A DNA stretch of 60,967 nt, filler included. It is 10 parts of 10 records of this genome, joined end to end, with 100 filler letters (N's around TTAATTAATTAA, not from the genome) between each part and the next. Parts side by side here need not be neighbours in the genome. Positions count along the whole stretch, not along the records: positions 29,743 to 37,604 come from SRR7504441_5348; 9 more parts are not named here. One strand, given 5' to 3'. The translations under genes and the position numbers were made by a program. Positions 1 through 60,967 of this stretch are shown piece after piece; within the stretch, counting starts at the first letter, position 1, and each line of letters begins with the position of its first letter. The notes beneath the pieces are model-generated. The model did no database searches. It worked only from the letters and a program-made list of their open reading frames with translations, and was not told the DNA's origin.

Positions 1-1639
1 AACTGGCTGGTAGTTGGGTGTGATTGTGGTGGGGTGTTGAAGCACAAGCACTTCGGCCTCGAACTCCCAAGTGGGCTCCGGCGCGAGAGACGGGTGCACC
101 ATCACCATTCCCTTCCTGATGCTGGCCCGTTTCACTTTCTTGAGCCCAAAGCTGGCCGATTGCCCAGCGCTCACTCGCTCAACGTTGGTTCTTTTGGATT
201 GGATGGTCTTCACTACCACTGGGGTGAACTTTCCGTTGCCGTCCGGCCCGAGTAATAAGGAGGAGTTGACCGTGCAGCTGCCGGCCATCATCGTGCCGGC
301 CACTACAGTGCCGACCCCGGTCACAAAGAAGGTCTCGTCAATGTAGAACTCGGTCGGACTGGCCATGTGTTGCTCCCAGCCGGAGCGGGCCGGGAGCAGG
401 TTGAGGAAGCACCGGAGCAAGTCGAGCCCCTCGCCGGTCACGTTAGAGCACTGGAAGATTGGGACCACCCGCCCGGGCGACTGCTGCTTCTGCAGCTCAA
501 ACACGTCGCTCTCGGATTGGATGAGCGTAGGAAACTTCTTGGCAGCCTGCGACTTGAGGATCTTCTTGAGCTGCTTCAGCGTCTGCTCCAGAATGTTGGG
601 CGGGCATATGTCAATCTGCAACACTCAGCCACGCGCTGAAGCCCGGCGCACCTTGGTGATCACAACCAGCACTGGCAGCTTGAGTGCTAGCGAGATGCCT
701 AGGTGCTCCCGGGTCATTCGCGTGACGCCCATGTTGGCTCCGATGCACACCATCACATAGTCGGGCATGTGCCCAGTCAGCCCGAACACGGTGGTCTGCA
801 CCCTCCCGATCAGGCCCCTGCCTGGCAGCCAGTGCCTTCAGGTAGCGCTCGTGCCCGGCCAAGTCAATGAACGTCACTATCTTGCTCGCCTTCTCGCAGA
901 TCTCGTCCCAGTTGAGCGCCCGGGTGGAGTGGCCCGACGAGGTGTTGACGATCCCGCCGTCCGCGTCAAACCCTAGAATCTCCTGCGAGATGCTAGAAGT
1001 GCGGCCATTCTCCAGCTCGTGCTTGTGCTTGAACACCGCGGACCGAGCGGCTCCGCGCCCGTTGTCATTGCTTCCGCTCGTTATCACCCCGACCAGTGTG
1101 CTCTTGCCGCTGTCCACATTGCCGGCCACGGCCACACGCAGGTCTAACAGCGCACTCTCTGCTGAGCTGCTCCGCACTAGCACCTCGGCCGCCGAAAGTT
1201 CGGCGGAGAGCCCAGGCCTGCGACGCAGCACGCAAGTGGTGGCGCCGACCTCGGCAGCCATCTTGTTGAGCGTCTCTAGCGACATGGCCAGCTCGTCCTC
1301 GGTAAGCCCGCGCACGGTCCCATCGTCCTGCACGCCCACCTCGTACAGGCACTCGCCGGAGCCCTCCTTGAGCCGGAAGAGCAGCTGGGTGACCAGGTGC
1401 ACAAACCGCTCAGGGCTCGGGTCGATCAGCTTAAGCTTGTACTCGCACACGCCGTCGTCGTCCTCCTGCGGAAGGCAGGCCGTGTCGCCAAATAGCTCCT
1501 CGAGCTTGTTGGCTTCCTGAGCGCATTCGTCCAGCTCAGAGCTCTCGCCCGGCGCACCCATCCCTAAGTAGTCCGCTGCCTGTGTGTGATTGTCTAGCCC
1601 TCTGTCCATCCCTGCCCCAGGGGCCACCGCTACAGCCAT
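1..1639 (-). CDS. GTPBP2: GTP-binding protein 1/2 family translational GTPase, GTPBP2-like (3' end runs off the window)
   Basis: ATG at 1639. Motifs EYKLKLIDPS..FVHLVTQ, GNVDSGKST, ENGRTSS. DLAGHERYLK|TTVFG is restored by a GC-AG intron (796-835) and ITK|ID by a GT-AG intron (616-651). Confidence 0.9.
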
Positions 1640-1999
1640 CCTGCCAGCCCGACTCGTTGCCTGGCAGCGCGACCTTGGTTGGTCGTTGCTGAACCGTATT
1701 CCGTTGGTTGGTGGTCAGTACACGAGCTCAGAAATCCGGAAAAGATCTGACACACGATTACACCAAGATTGAGATGGTCAAAGCATCATGCAAAGCATCG
1801 AAAATCTGTATAAAAATCAGAAAAATCGAGTACCAAATTGAAAAATTTACAAGTACGTCGAGTTAGGCTCTTACCGTACACAATACTCATGAATACTGAC
1901 TGACACAATTATGACACAATGACTTAATTACCATACGGTATGTTGTGTCGCGACCTAGCTTTTGCATTCTAGTGGGAGTAGACTGGCCACACAAAGCCA

Positions 2000-3262
2000 T
2001 CACATATCGGAGGTGCCAAACCCAAAGATCCTTTCGTCACAATGGCCAATGGATCGCAATAGGCTTTCGAAGGACAGATTCATCTTGGGTGGTCCACAAA
2101 CCAAGCACATGGTGTAGTCCGATGGTGCAGGAAGAAGCGTTTCGAGCAACGCAGTGTCAACTCGAGGGTGGTACTGCACGGGATCTTCGTCATCAGTTGC
2201 GCCTCCGGACTGTGAGAGCGAAAAAAACAGGCGAAACTGCTCTGGGAAGTCCCTTGCATATCCCTCGAGCTCACTCTAATAGCAGACACAAAAGGCAGTC
2301 AGTGCAACAATGACCCAACATATGTGATTCACCCGTAAGAGCAAATCTTCTTTGGTGCGGCATGTATAGACCAAGGTGATCTGACGACCAAATTGCTTAG
2401 CACACCTCTCTTGGCTGCCCAGAGTAAGGGCCTGCAATTACAACCCAGATTCTGCACCCATCGCAAGTGACCCTCGAGGTGTAACAGGTGGCACCCGATT
2501 GTTGTGAGCACTTGAGCCCATACAAAGCAGTATCCGGTGATCCTGTGGGCTCTCGGGAAGCGAGTTCTCAGGCTGGGGATGAATTGAAGTGGAGCTAGCA
2601 TGTACCAAATGCCGCCAAAAAGAAGGTGGATGAAGATGCCCACCTGACAATCGTGAATCAAGACAAAGCGTGTGTGCTTTCTGTCAGGGCGCTGACCCCA
2701 GAGCTCTGGAGCGACCAGTAGGCACCGAGTAGGATGTCGCCCTGGCCCAGTTTAAAGATCTCGACATACCTAGTAGACAGCCTCCATCAGCCCGGGCAGT
2801 CTCGGCCGGTGCAACACACCACAGCCCAAATCCATAGGCGCCGCATATCATGAGGGCCACAATAAAGTTGCCCAGCACCCATCGAATCGCACGAACCGGC
2901 TTGCCGTATATGGTTGATGTCGCCCACTCCGAGGCGCCAAACTCGGCGGTGAGAGGCTGTTGATCCTCGGGTTGAGCCTCTGCGTCGGGCTTGGCCGTCA
3001 TATCAGAACCCATGCTCATGGTGAGCGTAACTCCGTCACTGCGGTACGCCACCCCGTCGCTTTTTCGGGCCCGCAGCTGGGCGAAAGTAGGCATTGTGAA
3101 CTGGTTGGTAAGCCACAGGAGGCACACCGCGGAGAGGAAGCAGCAACACATGGTGACTGCCGCGTTGCGCATGGCATCGTCGGATTGTGCGGCGGTGTCG
3201 GCATCGATCACGCAGTCGGCAGGCACCGGGTATGCAAAGTAATTGGAGGTGCAGCCGTACCC
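2000..3262 (-). CDS. Membrane protein: DUF2306-like TM segment joined to the NAD-binding C-terminal half of a cytochrome b5 reductase/FNR fold (5' partial, possibly internally deleted)
   Basis: HLLFGGIWYMLAPLQFIPSLRTRFPRAHRITGY is DUF2306-like. Spliced tail ITLVYTCRTKEDLLLRSELE...CLVCGPPKM...RIFGF ends at TGA 2000-2002. No FAD-binding half found. Confidence 0.55.
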
Positions 3263-3362
3263 NNNNNNNNNNNNNNNNNNNNNNNNNNNNNNNNNNNNNN
3301 NNNNNNTTAATTAATTAANNNNNNNNNNNNNNNNNNNNNNNNNNNNNNNNNNNNNNNNNNNN
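3263..3362. other. Artificial contig spacer
   Basis: N44-TTAATTAATTAA-N44, stop codons in all six frames. Confidence 0.98.
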
Positions 3363-3574
3363 AGATCCGAGCCGAGGGCGCTCTGATCCAAGGTGGCGCC
3401 GCTAACAAGATCATACCGAATTCGCACCGGATCAGATTATAGTTTACATTTATACAAACTCGTACGCTTACGAATACGCATGAGTACAATCATATGCATG
3501 ACATTGTACGAGTACATGATTGTACGTACCTTGGAAATACTTTAATTTGATTTACATTGTAAGTCTGGATGCGG

Positions 3575-3631
3575 GCGTACTAGCTCCGCAATAGCTCTCT
3601 CAATTTCGAGCCATCGCATCATAATGTACGC
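3575..3631 (-). promoter_or_regulatory. Eukaryotic SECIS element in the 3' UTR of the TGR gene
   Basis: Minus strand GCGTAC-att-ATGAT-GCGATGGCTC-gAAAttgaga-GAGCTATTGC-GGAG-cta-GTACGC: helix I 6 bp, AUGA/GA core, helix II 10 bp (2 G-U pairs), apical AAA. Confidence 0.88.
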
Positions 3632-3680
3632 GCCTTGGAATTTCTTTGTTGTTCATGACACCAATTTCTTGGTCAGTGGC

Positions 3681-3719
3681 GAGGAGCTTCACACACAAAA
3701 TGTGCTTGTGCAGCTCCTC
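3681..3719 (-). promoter_or_regulatory. Stem-loop 8 nt downstream of the putative Sec UGA (SRE-like)
   Basis: 8-bp stem GAGGAGCT...AGCTCCTC with an inner CACA-TTT-TGTG stem. Confidence 0.45.
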
Positions 3720-5596
3720 TACTCGACTCAGGTGGCACAGGCCACGCCCTCGGTGGGCGGCGCGCCACTGAGCATGGTCATGGTCTCAGCGGTGGTGGGG
3801 TGGATCCCGATCGTGTCGTCGAGCATCTCCTTGGTGGCGCCTGCCTTGATCGCCAACGCCATAGCCTGCAGCACCTCGCCTGCGTTCGGACCGAGCATGT
3901 GGAACCCGACAATCTTGTTGTTGCTCGACCGGACCAGCACCTTCATAAAGCCCTCGTCCTGCGCCCTCGCGGGTGACAGCGCCCACTCGAGGGGATGAGC
4001 AGCCTTGGTGACAACCTGGAATCCGTCGGCGCCAAACTTTTCGTTGCATTGAGCTTCAGTCATCCCAACCATGCCATACTCGAGCGGCGTGAACACCGTG
4101 GTGGCGATGTTGCCGTAGTTCATCGCCTTGCTAGCGTGCGCAAACAGCCTCTTGACTACCATCTTGCCTGCTGCTTTGGCCACCGGAGTCAGCTCCAGCC
4201 TGTTCTCAACCAGATCGCCAACACACCAAATGTTGGGCACGTTAGTCCTCTCGCACACCGCCTCCACCTTGCCACTCCGTTCGGAGAACCAGATACCAGC
4301 GTTCTGCAGACCGAGCTTGGTCGCCTCACCTTTGCGCCCGATCGCGAGCAGAACCGTGTCGTACTCTTCATAACTCTCCTCGCCAGTGTCCCGGTTCTTG
4401 TAATGGCACCCGACCGCGCGCTCCTTGCCTTTCTCGAACCGGGTCGGGACGCTCTTGTACTTGAATTTTGTGCCGTGCGCCGCCATGTAAGTGCCGATCT
4501 TGTCTACACACTCGGTGTCAAATCCTCGCAGAAGGATTGAGCGGACCATCACGTCAACCTCGTAGCCCATCCCTGTGAGCATCCCGCCGCACTCGAGCGC
4601 GATGTACGCCCCGCCTACCACCAGCGTCTTTCCGGGCGCCTCTTGCAGCCAGAACATGTCGTCGGAAGAGATGCACAGCTCGGATCCCGGGAAGTCACCG
4701 TCGTTCGGCCGACCGCCGGCTGCGAGCATTATGTACTTAGCGCTGATGGTCTGAGTGGCCCCATCGGTCCCGGTGAGCAGCACAGTGTGGCGGTCGACTA
4801 GGCTGGCGTACTTATTGAAATAAGTGATGTTGTTTGCAGCGAAAGCGTTGATCATCCCATCATTGAGCGTGTTCTTGATGTAGCCCTGTACGCTCTGGCA
4901 GAGCTGAGCCCACGAGTGCTCGGGCGGGTTGTTGATCTTCCAGCCGAAGCTGGCCGCATCCAGGTGGTTGATTTCGCCCATTGTGGATGCAATGTGCATC
5001 AGCTTCTTGGGGATGCAGCCAACGTTGGTGCAGGTGCCGCCAACCCCCCAGGTGGTACCAAAAGGGCCCCAAGACGGTTTGACAAAATCCGCCACCGCGA
5101 TCTTGAGCCCTGAGATCTTGGAAGCCTCAATAGCCGCCGCGCACCCGCCCGAGCCGCCCCCGAGGATGAACAGGTCGTAATCAAACTCACCGGCTGGTTC
5201 GGCCTCGGCAAACGGAGCGAGCAGCTCGGCCACGGCCGGTTTGATCGTGTTGCCGGCGGCCTCGTCGATCACGTCGTCGAATTCGCCGATGTATTTCTGG
5301 TTGATCAGCAGCTGAGGGACCCTGTGCTCCCCGGTCCCCTTGCCGGCAGGCAGCGGGAGGTCATTCTTGATGGTCTGCATGTAGATACCCTCGTCCTCCA
5401 GGGAGAGCCCGAGGTTGTCGACCTCGACCACCTTGATGTCGGGCACCCGGGCATCTTGCAGCGCGGTGATGAAGGTGCGGCAATACGGGCACCAGGACTT
5501 GCTGATCACTACCAGCGGGTGGCTTGAGATCACGCTGAGCAGGTCGCTTGAGAACTTGAGCCGCTTGGCCGCGGGCTCGTCCGCAATCGGAGGCAT
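3719..5596 (-). CDS. Thioredoxin-glutathione reductase (Grx-TrxR fusion), probable selenoprotein ending ...GVACAT-U-VE
   Basis: Intronless; ATG 5596 (MPPI). Grx CPYC, GGGSGG, GGTCTNVGCIPKK, GIHPTTAE. In-frame TGA 3728-3730, then GTC GAG TAG; SECIS downstream. Confidence 0.92.
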
Positions 5597-5743
5597 CTGG
5601 CTTACGAGCACGGCCGCGCGCTTGTAGGCGTCACGGACTGAGGCGATGCTGGTCGGTGGGGGTCGTCAAGACTCTCCGCGGGGCCGTTGGCTTCCGTTAT
5701 TTTCCGCGGCACGGGCTCAAGGGCTCAGGAGAGAGCCTGAGCG

Positions 5744-8732
5744 ATGTACTCCGAGAGCCCTACGAGGGGGGTGCTCAAGGGCTCGGACCAATGGGAGCCG
5801 GACGAGGACGCCGACAACTGCTTCTCGTGCGCCGAGTCGTTTGGCGCATTCAAGCGCCGGCACCACTGCAGGAGCTGTGGGCACATCTTTTGCTCGGACT
5901 GCGCCGACAAGCGGCGGCAGCTCGAGCTGTACCGGGTGCCCCAGCGGGTGTGTAACGACTGCGACCTGGCGATCGGCAACCACAACCGCAAGCTCCAGAC
6001 CCACCGGCTGGACGACGACCTCCAAAGAGTGCGAGCGGACCACCAACAGAAGATGTGCCGCCCCCCCCCCGGTGCTCGGCCGAGCTGCGGGCAGGCGGAC
6101 CAGCGAGAGCGTGACCGCCTGGAACCAGCAGGCGCACAGCCCGGAGGGCTTTGACGAGTTTGGATACAGACTGCCTGAGCAGGTCCGGGACAGACAGCCG
6201 CAGGCTGAGCCGCACCGGGCAGGTGGACTCATCACAGCGGATGGAGATTGATCAGATGGAGAGCGAGCAACTGGCCGCGGCCCGGGAGCTCTGGTCCGAG
6301 TACCTGAAGCCGGTGCTGGTTGTGAGCATCAACAAAGCTTCCACAGATGAGCCGCTCGGTCTGCGCTTCCAGGAGGTCGGCGCGACACAGGCTATCGAGA
6401 TCTCGGAGATCGTGACCGGCGGCCGAGCGGCCAGTGCCGGGGGCGGGCTGCTGTGCAAAGGCGACGTGGTGCTGCTTGTTAACGGCAAGAGCACCTGGGC
6501 GGACATGATTGACGGGATCAGGACGAGCCAGACAGTGCAGATAGCAGCGCTTGCCGAGGGCGTGCGGAGCCCCAAACAACGGGCTGAGCTGCAGGGGCAC
6601 ACGCTCGACTTCGCCCGGCATGGGCGGAGCGGGCAGCACGCGCACCTGTTCCGTGAGGCGTTTGTGTCGGCGCTCTCTCGAGGATTTAAGCAGGGGCAGT
6701 GTGAGGAGTCAACAGTGCAGGTGTTCAGGGCCGGGATCCCACCCGAGCTCAGGAGCACGCTCTACTTGTTCTGCTGCTCCAAGCTGCACGGCGGGGCGCT
6801 CGAGCATGGGCACTACCCGGGGCTGCTCCGGAGGGCGAGCGAGGGCGCGGTGCCGACGGCGACATCGAATCAGATCGCCAAGGACCTCCCAAGGACAATG
6901 TCAGACCAAATGATTCGGGCGGGGTCGCCGCAGGGCCGGGAGTCGCTGCACCGGATCCTGTGGGCGATAGCACTGCACGACCCGGCGGTGGGGTACTGCC
7001 AGGGTATGAATTTGATAGCTGCGTTCCTGCTCTCTTTCTTTGAAGAGGAGCCGACGTTTTGGATCCTGGCGTCGCTGGTGGCGCACATCACGCCGGGGTA
7101 CTTTGTCAAGACCATGATCGGGATCACCACCGACATGCAGACGGTGGCCGCCATGATCCAGGAGCACATGCCTGAGCTTCACGATCACATGGAGACTATC
7201 ATGCCGGTCCCCGTCCCAGGCGCCTGCACAGCTCACCCTTGATCAGGTCTCAATTATAGCACAGAACTACCTCCAGCTGTGCTTTGTGGGGGCGCTCCCC
7301 CCACGGGCGGTGCTCCGGCTGCTCGACTTGCTCATGTTCAGCTGCCTGGACACCCAAACGAAGCCGATCACAATTCTGTGCGCCGCACTGCTCGCGCTGA
7401 TGGAGCGATGCCACGACGCGATCCTGACGATGGACGACCCCGAACAAGTCGTGCTGCTCGTCCACAAATGCGTACCTGGCCCCGGCTGCGGCCGATGCGT
7501 GAGCCGGCTGGCAGGCCGAGGGTCGGCTGGACTCTGACGAGTTCACAAACTGGGTGCTCCGATGGATGGAGATCATCTCAGCCGAGCGGCTGGACGCGAT
7601 TTGGAAAGAAAAGCGTCAAGAGCAGCTGCTGGTGCCCCCCAAACAGCCGGGGCTCAGCATGGGGCAGACGGCCAAGCAAGTGTTGCACACGCACATCTCG
7701 CCAGTGGCGACTGACGCCGGGTTTAGAGCAGAGGAGTTTGACCAGTTATATAATGACTTCCTGTGCTGTGTGCGGGCGCAGGATAACAACGAGGCGCCGT
7801 GTGCTGCTGGACCGGGCTCAGCCAGGGATCCAGGTGCTCGACCGGGTCTCGCTCAAGCGGGTCGAGTTCAAGCGGCTGTGCAGCCGGCAGCTCGGGACGC
7901 AGCCGGACTTTGTGCCTAGCGCCATCCTCCGGAACTCACCGGGCCGCAGGCGCTCGATGCGCTGTTCGATCTGTTCGACTCAGACCAGAGCGGTACGATC
8001 GACATGAAGGAGTGTGTGGTCGGGCTGGCGGCGCTGGGAAACACCGGGGCGCTCTGCCTCGAGTGGCTGTTCGATGTGTTCAGGTGCCGGCAGAGCAGGG
8101 TGCGCTGTGAGCTTGCGTCGTCGCAGGTTGGGTCAGGCCGACCCAAGCCCGACTGTGCTGCGGCCGGCCGGGCTGAGGCAGTTAGTCCAGTTTGTGTCGA
8201 TTATGGGTGGCGTGCAGCGACGGTGTGTCCAGGGCTGGTCGGGATTATGAGCCGTGTGCAGGCAACACCTGGAGCCTCGCATAGTGCAGTGCGAACGGTG
8301 GTACCCAGCGTTTGGCTGGCTAGAGACCAAAACCACCGGGGTTTCGTCGGACCCTGCGGGGTTTGGCGACTGCGAGGGGATGCCAGTCAGCTCATCTTAT
8401 GAGAGCTTTCCAGGGCTCGGGTGGCACCCGATTGTTGCGGGGCACACGGATGGTGACGGCTGGGTATATGCGTTCAGTTTTCCGACTCTGGAGGAGCAAC
8501 TGACGCTTGTGAGGTTTAAGAACGAGAACAAGATGCACACAGTAGCCAGGTGGCGGGTATACGAGAATCGGATGGCCTCGGAGATGTTGGACGCGGCCAA
8601 GCTGGCGATGGGCCACCAGCCAGGGGAGGATGGACTCACCAAGAGCGAGTTTGTGTTTCTTGGCCAGCTGACAGGGCACGACCAGTATGACTTTTCTGCC
8701 ATAACGCGGGTGCTCGACTTCAAGTTAAACCC
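5744..8732 (+). CDS. FYVE-PDZ-TBC (RabGAP)-EF-hand-DysF-like multidomain protein (3' partial)
   Basis: FYVE WEPD..CFSC..RRHHCRSCGHIFCSDC; PDZ EPLGL..GDVVLLVNG; TBC QIAKDLPRT and GYCQGMN; EF-hand FDSDQSGTIDMKE; ERWYP..GW..DGDGWVYA. Introns 6055-6094, 6183-6222, 7207-7246, 7472-7514, 7794-7833 and others. Confidence 0.85.
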
Positions 8733-8832
8733 NNNNNNNNNNNNNNNNNNNNNNNNNNNNNNNNNNNNNNNNNNNNTTAATTAATTAANNNNNNNNNNNN
8801 NNNNNNNNNNNNNNNNNNNNNNNNNNNNNNNN
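8733..8832. other. Artificial contig spacer
   Basis: N44-TTAATTAATTAA-N44. Confidence 0.98.
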
Positions 8833-8964
8833 GGCCGGCCGACTTGGCCTCCTGGGCATACTGGGCGTACAGGGCTGCCCCTGTCCCAGTGCCGTCCATC
8901 CCCCACCTACAGTGCGTGGTGCAACCGCCGCTGTGGCGGTTTCGCCAGGGCGCACACATCGGCC

Positions 8965-10100
8965 ATGGTCGCGGCGTACGAGGGTTGGGCCCGGAGCGCG
9001 GGCCGGCAGTCGCGGATCGAGCAGCTGCGGGCGGAGCTGTCGCACACGCTGGACCGGCTGGCTCCGGAGGAGGCCGACTGCCCGGGGCACAAGGCGCGGA
9101 TCGCGCTGGAGGCACCGACCCAGCGGCATGCATGCGGACTGAGCCGGCCTGCAGCGGCAGGAGATCAGCCAGAGCTTCTCAGCCAGGCGGCTGGCGCGAG
9201 AGGAAGCGGCCGACCGGACCGCGCGGGTGGCCCCTGTTTGGTCCCCGAGCGAGCAGGAGGGCAGGAGTGGCGGGGCGAGCGGTGGCGGGACTCAGCCCCA
9301 GCGGATTGGCGAGCCGAGGCCCAGCGGCGGTGGGCTAGAGAGCCGTCGAGCACCGGTCGGCCAGTCCGGCGGCCGCCTGCGTCGGAGCCTGCCGACCGGG
9401 GTTGGGACGAAGAAGCCGTGTGGGAGGCGAAGCGCAAGGCGGAGGCGGTGCAGGAGGGGCGGGAGGCCGAGGCCAGGGAGGCGGCGGCCGAGGAGCAGCG
9501 GGCCCGGGCCCGGCTCGAGAAGGCCAAGGCCGAGGCCAGTGAAGCACGCGAACGGGAGCGGCGAACGCTCCAACAGAGTGCAGATAAGGCAGCGGCGCGG
9601 TCAGTGACACGATGAGCGCTGTACTGACTCGGGGGCATGCAGCGAGCAGCACGCGCAACAGAGGCAGCAGGCGGCCAGCGCGCGGCGGGCGGCCGAGCGC
9701 CAGCGGTGCCGAATGGGCCGGTCTCTCTGACGGATGGCAGCGTGAGGCTCTGGTCTAGGCCACCGCGTAGGAGCAGCGATGCGGACCGTTTGGAGCTCCG
9801 GCAGGCGCTGGAGCGGCAGTGGGAAGCGATGCACGCGGCGCAGCGGCTGGAGCGTCACCAGGTGGTCGAGAGCCCCGCCGTACTCATCTTATGCAGGTCC
9901 CCAAAATGGACGAGCATACGTTGCTCGAGGCTTGGCCGACTGCGGAGGAGAGGTGCGCGGCGTTCAAGCAACTGGCCAAGCGCTGGCACCCGGATAAGTT
10001 CAACCAGCACTTTGGCGCCAAGCTGAGGGAGGCCGAGAGAGTTGTCGTGCTCGAGAAAGTGACACAAACCTTCAAAATGATTTGCGAGCATTGTCACTGA
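8965..10100 (+). CDS. Coiled-coil protein with C-terminal J-domain-like segment (NFKBIL1 C-terminus-like)
   Basis: Last exon FKQLAKRWHPDKFNQHFGAKL..VLEKVTQTF carries the HPD motif. Upstream region is E/A/R-rich; short introns inferred. Confidence 0.6.
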
Positions 10101-10289
10101 AAGCCTGTTGCATATAGAACCAACCGTATTGATTATACTTAAAAAGTGCTCGATCCGTCTATTACACTGGACTGCCCATATCAAGGCGCTCCAGTCCCGC
10201 CAAGCTGCGACTGTGCTGCGATTGTGCTGCGACAGCGCGAGTCGGTCACATCACGCTGCAAGCCTTGCACGCGCAGCCTGCCGCCTCAG

Positions 10290-10689
10290 TCAGCACGGCC
10301 AGGCCACTAGGGCACCGCGCCCAGCCTTCTGCGGCGGCGGCACCGGGCGCTCGAGCTGCTGCCGCTGCTTGATCACCGGCCCTTGCTCCATCTCGGGCGG
10401 TGGCTTGGCCCGGTTTACGTGATGCGGCACGTAGTTGCCGGCGCTCTGCCCACCGGTCAGGCGGCGGCCGGCCGGTCGGGTGACCCCCGGGCCCTCAAAC
10501 GAGCTGGCCACGATCACAGGGGCCGAGGCGGCCGGCGGTGCCGCAGCTGCCGCCCACAGTCCGTCCAGGCGGCGCGGGCGGCGGTCCACCTGCAGGTTGG
10601 CTGCGGGTCCAGAGCTGGTCCTTGCCGGCGTAGCTCGGGGCTGCGGGGGTCTGGCCGAAGTGTTTGGTGCTGAACGGGTCCTCCGCCAT
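10290..10689 (-). CDS. Small proline-rich hypothetical protein (spliced; 3' end uncertain)
   Basis: ATG 10689 MAEDPFSTKHFGQTP...; divergent from the gene at 10811; no recognised domain. Confidence 0.35.
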
Positions 10690-10810
10690 CCTCCCAAACT
10701 GCGCAAGGGCCAAGCGCAGGCAGCGCCGCCGTGTGAAGCCTCGTTCCAACAAGTCGGCCAACGGCTCCGCGCACTGCAATGCAATCGTGAGGGACTGGGC
10801 GGGCTAGAGT

Positions 10811-12010
10811 ATGGAGGGCATCCAGTTCAACACCGAGGTCGACGCCGAGGGCGAGGTGCCGGAGGTAGCCGGAGGCTGCGACGCCTGGCGGTATGATGAC
10901 ACGGTGCTCAACGAGCTCGAGGATTTCCTCTCCGGGGTGCGAGCCGCCGCCGGCCGACTGCTGACCGGTCCGGCAGATGGACGACGACGAGGAGCTCGGG
11001 GCGGCTCCCGAGGACGACGCCACCGCGAAGAAGCTCCTGGATGATGTCAAGGTCGAGCTGGCCGAGGCGAAGGGCGAGGTGCGGCCCGGGTCAGACCGGG
11101 CTGGCGAGTGGGCGGGGGCAGATCAATCAGCTGCGTACCGAGAACGCGCTGATTCAGAAGCGGCTGGACGGGGAGATGGTGCCCAAAGTGGGGCGCCAGT
11201 TGGGCGAGCACGGGCAGGATGACGGGTCTGAAGAGTACAAGGAGGCTTGGGAGCGGGCGGAGGCTGCGGTGCGGGCGGAGGATGTGCTGGGCTGAGTGGC
11301 GGGCTAGGCTCGCAAGACCGAGATCCTGTGGGAGGACCTAAAGGATACCTGGGAGGCACCGGGGCGGCCACAGCCGAGTGCTCAGGTGGCGGGCAGGAGG
11401 CTGCACAGGCTACAGCTGAGCTGTACAAAGTGCACGACTCCAAGCATGCGACGTCGCATGTGCCGTCCAAGAAGGGCACCGTCAAGCTGAATAAGATGGT
11501 AGCTCAGCCCAACCGAGGGCATGCTGAATCACGGGGCCTGGCAGAATCTGATGCTCGATCTGATTGGTGGTGAATCGCTGGAGCTGCAGAATGAGTCAAA
11601 AGAAGGTGGGCTGCTGCAGCTGCACAGGGTGAGGGCCACGCAGGGCATTTGCACGTATCAAAGTTGGACTTGACATTCATCTCGGAAGGTAGCGCTGACG
11701 TTCATCTGAGCAGCGAGCTTGGGGGCAGTTGGTGTGGTCGTTGGCAATGAAAATAGCTTCAAGGTCAAATCACAGAATGGTTCCTACATCATGACTGGTG
11801 GCTTGTGGCCCGTGCCCCTTGATTGACTCCGCTGCAGCATCAAGCCCGGGCGAGGCGAAATCCTGGGCCCGCGCAATCGAGGTGCAACATATGCCAAGGA
11901 GTTGTGACTAAAGATCTTGCCTTTGCCTGCAGATTTCCATCAAAGTGGCAAAAGCCAAAAAGAAGCAGCGACAGCAGGAGGAGGAAGAAGACGAGGAAAA
12001 CGATTATTGA
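10811..12010 (+). CDS. Hypothetical multi-exon coiled-coil protein with acidic tail
   Basis: ATG 10811. Short exons separated by small GT-AG introns; last exon ISIKVAKAKKKQRQQEEEEDEENDY-stop. Confidence 0.5.
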
Positions 12011-12531
12011 AGAAAAAGCTACCACACGAGCATCACCACCGATGATACATGGACGAAATTGCCTATCTAGATTGCTTGTCGATTGGCACGCATCCACAAT
12101 CGTCATGCTATCGTCATGCCGTCTTTAGTCTTAGTCGTACGAGTATACATGTACCCGATCGATTACCATGTGTTTTCTGCGTCTACAGAGTCACGAAAGA
12201 TGACGAATTATAATGAACGATATTAGGGCTTTATACGATCTTACACACATATCACTCTTTTTGGTGTTCATCTATAACTCTTTTTGCCGTTTCATGCCAA
12301 TCCGCGATCGCCCAACTCGAAGTGAAACTTGTTGTGATTTGAAATACAACCTGACTATCCGTATGCTGCTGTGCAGCTCTCCTGGCCTGGATGCAAATGC
12401 CTTCATTGTATACACAGGGTCGTCACCAATTGCGTCCTTTGCTACAAGATCTAGGGAAATTTGTACTTGAGCCTTCTCGCTGCACGGCCCTGGAATCTGG
12501 CCACTTACGTTGGACCATATCCCCTGCTCGA

Positions 12532-12631
12532 NNNNNNNNNNNNNNNNNNNNNNNNNNNNNNNNNNNNNNNNNNNNTTAATTAATTAANNNNNNNNNNNNN
12601 NNNNNNNNNNNNNNNNNNNNNNNNNNNNNNN
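12532..12631. other. Artificial contig spacer
   Basis: N44-TTAATTAATTAA-N44. Confidence 0.98.
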
Positions 12632-14331
12632 CCTCAAGCTCTACTGCGAGTGCTTTGCGGCGGCGACCATGTGTATCGAGCAGTGCAAGTGCCAAGACTG
12701 CCACAATAACGAGTCGCATAGAGAGGAGCGAGACAGGGCTTGCGAGGAGACCGTCCGCAAGAATGCCCGGGCGTTCGAGCCCAAGATCGCTAAGAGCGGC
12801 TCACAGGTCTCTAGTGACCATGCATGTAGCCCCCGCCCGAGCCTTCTGCTCGTGGGTTGATCTGGGCTGCTTGGCAGGCGGACGACCCCTCGCACCGACG
12901 CGGGTGCCGGTGCAAGAAGTCCAACTGCCTCAAGCGGTACTGCGAGTGTTTCAATGGCAAGGTCAAATGCTCAACAGTGTGCAGGTCCGCCTGCCCCGCG
13001 CCCTCTTGCCGGGGCTCATCATGTCTCTTGCAGGTGCATCAATTGCCACAACCTCGCCCCATCTGCCCAGAAAGGAAGGGCCGCCAACAGCGATGGGGAC
13101 GCCGGGGCAAAGGCCGGCGTGGACGGGGCCGTCGCGGGTCCGACGATTGGCGACGCCGAGCAAGTCGACAACGAGCTCGCATTTCCGGAGCAAGCGGGCA
13201 CGGAGGCGGGTATTCCGCTGAGCCCTACCATGACGCCGCTCCTGGCGAGTGCAACTTGGGACATGCAGCAGCCGCACCAGAGCTTCACGGCCGGGGCGTT
13301 CACTTTCTCGCCGCAGCGGGCTGAGGACTTGGCGGGGATGCTTCCTTCGCACATGGCCACGCCCCAGTCGACTCTGAAAGGCGACGACCTGAAGGGCACA
13401 CCCGCATTCTCGCCCGGGCTCAACCCGATCGACTTGGGGGCCGACACGCTCAGCTTCCTGATCTCCCCGGTCAAGGACGCCAGCGGGAGTCCCCTCAAGG
13501 TCTCTCCGCTCAAAGTGCTCGGCTCCCCCCGACCAGCTCGGCCGAACAAGGTGCACCCAGCGCCGCGGAGCCGGCACCGACTGGCTGGCTGCAGGGGATC
13601 CGGCCGATCCAGATGCGAAAGAACTCATCGCCCTCCGAGCGGAGCAACGCGACCGGAAGCTTCCAGATGAAGTCCGTGCGCGAGACGTCCTCGTCTCCCT
13701 CTGTCAAATCGGTCCAGGTCAGCCGAGCGATCCGAGCTCAAAACTGACCGTCCGGATACAGAAGATCGTGGGCAGCTATGGCTTCGCCAGCCCGGCGATT
13801 GGCGCTGTGAACGATCGCGCTATGGTAGATGGCCCGGCCACTGGGCAGATGCCGCTACGGCAGAGGAGCTCGCCGCGGAAGAGGGTGACCGGCTATCGGG
13901 GCGACCGCTGACTGGGGCGCCGTGACAGAACAACCAGTTCATGCCGCCAAAGCCGCCGCGCACCCCCCAGCCGGCAAACTCGCCACTGAAGAAGCGCCGT
14001 CTAGACCAGGTGCGCGACAGCTGGTTGGCTGTCCTGACTGGGTCAGGCTGGCCGCACACCCAACGGACTGAGTCTGCTCTCGTCGCCGCTCGGACTGCGC
14101 GGCGATGTGCCGCGCACCCCCCAGCCGTCACAGGGTGCGGGCTTGCGTGCTCCACAGGCTGACGTGAGTGCTGCAGGGCCGCCCGGTCAAAGCACGCCTA
14201 TCTGCCGTCTTTCGCCCATGTGCACGCGCATTGTGTCCGAAGAGCAGAACGGCCGAAACATCATAGGACCAGATGACAATGCCGATGAGTCACTACACTC
14301 TGGCTCAAAGATCCCTGTAGGATTCGCTTGA
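12632..14331 (+). CDS. LIN54: Tesmin/TSO1/LIN54-family CRC (CXC) domain protein (5' partial)
   Basis: [17 protein letters not shown], hinge [11 protein letters not shown], second [31 protein letters not shown]-rich tail. Confidence 0.85.
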
Positions 14332-14525
14332 GAGAGCGGTCCCACTGACTCTCACAGTACCTAGAGACTTATTGCATTTTTGACCACAAGGTACGTCCGA
14401 AATGTGCTGTAAAATAGGTTATATAGCGGATCTATTGGTTGGAGGTGGTGCGAGTCAATCTTGGCTTGCTTAGAACTGAGTGATCAATCAATTGACCGGC
14501 TACGAAAATTTAAAAGAAATGCTTA

Positions 14526-15286
14526 TCAATGGCTTCTAATAGGCATCGAGATGATGCACCAACTAACACTGTCTGTCATATTCGGAGCGTCTCGTTCCCT
14601 CCGTACTCGTTCGCTAGCTGCACCATCTGCAGCTTCTTGGCTCTCGCTGCCCGCCGTCTCTCTAATTTGTACCGCAGCGCATCGTTGACCGCCTCTTGGC
14701 TGCCCCCCAGCCGGTGAGCCCACCCGGCCAGTCCACCGGCCACCTGGCGAGCTCGGCGTGCAGGATCGCCCCCTGGTCGCCCCGCTCCCGGTGCTCGCGC
14801 ACCACCTCGTTCGCCCTGGCCGCCCGGTCAGCTCCACGCTCACCAGCCGGGCACCGGATCATCCGGTCATTGATCAGGTGCTCCTGCGTCCGCAGCGTCC
14901 GCTCCCGCTCGAGCTCCTCCACCAGCGCTCCCATCGTCTTCTTCTCGGTCGCCCCCGGCCCCCGCTCGCGCAGCTCCTGCACTTCCTGCTGCAGCCGGTC
15001 GTTCTGCTGCCGCAGCGCGACCATCTCCTCCCGCAGCCGGCCCTCCTCCTGCCCGGGCTCGCCCCTCCCCCTCCGCGGCGGGCGCCTTGGTCTGTTTGAG
15101 CAGTGCATCCTCCAGCTGTCGCCGCAGCCGCCGTTCCTGCGCCCACTCAGTCCCGGCGCCCGGATGCGGCGCCTGGATCAGATTGTCCGAGGTGGCCTGC
15201 AGGAACCGGCCGGCCAGATCCAGCACGGCCTGATCGTCCTCGCTGATGGCGCTAGATCCGGCCTGCCGCCCGTCCAGCGCCTCCAT
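14526..15286 (-). CDS. Hypothetical coiled-coil protein (spliced; 3' end uncertain)
   Basis: ATG 15286 MEALDG..., heptad-like EEMVALRQQNDRLQQEVQELRE. Inferred 36-37 nt GC-AG introns join the frames. Confidence 0.45.
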
Positions 15287-15424
15287 CACGCCGCGCCCTC
15301 CGGCGCTGCCGACCCGGGCGGCCTCTCTCTCAAACGTGAGTGACGTGCCTCAGTCAAGAGCAACGGTATTTATTATTCTAGTCGTGTACGAAAATGTAAT
15401 CAATAAATCACGATGGAGACAGTC

Positions 15425-16418
15425 TCAAGCAGGTGTCAGGCGATAATAGATAGAGGCTCCATTCCCCGGGACTGGTGCTTTGCTCGTCAGCGGTTGGCCT
15501 CCGCTTATGCTCATCACCACTTGATGTGTCATCACATCATGTACTGTGTAATTTCCTGTGGTCGGAACACCCATTTTGGACATGCATGTCTCATCACAAG
15601 TCATAGACTCGGAAGTGGCCTTATTGTTCAAAAAGAGAACTGCAAAGCCTTTGTCGTGAAGCGGCCGCCCAAGGATCAAGTTGGTTGCTTTGATTGGGCC
15701 AGGCGACGGGGCTGCTGCGGCTGTGACACACAGACCGCTCCCAGTGGTGAGCTGCTGTGTTACATTATCGTGCTTCCATGCCTGTGATGCAGACACTGGC
15801 GCTGTGCAGGCCTTCAAAGCCACCATATTGTTGCTGTCCACCGTCGCACACAGATGCCCTGGCAGAGCTGACACCAGCTGGCCGTTGGGTTGCAGCGTAA
15901 AGACTTCATTCGGAAACGGCATGGATGGTGTGGCCTCGCAGCCTTTGCCTGTTGCAGGGCAGCCATCATAGATAATTTGGGTACCGCAGCCTTCCACATT
16001 AAGGCAGACATTCAAGTGCGCATTGTGGATCCGGCCATCCAAGTAATCCAGCAGCCACTTTTGGTCCTCAGGCTCGCCTCCACACTCCTGCACCTTCATC
16101 GGCGCATATTGTTGACCGAGACCATTTTGGGCATCAGTGAAGAGCAAAGCCCCAGGACCCTCAGCGCCGCCATCGACACGAACTGCAGCCTTTCCGAGCG
16201 GATCCTGGTTGATGTTGATGGCCATTTCATTCGAATAGGTGGCCATTACAAACGAGTTGAGTCGATCGAAATCACCCACAAGAAGAATATTGAATGAGAG
16301 GATCGTCCAAAGCGAGAACATAGACACAAACCGATCTTCCGACATGCAGTTGTCACTGTCATGGCAGCCCATCCCTGGAGTAAGCATCAGGGACCCATCA
16401 TTCCAGTATCCTCCAGCT
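15425..16418 (-). CDS. GH27 alpha-galactosidase-like protein with inserted ricin-B (CBM13-like) domain (5' partial)
   Basis: GYWNDGSLM..G, FSLWTIL..GD, AININQDPLG. Ricin-type QKW/QAW and CL repeats precede the C-terminal FAVLFLN segment. Intronless in the visible part. Confidence 0.75.
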
Positions 16419-16518
16419 NNNNNNNNNNNNNNNNNNNNNNNNNNNNNNNNNNNNNNNNNNNNTTAATTAATTAANNNNNNNNNNNNNNNNNNNNNNNNNN
16501 NNNNNNNNNNNNNNNNNN
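16419..16518. other. Artificial contig spacer
   Basis: N44-TTAATTAATTAA-N44. Confidence 0.98.
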
Positions 16519-18509
16519 CTCCAGCGCCAGTGCCATTGATGGGCAGATCTGGAGTTGTGTAACGGACCCCTTCAACCAGGGATGCTTGCGGTGGACCAGT
16601 CCGGGGTGATCCCGGCCGAGGTCGACCCGACCGGGGTGGAGCGGGTGCACCTGCGCAACCTTAAGCGGGCCGGGGTGCGCCCGGTGCGTAAGCTGCTCCA
16701 GGCGGCCCGGCCCCGGCTGCGGCAGCTCAAGCTTTGGTACTGCCGGCTGGCCGAGCCCCAGTGGAGCTTGATCCTCACCGCAGTCTCCGGGCTGCGCTCG
16801 CGGGTGCGCTCAGCAGATGCCCAGCTGCAGCTGCGGGCGCTCGAGACGCTCAAGAGCGAATTCGGGCCCGCAGACACGACCAGCACGCGGGACGCCCAGC
16901 CGGCGCCGCTGGCGGATGACGAGGAGTCTGAGGTGTCCGACACGGAGGTCCAGCGGCTGCAGACCGAGGTGCCGTCCGAGCCGTATCAGCCCAGCCCGTG
17001 GGGCAGCCGCTCGGACTTCGAGATCTCGAGCTGCGGGGGTGCAACCTGGGGCGTCGTGGGTGCGTCCAGCTGGTTACAGTGCTCAAGGCGGCGCGGGAGC
17101 TCGAACAGTTCAGCGCGGTGCAGGCACGCACCGCGAGGCTTTGCAGAGCTTAAGCTGGTGGGCCCAGTGTGGGCTGGATGAGATCGACTGTGGGGTTCTG
17201 GTGAGAGCATTAGTCACAACGGCACCGATCCAGCGGCTGGAGATTGTGAACAACGGTGACCGTCCGCCGGCTGAGCCTGTCAGATGACTTAGTACAGGCC
17301 TAGGAGACGCAGCGCTGCAGATCCTTTCCCAGTACGTTGTACAGTACCAGGGGGGTACGGGAATACCGCCAGTGCAGTACCTGGACTTCAGCTGCAATCT
17401 GATCCACGAGGCCGGAGCAGCGGCCATTGGGAACATTCTCCGAGCTCCATCCCAGCTGCACACACTCCTGCTGTGTGGCAACCGTGTGGATAACGATGGC
17501 GCACTGGCAGTGGCGGCAGGGCTTTCTGTGAATGGCTCGTTGCAGCATCTGGATCTCTCGGACTGTGCTATTGCCCAGGAAGGGATCACAGCCCTGCTAG
17601 ATGCGTCCCAAAGAAACCCACTTCTCGTCAGACTTGTGCTGAGCAAGAATTATTGTGAGGGCAGCATCGAGCAGTCGGTACTGGCAATGGACTGATTGAT
17701 AGACTGACTGCCAGTTGGCAGCTGGTAACGTTGCTCCAAAACAACCACAGGTGTACTGTCGCATGTATTCAGCTTCAGGAATTCACAGCCGGGGTGGCAG
17801 GCTTCAGGAACTCAGCTTGGCTGAGATGGGTAGCGGGTTGGCATCAGTTGATAGGCTCGTGCGGAGCGGAGTCCTGCAGCAGAATGCCTGGCTTCAGCTG
17901 CTGGACATTTCAAGCAATGGGCTGCAGGATGCAGGTCGATGAAGGGCTTACGCTGTGCGGTCCCCTGAGGGCAGGTTGATTTTAGGTGGCCTGATGCTGG
18001 CCAAGTCGCTTAATAACGGGTGGAGCCGTGAGCTCCAAATAGTCAAACTCAATGGAAATTCATTTACCAGTAGCTCAGGTTCCGTGCCCCGGACTGGTCG
18101 TCGACTAAGAGTGGTGTTTGCTAGGTTGGGGACTAGTCGACGCGGCTCAGGCATGCATGCCTGGTGCGACTTGATGGGATGATTTTGCTTTGATTAGGCG
18201 GGACAACACGGCCTTGTGGAGCTCCATCTTGACCAAACAGACTTCAGCCCAGATAGTGAGGTGGTCACTTGGACCCGTGCCCAGTGTGATGGTTCCTGGC
18301 GTGGTGACCAGGTAATTGTCCAGTATCTGCGCAAATCCATCAAGAAAATAGTGTATAGCTTTGTAACGTTGGCTTCTCAAGATCGAGAGCGGACTCCAAA
18401 ACACCGGGCATGCTCTAATGAACATAGTGCCGATGATTGTGACGTCGATGTTGGGATGCTGGCAATGCACGAGAACGAGTCACTGTGTAACGGTAATGAC
18501 GCGCTATAA
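16519..18509 (+). CDS. RNI-like leucine-rich repeat protein (spliced; start uncertain)
   Basis: YLDFSCNLIHEAGAAAI, LHTLLLCGNRVDNDGALAV, LQHLDLSDCAIAQEG, LQLLDISSNGLQDAG. Confidence 0.75.
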
Positions 18510-18605
18510 GTAGTCCAGTACTTCATACTGAATACACATTATAGACACATCATTAATGACATGCATGCACACAATTATAATTGTACTGGTACGAGCATAG
18601 CGAAA

Positions 18606-20060
18606 TTAGCCGCGGCCAGTGCTGAATGCCATCATTGTCATTTTCACCCCAGGATCGGCTACCACCTGGTTAGTGCCAGCACCACCATCAGCAATGTCGC
18701 CATCGAGAGTCAGGCGAATGTCGATACCACTTGAGCCAATACTGAGCGGTTTCTCCAAAATATCGATGTGGCGCCGACCGACGGTCAAGCCTCCTGCGGT
18801 CGCATTGAGCGGGATTGGCAGCCACGAGCTCGTCAAGGATGACAACGGAGAAGAAGAGGAAGCATCAGCAGTGACAGGACGGTAGTCGAGATGGTAGCTG
18901 GCGACCCTCTGCCCGGCAAGCATCATGTCATCCTCCGACAGCCAGATGCGGTCCACCACACCGACCGCGGCGAAATGCGCCACCCGCAAAATCAGCGGTG
19001 CCCCACTGACCGCTGCGGTGCCGGACACCGCGCCGACCATGGTGCCATTGTCGGCGCCTGCAAGGGGCGAGCCGTGGGAGCCATAGCGACGCTTCACCTC
19101 GGCCCCGAATGCTGCCGTAGCACCCACCAGCTGCTCGTCAATCACGCCCGTCTTGTTCGGCGGGACGTTCATAATGAACTCGGTGCCCCGACCGACCGTC
19201 GCCTCCCAGTGCGCCATGCTCTGGGCGAGGGTCTGCACGGCGCCGCAGCAGAACCACGGATGGCAGCCCTGGAAGATAGAGCAGTCGGACTCAGCGCTCT
19301 TCCAGAACTTGCCGTGCGGTGTCCCAGTCCGGTTGAGGCAGCGGCCGTGCTCCGTGCCGTCGACCGTGTCACATGCGTAGTACCATGGGTACGGCGCAAA
19401 GCCGCCCTCACCGCCGACCTGCGAGGTGTCCATGCCGAGGATGGCCGCCTTGGGCTGGTTCTTGCGCACGACGTTGTCAATTGCGAACCACGTATCGGCC
19501 GGCGAGTTGACCGCGTGGTGATCGAACCACCAGTAGGCGATCTCGCCGTAGCGCGTGCTGAGCTCGGTGATCTGCCGCAGCTGCGCGGCCCGCCGGGCAT
19601 CGGCAGAAATGTTTTGGGCAGACTGGAAGGCGTCGGTCGTAGTGAAGTACAAGCCGGGCTGGATACCGACGTGCCGACAGGCGGTCACGAACTCGGCCAC
19701 CAGGTCACGCTTCGGGACAGTTTTGCTCTCCTTAATCGAGAACTTGCTGCCGATCGGCTCGTCGGTCTGCCAGAGGATGTAGCCCGCCTCGTGCTTGCTG
19801 GTGAGGACAGCCACCGGTGCGCCCATGCTCTTGACCGCCTCCGCCCACTGCGTGAGGTTGAGCCTGGCCGGGTCAGGCGCAAAGAGGCTGGGGTCCTGCG
19901 TGCCGTCTTGCCGGCCGGTGAACGTGGTAATGGAGAAGTGGAGGAAAGCGGTCATCCGCCAGTCCAGGAAGGTCTGCTGGATCGCGGTGGGCCTGGCCAG
20001 GGTGGCAGCCGTTGCGGAAGCCGCCATGGCGGTGGCGAGGAGGAAGAAAGTGCCCTTCAT
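18606..20060 (-). CDS. Secreted alpha-L-fucosidase (GH29)
   Basis: Intronless 484-aa ORF with signal peptide. FLHFSITTF, LTSKHEAGYILW, WWFD (nucleophile position), MNVPPNKTG. Confidence 0.88.
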   Translation of the reverse strand: MKGTFFLLATAMAASATAATLARPTAIQQTFLDWRMTAFLHFSITTFTGRQDGTQDPSLFAPDPARLNLTQWAEAVKSMGAPVAVLTSKHEAGYILWQTDEPIGSKFSIKESKTVPKRDLVAEFVTACRHVGIQPGLYFTTTDAFQSAQNISADARRAAQLRQITELSTRYGEIAYWWFDHHAVNSPADTWFAIDNVVRKNQPKAAILGMDTSQVGGEGGFAPYPWYYACDTVDGTEHGRCLNRTGTPHGKFWKSAESDCSIFQGCHPWFCCGAVQTLAQSMAHWEATVGRGTEFIMNVPPNKTGVIDEQLVGATAAFGAEVKRRYGSHGSPLAGADNGTMVGAVSGTAAVSGAPLILRVAHFAAVGVVDRIWLSEDDMMLAGQRVASYHLDYRPVTADASSSSPLSSLTSSWLPIPLNATAGGLTVGRRHIDILEKPLSIGSSGIDIRLTLDGDIADGGAGTNQVVADPGVKMTMMAFSTGRG

Positions 20061-20288
20061 CTACTGCGGCTCCGGCGCAGCTCCGCGGGCAGCCGGAATA
20101 ACGGAACGGCTCTCTTTCGAAGACTTCTTCGACTTCTCAGACTGCAGCTGCCTGACTCGACCCGGCTTCTGCACTACGGTGGTACGGCTGGGGGGGGCTG
20201 CTGCCCCACGCGGGATTGACGTGTGGCGCCATGAGTGGCCCGGGCTGCTGACCATGTGCCTGTCACGCGAGACATCCCGACTGTGGTG

Positions 20289-23200
20289 ATGGTCGGCGCT
20301 GATCTCACGCCTTACCAGCAGATATGTACGCCCCCCCTGCCAGCGAGACGCCAGTGCTGCCTTCTCATCTGGGGCCCACAGGTGCGCTCGGTATACCTCC
20401 GGAGGTTGCCAAGCAGGCGCTCGCGGCCAACAACAACGAGCTCGGGCCCGCAATCGAGTGGTGCTTTGACGGCTCACTGGAGAACGAGGTGGCCGCCAGC
20501 GCAGTCAATGCGGAGGCCCACGTCCCTTGGCGTGGGATCCGCCGCGCGCTACTGGTCGAGAAGCTGGCCGGTACGTTGATCGTCGTTAGCCCAAGTGCAC
20601 TGAGTAGCGTGTGCAGTCACGCCTGAGAGCTTCATCGCTGGGCTGCAGCTGGCACGCGGCGTGCTGGCAGAGGAGGAGAGCCTAGTGCAGAAGCACGTAG
20701 CAGAGGGGGAGCGCCCACCGACCGCGGTGGAGGCGCTTGGATTCCTGCACGACTGCCTGGAGCGAGGGATTGTCAGTGCGTTCCGCTTCAACCTTCCTGC
20801 CCCGGCTCAGGTTGCCCGGGCTTGACACTCTGCTGTGAGCAGTTCTGGCAGTTTGATGAGGCGATGAGTGCGGTCATGCAAGAGGTGGTCTTGGTGACCT
20901 TGTCTGCCCTCCAGCGGGACTCCTCAAGCTGTGTGAATATACTGCCGTGCATGTTTGGAGGGACTGAAGTCTGGTGGTCCGCTGACATTTCACGCCAAGG
21001 CACAAGGTAGCAGCACAGCTGCGTGATACTGTCTTGCTAAGCTGCTAAATCTGTGCAGCCCGCCCCCAGGCTATGAGGAAGCTTGCTCAGAAGCCCGAGA
21101 TCTGATTCAAAAGTGCGGGCTGGCCCAGCTTGTCCTGGTCACCAGTGTGGCTCAGTGCCTGTTTTGAGACTTGGGATGGTGCAGGATAAGACAGCTGCGG
21201 CACTTCTTTCTCCTGAGATTACAGGCGAAGCCCTCAATGATTCTTTGCAGCTACTGCGCGTCGCTTTCTACGCAGCCGACGTGCTGGGACCCCAGCAAGC
21301 GTCTAGCTTGATGGATAGCTACTTCAAAGCACTGCAACAGGTGATGAGCTCCTGCCGTATCTCTGGAGCTGGCTGGCGGACAGGTGCTGCATGCTTCTCT
21401 CCCGCTACTTGAGTGCTATTTGGGGCTGCTGAATTTGCTGCCTGCACAAGTGGAGGAAACCAAAGCACAAGTGTGCAGCTGGTTTGCCAAAAGTTTGACT
21501 CGGCTGCAGGTGCAGCGTGCTGCTGAGCAGGTGTTCGACTTTTTCTTGAGCAAGACTTCACAGGAGGCCAAACAACTTGACACGAAAGCTTTCTATCAGG
21601 CTGCGGAACAAGTCGAGGCCCTTGTAACCAGGGTAAACTGATCTGTGTTCCACAGCTGATTTACTTACACATCTGAATGTAGGAACATCGCCGACTTTAT
21701 GAATGCTGGTTGCATGTCGCGTTGATTTGCTGGCAATCCGAATCACTTGAGAGGCGGCTGTACGCCATTACTACAATTGCACACTTGGCCAATGAGAAGG
21801 CATTCGTTCATTGCTTCTATTGTGTGACTCGTGCCTGCAGATAAATGGATCACGATACGTTGCTGGACCGGAGATAGGTGCACTTTACCAAATGGGCGAT
21901 GGAACCAATCGCTCATTCCGCGTGGTGGCCGTGCGTGAGTTCAACCTTTATGATGTAAAATATGAAGACGAGTCAGAGATCAAGTATAAGGAAAATATCA
22001 ATTTTGATGACACAGTTGGGCGAGAGGTGCAGATACGCTGTGGCCTGCCGGTGCATGACTTCCATTCGTGGATTGTCAACAACAACATCTTTGAGGATCT
22101 GTTTGGCTCTCATCTACATGCGCAACTGCTTGCAAAAGAAGGTACCAATTTGTTGGTGTACATGGGTCGGAACGGCCTTCTCACCAAAGAACGCGTCGAC
22201 TTGATGGTGCGCAAGGTGTGCCATTGGCGTGGTGAAAATGATGACATCTTGGATTGCTCTAGGTAGCAATGATGCATGGATCCGAGAAGGGCAGCATGTA
22301 GCTCACCTAGCCCGGCCTGCTATGCTCTAAACTGTGATGCTACAGGTATACTCTCCTGTTGAAAGTGTTTGCTCATCTGAGAGCCGATTCGCAAGTTTTC
22401 CTTCTGCAAGCAGTAGAGCGTTTACAGTACGATGAGACGGCAGTAATGATGACAGCATGCAGCTGTTGGTGGTGGCAGAAGGACGTCTCTCTCGAACCAA
22501 GCGTCGCCGTTCAATTACAAATGATGCTGTGGCGGCTAGTTGGAAGCGCAGCCGTCAGCCTGGCTTATCAGTGTCCCATTCAGCAGCTGCTTGAAGTTTT
22601 CTCTGTGGTGTGCACTGATGCTGCCGATGGGGCCCGGCAGCAAGATGGTGCACAGGATCTAGGGACTAGTTGGCAGTGGGCAGACCCTCCAGACGTCGAT
22701 GATTCTCCCTCAAAGTGGAAGGCCTGGTCCAAAGAGCAGCTGCGCCTAGATGATCAAGTCATTGATGCTTTAGTGGTCTGCTTCGACGAGCGCTGCGCGC
22801 GAACCCATGCGCATGCTGTAATCACGGTCAGTGCTGAACATGCGACTAGAAGCACGCGGCTCTGGTGGATCTGGCAATGCATGCTTGCCATCACTATGGC
22901 TGATTCCACACCCCAGGCAACATTGTGGGTATCTTCCATTCTCAAGCTTCTCGAGCGACTGCTTGAAAAGACCCCAGATAAACTTCATGGAATGGTCTTC
23001 GAATCTCTAGAATGTGCAAAACCCAGCGTCGTAGCCCTTCTCCTGGGCAACATTGCGGCGGTGTCGGGCCAACCAGCGGGTACCGCTGTATTGGCAAGTC
23101 AAAATCGCATTCCGCCTGACCGCGGCAACCTCACGATACAGACTCACCCAAGAGAGCAGCTACAGCATTCAATTGAACCCCGGTTGAACTTCTTGTCGTT

Positions 23201-26200
23201 CTTGTTTGATTTCCGTAACGGTATCTCTCGAGAGACAGCAAAGCAATGTGTTGAGCTACTCTCCCAACCAGCCCTAGAAGCAGTATATCCTCTGGTGCTC
23301 AATTGGTTGGTCAAGATTGACACCAAGCATGGCTTACATGACGAGAATCAGCAGCAGGTGCTTGATGTCTTGGGCAAACATTCTTCTTGGCTAATTTCTT
23401 CTCCAGAGCTGTTTAGGAGCTTTGTTCACTTTTTCATTGTTGTGAACGAAGCCCATGGAAATCTCAGGGTGCAGCGGGATAACATAATGAACATTATGAA
23501 ACTGATCGATGTGAATGATGTGGAAGTCGTGCAGAACCAAGAGCTCCGTGGGATGGAGCTGGTGTGGAAGCTTGCTCTACACTTGCCAAAGAGGGGCGCG
23601 TTGGATTCTGCAACGCGGGCATTGGCGCCCTGGTTCATGGCCGCAAACTTACCGATGCCTAGTATTCCCAGTGTTGACCATGCCTACAATCTGCTTCTTA
23701 AACTCTACCAGAGGATGCCTGATTCAGCTCACGCTCATTTTGCTAACACGCAGACATTGATGCTCCGAAGGATACACAAGGAACTCAGTATAGTGCTGAA
23801 GGAGTCGACTTTAGAAACGACTTCTCTTGATGCTGCAATTCCATGGCTGGATCTCTTGGCCGGCCTACAGCGATTCTTGATTCACAACCAAAAGAAGCCC
23901 AGCCACCGCGAAATGAGTGTCGACATACTCGCTGCAATCTTAACCATTTCAATCGACGTGTCAGACCTCATCAACCCCCAGGCTCTTACTCATAGCTATT
24001 TCAATTACGATCGCGTCGAATTTCAGGTATATCCACAAACTTGTCTGAAGTGTGTCCGCAGCTTGGTTGCCAAACATGTAGGCTTGATTTCGGATGACAA
24101 TGTGTTCATTCAAGTAAACAGACTGCCACAGCTGACACAAACTGCATCAACACTCAGTGGTGACACGTTTAGCATGTCTGCCCTGGGAGTGGACAGCGAT
24201 ACACACTTGATAGCGGTCAGCCAGGCTTCATCGCACACAAATTGGGATTTATGTTATGAACAATCTATATCAGACACAATTGGTACTCATGTTCGGCAAG
24301 AATGGTATGATCTGCTTTTTCAAATCTGTGGTGCAAGTCTGCACATCCGCTCAAGTTCTGTATTTCAAGCTGCTTGGGATTTGCTGATGTTGCTTCCCAC
24401 AGAACAAGACATGTTTGATGAGCTGACAGAGATGGAAACTGTTCAATGGACGAGAAAGATTGGTGAATGGCCTCCTAACAACTCAGAGAGGATTGCCTGG
24501 GTCAGTCTGGTAAAAACCGTATACATCATCCAGACTCTTGCTATTTTGATCTCCCCAGCGGACATGTGCATGAGACATGAACAGCGGAATGAACAGCGGC
24601 TAGACGATTTCCTCGATTCGGATGGCATGGCGGCGTTATGCGATTTTTTCTGCTCGATTCCAGTACAGGAAGTTTTGGAACCAACTTTATTGACAGCTGC
24701 ACTCGTTGCAACTACAGGTGTCTTAGCAGAGGCTAGCCACATGGGCCAGTTGTTCTCTCATTGCACCGATGTGAGAGGGTTAAACCCAATGTTCACGCAT
24801 CATCTGTTGGGTTGCTTGAGCGCGCGCCGGAGCCTTGACCAGATTCCTGACATCGCCTGTCTTAACGTGCTCTCCATCCTAGACCAATTCGTGCTGCTTG
24901 GCATAGAAAATGACACAATGTGGCCCTCCGAACTGTGTATGCTGTTAGTACAACATATGGACCTGGCACAGACCTTTGCATACCTGCTTGGCGATAACCC
25001 CTGCCAGGATGTTCGTAAATCGGCTCAGAATCTTCTGTACCAGCTATGCAGACTAGAACAATCTGGCCATCTGAGAACAAGTTTGCACATAATTTCACAG
25101 CCTTTGGCCCTCACGCCATCAGAACCTTCCCTCCCTGGACTGTCAAACATAGTCATCGAGAGGACCCTGATGATCATCAAGTTGGTGACCTCTGCCGCAG
25201 ACTACTGCTTGGATCATTTTCGTGAATGCTATGAGCTTATCCGTCAGGTTTTAGATCTGCAATTTATTGACTCACAGTGTGAGCGGGGATGCCAAGATTA
25301 CTTAGCAACCTTTTTGAAGGATAAGGTGAAGCTATTTCCAGACCATGCCACCAGTGAAGTCTTGGTCCAAGAAAGCCTTAGGCTAATACTGTACATCAAC
25401 GAATATGATGGCGCGTTGGTTCGCATGCGCCAAACAGACCACTTTATTTCCGAGCTGTGGCAAAATTTATATGCGGCTCCTTCATTCAATGACCCTCTAC
25501 GCCGACCTAAGTTATTCGATCCAAAGTCTCACCACCTAGTAGCGGAGCTGGTGGTGCAACTCCTGGTAGCCTATGGTGCTTCGCACAGACGACGTTGCAT
25601 AGAATGGCTCAAGTCTGGCATTGACAAGCTCCACCATGAATTGCCCAGCCTGGATTTATCAATGATGAAAGAACTGAATAGCGAAAATCAGGGGTATCCC
25701 ATCTTACGAGACCCAAAGAGTTGCAAATACGTCGGTTTGGTTAATCAAGGGTCTACTTGCTACCAGAATGCGGTGCTTCAGCAGCTTGCGATGATGCCTG
25801 ATGTCGTGGACAAGGTGCTCTGTCTCCAGCTACCGGCTGAGTACTGTAGGCCACATACCGTGGTAGTTGTACCAGATGATGCGGACGAAGCCAGTGTACT
25901 GACATCGGCTACTGGTGCCGATCAGGTAGTGCAGAAAGCTTGCGCAGCATCGAGACATTCAATGCATCTGCTGTGGCAACTCCAACTTATCTGGTCCTAC
26001 ATGCGCCACAGTTTTGGTTGTTGGTACAACCCATTACCTTTTGTTGACGCCTGTGGCTCTGCACTTAAACTGGCACACCCAGTTCGGCACCAGAATGATG
26101 CATCGGAGTTTTTCCACGCCATGTTAGAAACGCTTTCAGAAGCTCTTTCAGATACTGCCGACGCTGGTCTGCTTGAAAAGAGCTTTTGTGGCGAGCGAGT

Positions 26201-28406
26201 GAGTAGATTGACCACTGTGATTGATGGAGAAAAGAAATACGGGCCCGAGAAATCTGATGCGTTTACAGTGCTAGAATTGGAGGTCAAAGGCATGAGAACA
26301 GTACAAAACGCCCTAGCAGATGCTGTAAAGGAGGAACATTTATCAGGGGTGACATGGGAGGGGCACGATGAGCCCGTTGACAGCGTCAAAGAGACATATG
26401 TAAAGGTCGGCTGGAATCTACTTGTACTGTACTGACAATTTTATGTGCACAGGTGTGCCCACCTCACTTGGCGTTGTACCTGAAGCGATATTCATTCGAT
26501 TTGAGCACACTACAGCATACAAGAGTCAATGACAGGTTTGACTTTCCAGAAAGGTGCGCATGCCGTGTACAATACTGCAGGCCTGTACTTGACTTATTGG
26601 GTGGCAGGCTTGACATGTCTCGTTACATGCATGCGTCATCGATGAACGCTGGAACACCGTCTCCTGAATGTTGGTATACGCTCAATGGAGTATTGATCCA
26701 ATCTGGCTCGGCTTCGGCCGGCCACTACTATTCAATTATACGTGACCGAACGACTGGTATTTGGCAAAAGGCAGATGACAAGACAGTCGTGAAGTTTGAC
26801 AAAGCATACATGGAGTCGGAGTGCTTTGGAGTTGACCTTAGTCCGGCAGATGCAGGACGCTCAGCTTACATGATATTCTATGACCGTGAAGATTGTTTGG
26901 AAACAAAACAGGAGAGCCTTGGTTCCAGCTTGAGCAGCATAGCTCCTGCCTTACAGGAGCGTATCATGGAAGCTAACTTTAAACTGCTTCGTCACACTCA
27001 ATTGCGCTCCACTGCACATGCAGTTCATGTTTGTGGGCTGCTACAGCTGGTTGGAGCTTATATACTTGAGATGCAGGAGGCGGCCGAAGACAGTCTGATT
27101 GACGATGCAATAGATGTCGGGACACGGTACTTCTTTACAGTCTTGCTGCAGCTGGCTGATATCCCTAGCAAACAAGATCTCGAGATCTGGACGACTTCAT
27201 TTGGAGATCTGGGTCCACGGACGAGCAGAGTGCTCGGAATGATAGTCAACGAGATAGACCTTAAGCTTCTGTTCATTGAAGATTGCCGCAAACGAGTCCA
27301 CTCGGCTGCAAGCGAAGTTATTCAAGCATGCTTGGACAACGGGATGACGTGCGACAGCCATAATCAGCGGAAATTGGTACTCAACTTGCTAGCGATTGTC
27401 CCAAGTCTGGCTGGATGCCACCACAGTACTGTACATTACCTGAACCTTTTCCAGTATATACTTGAAGAGTACCCGCATACAAAGTAAGTCCCTTTATGCC
27501 TTTGCTACTGAGTCCTGCCATTCTTGCAGGGTGTTTATGCTCGGAGCTGAAGGGGTGCCAAACATTGTTCGAGCTCTAGTCGGGAGAGAGAGATCTGCGC
27601 CAACAGTGGTCGATACAGTAGCCTTGGAGCTGGTTGAAATTCTTGCTGTGGTTACGGCGTCCAGTCATGTGCTCACCCAGGAGACAATCGATGCCTTGCG
27701 CCAGCCTCTGCTCATCCAAAAGGTTGTTCACCTCGCCGGGCTGAATTGTTCGAGGGAGCCAATGCACCAGTGCATGAACCTGCTAGATAATATTATCCAG
27801 CTTCCCGGGCACGAGGCTCACATGGTCATGACGCCTCTTACTGCACTCTTAAACTACTCGAGCAGCTTGAACCCGCTAAGTTGGGTCATGAAAAGCCTGT
27901 TGATAGAGCGCAACTGTCCGCAACCTGAGTATGCCAGTCTCTGGATTGAAGCATTGGACCGAAAGTGTGGATCTGGGCCACTGGGCTCAAAGTTTGTAAC
28001 GATCCGGAACGAGGCCGCTGCTTACTTGCGAGCGAACGGGCACGAGATCGCAGACGTCGATCCACATGATCAGAACCTCAAGGGCGACTCTGAAGAGACC
28101 GACGAAAGTAATCCAGTGAATTATATCGCAGACGATGCGGTGCTGGGGTTGTCCCCGCATGATGTCATCGCCTCCCAGGACGGCTACCCAAATTTACATG
28201 ACCCGTACAGTTATGATCATGGGCCACCAACCGCTGCAGACACGTTGCTTAGTCTCACCGAGCAGGTGGCAGGCTGCCACGTCATCGTGCTAAAGCGTGC
28301 CCGGCAGGTGAATGGAGCAGCCAAACGGACCCATCCTGGGTCGATGCATGGGTTCATCAATGACGGCTCGTTGTCGCCGCCTTACAAGAGAGGGCGACAT
28401 GAATGA
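20289..28406 (+). CDS. Large ubiquitin-specific protease (USP24/USP34/USP9-like) with N-terminal UBA domain
   Basis: UBA LGIPPEVAKQALAANNNELGPAIEW; Cys box GLVNQGSTCYQNAVLQQL; QNDASEFF; His box GVLIQSGSASAGHYYS..DDKTV. One ~4 kb exon plus many short introns. Confidence 0.87.
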
Positions 28407-28775
28407 TAGCACATAAGTCATTAGTAGTCCGATAATAGAATAGACAGAATCTGATATCGAATAGATCTCGTAGCTAGCTATCGTGCACGTGGCCGTTGGA
28501 ACAGCAAGTAGTTAATTCGAAGTTTCAGAGCAGCGCTGAATCCGTGGTCACGAATGAATCCATGTTCTTCAATGAAAATTGATCATGTGCATGCACGCAT
28601 GCAATCCATGTACATGTACGCGCGCCATGTATATGATGCACATGACATTGTGCAGTCCTGAGGACAACTGGCACTCTCAAGTCTCAACAGAAGTATTGTA
28701 AAGTAGACGGATTAGTTCGGTTGGATTGGCTCTGACGGCGTGCGGTCCCGGCTCAGAGTGGGAGACCTTTACGCG

Positions 28776-29642
28776 AATAAAGTGTCATCTTGATCCCAAA
28801 AAAAGATTGGCTTCGAGTTATCCAGTAGCTCTGGTGGCCATGAGAGGGGACTCGCCCAGCGACATGGGAAGCGCTCAGTCTCTTACCAAAGCTTGTGGGT
28901 GCTGCCCAGCTCGACCTCCTTGCCATTTGTGGTACTGATCTGGTTAAGCTGCTGCTTGATTTGACCATGGAAGATGAAGTTTGTCCAGAGCTGGCCTCGG
29001 AGGCCTTGTCGCTGTTTTTCAGCGTGAGCCAGCCTCACATGTCTGTGGTAGAAGCTGTTCAAAAGACCCAGCTGCTCGCCAGTCATGAGTTCAATCAAAT
29101 TCATCAGCAGTGTGTCCCTGCTCTCAGGCAATTGAGGCAACAGGTCGACCTCGCTGAGGTCTGGATGAAGGGCGGCGAAAATTTGCAGACCACAATAAGC
29201 TGACTTGGTTCCCAGAAGTGGACCGAACCCACCAGGTTGCGCAAAGCACCAAAGTACGCGCCACTCGCACCAGTAACGACCACAAAGTTGCTTCCGAGGG
29301 GGTACAACTCTCCTGTCTCGGCTGGCACAAACGCTGAGGCAGTGAATAATCTGGCACCCTAGTGCTGAACACCCACCATCTGCCCGCGTGATGTGTGGCA
29401 CATGTGTCCACAAAGCTATACCCGTGCCTCCCGGCTACCCTCTTTACCACCTTTTTAATCACCCAGCCGAATGGAAACAGCTGCGGATCCGTGGCATAGA
29501 CCCTGAGCTCCCGCGCCTGGCGCGTCTCCGGGATCATCAGGTAGATGCTCCGCTGCTCACAGAACACAGTGAAGGGGTACGACAGCGCCACTGCCTCGTC
29601 GGACAGCGCTGTTCCCAGTGGGGTCCAATCCTCGCCCTGAAC
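28776..29642 (-). CDS. GINT1-like beta-propeller fragment followed by a glycosyltransferase-like segment (5' partial; 3' structure unresolved)
   Basis: LSYPFTVF..IYLMIPE..ELRVY..FPFGW..FVDT..WWVFS, then in another frame VVTGASGAYFGALRNLVGSVHFWEP. I could not splice the 3' part cleanly. Confidence 0.45.
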
Positions 29643-29742
29643 NNNNNNNNNNNNNNNNNNNNNNNNNNNNNNNNNNNNNNNNNNNNTTAATTAATTAANN
29701 NNNNNNNNNNNNNNNNNNNNNNNNNNNNNNNNNNNNNNNNNN
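29643..29742. other. Artificial contig spacer
   Basis: N44-TTAATTAATTAA-N44. Confidence 0.98.
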
Positions 29743-29769
29743 GTTACTAGTACTAGTAGCTAGCGCTAG

Positions 29770-32700
29770 CTAGCTGCCAACGCCCAGTTTATTACGGTCG
29801 CTCAATATTTCTGCGATCTGCTCGCAGCATTGCAACTGACAACCCCACCTCAGCTTGGCGGCTTGCGAGGTGCGCCGGGCCAGGTCACACGCAGTATCGC
29901 CCTCCCTATCTCGCAACAACGGGTCCGCCCGGAGAGCCAGCAGCAGCTCCGCAGCCCGCAGCTGGCCGTCTTTGGCTGCCACGTGCAGTGCAGACCGGCC
30001 TTGGCCATCGATGCAGTTCAGGTCGGCCTTGGCTGCAATCACTCGCCCCGCCACGCTCGCCATCATGTTCTGGTGCGCCTCCCACCCGTCGGATATCCCT
30101 GCCAGCCGCCGCTCGAGGCCCCAAAGCGGCGCCGGGCTCGCCTTCGGGCACAACTGAGCAGACGGTGTGCAGCACAGAAGCTCCAAGCTGGGTCGTGCTG
30201 CTCACCCGCCCACCCGCCTGTTGCACAATCTCGAACACCGCCACCCGCCTGTTGCACCAGGTCAGGCTCGATTGCGGCACAGGGCTGCCTGGCCGGCCGA
30301 TTACACTGGAGCGTCCGGGCGGCTATCTGGATGCAATTCTCGGCCTATCACGCGGTCACTCACTCAACACCGCCGAGTGCGCACCTTGTAGCGCTCGCGG
30401 CCGTGCACGGTGTGTGCAGTGCTCTGATGCACGTCCGCCTGGCTCTGCAGGAGCAAGGTGCAGACCGGCGCATGCGCATTCAGCACAGCCCAGTGCAGCG
30501 CTGATCTGCCGAGGAAGTCCGGATCGTTCAAGCAAGTGATCAGCTCCGGCAACACCACCAGCTGCCTCACGGAGCCCAGGTTCCCTCCCCGCGCCCCAAA
30601 GTGCAAGGCGGTCTGCTGGTTGGCTGTCTTGCGTGCCACAAATTGTTGCGACCCCAGGAGAATGTTCAACACCTCCGCGGATGCTAGCGCTGCGTGGTGT
30701 ATCGGCGTCATGCCCTCCAGGTCTGGATAGCCTGGGTCGGCCTTAGCCGCGACCAGGCTCGCAGCACACGCGGTGTGCCCGTTGTGCGCCGCTGCATGCA
30801 GCGCAGTCGCCCCACCTGCACCCAGCTTCCCCGCATTCCGTTTGCTCTAGCTCACTGTGATTCGATGCGCTCGGGTCAGCGCTCGAGCCGAGCAGCAAGT
30901 CCACAATCTCTGCGTGCCCCGTGCGCGCTGCAACCCTGAGCGCTGCTCCGAGCTCCTGCAGTCATCGTCAGCCCTGGCCCGAGCTGGTGGCACCGCGGTG
31001 TCCGTTCCAGTCCGCAGGAGCTCTGCACACTCAGCACAGTTGCCCTGCTGCGCAGCCAACTCTATCACACTCTGGGCACACGTGTCAGCACCCCTCGGCC
31101 CGTGGGCTGTACCAATCCTGCGGCCGGTTGCGCGGTCTGCGCTGAGGCGTTTACCGCCCCTTCCAGCCCCCATCCACTCAGCAGTGCCGCAAACTCGTCT
31201 AGGCGCGGGTTGGCCATCAGCAACGCAGTCGCTGCAACTGACCTGCCACGCTGTCTCTGGCCACAGGAGCCCAGCCAGCCACCTGTCAGTGAGTTGCGCC
31301 GTCTGCAGCTGAGCGCCCAGCAGTCGAGAGATCACGTGCAGCGCTCGGATAGAATCTCCTCCGAGTGTCACGAAATCGTCTGTCGGCCCAGGCAGCACCC
31401 CAAGCACTCTGTGCCACTCCTGCCAGCGCAGCTTACAAGCCGCCCTGCGCGCGCACACTACCGCTGCTACGAGCTGCTCCAACGGCGACAGCGCCCTACC
31501 TCGGGCTGGAGCCTGGGGCTGCTCAGCCAAGCTAGCCAGCTGTCTGCGGTCGATCTTCTGACTGGGCGTGAGTGGCATCTGAGTGAGCTCAACAAACCTG
31601 GCTGGCACCATGTAACTTGGGAGCTGCCCGGCGCAGTGCTGCTCCACCCTGCTGCACAACCCGCGGTCCGGCCGCTCGCCGTCGTGTGCATACCGACAGT
31701 TGACTCCCCAATCGCATCCCCGAGGACTCCTGTAGAAGCGGCATACGCGCTTTGGCGGGCTGCTCAGTGCGGATCCGGCCGTGCCCGCTGTGCAGAACGC
31801 CACCAGTTGGGCCGCCCGTTCGGTAAGCACCACGGCGCACAGTCTGGCCAGTCCGCTCGCCTGGATACAAGCCTCGAGCTCGTCCAAGTCCACTCTCATG
31901 CCCCGCAGCTTGACACACCGGTCCGCCCGCCCACACAGCAGCAGCTCACCCGCCCGCCCGCGCACCGCCAAGTCGCCTGTCCGCAGCATCCTGCTCCGGG
32001 ACCGGCCGGCCGGGTGGAACGGGTTGCGCGGAATAGCCGGCTGGATCAGCCCGTCAGGGAGCCGGTCACACATGAGTTCTCCGCTGTAGTACAGCTCGCC
32101 CTGCTCACCCGGTGAAACCATCGGGCTCAGGTCCGGTCCGAGCAGGTACAGCTCGCCTGGCCGACCGGTCAGACCGCTGTGGATGCGGTTGCGACCTGAT
32201 TTGAACGGCAATCCGATGTCCCGGGCCGCGTCGGCGAGCTGGTCCGGGCTAGGCAGTTGCGAGTGCACCTGTGACCAGGCTCGCTGCCGTCATTGCACGG
32301 AGCGCCTTAGCCGAGACACTAGACGTACACTCGCTTTGCCCGTAGCAGTTGATCACGGCAGCCTGACCCCAGCTGGCGCGGCCCGGCGGCCGCCTCGCCT
32401 TGGCCCAGCCCACCAGCAGCCCCGTCGGCATAGGCTCTCCACTGGAGACAACCACCCGGATCCCGGCCGCCACAGTGGGATCGACCAGCCCGATCGCCTG
32501 CCCGGCACTGGTGGTGAGTCCGTTAGAAGGCACACCGTCGGGGTGCCGATCAGGTGGGTGGCTGCATGCTCTGCCAGCAGCCTAGACAGCCGGCCACCAA
32601 CAACCGTCTGCTTCGACGGGAGCGACAACCCGCACCCGGCGTGCAAGCTGGCCAGGAGCGAGGCGAAGTGGTCCACGAAGCTCACCGAGACCAGCGAGCC

Positions 32701-33255
32701 GAGCACCGCCTCGCGCGAGAGCATCGCCAGCTCGCAGAACTCTCGGACGAAGGCCCGGAGCGCCGCGGCCGGCACCGACAGCAGCTTGGGTCGGCCAGTG
32801 GACCCGCTGGTGCTCATCACGACCGGCGCCACCGGCAATCCAGGCACTGGCCGGCCGGCTGCCGTTAGATCAATCGGCAGCGCTGGGAGCTGCGGGAACA
32901 GCGTGCGGGCCCAGAGAGTATGCTTCGGCTCGATCAGCAGCCCGGTCACCTCGGCGTGGGCGCAGACGAATCGAATCCTGTCGGCGGGCAGGTCGGATGG
33001 CAGCGGCGCGTACCCTCGTCCAGCCTGCAGCGCCGCCAGGATCCCCACCACCGCCTCGGGTGACCGGTCAGCCACCAGCCCGACCGGCCCCACTCCGCCG
33101 GCCAGCCGCGCCGCCAGACTGCCCGCCGCCCGCCGGAGCCCGGCCTGGCTGAAGCAGCGCGTCTCGTCCCGGACCAGCGCCCCGTCGGCCGGAGCGGCGA
33201 CCGCCGGCTGCAGCCCAAACCGGACAGGGTCCAGCCCTCGCCAGTGAAGCTGCAT
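29770..33255 (-). CDS. NRPS-like protein: adenylation domain (with CCCH zinc-finger insertion), phosphopantetheine carrier, ankyrin repeats
   Basis: A3 STSGSTGRPK, A5 NCYGQSE, A7 RTGDL, A8 GRADRCVKLRG, LPSYMVP, A10 PSQKIDR. Carrier DDFVTLGGDS. Ankyrins TPIHHAA, TALHFGA, SALHWAV, SALHVAA. Confidence 0.82.
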
Positions 33256-33315
33256 GCTCCACGGCGCGTTCCGTTACGGCCCTCGGATCGTGGCTCGAGG
33301 CTGCAGCGGGCGTCA

Positions 33316-34305
33316 ATGGTTGGGATCGTGGATCGTGTGCTCGGCTTCTTCGGGTATGGCAGCGGCGGCGGGCAGAAGCGCGGGCGGGACGAGCCGGCCG
33401 CCGAGGCTGAGGTGTCCCCCAAGAAGCCCAAGCCAGCTTCAGCACCGGCTGGCGGGTTTACAGCGCGCGGGGTAGCGGATTCGGCTTCGGGAGGCAAATT
33501 CTGGGAGTGCACAGTGGAGGGCCGCATGCTCACCACCCGCTGGGGCAAGCTGGGCAGCGCAGGCCGGAGCCAGAGCAAGCAGCTGGCTGACGAGGCCGCG
33601 GCGATCCTCGAGGCTGAAAAGCTGGTAGCGACCAAAGCGAGAGGCGGGTACACCATGGACGACGGCTTCTGGATCGAGCCGGCCGATCAGAAGAAGAGCG
33701 GCGCCGGCCAGAAGAAGAGCGGTGGGCCCAGGCTGTATCTGGCCGATCCGTCGGTGTATGACGGGAGTTACAACGGCGAAGAATGGGACGAAGGGCTGCT
33801 GGAGGCTGACGGGCAGCCCATCGCGGGCTTCGGGAGCTTTGCGGGCGACCCTGAAGCGATCAGGATCGCAAAAGCTCTCGGGTCGGACCTGCGAGGCATC
33901 AGTATCAATAACGGCGCCGAGAACGACTTTCAGTGGGAGCCTCTTATTGTTGCGAGTCCGGGTAAGCCTGGCAAGTCCGGGGCCCGAGCAGCTCTGAAAG
34001 CCGCCCTGGGGATGCAGCCCTCTGCCAAGCCAACGGTCAGTGATTGCGGTTGGATCAAACGCTCCGAGTTGTTCTGGCGGCGGACCCGGAACGAGTCGCC
34101 TGGGGAGCTGGAAGAGCTGGACGAGGGTCGCTTGGGTGATGCAGACAGGTGCAAGCAGGCCACAAATTTGATGGCCGATTCTCTTAGCCAGCACGTGCAC
34201 ATGAAGTTTGGGGACTACGACGTGGTTGTGGGACCGATCTTCTACGGAGGCTACACTGAAGCTGGCAGCTTGGTGGGCGTGATGGGAACTCGGGTTTACA
34301 CATGA
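33316..34305 (+). CDS. WGR-domain protein with uncharacterised C-terminal domain
   Basis: Intronless. KFWECTVEG..TTRWGKLG..AEKLVATKARGGY matches the WGR domain pattern. Confidence 0.78.
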   Translation: MVGIVDRVLGFFGYGSGGGQKRGRDEPAAEAEVSPKKPKPASAPAGGFTARGVADSASGGKFWECTVEGRMLTTRWGKLGSAGRSQSKQLADEAAAILEAEKLVATKARGGYTMDDGFWIEPADQKKSGAGQKKSGGPRLYLADPSVYDGSYNGEEWDEGLLEADGQPIAGFGSFAGDPEAIRIAKALGSDLRGISINNGAENDFQWEPLIVASPGKPGKSGARAALKAALGMQPSAKPTVSDCGWIKRSELFWRRTRNESPGELEELDEGRLGDADRCKQATNLMADSLSQHVHMKFGDYDVVVGPIFYGGYTEAGSLVGVMGTRVYT

Positions 34306-34497
34306 TCAATCAATCATTACTTGTGATTGTGATTGCACGTGTGACTTAGGTGCGACTCCATGCAATGAGCACTATGCATGTACTTCAATGCGGTGACACT
34401 CGAGGCTGTGTTTAGAGTAAGGAAGCAACCGTGGCCAACACTAGAAAATCTAAATGTCTTGATTAACGATTGTACCAAATCAGTTTACGATCTTTAG

Positions 34498-36918
34498 TTA
34501 TTGTAACAAGTTTACATGTAGAGAGCTCGATCCATTTAGATCCATTAACCCATAACTGAGATCTAGCTCGGTATTCGGAACGGCCTCATCGAATTTGGTG
34601 TCTTGATTCTCTTGAATCTCGAGCTCGAGCTTGAAATCGACTGCACTGACCTCCCCTGCGGTGTCTTGGACCTCCAGCCTGACCTCCTCTGCAGTGTTTT
34701 GAGCCCCCTGAAGCTCGGGCTTGACTGCACTGATGTCCCCTGCGGTGTCCTGGACCTCAAGCTTGACCTCCTCTGCAGCGGCTTGAACCTCTGTCTCGAC
34801 CAGGTCCTCGCCCTCATCCGTAATCGCCAGTATCGCTGCCAGCATCCCCCCCATGGTTGCCTCACACGGGCCTGTGCAATCTACCGGCTCATCCCTCACT
34901 GGAATCCCTGTCTTGTCGCAATGGTTGCACCCCTGATCTGTCACCCGCTGCAGGCACCACAGGCACTCGCTCGCCGGCAGATCGTCCAAATCCAGCCAGT
35001 CACACAGCTCCGGGCTTAGACCAAAGCTCGGCCAATACGGCTGTAGCTCCAGGTGCAGCACCGACGGCCCTGCCCTGCGCACCAGCCCACCCAGCCTGCA
35101 GCTGTCTTCGAGCGCCACCACGCGCGCTGCTGCCTCCGCAGTTGGGTACATGCCGAGGTATTTGATCTTAGAGCCGGCTGAGACGTAGGCCATGAACTTG
35201 CCGGACGAGTTGGGCCCCGACACGCCCTTGTAGCCCGATTTACTCCTAGAAGACCGCTCCAGCACCAGACTGGACTCGGGCTCCCAGGTGGGCACCACCT
35301 GCGGGATTGCGACCAGCGCCCGACTGTAGGCCGGCGCGATCTGCTCGAGTGCGACCATTGGCTGGCTGCAGTGCTCGCCTTGGCCGTGGCTGCCAACGAC
35401 TGGTTTCAGTTGGACCTGGCTGCAGTGCTGCCCCTCCAACTTGACACTGGTTGTCGGCGGCTCAGTTTGAATAACCCGCATCTCGACCGCAGGCGCAGGC
35501 TCGGATCTGGGCGGAGGCATGAGTGGAGCAATCTTTGCCTGCTCGGCGGCCCTCGCCTTCACTGCCTCCTGCTCAGCAGCAGCTGCCCTTGTCTCCTCCT
35601 CCTCCTGTGCCCGTGCTATTTCCTCGTCTATTGCGTCGTCCGAAAGCTCCTGGGGCACGTCGCATGAATTGTATTTAGGATCAGCGTTGTTTTTGCATCG
35701 CCAGACCTCCGGCACTGCGCCTCTGAAACGGCGCCACTGCACCCCGAGATGAGACCAATCAGCTGCCTGTGGGCGGCACCTTATCGCAGCTGTCACATTG
35801 GACCCACCCGGCCGCCCCGCTGTCTTCGGGCGGGGCTTGCCCGCGCTCCTTGGATATCTTGCGCATGTTGTCTGCAGTGCGGTGAACCTGACAGAAGAAA
35901 GTTCTATCGGCTGTGAATTCCCAGCCATCCGCGTGCGCCAAGGCACAGCCATAGTGGAACGATGCTCGACAGTGCTTTGCCCTGCAGCCCTGGTCACGCC
36001 CAGCGGCGGTCGGGCAGCGCACCAGCAGCCGATGGTGGCGCCTGGCAGGTGGCAGTGCAAGCACCGGAGTGCCAGCCCACGCCTGAGGCATGGCTGCACC
36101 TCGTGATAGTCTATAGGCGCCTCGCTCGCATCCCACCGACTCGCCCACACTTCTGGTGACATCTCGACGCTGCCCCAGCCCGGTGAGCCCGCGAGCCGGC
36201 CACCGCCACACCATAGTCTGTGCACCCAGATCACCCGTTCTCCCATTGCAGTCACTCCGTTGGCGTGCGCACAGTCAGCGAAAGGCGGCCGCACGAATGA
36301 GGATTCAGGGCGCTCCGGTCGCTGGCAGAGCACGCAGCACTGGCCGGCCGGGGGCTCGACTGGACGGCACAGGCGCCGCGCCACACTCGACTCTTCGCGG
36401 GCGCGCTTGCGAGGCCGTTGCTGGGAGGGCGGTGGGGCGGGTGTGGCCGGCTGGACGGTGCAGTACTGGGTGGCCGGTTGGGTGGGTATGACCGCACGGA
36501 GGTCGAGGTCAGCCTGTGTGTAGACGATTGAAGTGCCGGCCACTAGTTTGGCGTGTTCGGTCAGCCCTGGATATCGCTGCTGGTTGATAGCAAGCAGCCC
36601 ACTCAGCTCAGTCGGCAGCTTGAGCGCTATTTGTCCGAGCGTCTCATCCTCAGCGGCCTTGTACTCCCGAAGCGAGTCCAGAAGCGCCGTGGTCCGCAAA
36701 AACTGGACCGGGCCAGCTGGGGCAGGCCGGGTGGGCACTACAGCCGGCAGCGCGGCTTGCCACGGATAGGCTGTAGGCGGACCATTAGCTGGGACCATTG
36801 GTGTGCCGACGGCCTGCGCCATGGGACCCACTGCTGGCCAGCCAGCCGCAGTAGTCACCCGAACAGCGTCCTGTGACCCGGGCGTCTCCAAAATTGAATT
36901 CAACGACAATTTGCGCAT
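34498..36918 (-). CDS. Chromatin/DNA-binding protein: LysM-like, extended PHD, CW zinc finger and AP2-like domains
   Basis: ETLGQIA..LLAIN..YPGL..GT; CVLC..WVHRL..CLHCHLPGATIGC..FHYGC..FFCQVH; WVQCDSCDKWRR..WRCKNN..CDVPQE; SGYKGV..YLGMYPTAEAAAR. Short introns join the frames. Confidence 0.78.
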   Translation of the reverse strand: MRKLSLNSILETPGSQDAVRVTTAAGWPAVGPMAQAVGTPMVPANGPPTAYPWQAALPAVVPTRPAPAGPVQFLRTTALLDSLREYKAAEDETLGQIALKLPTELSGLLAINQQRYPGLTEHAKLVAGTSIVYTQADLDLRAVIPTQPATQYCTVQPATPAPPPSQQRPRKRAREESSVARRLCRPVEPPAGQCCVLCQRPERPESSFVRPPFADCAHANGVTAMGERVIWVHRLWCGGGRLAGSPGWGSVEMSPEVWASRWDASEAPIDYHEVQPCLRRGLALRCLHCHLPGATIGCWCAARPPLGVTRAAGQSTVEHRSTMAVPWRTRMAGNSQPIELSSVRFTALQTTCARYPRSAGKPRPKTAGRPGGSNVTAAIRCRPQAADWSHLGVQWRRFRGAVPEVWRCKNNADPKYNSCDVPQELSDDAIDEEIARAQEEEETRAAAAEQEAVKARAAEQAKIAPLMPPPRSEPAPAVEMRVIQTEPPTTSVKLEGQHCSQVQLKPVVGSHGQGEHCSQPMVALEQIAPAYSRALVAIPQVVPTWEPESSLVLERSSRSKSGYKGVSGPNSSGKFMAYVSAGSKIKYLGMYPTAEAAARVVALEDSCRLGGLVRRAGPSVLHLELQPYWPSFGLSPELCDWLDLDDLPASECLWCLQRVTDQGCNHCDKTGIPVRDEPVDCTGPCEATMGGMLAAILAITDEGEDLVETEVQAAAEEVKLEVQDTAGDISAVKPELQGAQNTAEEVRLEVQDTAGEVSAVDFKLELEIQENQDTKFDEAVPNTELDLSYGLMDLNGSSSLHVNLLQ
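34640..34785 (-). repeat. 84-nt (28-codon) imperfect tandem duplication within the coding tail
   Basis: AEEVKLEVQDTAGDISAV and AEEVRLEVQDTAGEVSAV, 28 codons apart. Confidence 0.75.
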
Positions 36919-37128
36919 GCAGTCACTCTCAGGGAACTCCCCGCTGCTAATTAGTCAGACCCTAGTCAGACCCCAGATCCTAGGCACGGCGAGTAGGAGC
37001 ATTGGGGGCCGCTCAACAAGCACTCGCTAGATATTTACAATAAACCTATACCTGCTTTGGTAGGCCGGTCAACCGGTTCTAGCTTTACGATACAATCATG
37101 CTAGACGAGTACTTACTACAATGTTTGA

Positions 37129-37604
37129 TCATCGGATCCAACTCGCCGGGAGAAGCGTACCAAACAGAAAGTGCTGGATCACCGGCAGCTTGCCGAGCAC
37201 CTGGCCCCCGCTGCCCGCCGCCGTGCGGCCGGCCGACCTCCGCCAAGTACATCTTTTTGAACCCCTCACACACCTTGGGCCAGCCTTGTTGCGGCGGGAT
37301 CTGGGATATGCTAAACAGCACCGGCGAGTGCTCATGGAACGGCCCGCCTCGTTTGACCTGCGACTGGCTGGCCCTGCCTGCGGAGGCTGCTAGTTGCCTT
37401 GTAGATGAACTGTATGGCGTCTAGGTACATATAGTCTGCCGAGTGCTGCTCTAAGACGCTCCGGTCGTGCACATCGGCCGGACTGATCTGGTCCCTCCCC
37501 CCGAGCATCTGAGAGGCGCCCCACAGGAACGGCAGGAAGTGGTAGTCGTCCAAGCCCCACCTGGCCCTCAAGTGAGCGGGAAGCCCGCAGACGGCACGCA
37601 CACG
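37129..37604 (-). CDS. PTPA: Phosphotyrosyl phosphatase activator (PP2A activator), 5' partial
   Basis: WGLDDYHFLPFLWGASQ, K..GPFHEHSP, KMYLAEVLGKLPVIQHFLFG. Introns 37358-37397 (GC-AG) and 37201-37237. Confidence 0.93.
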
Positions 37605-37704
37605 NNNNNNNNNNNNNNNNNNNNNNNNNNNNNNNNNNNNNNNNNNNNTTAATTAATTAANNNNNNNNNNNNNNNNNNNNNNNNNNNNNNNNNNNNNNNN
37701 NNNN
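37605..37704. other. Artificial contig spacer
   Basis: N44-TTAATTAATTAA-N44. Confidence 0.98.
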
Positions 37705-40180
37705 GGGCGCGATGGGGGTGGCCGTGTCGCCGGACGGGCTGCACGTGTATGTGGTCACTCTAAGCTCATTTGTGGTCTTTACGCGGATCGCGCCGAACCG
37801 GAGATCTATAGCTGGAAGCCTAGGACAACGCGTGATTAGTGTTGACATTGATGGAGGCAAGTCTAGCTCAGATTCGGATTGGTCTGGTGGCGCACGAGGG
37901 GTTGTGGTATCTCCAGATGGGAGCCACGTGTACTCAGTCACGATGAACTGGATTGCACAAATGTCAACGCCCAGGCTCGAAATCACGACCAGTACGACAA
38001 TGCCTCCAACTTCCGCTCCAACAGGCTCGCCTACAACCAAAGCTCCAACAGATGTCCCAACCACAGCTGAACCAACACCCCTGGGCTGGGTATCATCAGC
38101 ACCAACCCCGAGCCCGATCACGGCGTCCCCAACAACCGGTTCGCCCACAAACACCAACGGCACAACCACCAACGATACAACGGGACAAGCAAAATCCGAC
38201 AATAAGGAGTTGCCTGGTGAACCTGACTCCAGTTCGTCAGGCCCGTCCGTAGTGTGGGCCGTTGTCGCTGGTCTCGGAGGGGTTGCTTTGCTGGTTGGTG
38301 GGTGGTTGCTCTGGTTCTTTCTCTGTCGTAGGAAAACGGAGGACGTTGGAATCTTCATTTCGTACTGCCGTGCCGAATCTGCCACTGAGGCTCAGATGGT
38401 TGCCAGCCTGCTTTCTGACGTAATGAGTAAGGCTGCATTGTTAGCGCACTTTAAACACGAGGCCGGCAACGGCTCGCGATTATTCTCCAAGTGGCAGGAC
38501 GATCGATTGACTAAGCATGTATTCCTGGACAGCGAGCAGTCGCCCCTGCATAATGACAAGACCCTCCTTCGCTGCGTGCAGCAGTCGGAGGTCCTTGTGC
38601 TGCTGCTCACGGCTAACGTGCTGACACGACCATGGTGCGTATCGAGCTAAGCGAGCATGAGCCCCGCCTGGCAGGGTGCTGATTGAGCTACACTGGGCGT
38701 TTGTCCATCGAGTACCAGTAGTGCTCATCCAGTGCAAAACCAGGTCGAGCTAGACCGCTGGCCGGCCAAGTGACGGCTGCGCAGGCGCTTCGGGTTCGAC
38801 TGGGCTGGCGTCGAAGGCTATCTCAGCGACCTTCATACCAATATGGATGGAGTGAATCCGGGTGCTGGGGAAATGCTCGCAGCACACGGCGTTGACGATA
38901 TTGACAAATTTTCGGTCCGGTTGCGAGACATGATCTGCTCACCTGAAGTGTGCGCGCTTCAGTTCGACGCACTGGCCAGCAAGCAGAGGAAAGATCAAGT
39001 CCTCGATGAGCTGATCAGTACCCTGGTGGCAGCCACGTCCAATGATGGATCAAATTTGCGACCCTCGTCATGGTCAGGCGGTTTCTTCAAGGATCTCGAG
39101 GACGTGTGTGCCGACCCGGAGTATACTGTCACTGCACCGGACTGGCTGGTGACCTCGGAGGTCAATCCACTGAAATCAAGTGCAACGCCCGGACTCAAGG
39201 CCGACATTGAAGATACGGATGTGCGCAGCCAATCACGCTCAAGGACCCGTCGTCGAGGTGGTCCATCTAGAGACAAGGTCATGCCGTTCGAAGACGATGA
39301 TGCTCCTGCCGGTCGGAAACGCGCAATGCTCGCTGTTCAGCAGCACCGTGAGAAAATCCTTGATCAATCCTATCGGAAATATCGAATAGATTGCTGGGTG
39401 GGGGCAGATTCAGACGATCTTCGGCGCCTATGCACCGACCTGATCACGCGTTTCAGGTTGCAGGTATCTGTCAGTGAGCTAGAGCTTCGATTAGCCGACC
39501 CAGAAGCCCAAGGGACGATGGATCTGGAGCATTTCAAGAGCTGGTTCTATGCCAAGTTCCTGGACCGCGTCGAGGGCGACACGCCTTCAAAGCTCGGTGG
39601 CGCAACTGTCCCTAATAAACCGAGGTCAGGCCGTCAATTGGAGCCCAAACCTGGCTCTCTGGTGCACAGGGCCAAGCAGGATAGGCTGCCCCAACCAGAA
39701 TATAATGGCACCGAGCAGCTGATCGAGTTGACAGAGATTGGGGTGCCTGCAAACCCAAAGAGTGGGGACAAGGTTAGCGCGCCTGTTCCAAAGCGCAAAC
39801 CGGCTGATCGAAAGCCTACGCCTTCTGACCCAAAGCTCCGTGCTGAGCTCGATGGTATGTTGCAAGAGTTTGATGTCAAAGACAAGAACCGGCGCCGCAC
39901 AGGTAAGGTTTCCGGAGTGCAACAGTTGTCGACAGGTGGCGTTCCAGCAGACCAGCCGAATGATCTTGCAAACCAGCCGAGTGATCTTGGCACACAACCA
40001 AAGCAAGACCAAGCCGATGAGCTGTCGCTCACGCTGTCATTGGGGTTGAATGACATGAGCTCGGACGATGACTTGAGCTTAGGATTTGATGATGTCGATC
40101 AGGATTCGGAAGATTCGCCATTGAGTGGCAGTCGTGTCAAGAAGGAGGACTTAGACGACGAGATTGACCTCGACATCTAA
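37705..40180 (+). CDS. Single-pass membrane protein: SPDG beta-propeller repeats, P/T-rich stalk, TM helix, cytoplasmic TIR domain (5' partial)
   Basis: VAVSPDGLHVYV and VVVSPDGSHVYS; PTSAPT repeats; TM VVWAVVAGL..WFFLC followed by RRK; TIR IFISY, VFLDSE, VLVLLLT..VLTRPW|VLIEL. Confidence 0.82.
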
Positions 40181-40376
40181 TTTAATGTTGTACATGTACA
40201 CACGCTAAATGTAAATATTCCGATATTCAAATCGTGTCTTTCCAATCAAGAGTCCGAGAGTCGAATACGCGCATGCATTTAACATGCATTGAATCTGCTG
40301 TATTGACATTGATGGCTGACCGATTTATTTTGGGACTCATCAGAAAATTGTTGATTTGATACGAAACAAAGCCACA

Positions 40377-40722
40377 ATGCCAGTGTTCGAGGCAGGGGAC
40401 GTACCGGGGCTGCAGGCTGTGCGAGCTCCACTTGAGGGCGAGACCAACAGGCCAATGAGCCACCGGCGCGTCAAGCTCGAGTGCGAGCAAGCCCCGAGCT
40501 GGATGGCCCGCCCTTCGGCTCGGGCGCCGGCCCAACCGATCGGCGAGACCGGCACTTCGCTCGTGTTCGGTGCGGCAAACGGGCCCCCGGTGCGGCGGAC
40601 CAAGCAAGCGGACGCCGGGGCGCCGAACTGGATGTGCTGCGGCGAGAATGAGTTCGACGACCAGCGCTCTTACGGGATTGGTCAGCGGATCCTGGAGGAT
40701 CGGCATGCTGATGAGCCCCTCG
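40377..40722 (+). CDS. Hypothetical protein (3' partial)
   Basis: ATG 40377 opens a GC-rich frame running to the contig end after an AT-rich spacer. Confidence 0.45.
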
Positions 40723-40822
40723 NNNNNNNNNNNNNNNNNNNNNNNNNNNNNNNNNNNNNNNNNNNNTTAATTAATTAANNNNNNNNNNNNNNNNNNNNNN
40801 NNNNNNNNNNNNNNNNNNNNNN
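40723..40822. other. Artificial contig spacer
   Basis: N44-TTAATTAATTAA-N44. Confidence 0.98.
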
Positions 40823-40919
40823 GCAGCGGCCATTTTTGCACAACTTTAATTAATAAAGGCCATCCCAAATACGACACACATAGAATCGGCGTATAATGAT
40901 TTATTTACGGAAATGAAAG

Positions 40920-43900
40920 CTAGCTTGTTTCCCACTCGATGACCTCTCGTCCATGAGCTCTGCACCAACACTTGAATCCACCTGCAACTTCGGACAGCAT
41001 GGGGATTTTACTGTTGCCCAAACTTGGACCCTTGCTGGATCGGGAGCTTATGTGGTCATCCATCATCTTCAAGAACTCCTTGGCCATATGGTGCTCGTGA
41101 AAGAACGGCTCTCGGACGGACGAATGCTCCATGTACACAGCTCGTGGCAGGGTGGTGCGCATCCTTCTACCCACGCTCACAGGATGTCCTGGGTCATCCA
41201 CATCAAATATCAGCAGTGAAGGCTGCCGAATTGCACAGTAGCGCGAAACATCGTGGCCAACTGGATCTCGCACACAGAGAAAGTGGCAAATCCGTGGCCG
41301 TTCCAAGGCTGCATTGAAGATAGCACAAGCACCTTGCGAAGAACCGACCTGCCCACTCCTCAGACAACAACGCAACCCATGAACCGACCAATGCATAGGC
41401 ACGCTCCTTGCCCAGCGCCGAGACCACCCTACTTAAGAAGTCTCCCGGGTAAGATCTGATGGTTTGACAGTCGCCTGGCGTCCGACCGTAGCCCGGGCAG
41501 TCAATAGCTACATGAAAAAAATGGCTTGGTCTGGCTTGTAACCGACTGCTGGCTGCATTGAGGGTCTCTTTGACGGCAGCGCTCAAGAGAAAGTTGTATA
41601 TACTAACTGCAGGCGCGTGCTGCTGCAGTCGAGCGAGAACTGCATCTACCATCGGGTCTTGATTGCGTTGAATGAGCTGCTTCAAATTGTCACCTGCCTC
41701 TATGCCAGTCTGCAGGGTCTCACAGACTCGCTTCAGATCGAATGAAGATACTCGTTGCAGGCGAGATGTGCTCCCAACACAGCTGCTCAGGTCGACTACC
41801 TCAGATTCGGCTTCAGCGCCAGGCAGCGCCTCTAGATCAAGAAAATCACCCATGCGTGTCCCATGAACAAATGTGAATGTGCTCTTGTCGGAAACTAGCA
41901 GCCAACCATTTCCAAAGCCAGAAGAATCCGTGTAGTCGAATTTTATCGCCCGCTTTAGTTTGATTGGGCGGATCACGGGTCGCTTTGCAGGCAGTTGGAT
42001 TACCAGGCGATGCATCGCACCAGCCTCGCAATTTTCGTACGGTATTTCAATAGGTGGCAAATTCAAGCTTTGATGCCAAAAGACAGTTATGTAGCATGGG
42101 AAGGCCCTGCCCACTAATTAGATCTGTTGCGCTTACACAATGTTACCTCGCCATACTGTACTCGAAGCAGAATCCCAGTGATCTGTGATTCGGCTGACAT
42201 ACAACGCCAGCATTGGCTACAGGATAGCCAGGATTGATGTTGAATTCAACATGCTCAATAATGTCAGCCGGAAGTTTTATCCTGGTCGACCCAGAGTTGG
42301 CTGCTCGAACTTTAACGAATGTTGTAAAGTTGGTCTTGGAGCCCTCAGCACGGCTCTTATTGCCGAACTGTAACACAATCCTCGCATGAGTAGAGCGCTC
42401 AGCTGCTGCTGCATCCAGCTCGGCTTGTCGTGGGCTGCCTGCATCTTGTGCTTCCTGCGAAAACTTTGTCTCCATACCGCAAACAGAACAGTTGGTCCAG
42501 TAGCGCTGGCCTCCTTCGGCACACACGCCACAAACAAGGTGCCTGCATTGAACCATCCGCATTGCAGCACAAAGAGATTTCCCACACAGCTCGCAATCTG
42601 ATAGTGTGAGCTCGTTCATCACTCTAGCAACCATGCACTCGAGCTCACTCTCCAAATCCTCGAGGTGGTTATCAGTCCCGGAGGCAAATAGCGATCTGGA
42701 CTTAGGCTTGTCTTTCTGCTGGCCGCTAACTGGCCGCTGATCTGCAGACTCTTCGGCCAGCCGCCGGTGCCTGGTACCTCGGGATTGGCTGGTGGCACCT
42801 GCAGTAGCCCACAGGCATGACTCACTGGCCGACAGCTTGGGCACCTGGAGCCATTGATGGATACATATACTGCTCGCCTCGAGCCTGGTGCGCCACGTCG
42901 AGCACAAAGCAATTCCAAAATAACGACGAGTTCTCAGGACCGGAGCCATGCACGTACAGGATCAGTGGATCCACACTCTGGCCTACGCACCGAGCAAACA
43001 CAGGGCCATAATCTGTCTGAAGTTTCACCTAGTAGCCGATCGTGCTGCCAACCAGCCGCATAGGAGCACCGCTCGGCGGTCGAGGCTCTCATCAGGATCG
43101 GGGAGGTCTCCGTCCATTGGATCGGGTGGCAGTAGCACCAGCTGTGTCTCAGCAGCCATCGTCTTGCCCTTGATTCGGTTGGCACTAGTGGCATACCGAA
43201 GCGTGGAGACCGAATAAGGCTCCAGATTCTTGGCTGGGTTAACACAGGCAATCATCACAGTGTTTTCACCCTCTAACGAACCCTGCCCTGCCCTCAACCC
43301 GGCCCTAGCTGGTGCTCGCCTGCAACAGTCTGGTCAACGTGCTATCTCGGTACGGTACATGCTCCCTCTGCTCCGCCAGCGCTGTGAGAACCTGCCCGAG
43401 AGCCAGAAGCCCCTCGTTGATCCCGGCATTCTGATTGATCACGCCATCGAATGACTCAGACCCGGCGAGGTCCACCAGCTCGAGTCGAGTGGTTACCGAC
43501 TGCCAGCCCCGGTGCTCGCCCTCAGATGGCCAGCGCTTTTCAAGTATCAGCCGCAACACAGCGTGCGATCGGCTCGAGTGCTCGTGCATTGAATTAGCCC
43601 CAGTCACTCGCCGGCTGTTCGCCTCGCCCACGATTCGCTGGAGTACTTGAGTGTTCTGTACCACCTGCTCGCTCGCGCCTGAATTCGTCCGCTCACCGTC
43701 CTGGCACAGCGTCAATGCCGATCCCGCCGTCCGATCCCGCACATCTGAGTCGAACAGATCATACGCTCGGTCCCCGTACACCTGCCCTACGTTCAACCCG
43801 GTCCTAGTACGGCGCGCGCCTCGACATAACTGGCCCGCAGCTCGTATTCGCAGCCCGGATTGGCCCGGGCCGCGGCGTCTGCCAAGAGGAAAACTCGGTC

Positions 43901-44269
43901 CACCGCCTGCGGGATGATCCCGTCCTGCAGCCCGCGCCGTGACCGGCCACCTTCGGGCCCAATCATCTGCCCCCCAGCCGGTCGGCCCCAGCCCACCCAG
44001 CCAGCCAGCACCGAGTAGGTCTTGCCGGAACCGGTCTGCCCGTATGCCAGCACGCAGCCGTGCCGACCAGCGAGCAGGTTTTCTATCAGGGGGGCGGCGC
44101 ACAGCTCGAACGCGTTCCGCTGGGAAGCGGCCGGGCCGAGCACCAGATCGAACGACAGGTACGGCTGCTCCCGGAGCACCAGCCCGTCGCTCAGCCCCGG
44201 GGCGCACTGCAGCGCCTCGCTGACTGGACAGCCATCGGGGGGCGGGCGCACGCGAACGATGATTCTCAT
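40920..44269 (-). CDS. Kinesin motor fused to an alpha/beta-hydrolase interrupted by RING and YEATS-like domains
   Basis: Kinesin VRVRP, YGQTGSGKT, SSRSH, LVDLAGSE, HVPYRDS; LILYVHGSG; RING; YEATS-like segment; IDCPGYG and GSSQG. Seven 37-46 nt introns keep a single frame. Confidence 0.82.
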
Positions 44270-44506
44270 GGGAGGCCGCCGGGTACAGCCGTGGGCAGCA
44301 GCGAACCAGCAGCACTGTGGCCACAGAGTAGATCTACGGTACAATACCTGTACTTGAAATACCGCGCAGTCTATAAGTCTATAGTACCAGCTCTTGTAGA
44401 CTGATTACTGCACTAAACTAATATAATGCACTTATGCTATTCCTTCATAGCATGGCATCCTTATGCGATCCTCTGATCTCCTGAATGAGAGAGCCAGCCC
44501 TGCTCT

Positions 44507-44606
44507 NNNNNNNNNNNNNNNNNNNNNNNNNNNNNNNNNNNNNNNNNNNNTTAATTAATTAANNNNNNNNNNNNNNNNNNNNNNNNNNNNNNNNNNNNNN
44601 NNNNNN
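44507..44606. other. Artificial contig spacer
   Basis: N44-TTAATTAATTAA-N44. Confidence 0.98.
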
Positions 44607-44695
44607 AATATAGTGCCGGACTAAATGTTGGTTAATATAAATACTCTAAATTAAAATAAAAAATGTCGTGTCGGTTGGAATATCCCAAAGCTGAC

Positions 44696-47600
44696 ATGGC
44701 CAAGCCAACAAAGTGGTGGAGTTCCAGGGGGTGGAGCTTGCTGGGGGTGGCGGTACTCGCGGTGCTCCTGAGCGGGTCGGAGGGCGACGAGTTGGTCACC
44801 TTGGACGACCAGCCGGCACGCCGAGGCACCACCATCTCGCTCGATCGGGTCTCGGTCTCCCCGGCCCTCCGCCGCCGACCGAGCTTTTCTGGACAGGGCA
44901 TGTGCCTTGGGGCCGACCCCGGCGTGGAGGAGGGCGCGCCGGTGGTGATCCGGAGCTGCCACGGACCGGCGCTCTCGTGGGTGGTCCGCACGGAGGCACC
45001 CCGGCCAGTCGGCGGTCGATTCACCAGCGAGGGGGCAGGACGGGATGGTCCAGAGCGTCGACGAACCGGTGCACCAAGCCTCTGCCGGCCGGCCACTCAC
45101 CCGGTGCCCACGTAGGAGCTCTGCCTGGCTCTCCGCATCGACGGCGGCTTTTCGCCGGGCCAACCGGCGCTGCTGTTGAGTTGCCGGGCCCGGGCCGGGA
45201 GCTTGTGGGATGTAACGGAGACCGGCATCAAGCTGCGGGCCAACCCGAGTCTAGCGCTCGGCGCCCAGAAGGCCAGCGACGGCCAGCGGGTGGCGCTGGT
45301 GCCGGTGGATCGAGTGCTGCATGCGTTGAAAACTCGCGTGCATGCAAACCACATTTCTTCCGTCAAAGAGAGGTCGGTCGCGGCGCCGCCCAGCGATCAA
45401 CGGGGAGCCTAGGTACGCACCACCGGTGGATGGCCGGATCGGCTCCAACTTCGGCGGGTGCCCAGAGGTCTGTAAATCCGTCTGTCAAGAGGACGAGCAG
45501 GTGTGTCGTGCCCTTGTGTCGGGTGAGCCTCGCTTGACAGGACTGCCCGTGTTCGGGCGAGCTTTGCTACGTGCCGGCCGAGGTGGCGTTCCAGTGGTGC
45601 GACAAGCTGAGTCAGTGTTCCGCCGTCTCGTCCAACCCTCAGCTGCAGCCCGGCTGGTCTTTGTTAGGCCAAAGCCCTATGCTAGCCGAGACGCCTGGTG
45701 CGACTCCTGCCAGGCCAGCCGCTCACGGCCGGCAGGAACATGGTCCACCCGAGCCAAGATCAGCCCAGTCCCGCCGGCCGGTGGCCAGATCAGGCTGACG
45801 GGCGGCGCGGCGCTCTTTTGTGTGGGCATTGCTGGAAACCTTGCAGCGCAGAGCCGACTGGTGGGCGCCGCTGCAGGCGGCCGTGCTGAGTCTGAGGGCA
45901 GAAACTGACGCCGTGCGCACCGGCCCAGGCGCAGATGTGGGTGGCACTCAACGGTCAGATACGGCCGGGCGGTGACCAGACGCTTTGCGTTGGGGTCATT
46001 GCCGGCCAACCGGAACTGACCAAATGCTCTTCTAATAGCCGCGCACAGCTCTGGCGCGTGGCTGCGAGAGGCCAGATCAAGCAGGCTGAGCGTGGGCTGT
46101 GCCTGACGGTTAAGGATGGGAAGGTTGCTGACTCCAGTCCCTTGGTGGCGGATCGGTGTGGCAGCAAAGAGCAGAGAAGCCAGCTGTGGCAAATGAGCGC
46201 TGAGCCTGTAGGGACCGTACCCAGCCCGACCGGTGCCACTGCACCGGCGACTCAGGGCAAGCCAACCAGGCTGCCTGAGGATCAGTCTGCAGATCAGGCC
46301 GATACTGCTCTGGAGATGGAGCTGGACCGAATCAAGGCCGCAAACCGTACAAAGCAGCGGCTGGGGGTGCTGGAGAACCGCACTCAAGGGCTCCAGGCCG
46401 AGGCGAGTGGGCTAGTTGACCAGGCACGTGCCGGCTCAGCAGAGGCTAAGAGGCAGATGCTGAAGCGAGAGACGCATGTGAAGTCTTTGCGAAGAGAGCT
46501 CGACCAGCTTTGGGCCAGATACTCGGCCGCACAGACTAATTTGACGCTACTGGGCGAGTCCAGGGCAAAGCTCAAGCCAAAGTGGGTGACGGCGGTGCGA
46601 GCTGTTACCAAGTACAAGCGGGCTGTGAAGCAGGCCGAACGGAGGCACGATGAGGCGCTGGCGGACGAGGCCAAGGCTAAGGACAAGGTCTCCAGGCTGG
46701 CGCTGGCGCTTAAACAAGTCAAACACGAGCAGAACGCGACCCTTGTCGCTCTGAAGCAGAGGGAAGCGACCACGGTAGGCCGTATGAAGCAAGCCGAAGC
46801 GCTGGTTCACAAGCGGCGCTCAAGGATGCGCAAAGCTGTCAAGGCGTGGAAGGCCAAGCTGCTGAGGGCTGGAGGGATCGCCGCCAGCGCCGAGCGCGCG
46901 TTCGTCCGCGATGAAGCGGGGATGGATGCTGGGGCATCCAACGCGGCGGAACAGGAGGAGCGAGCAGTCGAGGCTGAGCTTGAGATCGAGCGTGAGAACA
47001 CTCATATGATCACAGCGGCCAAGCGGGATGAGGAGAGGCTGAGGCTGGTCCAGGCGCCGACCGCAGCCGGTGCCGGTTGAGTGTGGGGCAGGGGCCGGTG
47101 ATGATGGAGAAGGGGCGGGCAAAAGTGAAACAATTGCAAGGCGAAGTTGCAAACGCCCAAGCAGAATGGCACGCGGCCCAGGAGCTGGTGCAGCTGGCCT
47201 CTCAGCAGCAAAAGCAGCAGATGGAGAGTGCGCGCAAGCGGCTTGAGGAGGTGCAGCTGCTGTATAAATCCAAGGCTGACCAGGGTGAGCTGGCTTGTGC
47301 GGGCTTTGCTGAGGTGTGTGGTCAGCTCATCACGCGAAGGTACTCAAGGACAGTTTGAGGCGGAAGCTCAGCGCGCTCAAGGACCAGGTTGGTAAGGCCG
47401 AGCAAGACAAGAGGGACATTCGCGACCAGGCCTCCGATGACGGATCAATCTCCAATATGCAGAGAGGGATGAGCGAAATGGCGACTATGGACACACAGCT
47501 GACTATGGCGATTGACCGCAAGATGAAGCTCAAAGCGCTGGAGCGTCGGCTGGTGCTCAGCGCAAGCAGGATGCAGGCTGAACACAGGCTTGCTCAATCG

Positions 47601-50600
47601 CTGATGATAAAGGCAGACGACGAGGTTATGCGGCTTTCCGAGGTTGCCCAGGCTGCAGAGACTGCTGAGGCCAGGGCCAAGCAGCGAGCCTCCAGGGCGG
47701 ACTTTGCAGCCAAGATGGGCAGAGCATCGTACCAGTCGGCATCCACTGCAGAGACACAGGACACTATTGCAGCGGAGTCAGCTCGTAAACTGGCCAGGGA
47801 TCAGGCAAAGGCTGAACTCGAGCGACAGAAGAAGTTTTATCTCTCAGAGAACGAGGATTTTTATGCCCGGCTGCACCAAGCCCGGAAACACGTTGCACAA
47901 CTCGAGGAGAAGCTGCAGGTGGCAAGCACGGTACTGGGCCATCAGGAGTCTCAGAACGACCAGGCACGTGCCACTGGCAAGGAGGCCGTCGCGAGTCAAG
48001 CCCATGCGAGGGACAGCACGTTGCGTAAAGCGGAACGGGATGCAGCCAGGGAGCGGAGTGGTCTTAAGGCATATTTCAAAGAGAAGGAGGCACTAGCAGC
48101 AACCGAGCGGGACGAGAGCATCAGTTCTGCCCGTGAAGTCCTGCAAGAGGCGGTGCAGCTGCTTCAGTCACGATCGAGTGCGTTGCAGCTTAGCAAGTTA
48201 GATCAGCAGAACAGCCTTGCTACAGTGAAGCGCCAAGTGGACTCCATGATGGCCACTGCCAAGTCTGCAGCCAAGCAGGAGAAGGACAGGGCTGACAGAG
48301 CTGCAACTCGGCTTCTCAATGAAGCACGGCAGGAGTCAGCGACTGAGAGTAACGTGGAGAGGTCAATGGTCCCAGCAGATCAAGCGGTGAACAATGTGGA
48401 GGCCACTGGTGGCTGTGACTGCGACTCGGATCTGCTTGGCGAGGCTGTGGCAGATTGTCCAAGCAAGTGCGGCCAGCCAGCCCAAGTCAGGCCTGTTGTT
48501 GAAGCCTCGAGGGTGCGTGCTGAGGCATTCCAGGCTGCAGGTCAAGCTCTGGCGAAACAGCAGGCACTAGCAGTGGCCGTGCAGGACACAGTGGCCCAGG
48601 GCAAGAAAGCAGTTGCAGATGCAAACGACCAACTGCAGAGCACAATCCAGCGGGCAAAAGGCTTGGCCACCGGTGCCATGCAGGACTTGGAGGCGGACGT
48701 GAACCAAGCCACGTTGCTCGAGCAGCAGGCTACTCAGGCAGTTGAACGAGCAAAGAAGGTGCTTGCCTCAACTGAACGAAAATCCAAGGCCAAGTACGAT
48801 CTGGTCATCACCAGAGCCAAGGCCAAGCTGCAGGCCCAGCTCCATTCCTGCAGGGAGAAGCTGGAGGCAACACTGCGTCGGGCCAATGAGCAGTTCCATA
48901 CGGTGGAAAGAAAGGAGTCGATCGAGAGCGAATTCCAAGGCGAGAAGCTGGCTTCCGATAAGCGCGACTTGGACTCACTGAGGAAGGAGCTGGCCAGGGC
49001 AAAGAAGGCCTTGGTCCACACTGAAGTCAAGAGCTCCTCGAGGAGGAAGCAGAACAACAAAAAGATTAAGCAAGCAGAAGAGGCATTCGGTCGAGCTGTC
49101 CGCGCTGCTGACACTGCACAGAACCAGAGGAAGGCGTCAATTTCCGCGGGAGTTGACATTGGCAAGATGCAGGCCAAAGCTGCAGCCGCGTCTAAGGCCG
49201 CCGAGGAGCACGGTGAGGCGGCTGGCATGCATGTGCTAACGGTGGGGTTGCAGCTGCAAATCGAGCAGGCCAGGAAGAGGAGAAAGCCAGGAAGATGCTT
49301 CAGATCGCCAAGAAAAGCCAGTTCCAGGCCAGAATTGTGGAGGACAAGGCAAAGCGGCAGTGGTCATCCGCCCAGAATAGAGCTAAAACGGCTAGAGTCA
49401 TGGCCAAAATTGAGAGCAATGCGGTGGTCAATTTGAAACATAAGCTCAACAACCTCCGGAAAGCCGCCGCTGGCAAGAAGGCCTCTCAGGCAGTGGCTTC
49501 AGCGCACACCAGAGAGTTGCTAGATGGGGCCAAGGCGGTTGATACAAAGGCAGGAGCCGCGCTTCATGAGGCAGAAGAGCGGCTAGATAAAGCTGCAGTC
49601 CAATCTGTGATACTCTCACATCAGGCTGACAAGCTCATGTACCAAATCTCCAAATTCAAAGAGAAACAGCCTGGTGAGGTCCAGGCCGAAGCCGAGCTGC
49701 ATCGAGCCAAGCATAGGGCCAGCCAGCTCAGGCAGAAAGCGCTGGAGCTGAATGGAAAGCTTGAGGCTGCCCGTTCCATGAACAGTCAGCAGGAGGAGCG
49801 GCTGAGGACCAACACTCAACAGCTCCGACTAAGGGTCACTCAAGCTGAGGCTCTGGCCCAATCCAGGTGCCTGATCGGCTGGCTGGGCAATGCCAAGTGT
49901 GATGTGCAGGCTGAATGCCGCCAGAGACTCGGTGAAGCACTACAACGCGCTGCATGCAAAGCTCGAGAAGGCAGAAGATTCTGCACAGGCTGGGCTGGTC
50001 AGCTCTCAACACGCTGCAGCTGAGGCGGATTCGAGCAAATCGAAGCTTCAAAAGCACTTTGAAAATGTCAAAAAAGACCTGGAGGACTCTGTTCAGACAG
50101 CAGAAGCGACAGCGGCACTCGCGAAGGACTCTAATATGGAGGCTGACCGAGCGACTCAGCGGTACCAGCAGGAGTCGGAGTCACTGATTAGTAGCAAAGA
50201 GGTGGACTTAGAGACGGCCAGGTGCGCTCGCTAGTGTAACGCTGTGGCTCACCCAGTCTGTGCAGGGCGTTAGCTGTATCAGCTAAATCCGAGGTGAGAG
50301 ACGCAGTGGGTGAGCTCGAGACAATGAGAGCGCAGACTAAGACGGCCACCGTGCGTGAGCGGAAGCTGAAGCAGCGTTGGGACCGAGTCTGCACCGAATT
50401 CGATCGGGCGAATCAAGTGACTGAAGATCTAGCCAGCCAATGTCATTCACAGGCCCGGCTGGTGACACTAGCTCAACGGGGTCTAGAGCAGTTTAGAAAG
50501 CATGCGGATGACATGCAGATGAGACTAGACGATAGAATCACCAAGGCGCAAGTCCGTGAGGCTAAGCAGGCCGAGGGCGACGCTGGCACGGCATTGCTGG

Positions 50601-51744
50601 TGGCCAAGAGGTCTGTAGTCGAGCAGAAAGAGCTGGCGCTGACCCAAAAGGCTTATATGGTCAAGAACGCTCGTCTGACCAAGGCCAACCTAGCCGGAAG
50701 AAGTGCGAGAGAAATCGCACGCACTGAGCAGGCCAGCATTGAGGCGCAGAACCGGGCAAATATGAAGCGCAATGCAGCCTCTGGCGAACAGCGCAACGCA
50801 AAGGAGCGAACGCTCGAAGCCCAGCGGCGGTATGGCAAGCAGGCTTCCAACGCCGACAACCGGGTGAGGTGTTGGCTGGGTGCTGGCTGAGTATGGTGTG
50901 TTTGCAGGTGAACGAGGCGCAACTGAAGGTGGTGAAGAGCGATGAAACTGCGATGGTGTCCAAGGCAGAGGCTACTCACGAGCAGTTCAAGGCAGCCCAG
51001 GAGGAGTCCAAGCTGATGGCGGTTGAGCATAAAGTCGCCCAGGAGGAGGGTGCCTTACAAGCCGAGAAGCGCCGGGAGCAGCAGCTGCTTGATCAGCAGG
51101 GACGCGTGAGCGCTAGCTGGGTCAATAAGCTGCAGGGCAAGAAGTATTTACAGTCTAATACAACCGCTCAGCTTGAGAGCGAGAGGCAGGCGCTAAGAGA
51201 GCGGGAGGATAGTGAGCATGAGACAAACAAGCAGCTTGAGGCTACTCGGGAGCAAATGCTGGCGCTGAAGGACGCGGCGTTCAACCAGGAGCTCCTTGCG
51301 GCCGAGAAGAAGAAACGCGCCGATCTTCGAGCAGAGCAGGAGCTGCAGACACAGGAGGATATGACTGAAAAGATCAAATACCGGAGCCGTGATCATTTCG
51401 ACATGGCTACTCGGGAGATGAGTAAGCGCATGACTGCGCTCAAGGCTGCGCTTGGGCACCAGGCGATACGGTCGCAACTGGAGACAAAGCTGGACGGGAT
51501 CCATCAGGATCACGGGCTGAAAATGCAGATGCTTCACATCGAGGCACTGCAGCCTCTAGCGGAGGCCAAGCGTAAGCACATGGAGGAGAGGATAGAAGAA
51601 TACGAACAGAAGATCGCAGACACACAGAAGCATACGGCTTGGGCGAGGAGCGAGGCGGCCAAGTACAAGCAGGACATGTTTGATATCGTAGACAAGAACG
51701 GCGATGACATGATCGACAGGGACGAGTTTACAAAGCCCTCATAA
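44696..51744 (+). CDS. Very large secreted protein: ricin-B-like lectin domains, long A/K/E/Q coiled coil, C-terminal EF-hand
   Basis: Signal peptide WSLLGVAVLAVLLSGSEG; CL and QLW..GQI repeats; over 5 kb of helical sequence; DKNGDDMIDRDEF. Exon joins partly inferred. Confidence 0.65.
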
Positions 51745-52186
51745 TTATGCATAATTACTTGTATAGTATGTAACTGATTGGTGTGCTACGTCGATTACAA
51801 TGCGATTGCTATTACGAGTATACTAAGACTTAGTACTGGTATACGTATCATTATCCCCAAAGTGAAATCAGCTACTACAAGCTGGTAAAATTTAATCTCG
51901 ATTTTATTAGCTCAATGGTACATTTTTGAGACCCAAAAATGCAATAGACGAAGCTTTGATGAACGTTAGATGAACGTGTACGTGTACACCATTCATTTGA
52001 TGAGGTCAGACTCTGTAACCGCTAACTGAAACAACGGACTATTGTAACGTTGTAACTAGTCGGAGTCCTCGATCTCCGGCCGGGGATCGAAAACCAATGA
52101 AAAACGCACCATAGGAATTTAGATCTTATTCAGATCTGTATCCGCGATCAGAGGTTGACGTTGGGATCCAGATCTGTTACCACGCA

Positions 52187-53956
52187 ATGAATGCTCAGAA
52201 TGCGGCCGCGGGTCGGCCCGGGCTCCGCGAGGCCGAGCAGCACAAGCAGAACATGCACCGGCGCTACCTGCTCGAGCAGGGTCGGAAGGGGTGACCTGCC
52301 CCCCGGGCCGGCCTGAGGGCTGGCGGTTTGTTCCGAGGGTTTCCACAACGCCTTTAACCATAATCCCCTCGTACTCTTCCCTAAGTTCGCTACAGGTTCC
52401 GGCTGTGCCTGCTGGTGCGGTGGCACGGTACAATGCTGCCCATTCTGCTCTCGACCCCTGTGATGTGGGTCTCGATGGCCCTATTCATCGGCTGCTCAAT
52501 CCTGCGGGAGGACGCCATCGTCGACCATACCAAGGTGCTCGGGCAGGCGATCGGCTTCGTGCTAGTGTTCTACGTCGGACACAACTTCAACCGGGCCCAG
52601 CAGCAGTACCAGAACACCATGGAGTGCGTTAACAGCATCACCTCCACAGCCATGTGTGTCCGGCACCAAATCCGAGGCCGGTGCGAACCTGTATCCATCC
52701 GGTACCTGAACGCCGCTCTCCTGCTGGGATTCATGGACATGTCCGAGTGCCTCCCGTGGGAGACTGTGCGCGAGGTTCTGACCACGTACCAGCTGCTCAC
52801 GGAGGAGGAGATGGCGAAACTGAGCGAGTTGGGCCTGCTCAGGGCGCCCTGCGGAGCCGCTGCTTTCGAAGTGATCAACTGGGCGATGGCAGATGTCAAA
52901 CGATGCGAATTTGACCGGCCTGAGGCCGATGGCCCGGTGGCGGGCACCTGGACTGTGTCTGGGATCCTCGGCCGCATGTGTGGGCTACAGAACAGGCTGG
53001 CCGCAATGCACGGGCTGGCTATGCAGCCCGTGCCGTTTGTTTACGTGCATCTTCTTTATTCGCTGCTCTGGCTCTATTTGCCACTTTCGGCCGTGACGTG
53101 GGGCCTCAATTCGGATTCTAGTGACTATGGGATCAACGAGCCTCTTAGTTTTGCTGTTGGCCTCCTGACGGTCATTGTTAACAATGTATTCTTCATATGC
53201 CTGGCCACTGTAGGCCAGCAGCTGGGTGAGCCCTTTGGCAATGATCTGCTTGACTTCCAGGTCCTGCGGTATGTGAAGCAGTGCATATGGCTGAGCGCTC
53301 AAGTGGTGATGAAGCGCGACCAGACCGTCGAGGATCACTCTTTAGCGTGGACTCAAATGGTCCACCAAGATGTCTTCGGCGATCACGGCGCCTGGCCGAG
53401 TCACGAACAGCTCCAGGAGACGCTTAACGAGCAGTATGAGCTCAGGCAGAGCCCATACAGTCGTCTGCGACAGAAAAACAGTCTGCAGACAGCATCAAAT
53501 CCGTTCGAGATGGGTAGCAGCATTGAAGTCCCGATCACTAGAGACTGGGTAGGTGACGTCACTCCCCAGAAGAAAGACAGCTGCGCCGAGTTGAATAAAG
53601 GCATCGGCAAAGGTTCCCCGAGCTGGCATGCTGAGCGCCTCCCGCTGGTCAAGCAACTGTTGTTTCTTATGGATCTTGACCGGGATGGAACTGTGACCGG
53701 CGCTGAGCTATGCCGGTACTGGTCGGCCGTGACCGGGAAGCCGATCGACTCAGTGGCCGATATTGAGGACCCAGCGATTGCCCGGCTGGCTGGACAGGGA
53801 ATGGAGGAGATGGAGGCGATGATGGTGCTGAGAATGGATCCAGAGACGCTTCGGCGGCAGCTCGATGTGCTTGCCAAGGACCACCCGGCCGACGACGAGT
53901 ACCGCCGTTGGCTGGTGAACCGCAGCTCGGTAGACGCTCCCACGACTCCCGGCTGA
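52187..53956 (+). CDS. Bestrophin-family anion channel with C-terminal EF-hand
   Basis: GFVLVFYV..NR, QPVPFVYVHL, LGEPFGNDLLDF; MDLDRDGTVTGAEL. One ~100-nt intron near the 5' end. Confidence 0.82.
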
Positions 53957-54094
53957 TGATTCTCCAACTGGCCCAAAAATAAAGTTGCTCTAAACAGGTC
54001 TGGTGGCCTATAGTCGATCGGTTCGACCCTTTGGGGTGTCCGGAATTGTGGTGCTCGGATTGGACTGCGAGCACAGCTCGGTCGTGGCCGAGCA

Positions 54095-54194
54095 NNNNNN
54101 NNNNNNNNNNNNNNNNNNNNNNNNNNNNNNNNNNNNNNTTAATTAATTAANNNNNNNNNNNNNNNNNNNNNNNNNNNNNNNNNNNNNNNNNNNN
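54095..54194. other. Artificial contig spacer
   Basis: N44-TTAATTAATTAA-N44. Confidence 0.98.
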
Positions 54195-55444
54195 AGAAAC
54201 GCCTCCCGCACCGGCCCGAACAGCACGTCGCCCGCGTTGGTTAGCCCCCCCGAGAGCACAATTACCTGCCGCTCGCTCAGCCACACCGAGCCTAATCAGT
54301 GGCCTCGGGGTCGTATGTGCGGCACAGGTTGATGCACAGCACTCCAAGCACCTCATGCGCTTTGCTCAACTGCCCGCACGCTGAGCCCCGCCGACGGCTG
54401 CTCACCACGGCCGTCGCCAGCGCGTCTCCGGCCGCCGCTGCCTCGTATACCGATCTCGCGTCGACAGGCTGCGAAAGCTTCTCCAACCTGTGGATCCCGC
54501 TCAGCACGTCTAGCCGCACTGCGCACGGGGTCTGCGGGTGGTCTGGGTTGGCTGCCCGCCACTCGGCCAGCAGTCGGTTGGCGCGGCGGGCGATCCCTCC
54601 ACACGACGCGTACTCCTCAGCCACGCCTCTCACGCCCGTCCCGCTGTTCAGATCCCCGCCGATCTCCTGCCGGCCGGCTGAGCCGCGCCCGCGGACCCGT
54701 CCCACCACAATCATGTGCCCCACCTCACCGGCCAGCCCATTGCACCCGCGGAGCACTCGGCCATCCACCATTGCCCCTCCGCCGATCCCTCGCGCCCCCG
54801 TCAGCGCGGCCGGCAGGCAGCGCACCTGAGCCGAGGGTGAGCATCACAACGTGCGACAGCCCCCGCGCCGCCCCGTGGCACACCTGCGCCCGCTCCGCCC
54901 CCGCCGCCCGGCCGGGTGCACCTCCCCGAGCAAGGCGGCCTCGGCGTCGCCCACGAGCACCACAGGCAGCCCTTTCATAGCCTGCCCCCACTGCCGCCCG
55001 GCCGGCCAGCCCGGCACCTCCGATATCCGCGCCGTGATCGGGGCGGCTTCCCAATCGAAGTTGGCCGCCTTGCGCACAACCCCCTGCCGCCGGCTCAGCC
55101 CAGGTTCGTCCTGGGGGTGCCTGGGCCAGGTCCAAGCTCCCTGGGGCCCCAATGCCCATGCAGAGCACCCGGCCGGTGCACCCATCGGCCCGGGCCTGGG
55201 CTACCACTCGCTCGGCCAGCCCGGCCACCTGCAGGAGCTGAGCCCCGCGGCTGCCGGGGGCGCCTGCAGACAGACGGGTTCGAAGCCCCAGTCGGCGATC
55301 CTATCGGACAGCTTGGCCAGCATCCGGCCAGACAGGTCGAAAAGCCCGACCTGGCACCCGGCTGTGACGCCCCCCCAGGCTGCGGCGCACCCCGATGGTG
55401 GTGGCACCGAGGTCCACTCCGATGGCCACGTCACAGTCCGACAT
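54195..55444 (-). CDS. ROK-family sugar kinase (3' partial), nine introns
   Basis: Spliced product: IGVDLGATTI, GIGAPG, AANFDW, GDAEAALLGE, LTLGSGIGGG, AGEVGHM, EEYAS, YDPEVIVLSGG. Confidence 0.88.
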
Positions 55445-55574
55445 GGAGAGCTTTGGTGGTTAGGGTGGGAGGTTGATGAGAGGGGTCGGTATTGGGGCAA
55501 ATGGTTATTAAAGGCTGACGCGCGGTCACAAATCGCGGTGTGGTGCTCTAGCGGGTGCTGGTTTATTCGACCGA

Positions 55575-56405
55575 TCAGTTATCGTGGTATTTAGCAACCG
55601 ACGAGCCCTCGCGAGCGCCACCTCCGCCCCGGGAGCCACTGGTCCGGCCGACGGAGAGGATCATGGCGCCCCAGTAGAAGTTGAGGATGGTCTGCAGCAC
55701 CATGAGCACAACGTCCATGTAGACTGTGAATCCATACGGCTGCGCGCAGGGCGCGGCAAGCATAGAGTCTACATTGGAGTAGATCGCGTAGAAGTGTACC
55801 ACAGTCCGTGCCCCGACCGCCCCGCAACGGACAATCAGGAAGGTGAGCCCGAACACCCAGCTGATCGCCCGGAACTGGAAGCTGTCCCGGATCGGGACGC
55901 CGAGCGGCTTGTAGTACGCGAGCATCATCTGCCGCGGCTTGAGGAACATGGTGCTGGCCTCGCAAAAGAGCATGACCACCATCATGTGGGTCATGTACCC
56001 CATCTCGGACACCGTCACGATCGAAGAGAGCATGATCAGCCCATGCCCGACTAGCAGCCAGCCACCCTTCTCCAGGTTGCGGAACGAGTCCAGCAGCTCC
56101 CACAGACCGAAGCCGGTACTAAACTGCAGGATGGCCGCCGCGTCAAACCAGCCGGACGGGTCCGTGGGCGGCAGGTAGCACGGGTCCCAGTCCTTGGAGC
56201 CGTCCATCCCGTAGCCTTGCTCGTGGAAGAAACCCACGACCCGGAAAGTGGCCAAAAGCGAATGGATCCATATACAGGTGCAGGCCGAGAGCAGTTCGGG
56301 ATCGACCCCGTCTTTGCCCCGGACCAGCCAGCCGAAAACCCGCTCGAGCCCAAGGTTGAGCCCCAGCCAGCCCGAGGCCTGAAGCAGCACGGCGCTCCCT
56401 AGCAT
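55575..56405 (-). CDS. TLC (TRAM/LAG1/CLN8) domain membrane protein
   Basis: IHSLLA, FSTGFGLWEL, LLVGHG, CEASTMFL, FGLTFLIVR, LNFYW. Intronless; an upstream in-frame ATG at 56546 is also possible. Confidence 0.78.
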   Translation of the reverse strand: MLGSAVLLQASGWLGLNLGLERVFGWLVRGKDGVDPELLSACTCIWIHSLLATFRVVGFFHEQGYGMDGSKDWDPCYLPPTDPSGWFDAAAILQFSTGFGLWELLDSFRNLEKGGWLLVGHGLIMLSSIVTVSEMGYMTHMMVVMLFCEASTMFLKPRQMMLAYYKPLGVPIRDSFQFRAISWVFGLTFLIVRCGAVGARTVVHFYAIYSNVDSMLAAPCAQPYGFTVYMDVVLMVLQTILNFYWGAMILSVGRTSGSRGGGGAREGSSVAKYHDN

Positions 56406-56548
56406 GCTGATTCCTCCGGCGCAGCAAACGGCTTGCAACGGATTCTTGTGAACGTCCACAAAACGCCTCTGAAAGTGCTGAACAGCCAGTCTGACAGCTG
56501 CAGTTCTGACCCGGCCGCGATCGAACAGCTGGCAAAACCATGTCATCC

Positions 56549-58405
56549 ATGTTCGAGGCTCCGTTCCTGCAGGCCCGGCCCGGTGCGCCCCGCCGGTAGC
56601 CCCGCCAGCCGCGGCGGCCAGGTGTCAACCACTGCGCGCTCACCCCGCTCAGCTTCCTCGACCGGTCGGCGGAGGTCTACCCGGACCGGACGGCGGTAGT
56701 CTACAACGGGCTCACCCGGAGCTGGCGCCAGTTCCAGGGCCGCTGCCGCGGGCTGGCCTCGGCCTTGAGCCAGTCGGTGGGCGTCCGGCCCGGGGAGGTG
56801 GTCGCCATCATGGCGCCCAACCTGCCGCACACCCTGGAAGCGCATTTTGGGGTCCCCGCCGCCGGGGCCGTGCTCTGCGCGCTCAACACCCGGCTGGACG
56901 CGGCCGCGATTGCGCACCAGCTGGAGCACAGCGAGGCGCGGGTGCTGATCGTAGACCGGGCGCTCGCGGCCACTTGCAAGGCGGCACTCGAGCTGTGCAA
57001 ATCGGGCCGGCGGCCGCTGGTGGTTGACATCCATGACCCGAACTACACCGGACCGGGCGAGCCGATCGGCGCCATGGAGTATGAGCAGCTCCTGGCCCGG
57101 GGGGACGCCAGCTGGGTGCCGCCGCCCGTGGTGGACGAGTTTGGCGCGATTGCTCTCGGGTGCGTGCGTGGTGTTGGCTCAGTGCGAGCGGGCGAGGCAG
57201 GTACACGTCTGGCACCACCTCCTCGCCCAAGGGCTGCGTGACGCACCACCGGGGGTCGTACCTGCAGGCGCTGGACACAGTAGTCTTCTGGGGGATGCCC
57301 AGGCACTCTGTGTTCCTGTGGACCTCTCCTATGTTCCATTGCAACGGGTGGCATTTCCCGTGGACGATCGCCGCGCTCGCCGGCACACACATCTGCCTGC
57401 GCGACGTGGTGCCGGGCAAGATCTTCCGGTCGATCAACCAGCACGGCGTCACCCACCTCGGCGGCGCTCCGACCGTGCTCACTATGCTCGTGAACGCACC
57501 CGACAAGGAACCGCTCACACACAAAGTCGATCTGCTCACCGCCGGGGCCCCGCCGCCACCCGCGGTGCTGACCGGGGTCGAGCAGCTCGGGTTCCGGGTG
57601 CTCCAGATGTATGGACTCTCCGAGACGTTTGGGCAGGCATCAGCCGTGCGCGGTCGCGCCGAGGGCCGGGCAGGTGCTCGTCAGCGAGTGGAAGGACGAG
57701 TACGACAGCCTCGGGGACGAGGAACGGGCCAAGCTCAAGGCCCGGCAGGGCGTGGCGGTGCCGATGCTCAGCGGCGAGTGCCTGGTCGGAGACAGCGAGA
57801 GCGGCAAGCCCGTGCCTGCAGACGGGAGTACTATGGGAGAGATCCTGATCAGGTGCTCGCTCCGGAGGCGAGCTGACCGGCCGGCAGAGGGAACCTGGTG
57901 ATGAAGGGGTACCTGAAGAACGAGAAGGAGACCGAGAAGGCCTTTGCGGGCGGCTGGTTTCACTCGGGAGACCTGGCTGTGCTCAACCCCGACCAGTGTG
58001 TCAGCTGCTTGTGTATTGGTGTGACCGGCTCGGGGCAGGTACATTCAGATCAAAGACCGGTCGAAGGACGTGATCATCAGCGGCGGCGAGAACATCTCGA
58101 CTGTGGAGGTCGAGCAAGCCGTGTACGGGCACCCGGCCGTGATGGAGGCGGCGGTCGTGGCGATGCCGCATCCAAAGTGGCAGGAAGTGCCGTGTGCGTT
58201 CATCACTCTGAAGGCTGAGCACCAGTCGGCTGACCCGACCAAACTGGCCGCTGAGATCATCGAGTTTGCGAAGGGCAAGCTGGCCAAGTTCAAGGTGCCA
58301 AAGCAAGTCGTGTTCCAACCGCTGCCCAAGACTTCGACAGGCAAGATCCAAAAGTTTGTGCTGCGCGATCAGGCGAGGGCGATGGCGGCCAAGGCTAAGC
58401 TGTGA
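56549..58405 (+). CDS. Peroxisomal acyl-CoA synthetase (AAE7/ACN1-like acyl-activating enzyme)
   Basis: [68 protein letters not shown]-terminal AKL (PTS1). Five 35-43 nt introns. Confidence 0.9.
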
Positions 58406-58694
58406 GTCAAGCACGGGCGTGAGAATTCATACGTTGCCGCACGAGCAACTTTTCTTGTTGGCACCAAGGTTACAAGCACCAAGCGCCGGACTTCAGGAGT
58501 AAAAGTAGCGAATGTACACGAAGTAGAACCGTCAATGTCATGGCATTGCATGACATTGTAAGTACTTATTCGTAATTTAGCCAATAAACCGTTAATGATT
58601 ATTCTAGTGCAGAGATTCAATACACCTCATGTGAGCACCGTACGTAGTGTACATGGCGCATGAGCCGGTCGTGTGCAGTAAAATAACGGCAATC

Positions 58695-60524
58695 ATGCGA
58701 GTGCTCGGGATGACGCCCCTTGCGCTCGTCCTCTTCTCTGCGCTTGCCGCCGACGCCCTGCGCTTCGGCCGCTCTTTTGGGTCCCATATGGTGCTGAAAG
58801 GAGCTCCATCTCAGGCTGTCCTCTGGGGGTGGGCGGCGCCGGGCACACTGGTCACTGTGACGCTCGAGGCCGAGGGCCAGCCCCGGGCGGCCGGCCGGCC
58901 CGCATTACAGAACACGACCAGCAGCGACGGTATGTGGAGGGTCCATTTGCCGGCTGTATCGGCGGGCCCCACGCCTTACGGCATTACGGTCCGCGCTGGC
59001 TCAGACGCGTCAGTTGCGCTGACTGACGTGCTGTTCGGTGAAGTTTGGCTGATCGGCGGCCAGTCCAACGCCGAATATACAGTCGGGGGGTTCCCTGCGG
59101 CCCCCGGGTCTCAGGACTCTGTAACCAATGCGACAGCGGAGATCGCAGCCGCAGCCGGATTCCCGCTAGTCCGTGTCATGACAGTGGGCCAGCTGTTCGA
59201 GTCGCCGGATGTCCCGATGCCTGACCTGGGCTGGGTCGAGCAGCCGTGGGCGGTGGCCTCCCCCGAGTCTATCGGCGGTGGCTGGCCGGGGCACTTCTCC
59301 GCAGTGGGCTGGTTCTTTGCTCGGGACTTGAACCTGGCTCTGGGGCACGATCGCGTCCCTGTGGGCATCATTTCAGCAAATTGGGGGGCCACTGCTGTCA
59401 AGACGTGGGCTCCCGTGGCGGCTTTGGCACACTGCTCAGAGAACGCTACGACCAATCGCACCCACCGTCCTCCGTACTACACATGCCAAGCACCAGGGGT
59501 CGTGGGCAACAACACAGTTGGCTCCCCCTGTGCCTCCAACGCAGACTGCTGTTCAGGGCTGACCCGGTGTAATCCTGCTGACCGCGCAAAGTCCACTAGG
59601 GGCACCTGCGACTCCTCGAACCCTTCGAATGCTGCAGCCTCGCTCTTCAACTCGATGATCCACCCGCTGACGAAGACTGTGCTCAGCGGTGTAATCTTCT
59701 ACCAAGGTGAGGCTGATGCTCTCAAGCCGGGGCTGGCGCCGCTCTATTCGTGCGCCTTCCCAGCCATGATTCGAGCCTGGAGGGACGCCTGGAGCCGTGG
59801 TACCGACGGACAGATAGGTGGCACGCCGGACTCATTTCCTTTTGGGTTTGTCCAGATTTCGGTCTGGGGTCCGCCCACACCACCTGGAGCCGGCAACGAC
59901 CCTAATGGTGCCAACGTCGCCACGGTGAGATTCGCACAGTCGGCAAACTATGGTTATGTACCCAACCCAGCGATGCCAGCGACCTTCATGGCTACGGCAA
60001 TTGACCTGGGCTCGTACCAGGGCGGGTGTGGCCGAGATACATTTCCTTCGTTGTGCATTCATCCTGGGTACAAGCAAGAAGTGGGAGCGCGCTTAGTGCG
60101 TGGGGCTCTCAACGTAGCTTATGGGCGAAAAGCTGTCTACTTCTCCGGCCCCGTCTTTGATCGAGCCACCCTCGTTCCTGGAAGCCGTACTGACCCGGCG
60201 ATGGTCGCCTCTGCAGTGCGAGTCACCTTTAGGGCAAGCGGCAGCAGCGGCATCGAAGTGCGCACAAGGACTGGTTTCGAAGTCTCTGCGGACAATAAGA
60301 GCTGGGTGCCAGCGCGGGTAATGAATGGCAACGTGGCGGCCTCGAATTCGGTCTTCTTGGGAGCAATGGCACCGGCGCTTTCCTGGCCCGCCAAGCCTGC
60401 CTTTATCCGATATTTGTGGAGCACAGCTCCTTGTGACCACCCGCGCAACGAGGTTGGCAACTGCAGCGTTTATTCTCGGGCAGAGGGCCTGCCCGCGACG
60501 CCTTTCTTTGGCAGTATTCAGTGA
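58695..60524 (+). CDS. Secreted sialate O-acetylesterase-like SGNH hydrolase
   Basis: Signal peptide; [55 protein letters not shown]. Intronless. Confidence 0.88.
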
Positions 60525-60715
60525 GCCGGTGGAAGTCGGCGGCCATTGATTATCAAAGGTGAGACACCTTACCCTGGTTCCTTTTATACAATCATTAGAT
60601 CTACATGATTGTAGGCAGCACGGCACGGTTCTTCTCATGCATTCACAATTTCACATTCTTATTGAACCAGTAATACTAGAAGTAATGCGGTTTATTGTCA
60701 CCATAATTGAAAACT

Positions 60716-60967
60716 CTAGGCCCACGAGCCGGGATGAAACAGCGTGGCTTCTCGGGACATCTCAAAGCTCGCGCATAGTTGTGGCTTCTGTGCACTGTTG
60801 GTTTGCTCCATCACCTGCCTTTGAATGTGCTTGTAAAACGAATCCTCGCCCAAGATCGGCCGCCCTTGATCGGATTTCCAGCTCTCGAGTAGCGCCTTGG
60901 TCAGGTTCCCAACAGTTTCGCCGTCCAGTGATGACATCTTGCTCTCTTGCTTGTCAGTACATCCGCT
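60716..60967 (-). CDS. Metacaspase/caspase-fold protein C-terminus (partial)
   Basis: SGCTDKQES..GNLTKALL..QKPQLCAS resembles the p10 pattern SGCxDxQTS..GAxT..QxPQL. Confidence 0.6.
   Translation of the reverse strand, partial: SGCTDKQESKMSSLDGETVGNLTKALLESWKSDQGRPILGEDSFYKHIQRQVMEQTNSAQKPQLCASFEMSREATLFHPGSWA

What the first reader, a model, noticed from the sequence alone, without database searches (positions are those of the whole stretch)
29770..33255. NRPS-like A-T-ankyrin protein with a CCCH zinc finger inside the adenylation domain
An exact C-x8-C-x5-C-x3-H finger (CRFYRSPRGCDWGVNCRYAH, 31684-31743) is inserted in frame in the small A subdomain, between A8 and LPSYMVP/A10. An intact carrier (GGDS) and ankyrin repeats follow, with no C, TE or R domain. 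Known stand-alone A-T-X enzymes end in a catalytic or propeller unit (Lys2, Ebony, AASDH). CCCH fingers usually bind RNA and ankyrins bind proteins. Inference: the enzyme may deliver an activated acyl or amino group to a protein or RNP partner, or be regulated by RNA.
Basis: partly seen in the sequence, partly recalled or inferred. Interest (0 to 1): 0.78.

Follow-up and report, generated by a model that had tools for sequence, protein, structure and literature searches.

The report
Zinc finger inside an acid-activating enzyme
A gene from an uncultured marine eukaryote encodes an enzyme that should activate a small acid and hold it on its own carrier arm, with an RNA-type zinc finger built into a surface loop and a protein-docking tail; I found this combination nowhere else, but so far it is known from DNA alone.

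Summary
The gene lies on the minus strand of a 7.9-kb metagenomic contig (window 29743-37604). Eleven exons joined by ten short GT...CAG introns (26-122 nt) give one open 988-codon frame. It encodes an NRPS-type adenylation domain with motifs a1-a10 in order, a carrier domain with its serine, and about nine ankyrin repeats. I found no C, TE or R domain.

The C-x8-C-x5-C-x3-H finger sits exactly at 31684-31743. It passes Pfam zf-CCCH_4 (31 bits, E 2e-7) and lies in a 36-residue insertion between motifs a8 and a9. That loop is where known "interrupted" A domains carry methyltransferases.

Differences from other marine metagenomes run 17 synonymous to 6 non-synonymous, so the gene is under constraint.

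Word-based protein searches, two metagenome scans, a degenerate DNA scan of prokaryote genomes and literature searches found no other A domain with such a finger.

Open points:
- No RNA data exist.
- An in-frame 108-nt GT...CAG stretch could splice the finger out (my odds about 15%).
- No orthologue could be fetched.

What the finger does (RNA or partner binding) is inference. Verdict: a real new variant of a known kind, of moderate interest.

The parts
29770..33255 (-). Whole gene: 11 exons and 10 introns, giving a 988-codon open frame plus stop
   Evidence: Gene model built: 2967 nt of coding sequence with no internal stop. It is collinear with bacterial A-T proteins.
32534..33255 (-). Exon 1: N-terminus and motifs a1-a4. 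The a3 P-loop is at 32817-32785 and a4 at 32679-32665.
   Evidence: PF00501 E 4.8e-22. TIGR01733 E 8e-24. Alignment.
32508..32533 (-). Intron 1, 26 nt, GT...CAG, with a CTAAC branch-like site. It could instead be a 1-nt assembly error.
   Evidence: It restores the frame and the motif spacing. No independent contig covers it.
32318..32507 (-). Exon 2: up to motif a5 (32350-32330)
32269..32317 (-). Intron 2, 49 nt
   Evidence: It restores the frame. Two metagenome contigs cover it with no indel (records 7 and 11).
32196..32268 (-). Exon 3
32157..32195 (-). Intron 2b, 39 nt, in frame, with CTGAC 14 nt from its 3' end
   Evidence: Its removal restores the canonical spacing before a6. Both of the 2 population differences inside it would be non-synonymous if it were read.
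31462..32156 (-). Exon 4 (695 nt, the longest): a6 (32100-32077), a7 (31986-31966), a8 (31932-31873), the finger, a9, a10 and the linker to the carrier domain
   Evidence: TIGR01733 E 2.5e-15. 55 solved NRPS and ANL sequences match at E<=1e-5.
31660..31767 (-). 36-residue insertion (model residues 459-494) relative to bacterial A domains. It is made of a Gly/Ser/Pro-rich lead-in, the finger and a charged tail.
   Evidence: Insert state in the profile alignment. MAFFT alignment. LgrA spacing is 23 residues against 58 here.
31684..31743 (-). CCCH zinc finger, C-x8-C-x5-C-x3-H, model residues 467-486
   Evidence: Pattern scan. PF18044 at 31.0 bits, E 2.1e-7. Closest solved fingers are ZMAT5 (E 2.9e-4), TIS11d/TTP, Roquin and PAN3.
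31639..31746 (-). Candidate cryptic in-frame intron (108 nt, GT...CAG) that would excise residues 466-501, including the finger
   Evidence: Listed. It has no CTRAY branch-like site. The profile score is 168 bits without it and 158 bits with it, so homology cannot decide.
31603..31623 (-). Motif a9
   Evidence: Aligned to the a9 motif of LgrA and bacterial homologues
31546..31563 (-). Motif a10, with the catalytic lysine at 31557-31555 (residue 529)
   Evidence: Aligned to the NGK-DR motif of homologues
31420..31461 (-). Intron Ip, 42 nt, in frame, at the start of the carrier domain
   Evidence: Retaining it costs 16 bits against a profile of bacterial homologues. One metagenome contig covers it with no indel (record 6).
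31283..31419 (-). Exon 5: core of the carrier (PCP) domain. The phosphopantetheine serine is at 31353-31351 (residue 583).
   Evidence: PF00550 at 23.2 bits, above the cut-off of 20.8. Alignment.
31243..31282 (-). Intron 3, 40 nt
   Evidence: It restores the frame and the last carrier helices. It carries 3 population differences.
31113..31242 (-). Exon 6: end of the carrier domain and the linker
31072..31112 (-). Intron 4, 41 nt, with CTGAC 13 nt from its 3' end
30994..31071 (-). Exon 7: first ankyrin repeat
30956..30993 (-). Intron 5, 38 nt, with a CTGAC branch-like site
30856..30955 (-). Exon 8: ankyrin repeat
30816..30855 (-). Intron 6, 40 nt
30371..30815 (-). Exon 9: four to five ankyrin repeats
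   Evidence: Ank_2 E 1.1e-19 and Ank E 1e-18
30249..30370 (-). Intron 7, 122 nt, with CTGAC 12 nt from its 3' end. This is the least certain intron: a 17-nt exact repeat offers a second acceptor 31 nt downstream.
   Evidence: The repeat is shown.
30152..30248 (-). Exon 10: ankyrin repeat
   Evidence: The 33-residue repeat period is kept.
30070..30151 (-). Intron 8, 82 nt
   Evidence: One metagenome contig covers it with no indel (record 1).
29770..30069 (-). Exon 11: last ankyrin repeats (the repeat region ends near 29872), a short tail and the TAG stop
   Evidence: Ank_4 E 7e-12 and Ank_5 E 2.5e-11
29743..29772 (.). Palindromic tail at the contig end, overlapping the stop codon
   Evidence: Read directly. 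No other run covers it.

Best explanation
This is an intact, intron-rich nuclear gene of an uncultured marine eukaryote. It encodes a stand-alone loading enzyme.

Inferred mechanism:
- An NRPS-type adenylation domain uses ATP to activate a small carboxylic or amino acid.
- The domain transfers that acid to the phosphopantetheine arm on Ser583 of the protein's own carrier domain.
- Because there is no condensation, thioesterase or reductase domain, the thioester must be handed to a separate acceptor. The roughly nine ankyrin repeats most likely recruit it.

The finger:
- The CCCH finger is translated.
- It hangs on flexible Gly/Ser/Pro and charged linkers in the a8-a9 loop of the mobile C-terminal subdomain. 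This is the same permissive surface loop that carries methyltransferase, oxidase or ketoreductase domains in interrupted A domains.
- It should therefore not disturb adenylation.
- It acts as an accessory binding module. RNA is the most likely ligand, a partner protein less likely. It would localise or gate the enzyme rather than take part in catalysis.

Shown: gene structure, domain order, the place and quality of the finger, and sequence constraint on the gene.
Inferred: activity, substrate class, translation of the finger, and its ligand.
For: Gene integrity:
- Ten GT...CAG introns give one 988-codon frame.
- That frame is collinear from a1 to a10 and through the carrier domain with bacterial A-T proteins. 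A profile built from 80 of the 261 bacterial homologue segments collected scores it at 158 bits.
- The a3 P-loop, the a10 lysine and the carrier serine are all present.
- TIGR01733 is the best NCBIfam model for both large exons.

The finger:
- PF18044 scores above its cut-off.
- The finger aligns to solved RNA-binding CCCH fingers.
- The strict pattern occurs 2 times in the window against 0.045 expected.

Constraint:
- 17 synonymous and 6 non-synonymous differences fall in exons among the 33 differences listed.
- No indel is seen where contigs of other runs cross 9 of the 10 introns.

Permissive loop:
- Passages of PMC8341866 and PMC11355689 say inserts sit mostly between a8 and a9.
- PMC11355689 also says engineered inserts keep adenylation.

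Precedent for an enzyme with CCCH fingers:
- The second Pfam hit is the DUS3L finger family.

Precedent for A-T plus a non-catalytic repeat domain:
- AASDH/ACSF4-U26 activates beta-alanine (passage of PMC4882622).
Against: - There is no RNA evidence that the finger is in the mature mRNA.
- An in-frame 108-nt GT...CAG stretch would remove it and restore the canonical loop length. The profile score then rises by 10 bits.
- The full codon-usage score of the insertion looks intron-like: -1.2, against exon windows at 18.0 +/- 4.8. This test is confounded by the Cys/Arg/His-rich composition and was not held out. The cleaner synonymous-codon test has no power: 0.17, against 2.90 +/- 3.54.
- No orthologue with the finger was found, so its conservation is unknown.
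- A single CCCH finger usually binds RNA weakly (recalled).
- At a4 the canonical Asp column holds Val, with Asp one residue later. The substrate class therefore cannot be read.
- The differences come from contigs of depth under 5, and some may be errors.
- The C-terminus abuts the contig end.
Confidence: 0.55

Rival explanations
1. The finger-coding stretch is removed by splicing, always or in some isoforms. The mature enzyme is then an ordinary A-T-ankyrin protein, and the finger is a recently inserted coding fragment tolerated as an intron.
For: - In-frame GT...AG candidates lie at 31746-31639 (108 nt, CAG end) and 31746-31642 (105 nt).
- Excision restores the usual a8-a9 spacing and raises the profile score from 158 to 168-170 bits.
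- The gene has two other in-frame introns (I2b, Ip) and introns of 82 and 122 nt.
- The codon-usage score of the insertion is intron-like (confounded).
Against: - An intron has no reason to encode, in the host frame, a finger that passes a curated Pfam cut-off at E 2e-7. The strict pattern is expected 0.045 times per 61 kb in six frames.
- The candidate has no CTRAY branch-like site. By my reading of the intron ends printed, about five of the ten introns have a CTRAC site 11-15 nt from the 3' end.
- The eight small introns are 26-49 nt long.
- The candidate's borders are shifted relative to the insertion seen in the alignment. They cut about 8 residues into the helix before a9.
Confidence: 0.15
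2. The finger is translated but has no ligand of its own. It is a lineage-specific, nearly neutral or merely structural zinc knuckle in a loop that tolerates insertions, and the enzyme works like its finger-less relatives.
For: - No orthologue with the finger was found in any search.
- The same protein has other lineage-specific loop insertions: about 11 residues before a5 and about 10 in the carrier domain.
- The a8-a9 loop tolerates foreign inserts (PMC11355689 passages).
- There is only one finger, not a tandem pair.
Against: - The finger keeps the full consensus. This includes the aromatic residues that stack on bases in solved RNA complexes (that role is recalled). It aligns to TIS11d/TTP and ZMAT5.
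- A decaying neutral insert would be expected to lose this consensus.
Confidence: 0.25
3. The locus is a pseudogene or an assembly chimera, and the apparent introns are frameshift errors.
For: - The genomic frame is broken eight times.
- Intron 1 is only 26 nt and is not covered by any other run.
- The contig is metagenomic and ends in a palindromic tail.
Against: - All ten breaks or insertions are bounded by GT...CAG, and their removal gives one 988-codon frame.
- Contigs from other runs carry the same sequence with no indels across 9 of the 10 introns.
- Differences run 17 synonymous to 6 non-synonymous.
- 3 of the 4 differences inside the in-frame introns would change the residue if read.
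Confidence: 0.03

Closest known systems
Interrupted adenylation domains (for example TioS A-M-A and KtzH; families 1-7 of Lundy et al. 2020, PMC8341866)
   Same: A foreign module is inserted in frame between motifs a8 and a9 of an otherwise complete NRPS A domain, on the C-terminal subdomain (passages).
   Different: - Known inserts are whole catalytic domains (methyltransferase, also oxidase or ketoreductase) of hundreds of residues that modify the tethered substrate. Here the insert is 36 residues with one non-catalytic CCCH finger.
- Known cases are bacterial or fungal assembly-line modules. This one is a stand-alone eukaryotic A-T protein.
- The word 'zinc' occurs 0 times in PMC8341866.
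AASDH / ACSF4-U26 (vertebrate A-T-PQQ-repeat protein)
   Same: It is a stand-alone NRPS-like A-T didomain followed by a non-catalytic repeat scaffold instead of a C, TE or R domain. It activates a small amino acid, beta-alanine, and its acceptor is still unknown (PMC4882622 passage; PMC10531068 passages).
   Different: - Its tail is a beta-propeller-type repeat, not ankyrin.
- No finger in its A domain is known to me (recalled).
- Orthology was not tested.
A-T-ankyrin-armadillo proteins of Ostreococcus and related picoalgae
   Same: The layout is the same (A, T, then ankyrin repeats) and the size is similar (about 1025 codons there, 988 here). The setting is also marine picoeukaryotes.
   Different: - Those notes mention armadillo repeats and no finger. 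Here Pfam finds only ankyrin in the tail.
- Their sequences could not be fetched. Word look-ups found no look-alike. Orthology, and the state of their a8-a9 loop, are therefore untested.
Ebony, and Lys2 or carboxylic acid reductases (A-T-X enzymes)
   Same: One A-T pair loads a single acid for a single downstream step.
   Different: They end in a catalytic unit: an amine-selecting domain in Ebony and a reductase in Lys2 or CAR (recalled). TIGR03443, the Lys2 model, matches exon 4 only at E 4.8e-13, weaker than the NRPS models.
RNA-modifying enzymes with CCCH fingers (METTL3; DUS3L)
   Same: CCCH fingers attached to an enzyme bring in its RNA substrate. [quoted passage not shown] The DUS3L finger family is the second Pfam hit (E 0.0017, below its cut-off).
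   Different: Those fingers lie outside the catalytic fold and come in pairs. Their enzymes are methyltransferases or reductases, not adenylating enzymes.

Membership tests
NRPS-type adenylation domain (PF00501 / TIGR01733) | Profile match | tested here: met
   PF00501 E 4.8e-22, 78.7 bits against a cut-off of 29.9. TIGR01733 E 8e-24 and 2.5e-15 on two exons; each is a piece, so each scores below the full-length cut-off.
NRPS-type adenylation domain (PF00501 / TIGR01733) | Core motifs a1-a10 present and in order, including the a3 P-loop and the a10 lysine (motif numbering recalled) | tested here: met
   The spliced model is collinear with five bacterial A-T proteins and with a profile built from 80 segments.
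NRPS-type adenylation domain (PF00501 / TIGR01733) | Asp in motif a4 that anchors the alpha-amino group of amino-acid substrates (recalled) | tested here: inconclusive
   In the gap-free alignment the Asp column holds Val and an Asp follows one residue later. The substrate class cannot be read.
NRPS-type adenylation domain (PF00501 / TIGR01733) | ATP-dependent adenylation of a substrate | not testable with these tools
   This needs an ATP-PPi exchange assay.
Carrier protein (PP-binding, PF00550) | Profile match above the curated cut-off, and the conserved serine | tested here: met
   Exon 5 alone scores 23.2 bits against a cut-off of 20.8. The unspliced ORF scored only 18.6. The serine aligns with that of bacterial carriers.
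CCCH zinc finger | C-x8-C-x5-C-x3-H spacing | tested here: met
   Exact match at 31684-31743.
CCCH zinc finger | Curated profile match | tested here: met
   PF18044 zf-CCCH_4 scores 31.0 bits against a cut-off of 24.6. The classic PF00642 scores only 14.8 bits against 20.5, which is not met.
CCCH zinc finger | Zinc binding and RNA binding | not testable with these tools
A wet assay is needed.
CCCH zinc finger | Presence in the mature mRNA and protein | not testable with these tools
   No RNA holder was listed. A cryptic in-frame intron candidate exists.
Interrupted adenylation domains | Insert located between conserved A motifs (a2-a3, a6-a7 or a8-a9) | tested here: met
   The insert lies between a8 and a9.
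Interrupted adenylation domains | The insert is the catalytic part of another domain (M, Ox, KR) that acts on the tethered substrate | tested here: not met
   The insert is 36 residues, and its only family is a zinc finger. I therefore do not file it as a member, only as the same architectural trick.
Ankyrin repeat proteins | Tandem 33-residue repeats that match the Ank profiles | tested here: met
   Ank_2 E 1.1e-19 on exon 9 and Ank_4 E 7e-12 on exon 11. I count about nine repeats in the model.
Picoalgal A-T-ankyrin-armadillo proteins (earlier notes) | Sequence orthology, and armadillo repeats after the ankyrins | not tested
   The sequences could not be fetched. No ARM family appears in the tail exons. 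No look-alike turned up by word look-up.

The most novel reading that the evidence does not exclude
The finger aims a carrier-protein-based loading enzyme at RNA. The A-T unit makes an acyl or aminoacyl thioester. The CCCH finger and the ankyrin solenoid hold an RNA or RNP. The cargo is then transferred onto the RNA or onto an RNA-bound protein. This would be a non-ribosomal, tRNA-synthetase-independent route for acylating RNA or RNP components.
Probability: 0.06. Interest if true: 0.9.

Novelty: new variant of a known kind. Interest (0 to 1): 0.55.

Why it matters
- Every insert described so far in an adenylation domain is a catalytic tailoring domain. A nucleic-acid-type zinc finger in the same a8-a9 loop would show that evolution also uses this loop to add a targeting or regulatory module.
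- It would link an NRPS-like loading enzyme to RNA or RNP biology for the first time.
- It adds a case to the small, functionally unsolved group of eukaryotic A-T enzymes that end in a repeat scaffold, such as AASDH and the picoalgal A-T-ankyrin proteins. Their acceptors are unknown.
- For enzyme engineers, it is a natural example of a very small, non-catalytic insert at the preferred insertion site.
- The value is limited. There is one sequence, from a metagenome, with no transcript, no orthologue and no structure.

Tried and rejected
- Whole genome: none is held for this window.
- RNA evidence: no RNA holder was listed. The four runs laid are DNA contigs only.
- Orthologues:
  - The full-library phmmer listed 150 of 150 giant multi-module synthetases (4,109-7,864 aa), which says nothing about the finger.
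  - The word search for longer proteins found 935 hits among 8000 candidates. None of the 120 listed carries a CCCH family in its precomputed Pfam list.
  - Near-length search on residues 125-250: 1 weak hit among 866 candidates.
  - Longer-length search on residues 155-232: 9 candidates, none at E<=10.
  - Metagenome scans: 599 and 89 pattern matches, none confirmed.
  - ESM Atlas: only generic AMP-binding_C clusters.
  - Earlier-findings look-ups by sequence: nothing.
- Degenerate DNA pattern for a CCCH finger 11-21 residues upstream of an a9-like motif, run over 185,579 prokaryote species genomes: 19 matches. None of the 19 had a8 and a10 motifs in frame, and 9 of the 19 had stops. This covers only CTN and TAC codon choices.
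- Codon usage as a test of exon against intron:
  - The full codon score is confounded by composition.
  - The synonymous-choice score has no power.
- Homology profile as a test of retention against excision: it favours excision by 10 bits, which is what any insertion costs.
Alignment A1 stands unused, so no fold search was run.
- Antisense and other-frame ORFs over the gene: 0 of the 7 tested have a family.
- Rfam and tRNA scans of the contig: nothing.
- Literature:
  - 'adenylation domain' + 'ankyrin' + 'CCCH': 0 papers.
  - 'adenylation domain' + 'CCCH': 4 papers, unrelated by title.
  - 'NRPS-like' + 'ankyrin repeat' + 'adenylation': 3 fungal genome papers, by listing only.
  - Four-term search including 'zinc finger': 11 papers, none relevant by title.
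  - Supplements were not opened.
I worked out the motif coordinates by hand instead.
- Rejected alternative model: a 51-nt in-frame intron 3 with no intron 4. It loses the last carrier helices that my model keeps. I judged this by reading the frames.


Full report
**Setting**

The window is not one molecule. Nine linkers (44 N, TTAATTAATTAA, 44 N) join ten contigs. The finding lies on the piece 29743-37604, which is 7.9 kb long with about 66-68% G+C over the gene. No whole genome is held for it.

ORFs on the other pieces match kinesin, RabGAP-TBC, ubiquitin hydrolase, bestrophin and similar families. The bin is therefore eukaryotic.

Short contigs 95-100% alike occur in four runs of four studies, labelled seawater, marine or aquatic metagenome. 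One of them may be the source sample.

**The observation**

- On the minus strand, the ORF pieces carry AMP-binding (E 4.8e-22), zf-CCCH_4 (25.5 bits, cut-off 24.6), a partial PP-binding match, a partial AMP-binding_C match, and ankyrin repeats.
- The strict C-x8-C-x5-C-x3-H pattern sits at 31684-31743. It occurs twice in the whole window in six frames, against 0.045 expected from 200 block shuffles.
- On a 49-residue piece the Pfam match rises to 31.0 bits, E 2.1e-7. Weaker matches go to the DUS3L finger, zf_CCCH_4 and the classic zf-CCCH model; the last is below its cut-off.
- Among solved structures, the closest sequences are the CCCH fingers of ZMAT5 (E 2.9e-4), a C3H1 protein, TIS11d, TTP, Roquin and PAN3.

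**Gene structure**

The frame changes eight times in the DNA. Each change is bridged by a short GT...CAG element, and two further in-frame elements of the same kind interrupt conserved motifs.

- Removing ten such introns (26, 49, 39, 42, 40, 41, 38, 40, 122 and 82 nt) gives one frame of 988 codons, from the ATG at 33255 to the TAG at 29770-29772.
- By my reading of the intron ends printed, about five of the ten have a CTRAC-like site 11-15 nt before the 3' end.
- The spliced protein is collinear with five bacterial A-T proteins from a1 to a10 and through the carrier domain. It scores 158 bits against a profile built from 80 of the 261 bacterial segments collected.
- Keeping intron Ip costs 16 bits.
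- Contigs from other runs cross nine of the ten introns with no indel. Only the 26-nt intron 1 lacks cover, so it may instead be a 1-nt assembly error.

I looked at the 33 single-letter differences listed.

- 17 are synonymous and 6 non-synonymous in exons, and 7 fall in introns 1-6.
- Of the remaining three, two lie in what later became intron 7 and one in exon 10, which I did not classify.
- Of the 4 differences inside the two in-frame introns, 3 would change the residue if those introns were read.
- These contigs have depth under 5, so some differences may be errors.

Taken together, this is a live gene, not a pseudogene. The ankyrin repeats start about 20 residues after the carrier domain in the same frame, so they are part of the same protein.

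**Domains**

- Both large exons match the amino-acid adenylation model TIGR01733 best.
- The a3 P-loop (32817-32785), a8 (31932-31873), a9 (31623-31603), and a10 with its lysine (31557-31555) are present.
- The carrier exon alone passes the PP-binding cut-off, at 23.2 bits against 20.8. Its serine is at 31353-31351.
- About nine ankyrin repeats fill 31071-29872.
- No condensation, thioesterase, reductase or armadillo family appears.
- At a4, the column that usually holds the amino-anchoring Asp holds Val, with an Asp one residue later. I cannot say whether the substrate is an alpha-amino acid. The motif numbering and the role of this Asp are recalled knowledge.

**Where the finger sits**

- Against solved LgrA, the stretch from the end of the a8 block to the helix before a9 is 23 residues. 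Here it is 58.
- The profile alignment places a 36-residue insert state at model residues 459-494 (31767-31660). It consists of a Gly/Ser/Pro-rich lead-in, the finger (467-486) and a charged tail.
- This a8-a9 loop is the commonest site of interrupted adenylation domains. Passages of PMC8341866 and PMC11355689 say that methyltransferase, oxidase and ketoreductase domains are found there. PMC11355689 adds that engineered inserts leave adenylation intact.
- Both papers speak only of catalytic inserts. 'Zinc' occurs 0 times in PMC8341866.

**Is the finger translated?**

This is the main open point. No intron flanks it; it lies inside the longest exon (695 nt). However, one search lists in-frame GT...AG pairs that would remove it whole: 31746-31639 (108 nt, CAG end), 31746-31642 (105 nt), and two of 147-150 nt.

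- Excising 105-108 nt restores the usual spacing and raises the profile score to 168-170 bits. The 147-150-nt versions lower it to 150-152 bits.
- A gain of 10 bits is what removing any insertion gives, so this test does not decide.
- The full codon score of the insertion looks intron-like (-1.2, against 18.0 +/- 4.8). That test is confounded by the finger's composition and was not held out.
- The synonymous-codon test has no power (0.17, against 2.90 +/- 3.54; 18% of held-out exon windows score lower).
- The candidates have no CTRAY site.
- The 108-nt one cuts about 8 residues into the helix that aligns with the conserved helix before a9.

The decisive argument for translation is that the stretch encodes, in the host frame, a finger that passes a curated cut-off at E 2e-7. 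I put about 15% on splicing-out, always or in some isoforms. No RNA holder was listed, so I could not test it.

**Is it unique?**

I found no relative that carries the finger.

- The full-library search was swamped by giant synthetases.
- The three word-based searches found bacterial NRPS at about 30-35% identity with no CCCH family in their Pfam lists, one weak finger-less hit, and nothing.
- Two metagenome scans confirmed nothing.
- The Atlas gave generic clusters only.
- A degenerate DNA pattern for a CCCH finger shortly before an a9-like motif hit 19 places in the prokaryote genome set, none of them in an A domain.
- Four literature searches found no description.

'Not found' is therefore weak evidence.

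Earlier notes of this scan describe A-T-ankyrin-armadillo proteins of about 1025 codons in Ostreococcus, conserved in related picoalgae. That makes the A-T-ankyrin layout itself not new. I could not fetch those sequences to see their a8-a9 loop.

**How it most likely works**

Shown:
- A complete A domain and carrier domain.
- No release domain.
- A repeat tail.
- A canonical CCCH finger in a permissive surface loop.
- Sequence constraint on the gene.

Inferred:
- The enzyme adenylates a small acid, loads it on its own arm, and needs a partner to take it. The ankyrin repeats recruit that partner.
- The finger adds a second binding function without touching catalysis. RNA is the most likely ligand, given the families it resembles and the precedent of METTL3, whose CCCH fingers are needed for activity (PMC10915109 passage).

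The layout parallels AASDH/ACSF4-U26, a beta-alanine-activating A-T enzyme with a non-catalytic repeat tail (PMC4882622 passage).

Rivals:
- The finger is spliced out (0.15).
- The finger is a neutral or structural knuckle (0.25).
- The locus is a pseudogene or an artefact (0.03).

**Verdict**

This is a real gene and a real finger-coding insert, at the classical insertion loop of an adenylation domain. It is a new variant of known kinds: interrupted A domains, and stand-alone A-T-repeat enzymes.

Interest is moderate. An NRPS specialist would be surprised by a non-catalytic, RNA-type insert. But there is one sequence, no transcript, no orthologue and no structure.

Noticed in passing
window 3263-3362, 8733-8832, 12532-12631, 16419-16518, 29643-29742, 37605-37704, 40723-40822, 44507-44606, 54095-54194: The window is ten separate contigs joined by artificial linkers (44 N, TTAATTAATTAA, 44 N). 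G+C ranges from 0.48 to 0.68 between pieces. Neighbourhood across a linker means nothing, and the bin may be mixed.
   Followed up: partly
window 29743-29772: The contig ends in two short perfect palindromes rich in TAG and TAA, and the gene's stop codon is part of them. This could be a natural 3' end or an assembly artefact. No other run covers it, so the C-terminus is not certain.
   Followed up: partly
window 33256-33315 and 33316-34305 (+): A gene with a WGR domain (E 5.7e-13) starts head-to-head only 60 nt from the ATG of the A-T-ankyrin gene. This implies a very compact genome or overlapping 5' ends. WGR domains are otherwise known from poly(ADP-ribose) polymerases (recalled).
   Followed up: partly
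window 34498-36954 (-): The upstream 806-aa ORF has a zf-CW match below its cut-off (E 6.7e-5) and a faint AP2 match (E 0.09). Another frame at 35762-36274 (-) matches a PHD-like finger (E 1e-5). It is probably a multi-exon chromatin-reader gene with the same kind of short introns.
   Followed up: no
window 30210-30226 and 30241-30257: An exact 17-nt direct repeat, 31 nt apart, straddles the acceptor of intron 7. It reads as the same peptide in two frames. It offers a second, frame-shifting acceptor and makes this the least certain intron.
   Followed up: partly
window 32508-30816 (introns 1-6): Eight introns fall in a narrow class of 26-49 nt. All are GT...CAG, several have CTRAC 11-15 nt from the 3' end, and they occur about once per 100-700 nt of coding sequence. 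Such small introns in 66% G+C DNA are unusual and may help place the organism.
   Followed up: partly
window 12645-12704 (+): This is the only other strict C-x8-C-x5-C-x3-H string in the window. It lies in a Cys-rich ORF on another contig, and that ORF matched no Pfam family at E<=1e-5.
   Followed up: no
window 15428-16417 (-) and 45896-47077 (+): Two ORFs on different contigs match ricin-type beta-trefoil lectin domains (E 2.5e-10 and 3.6e-11).
   Followed up: no
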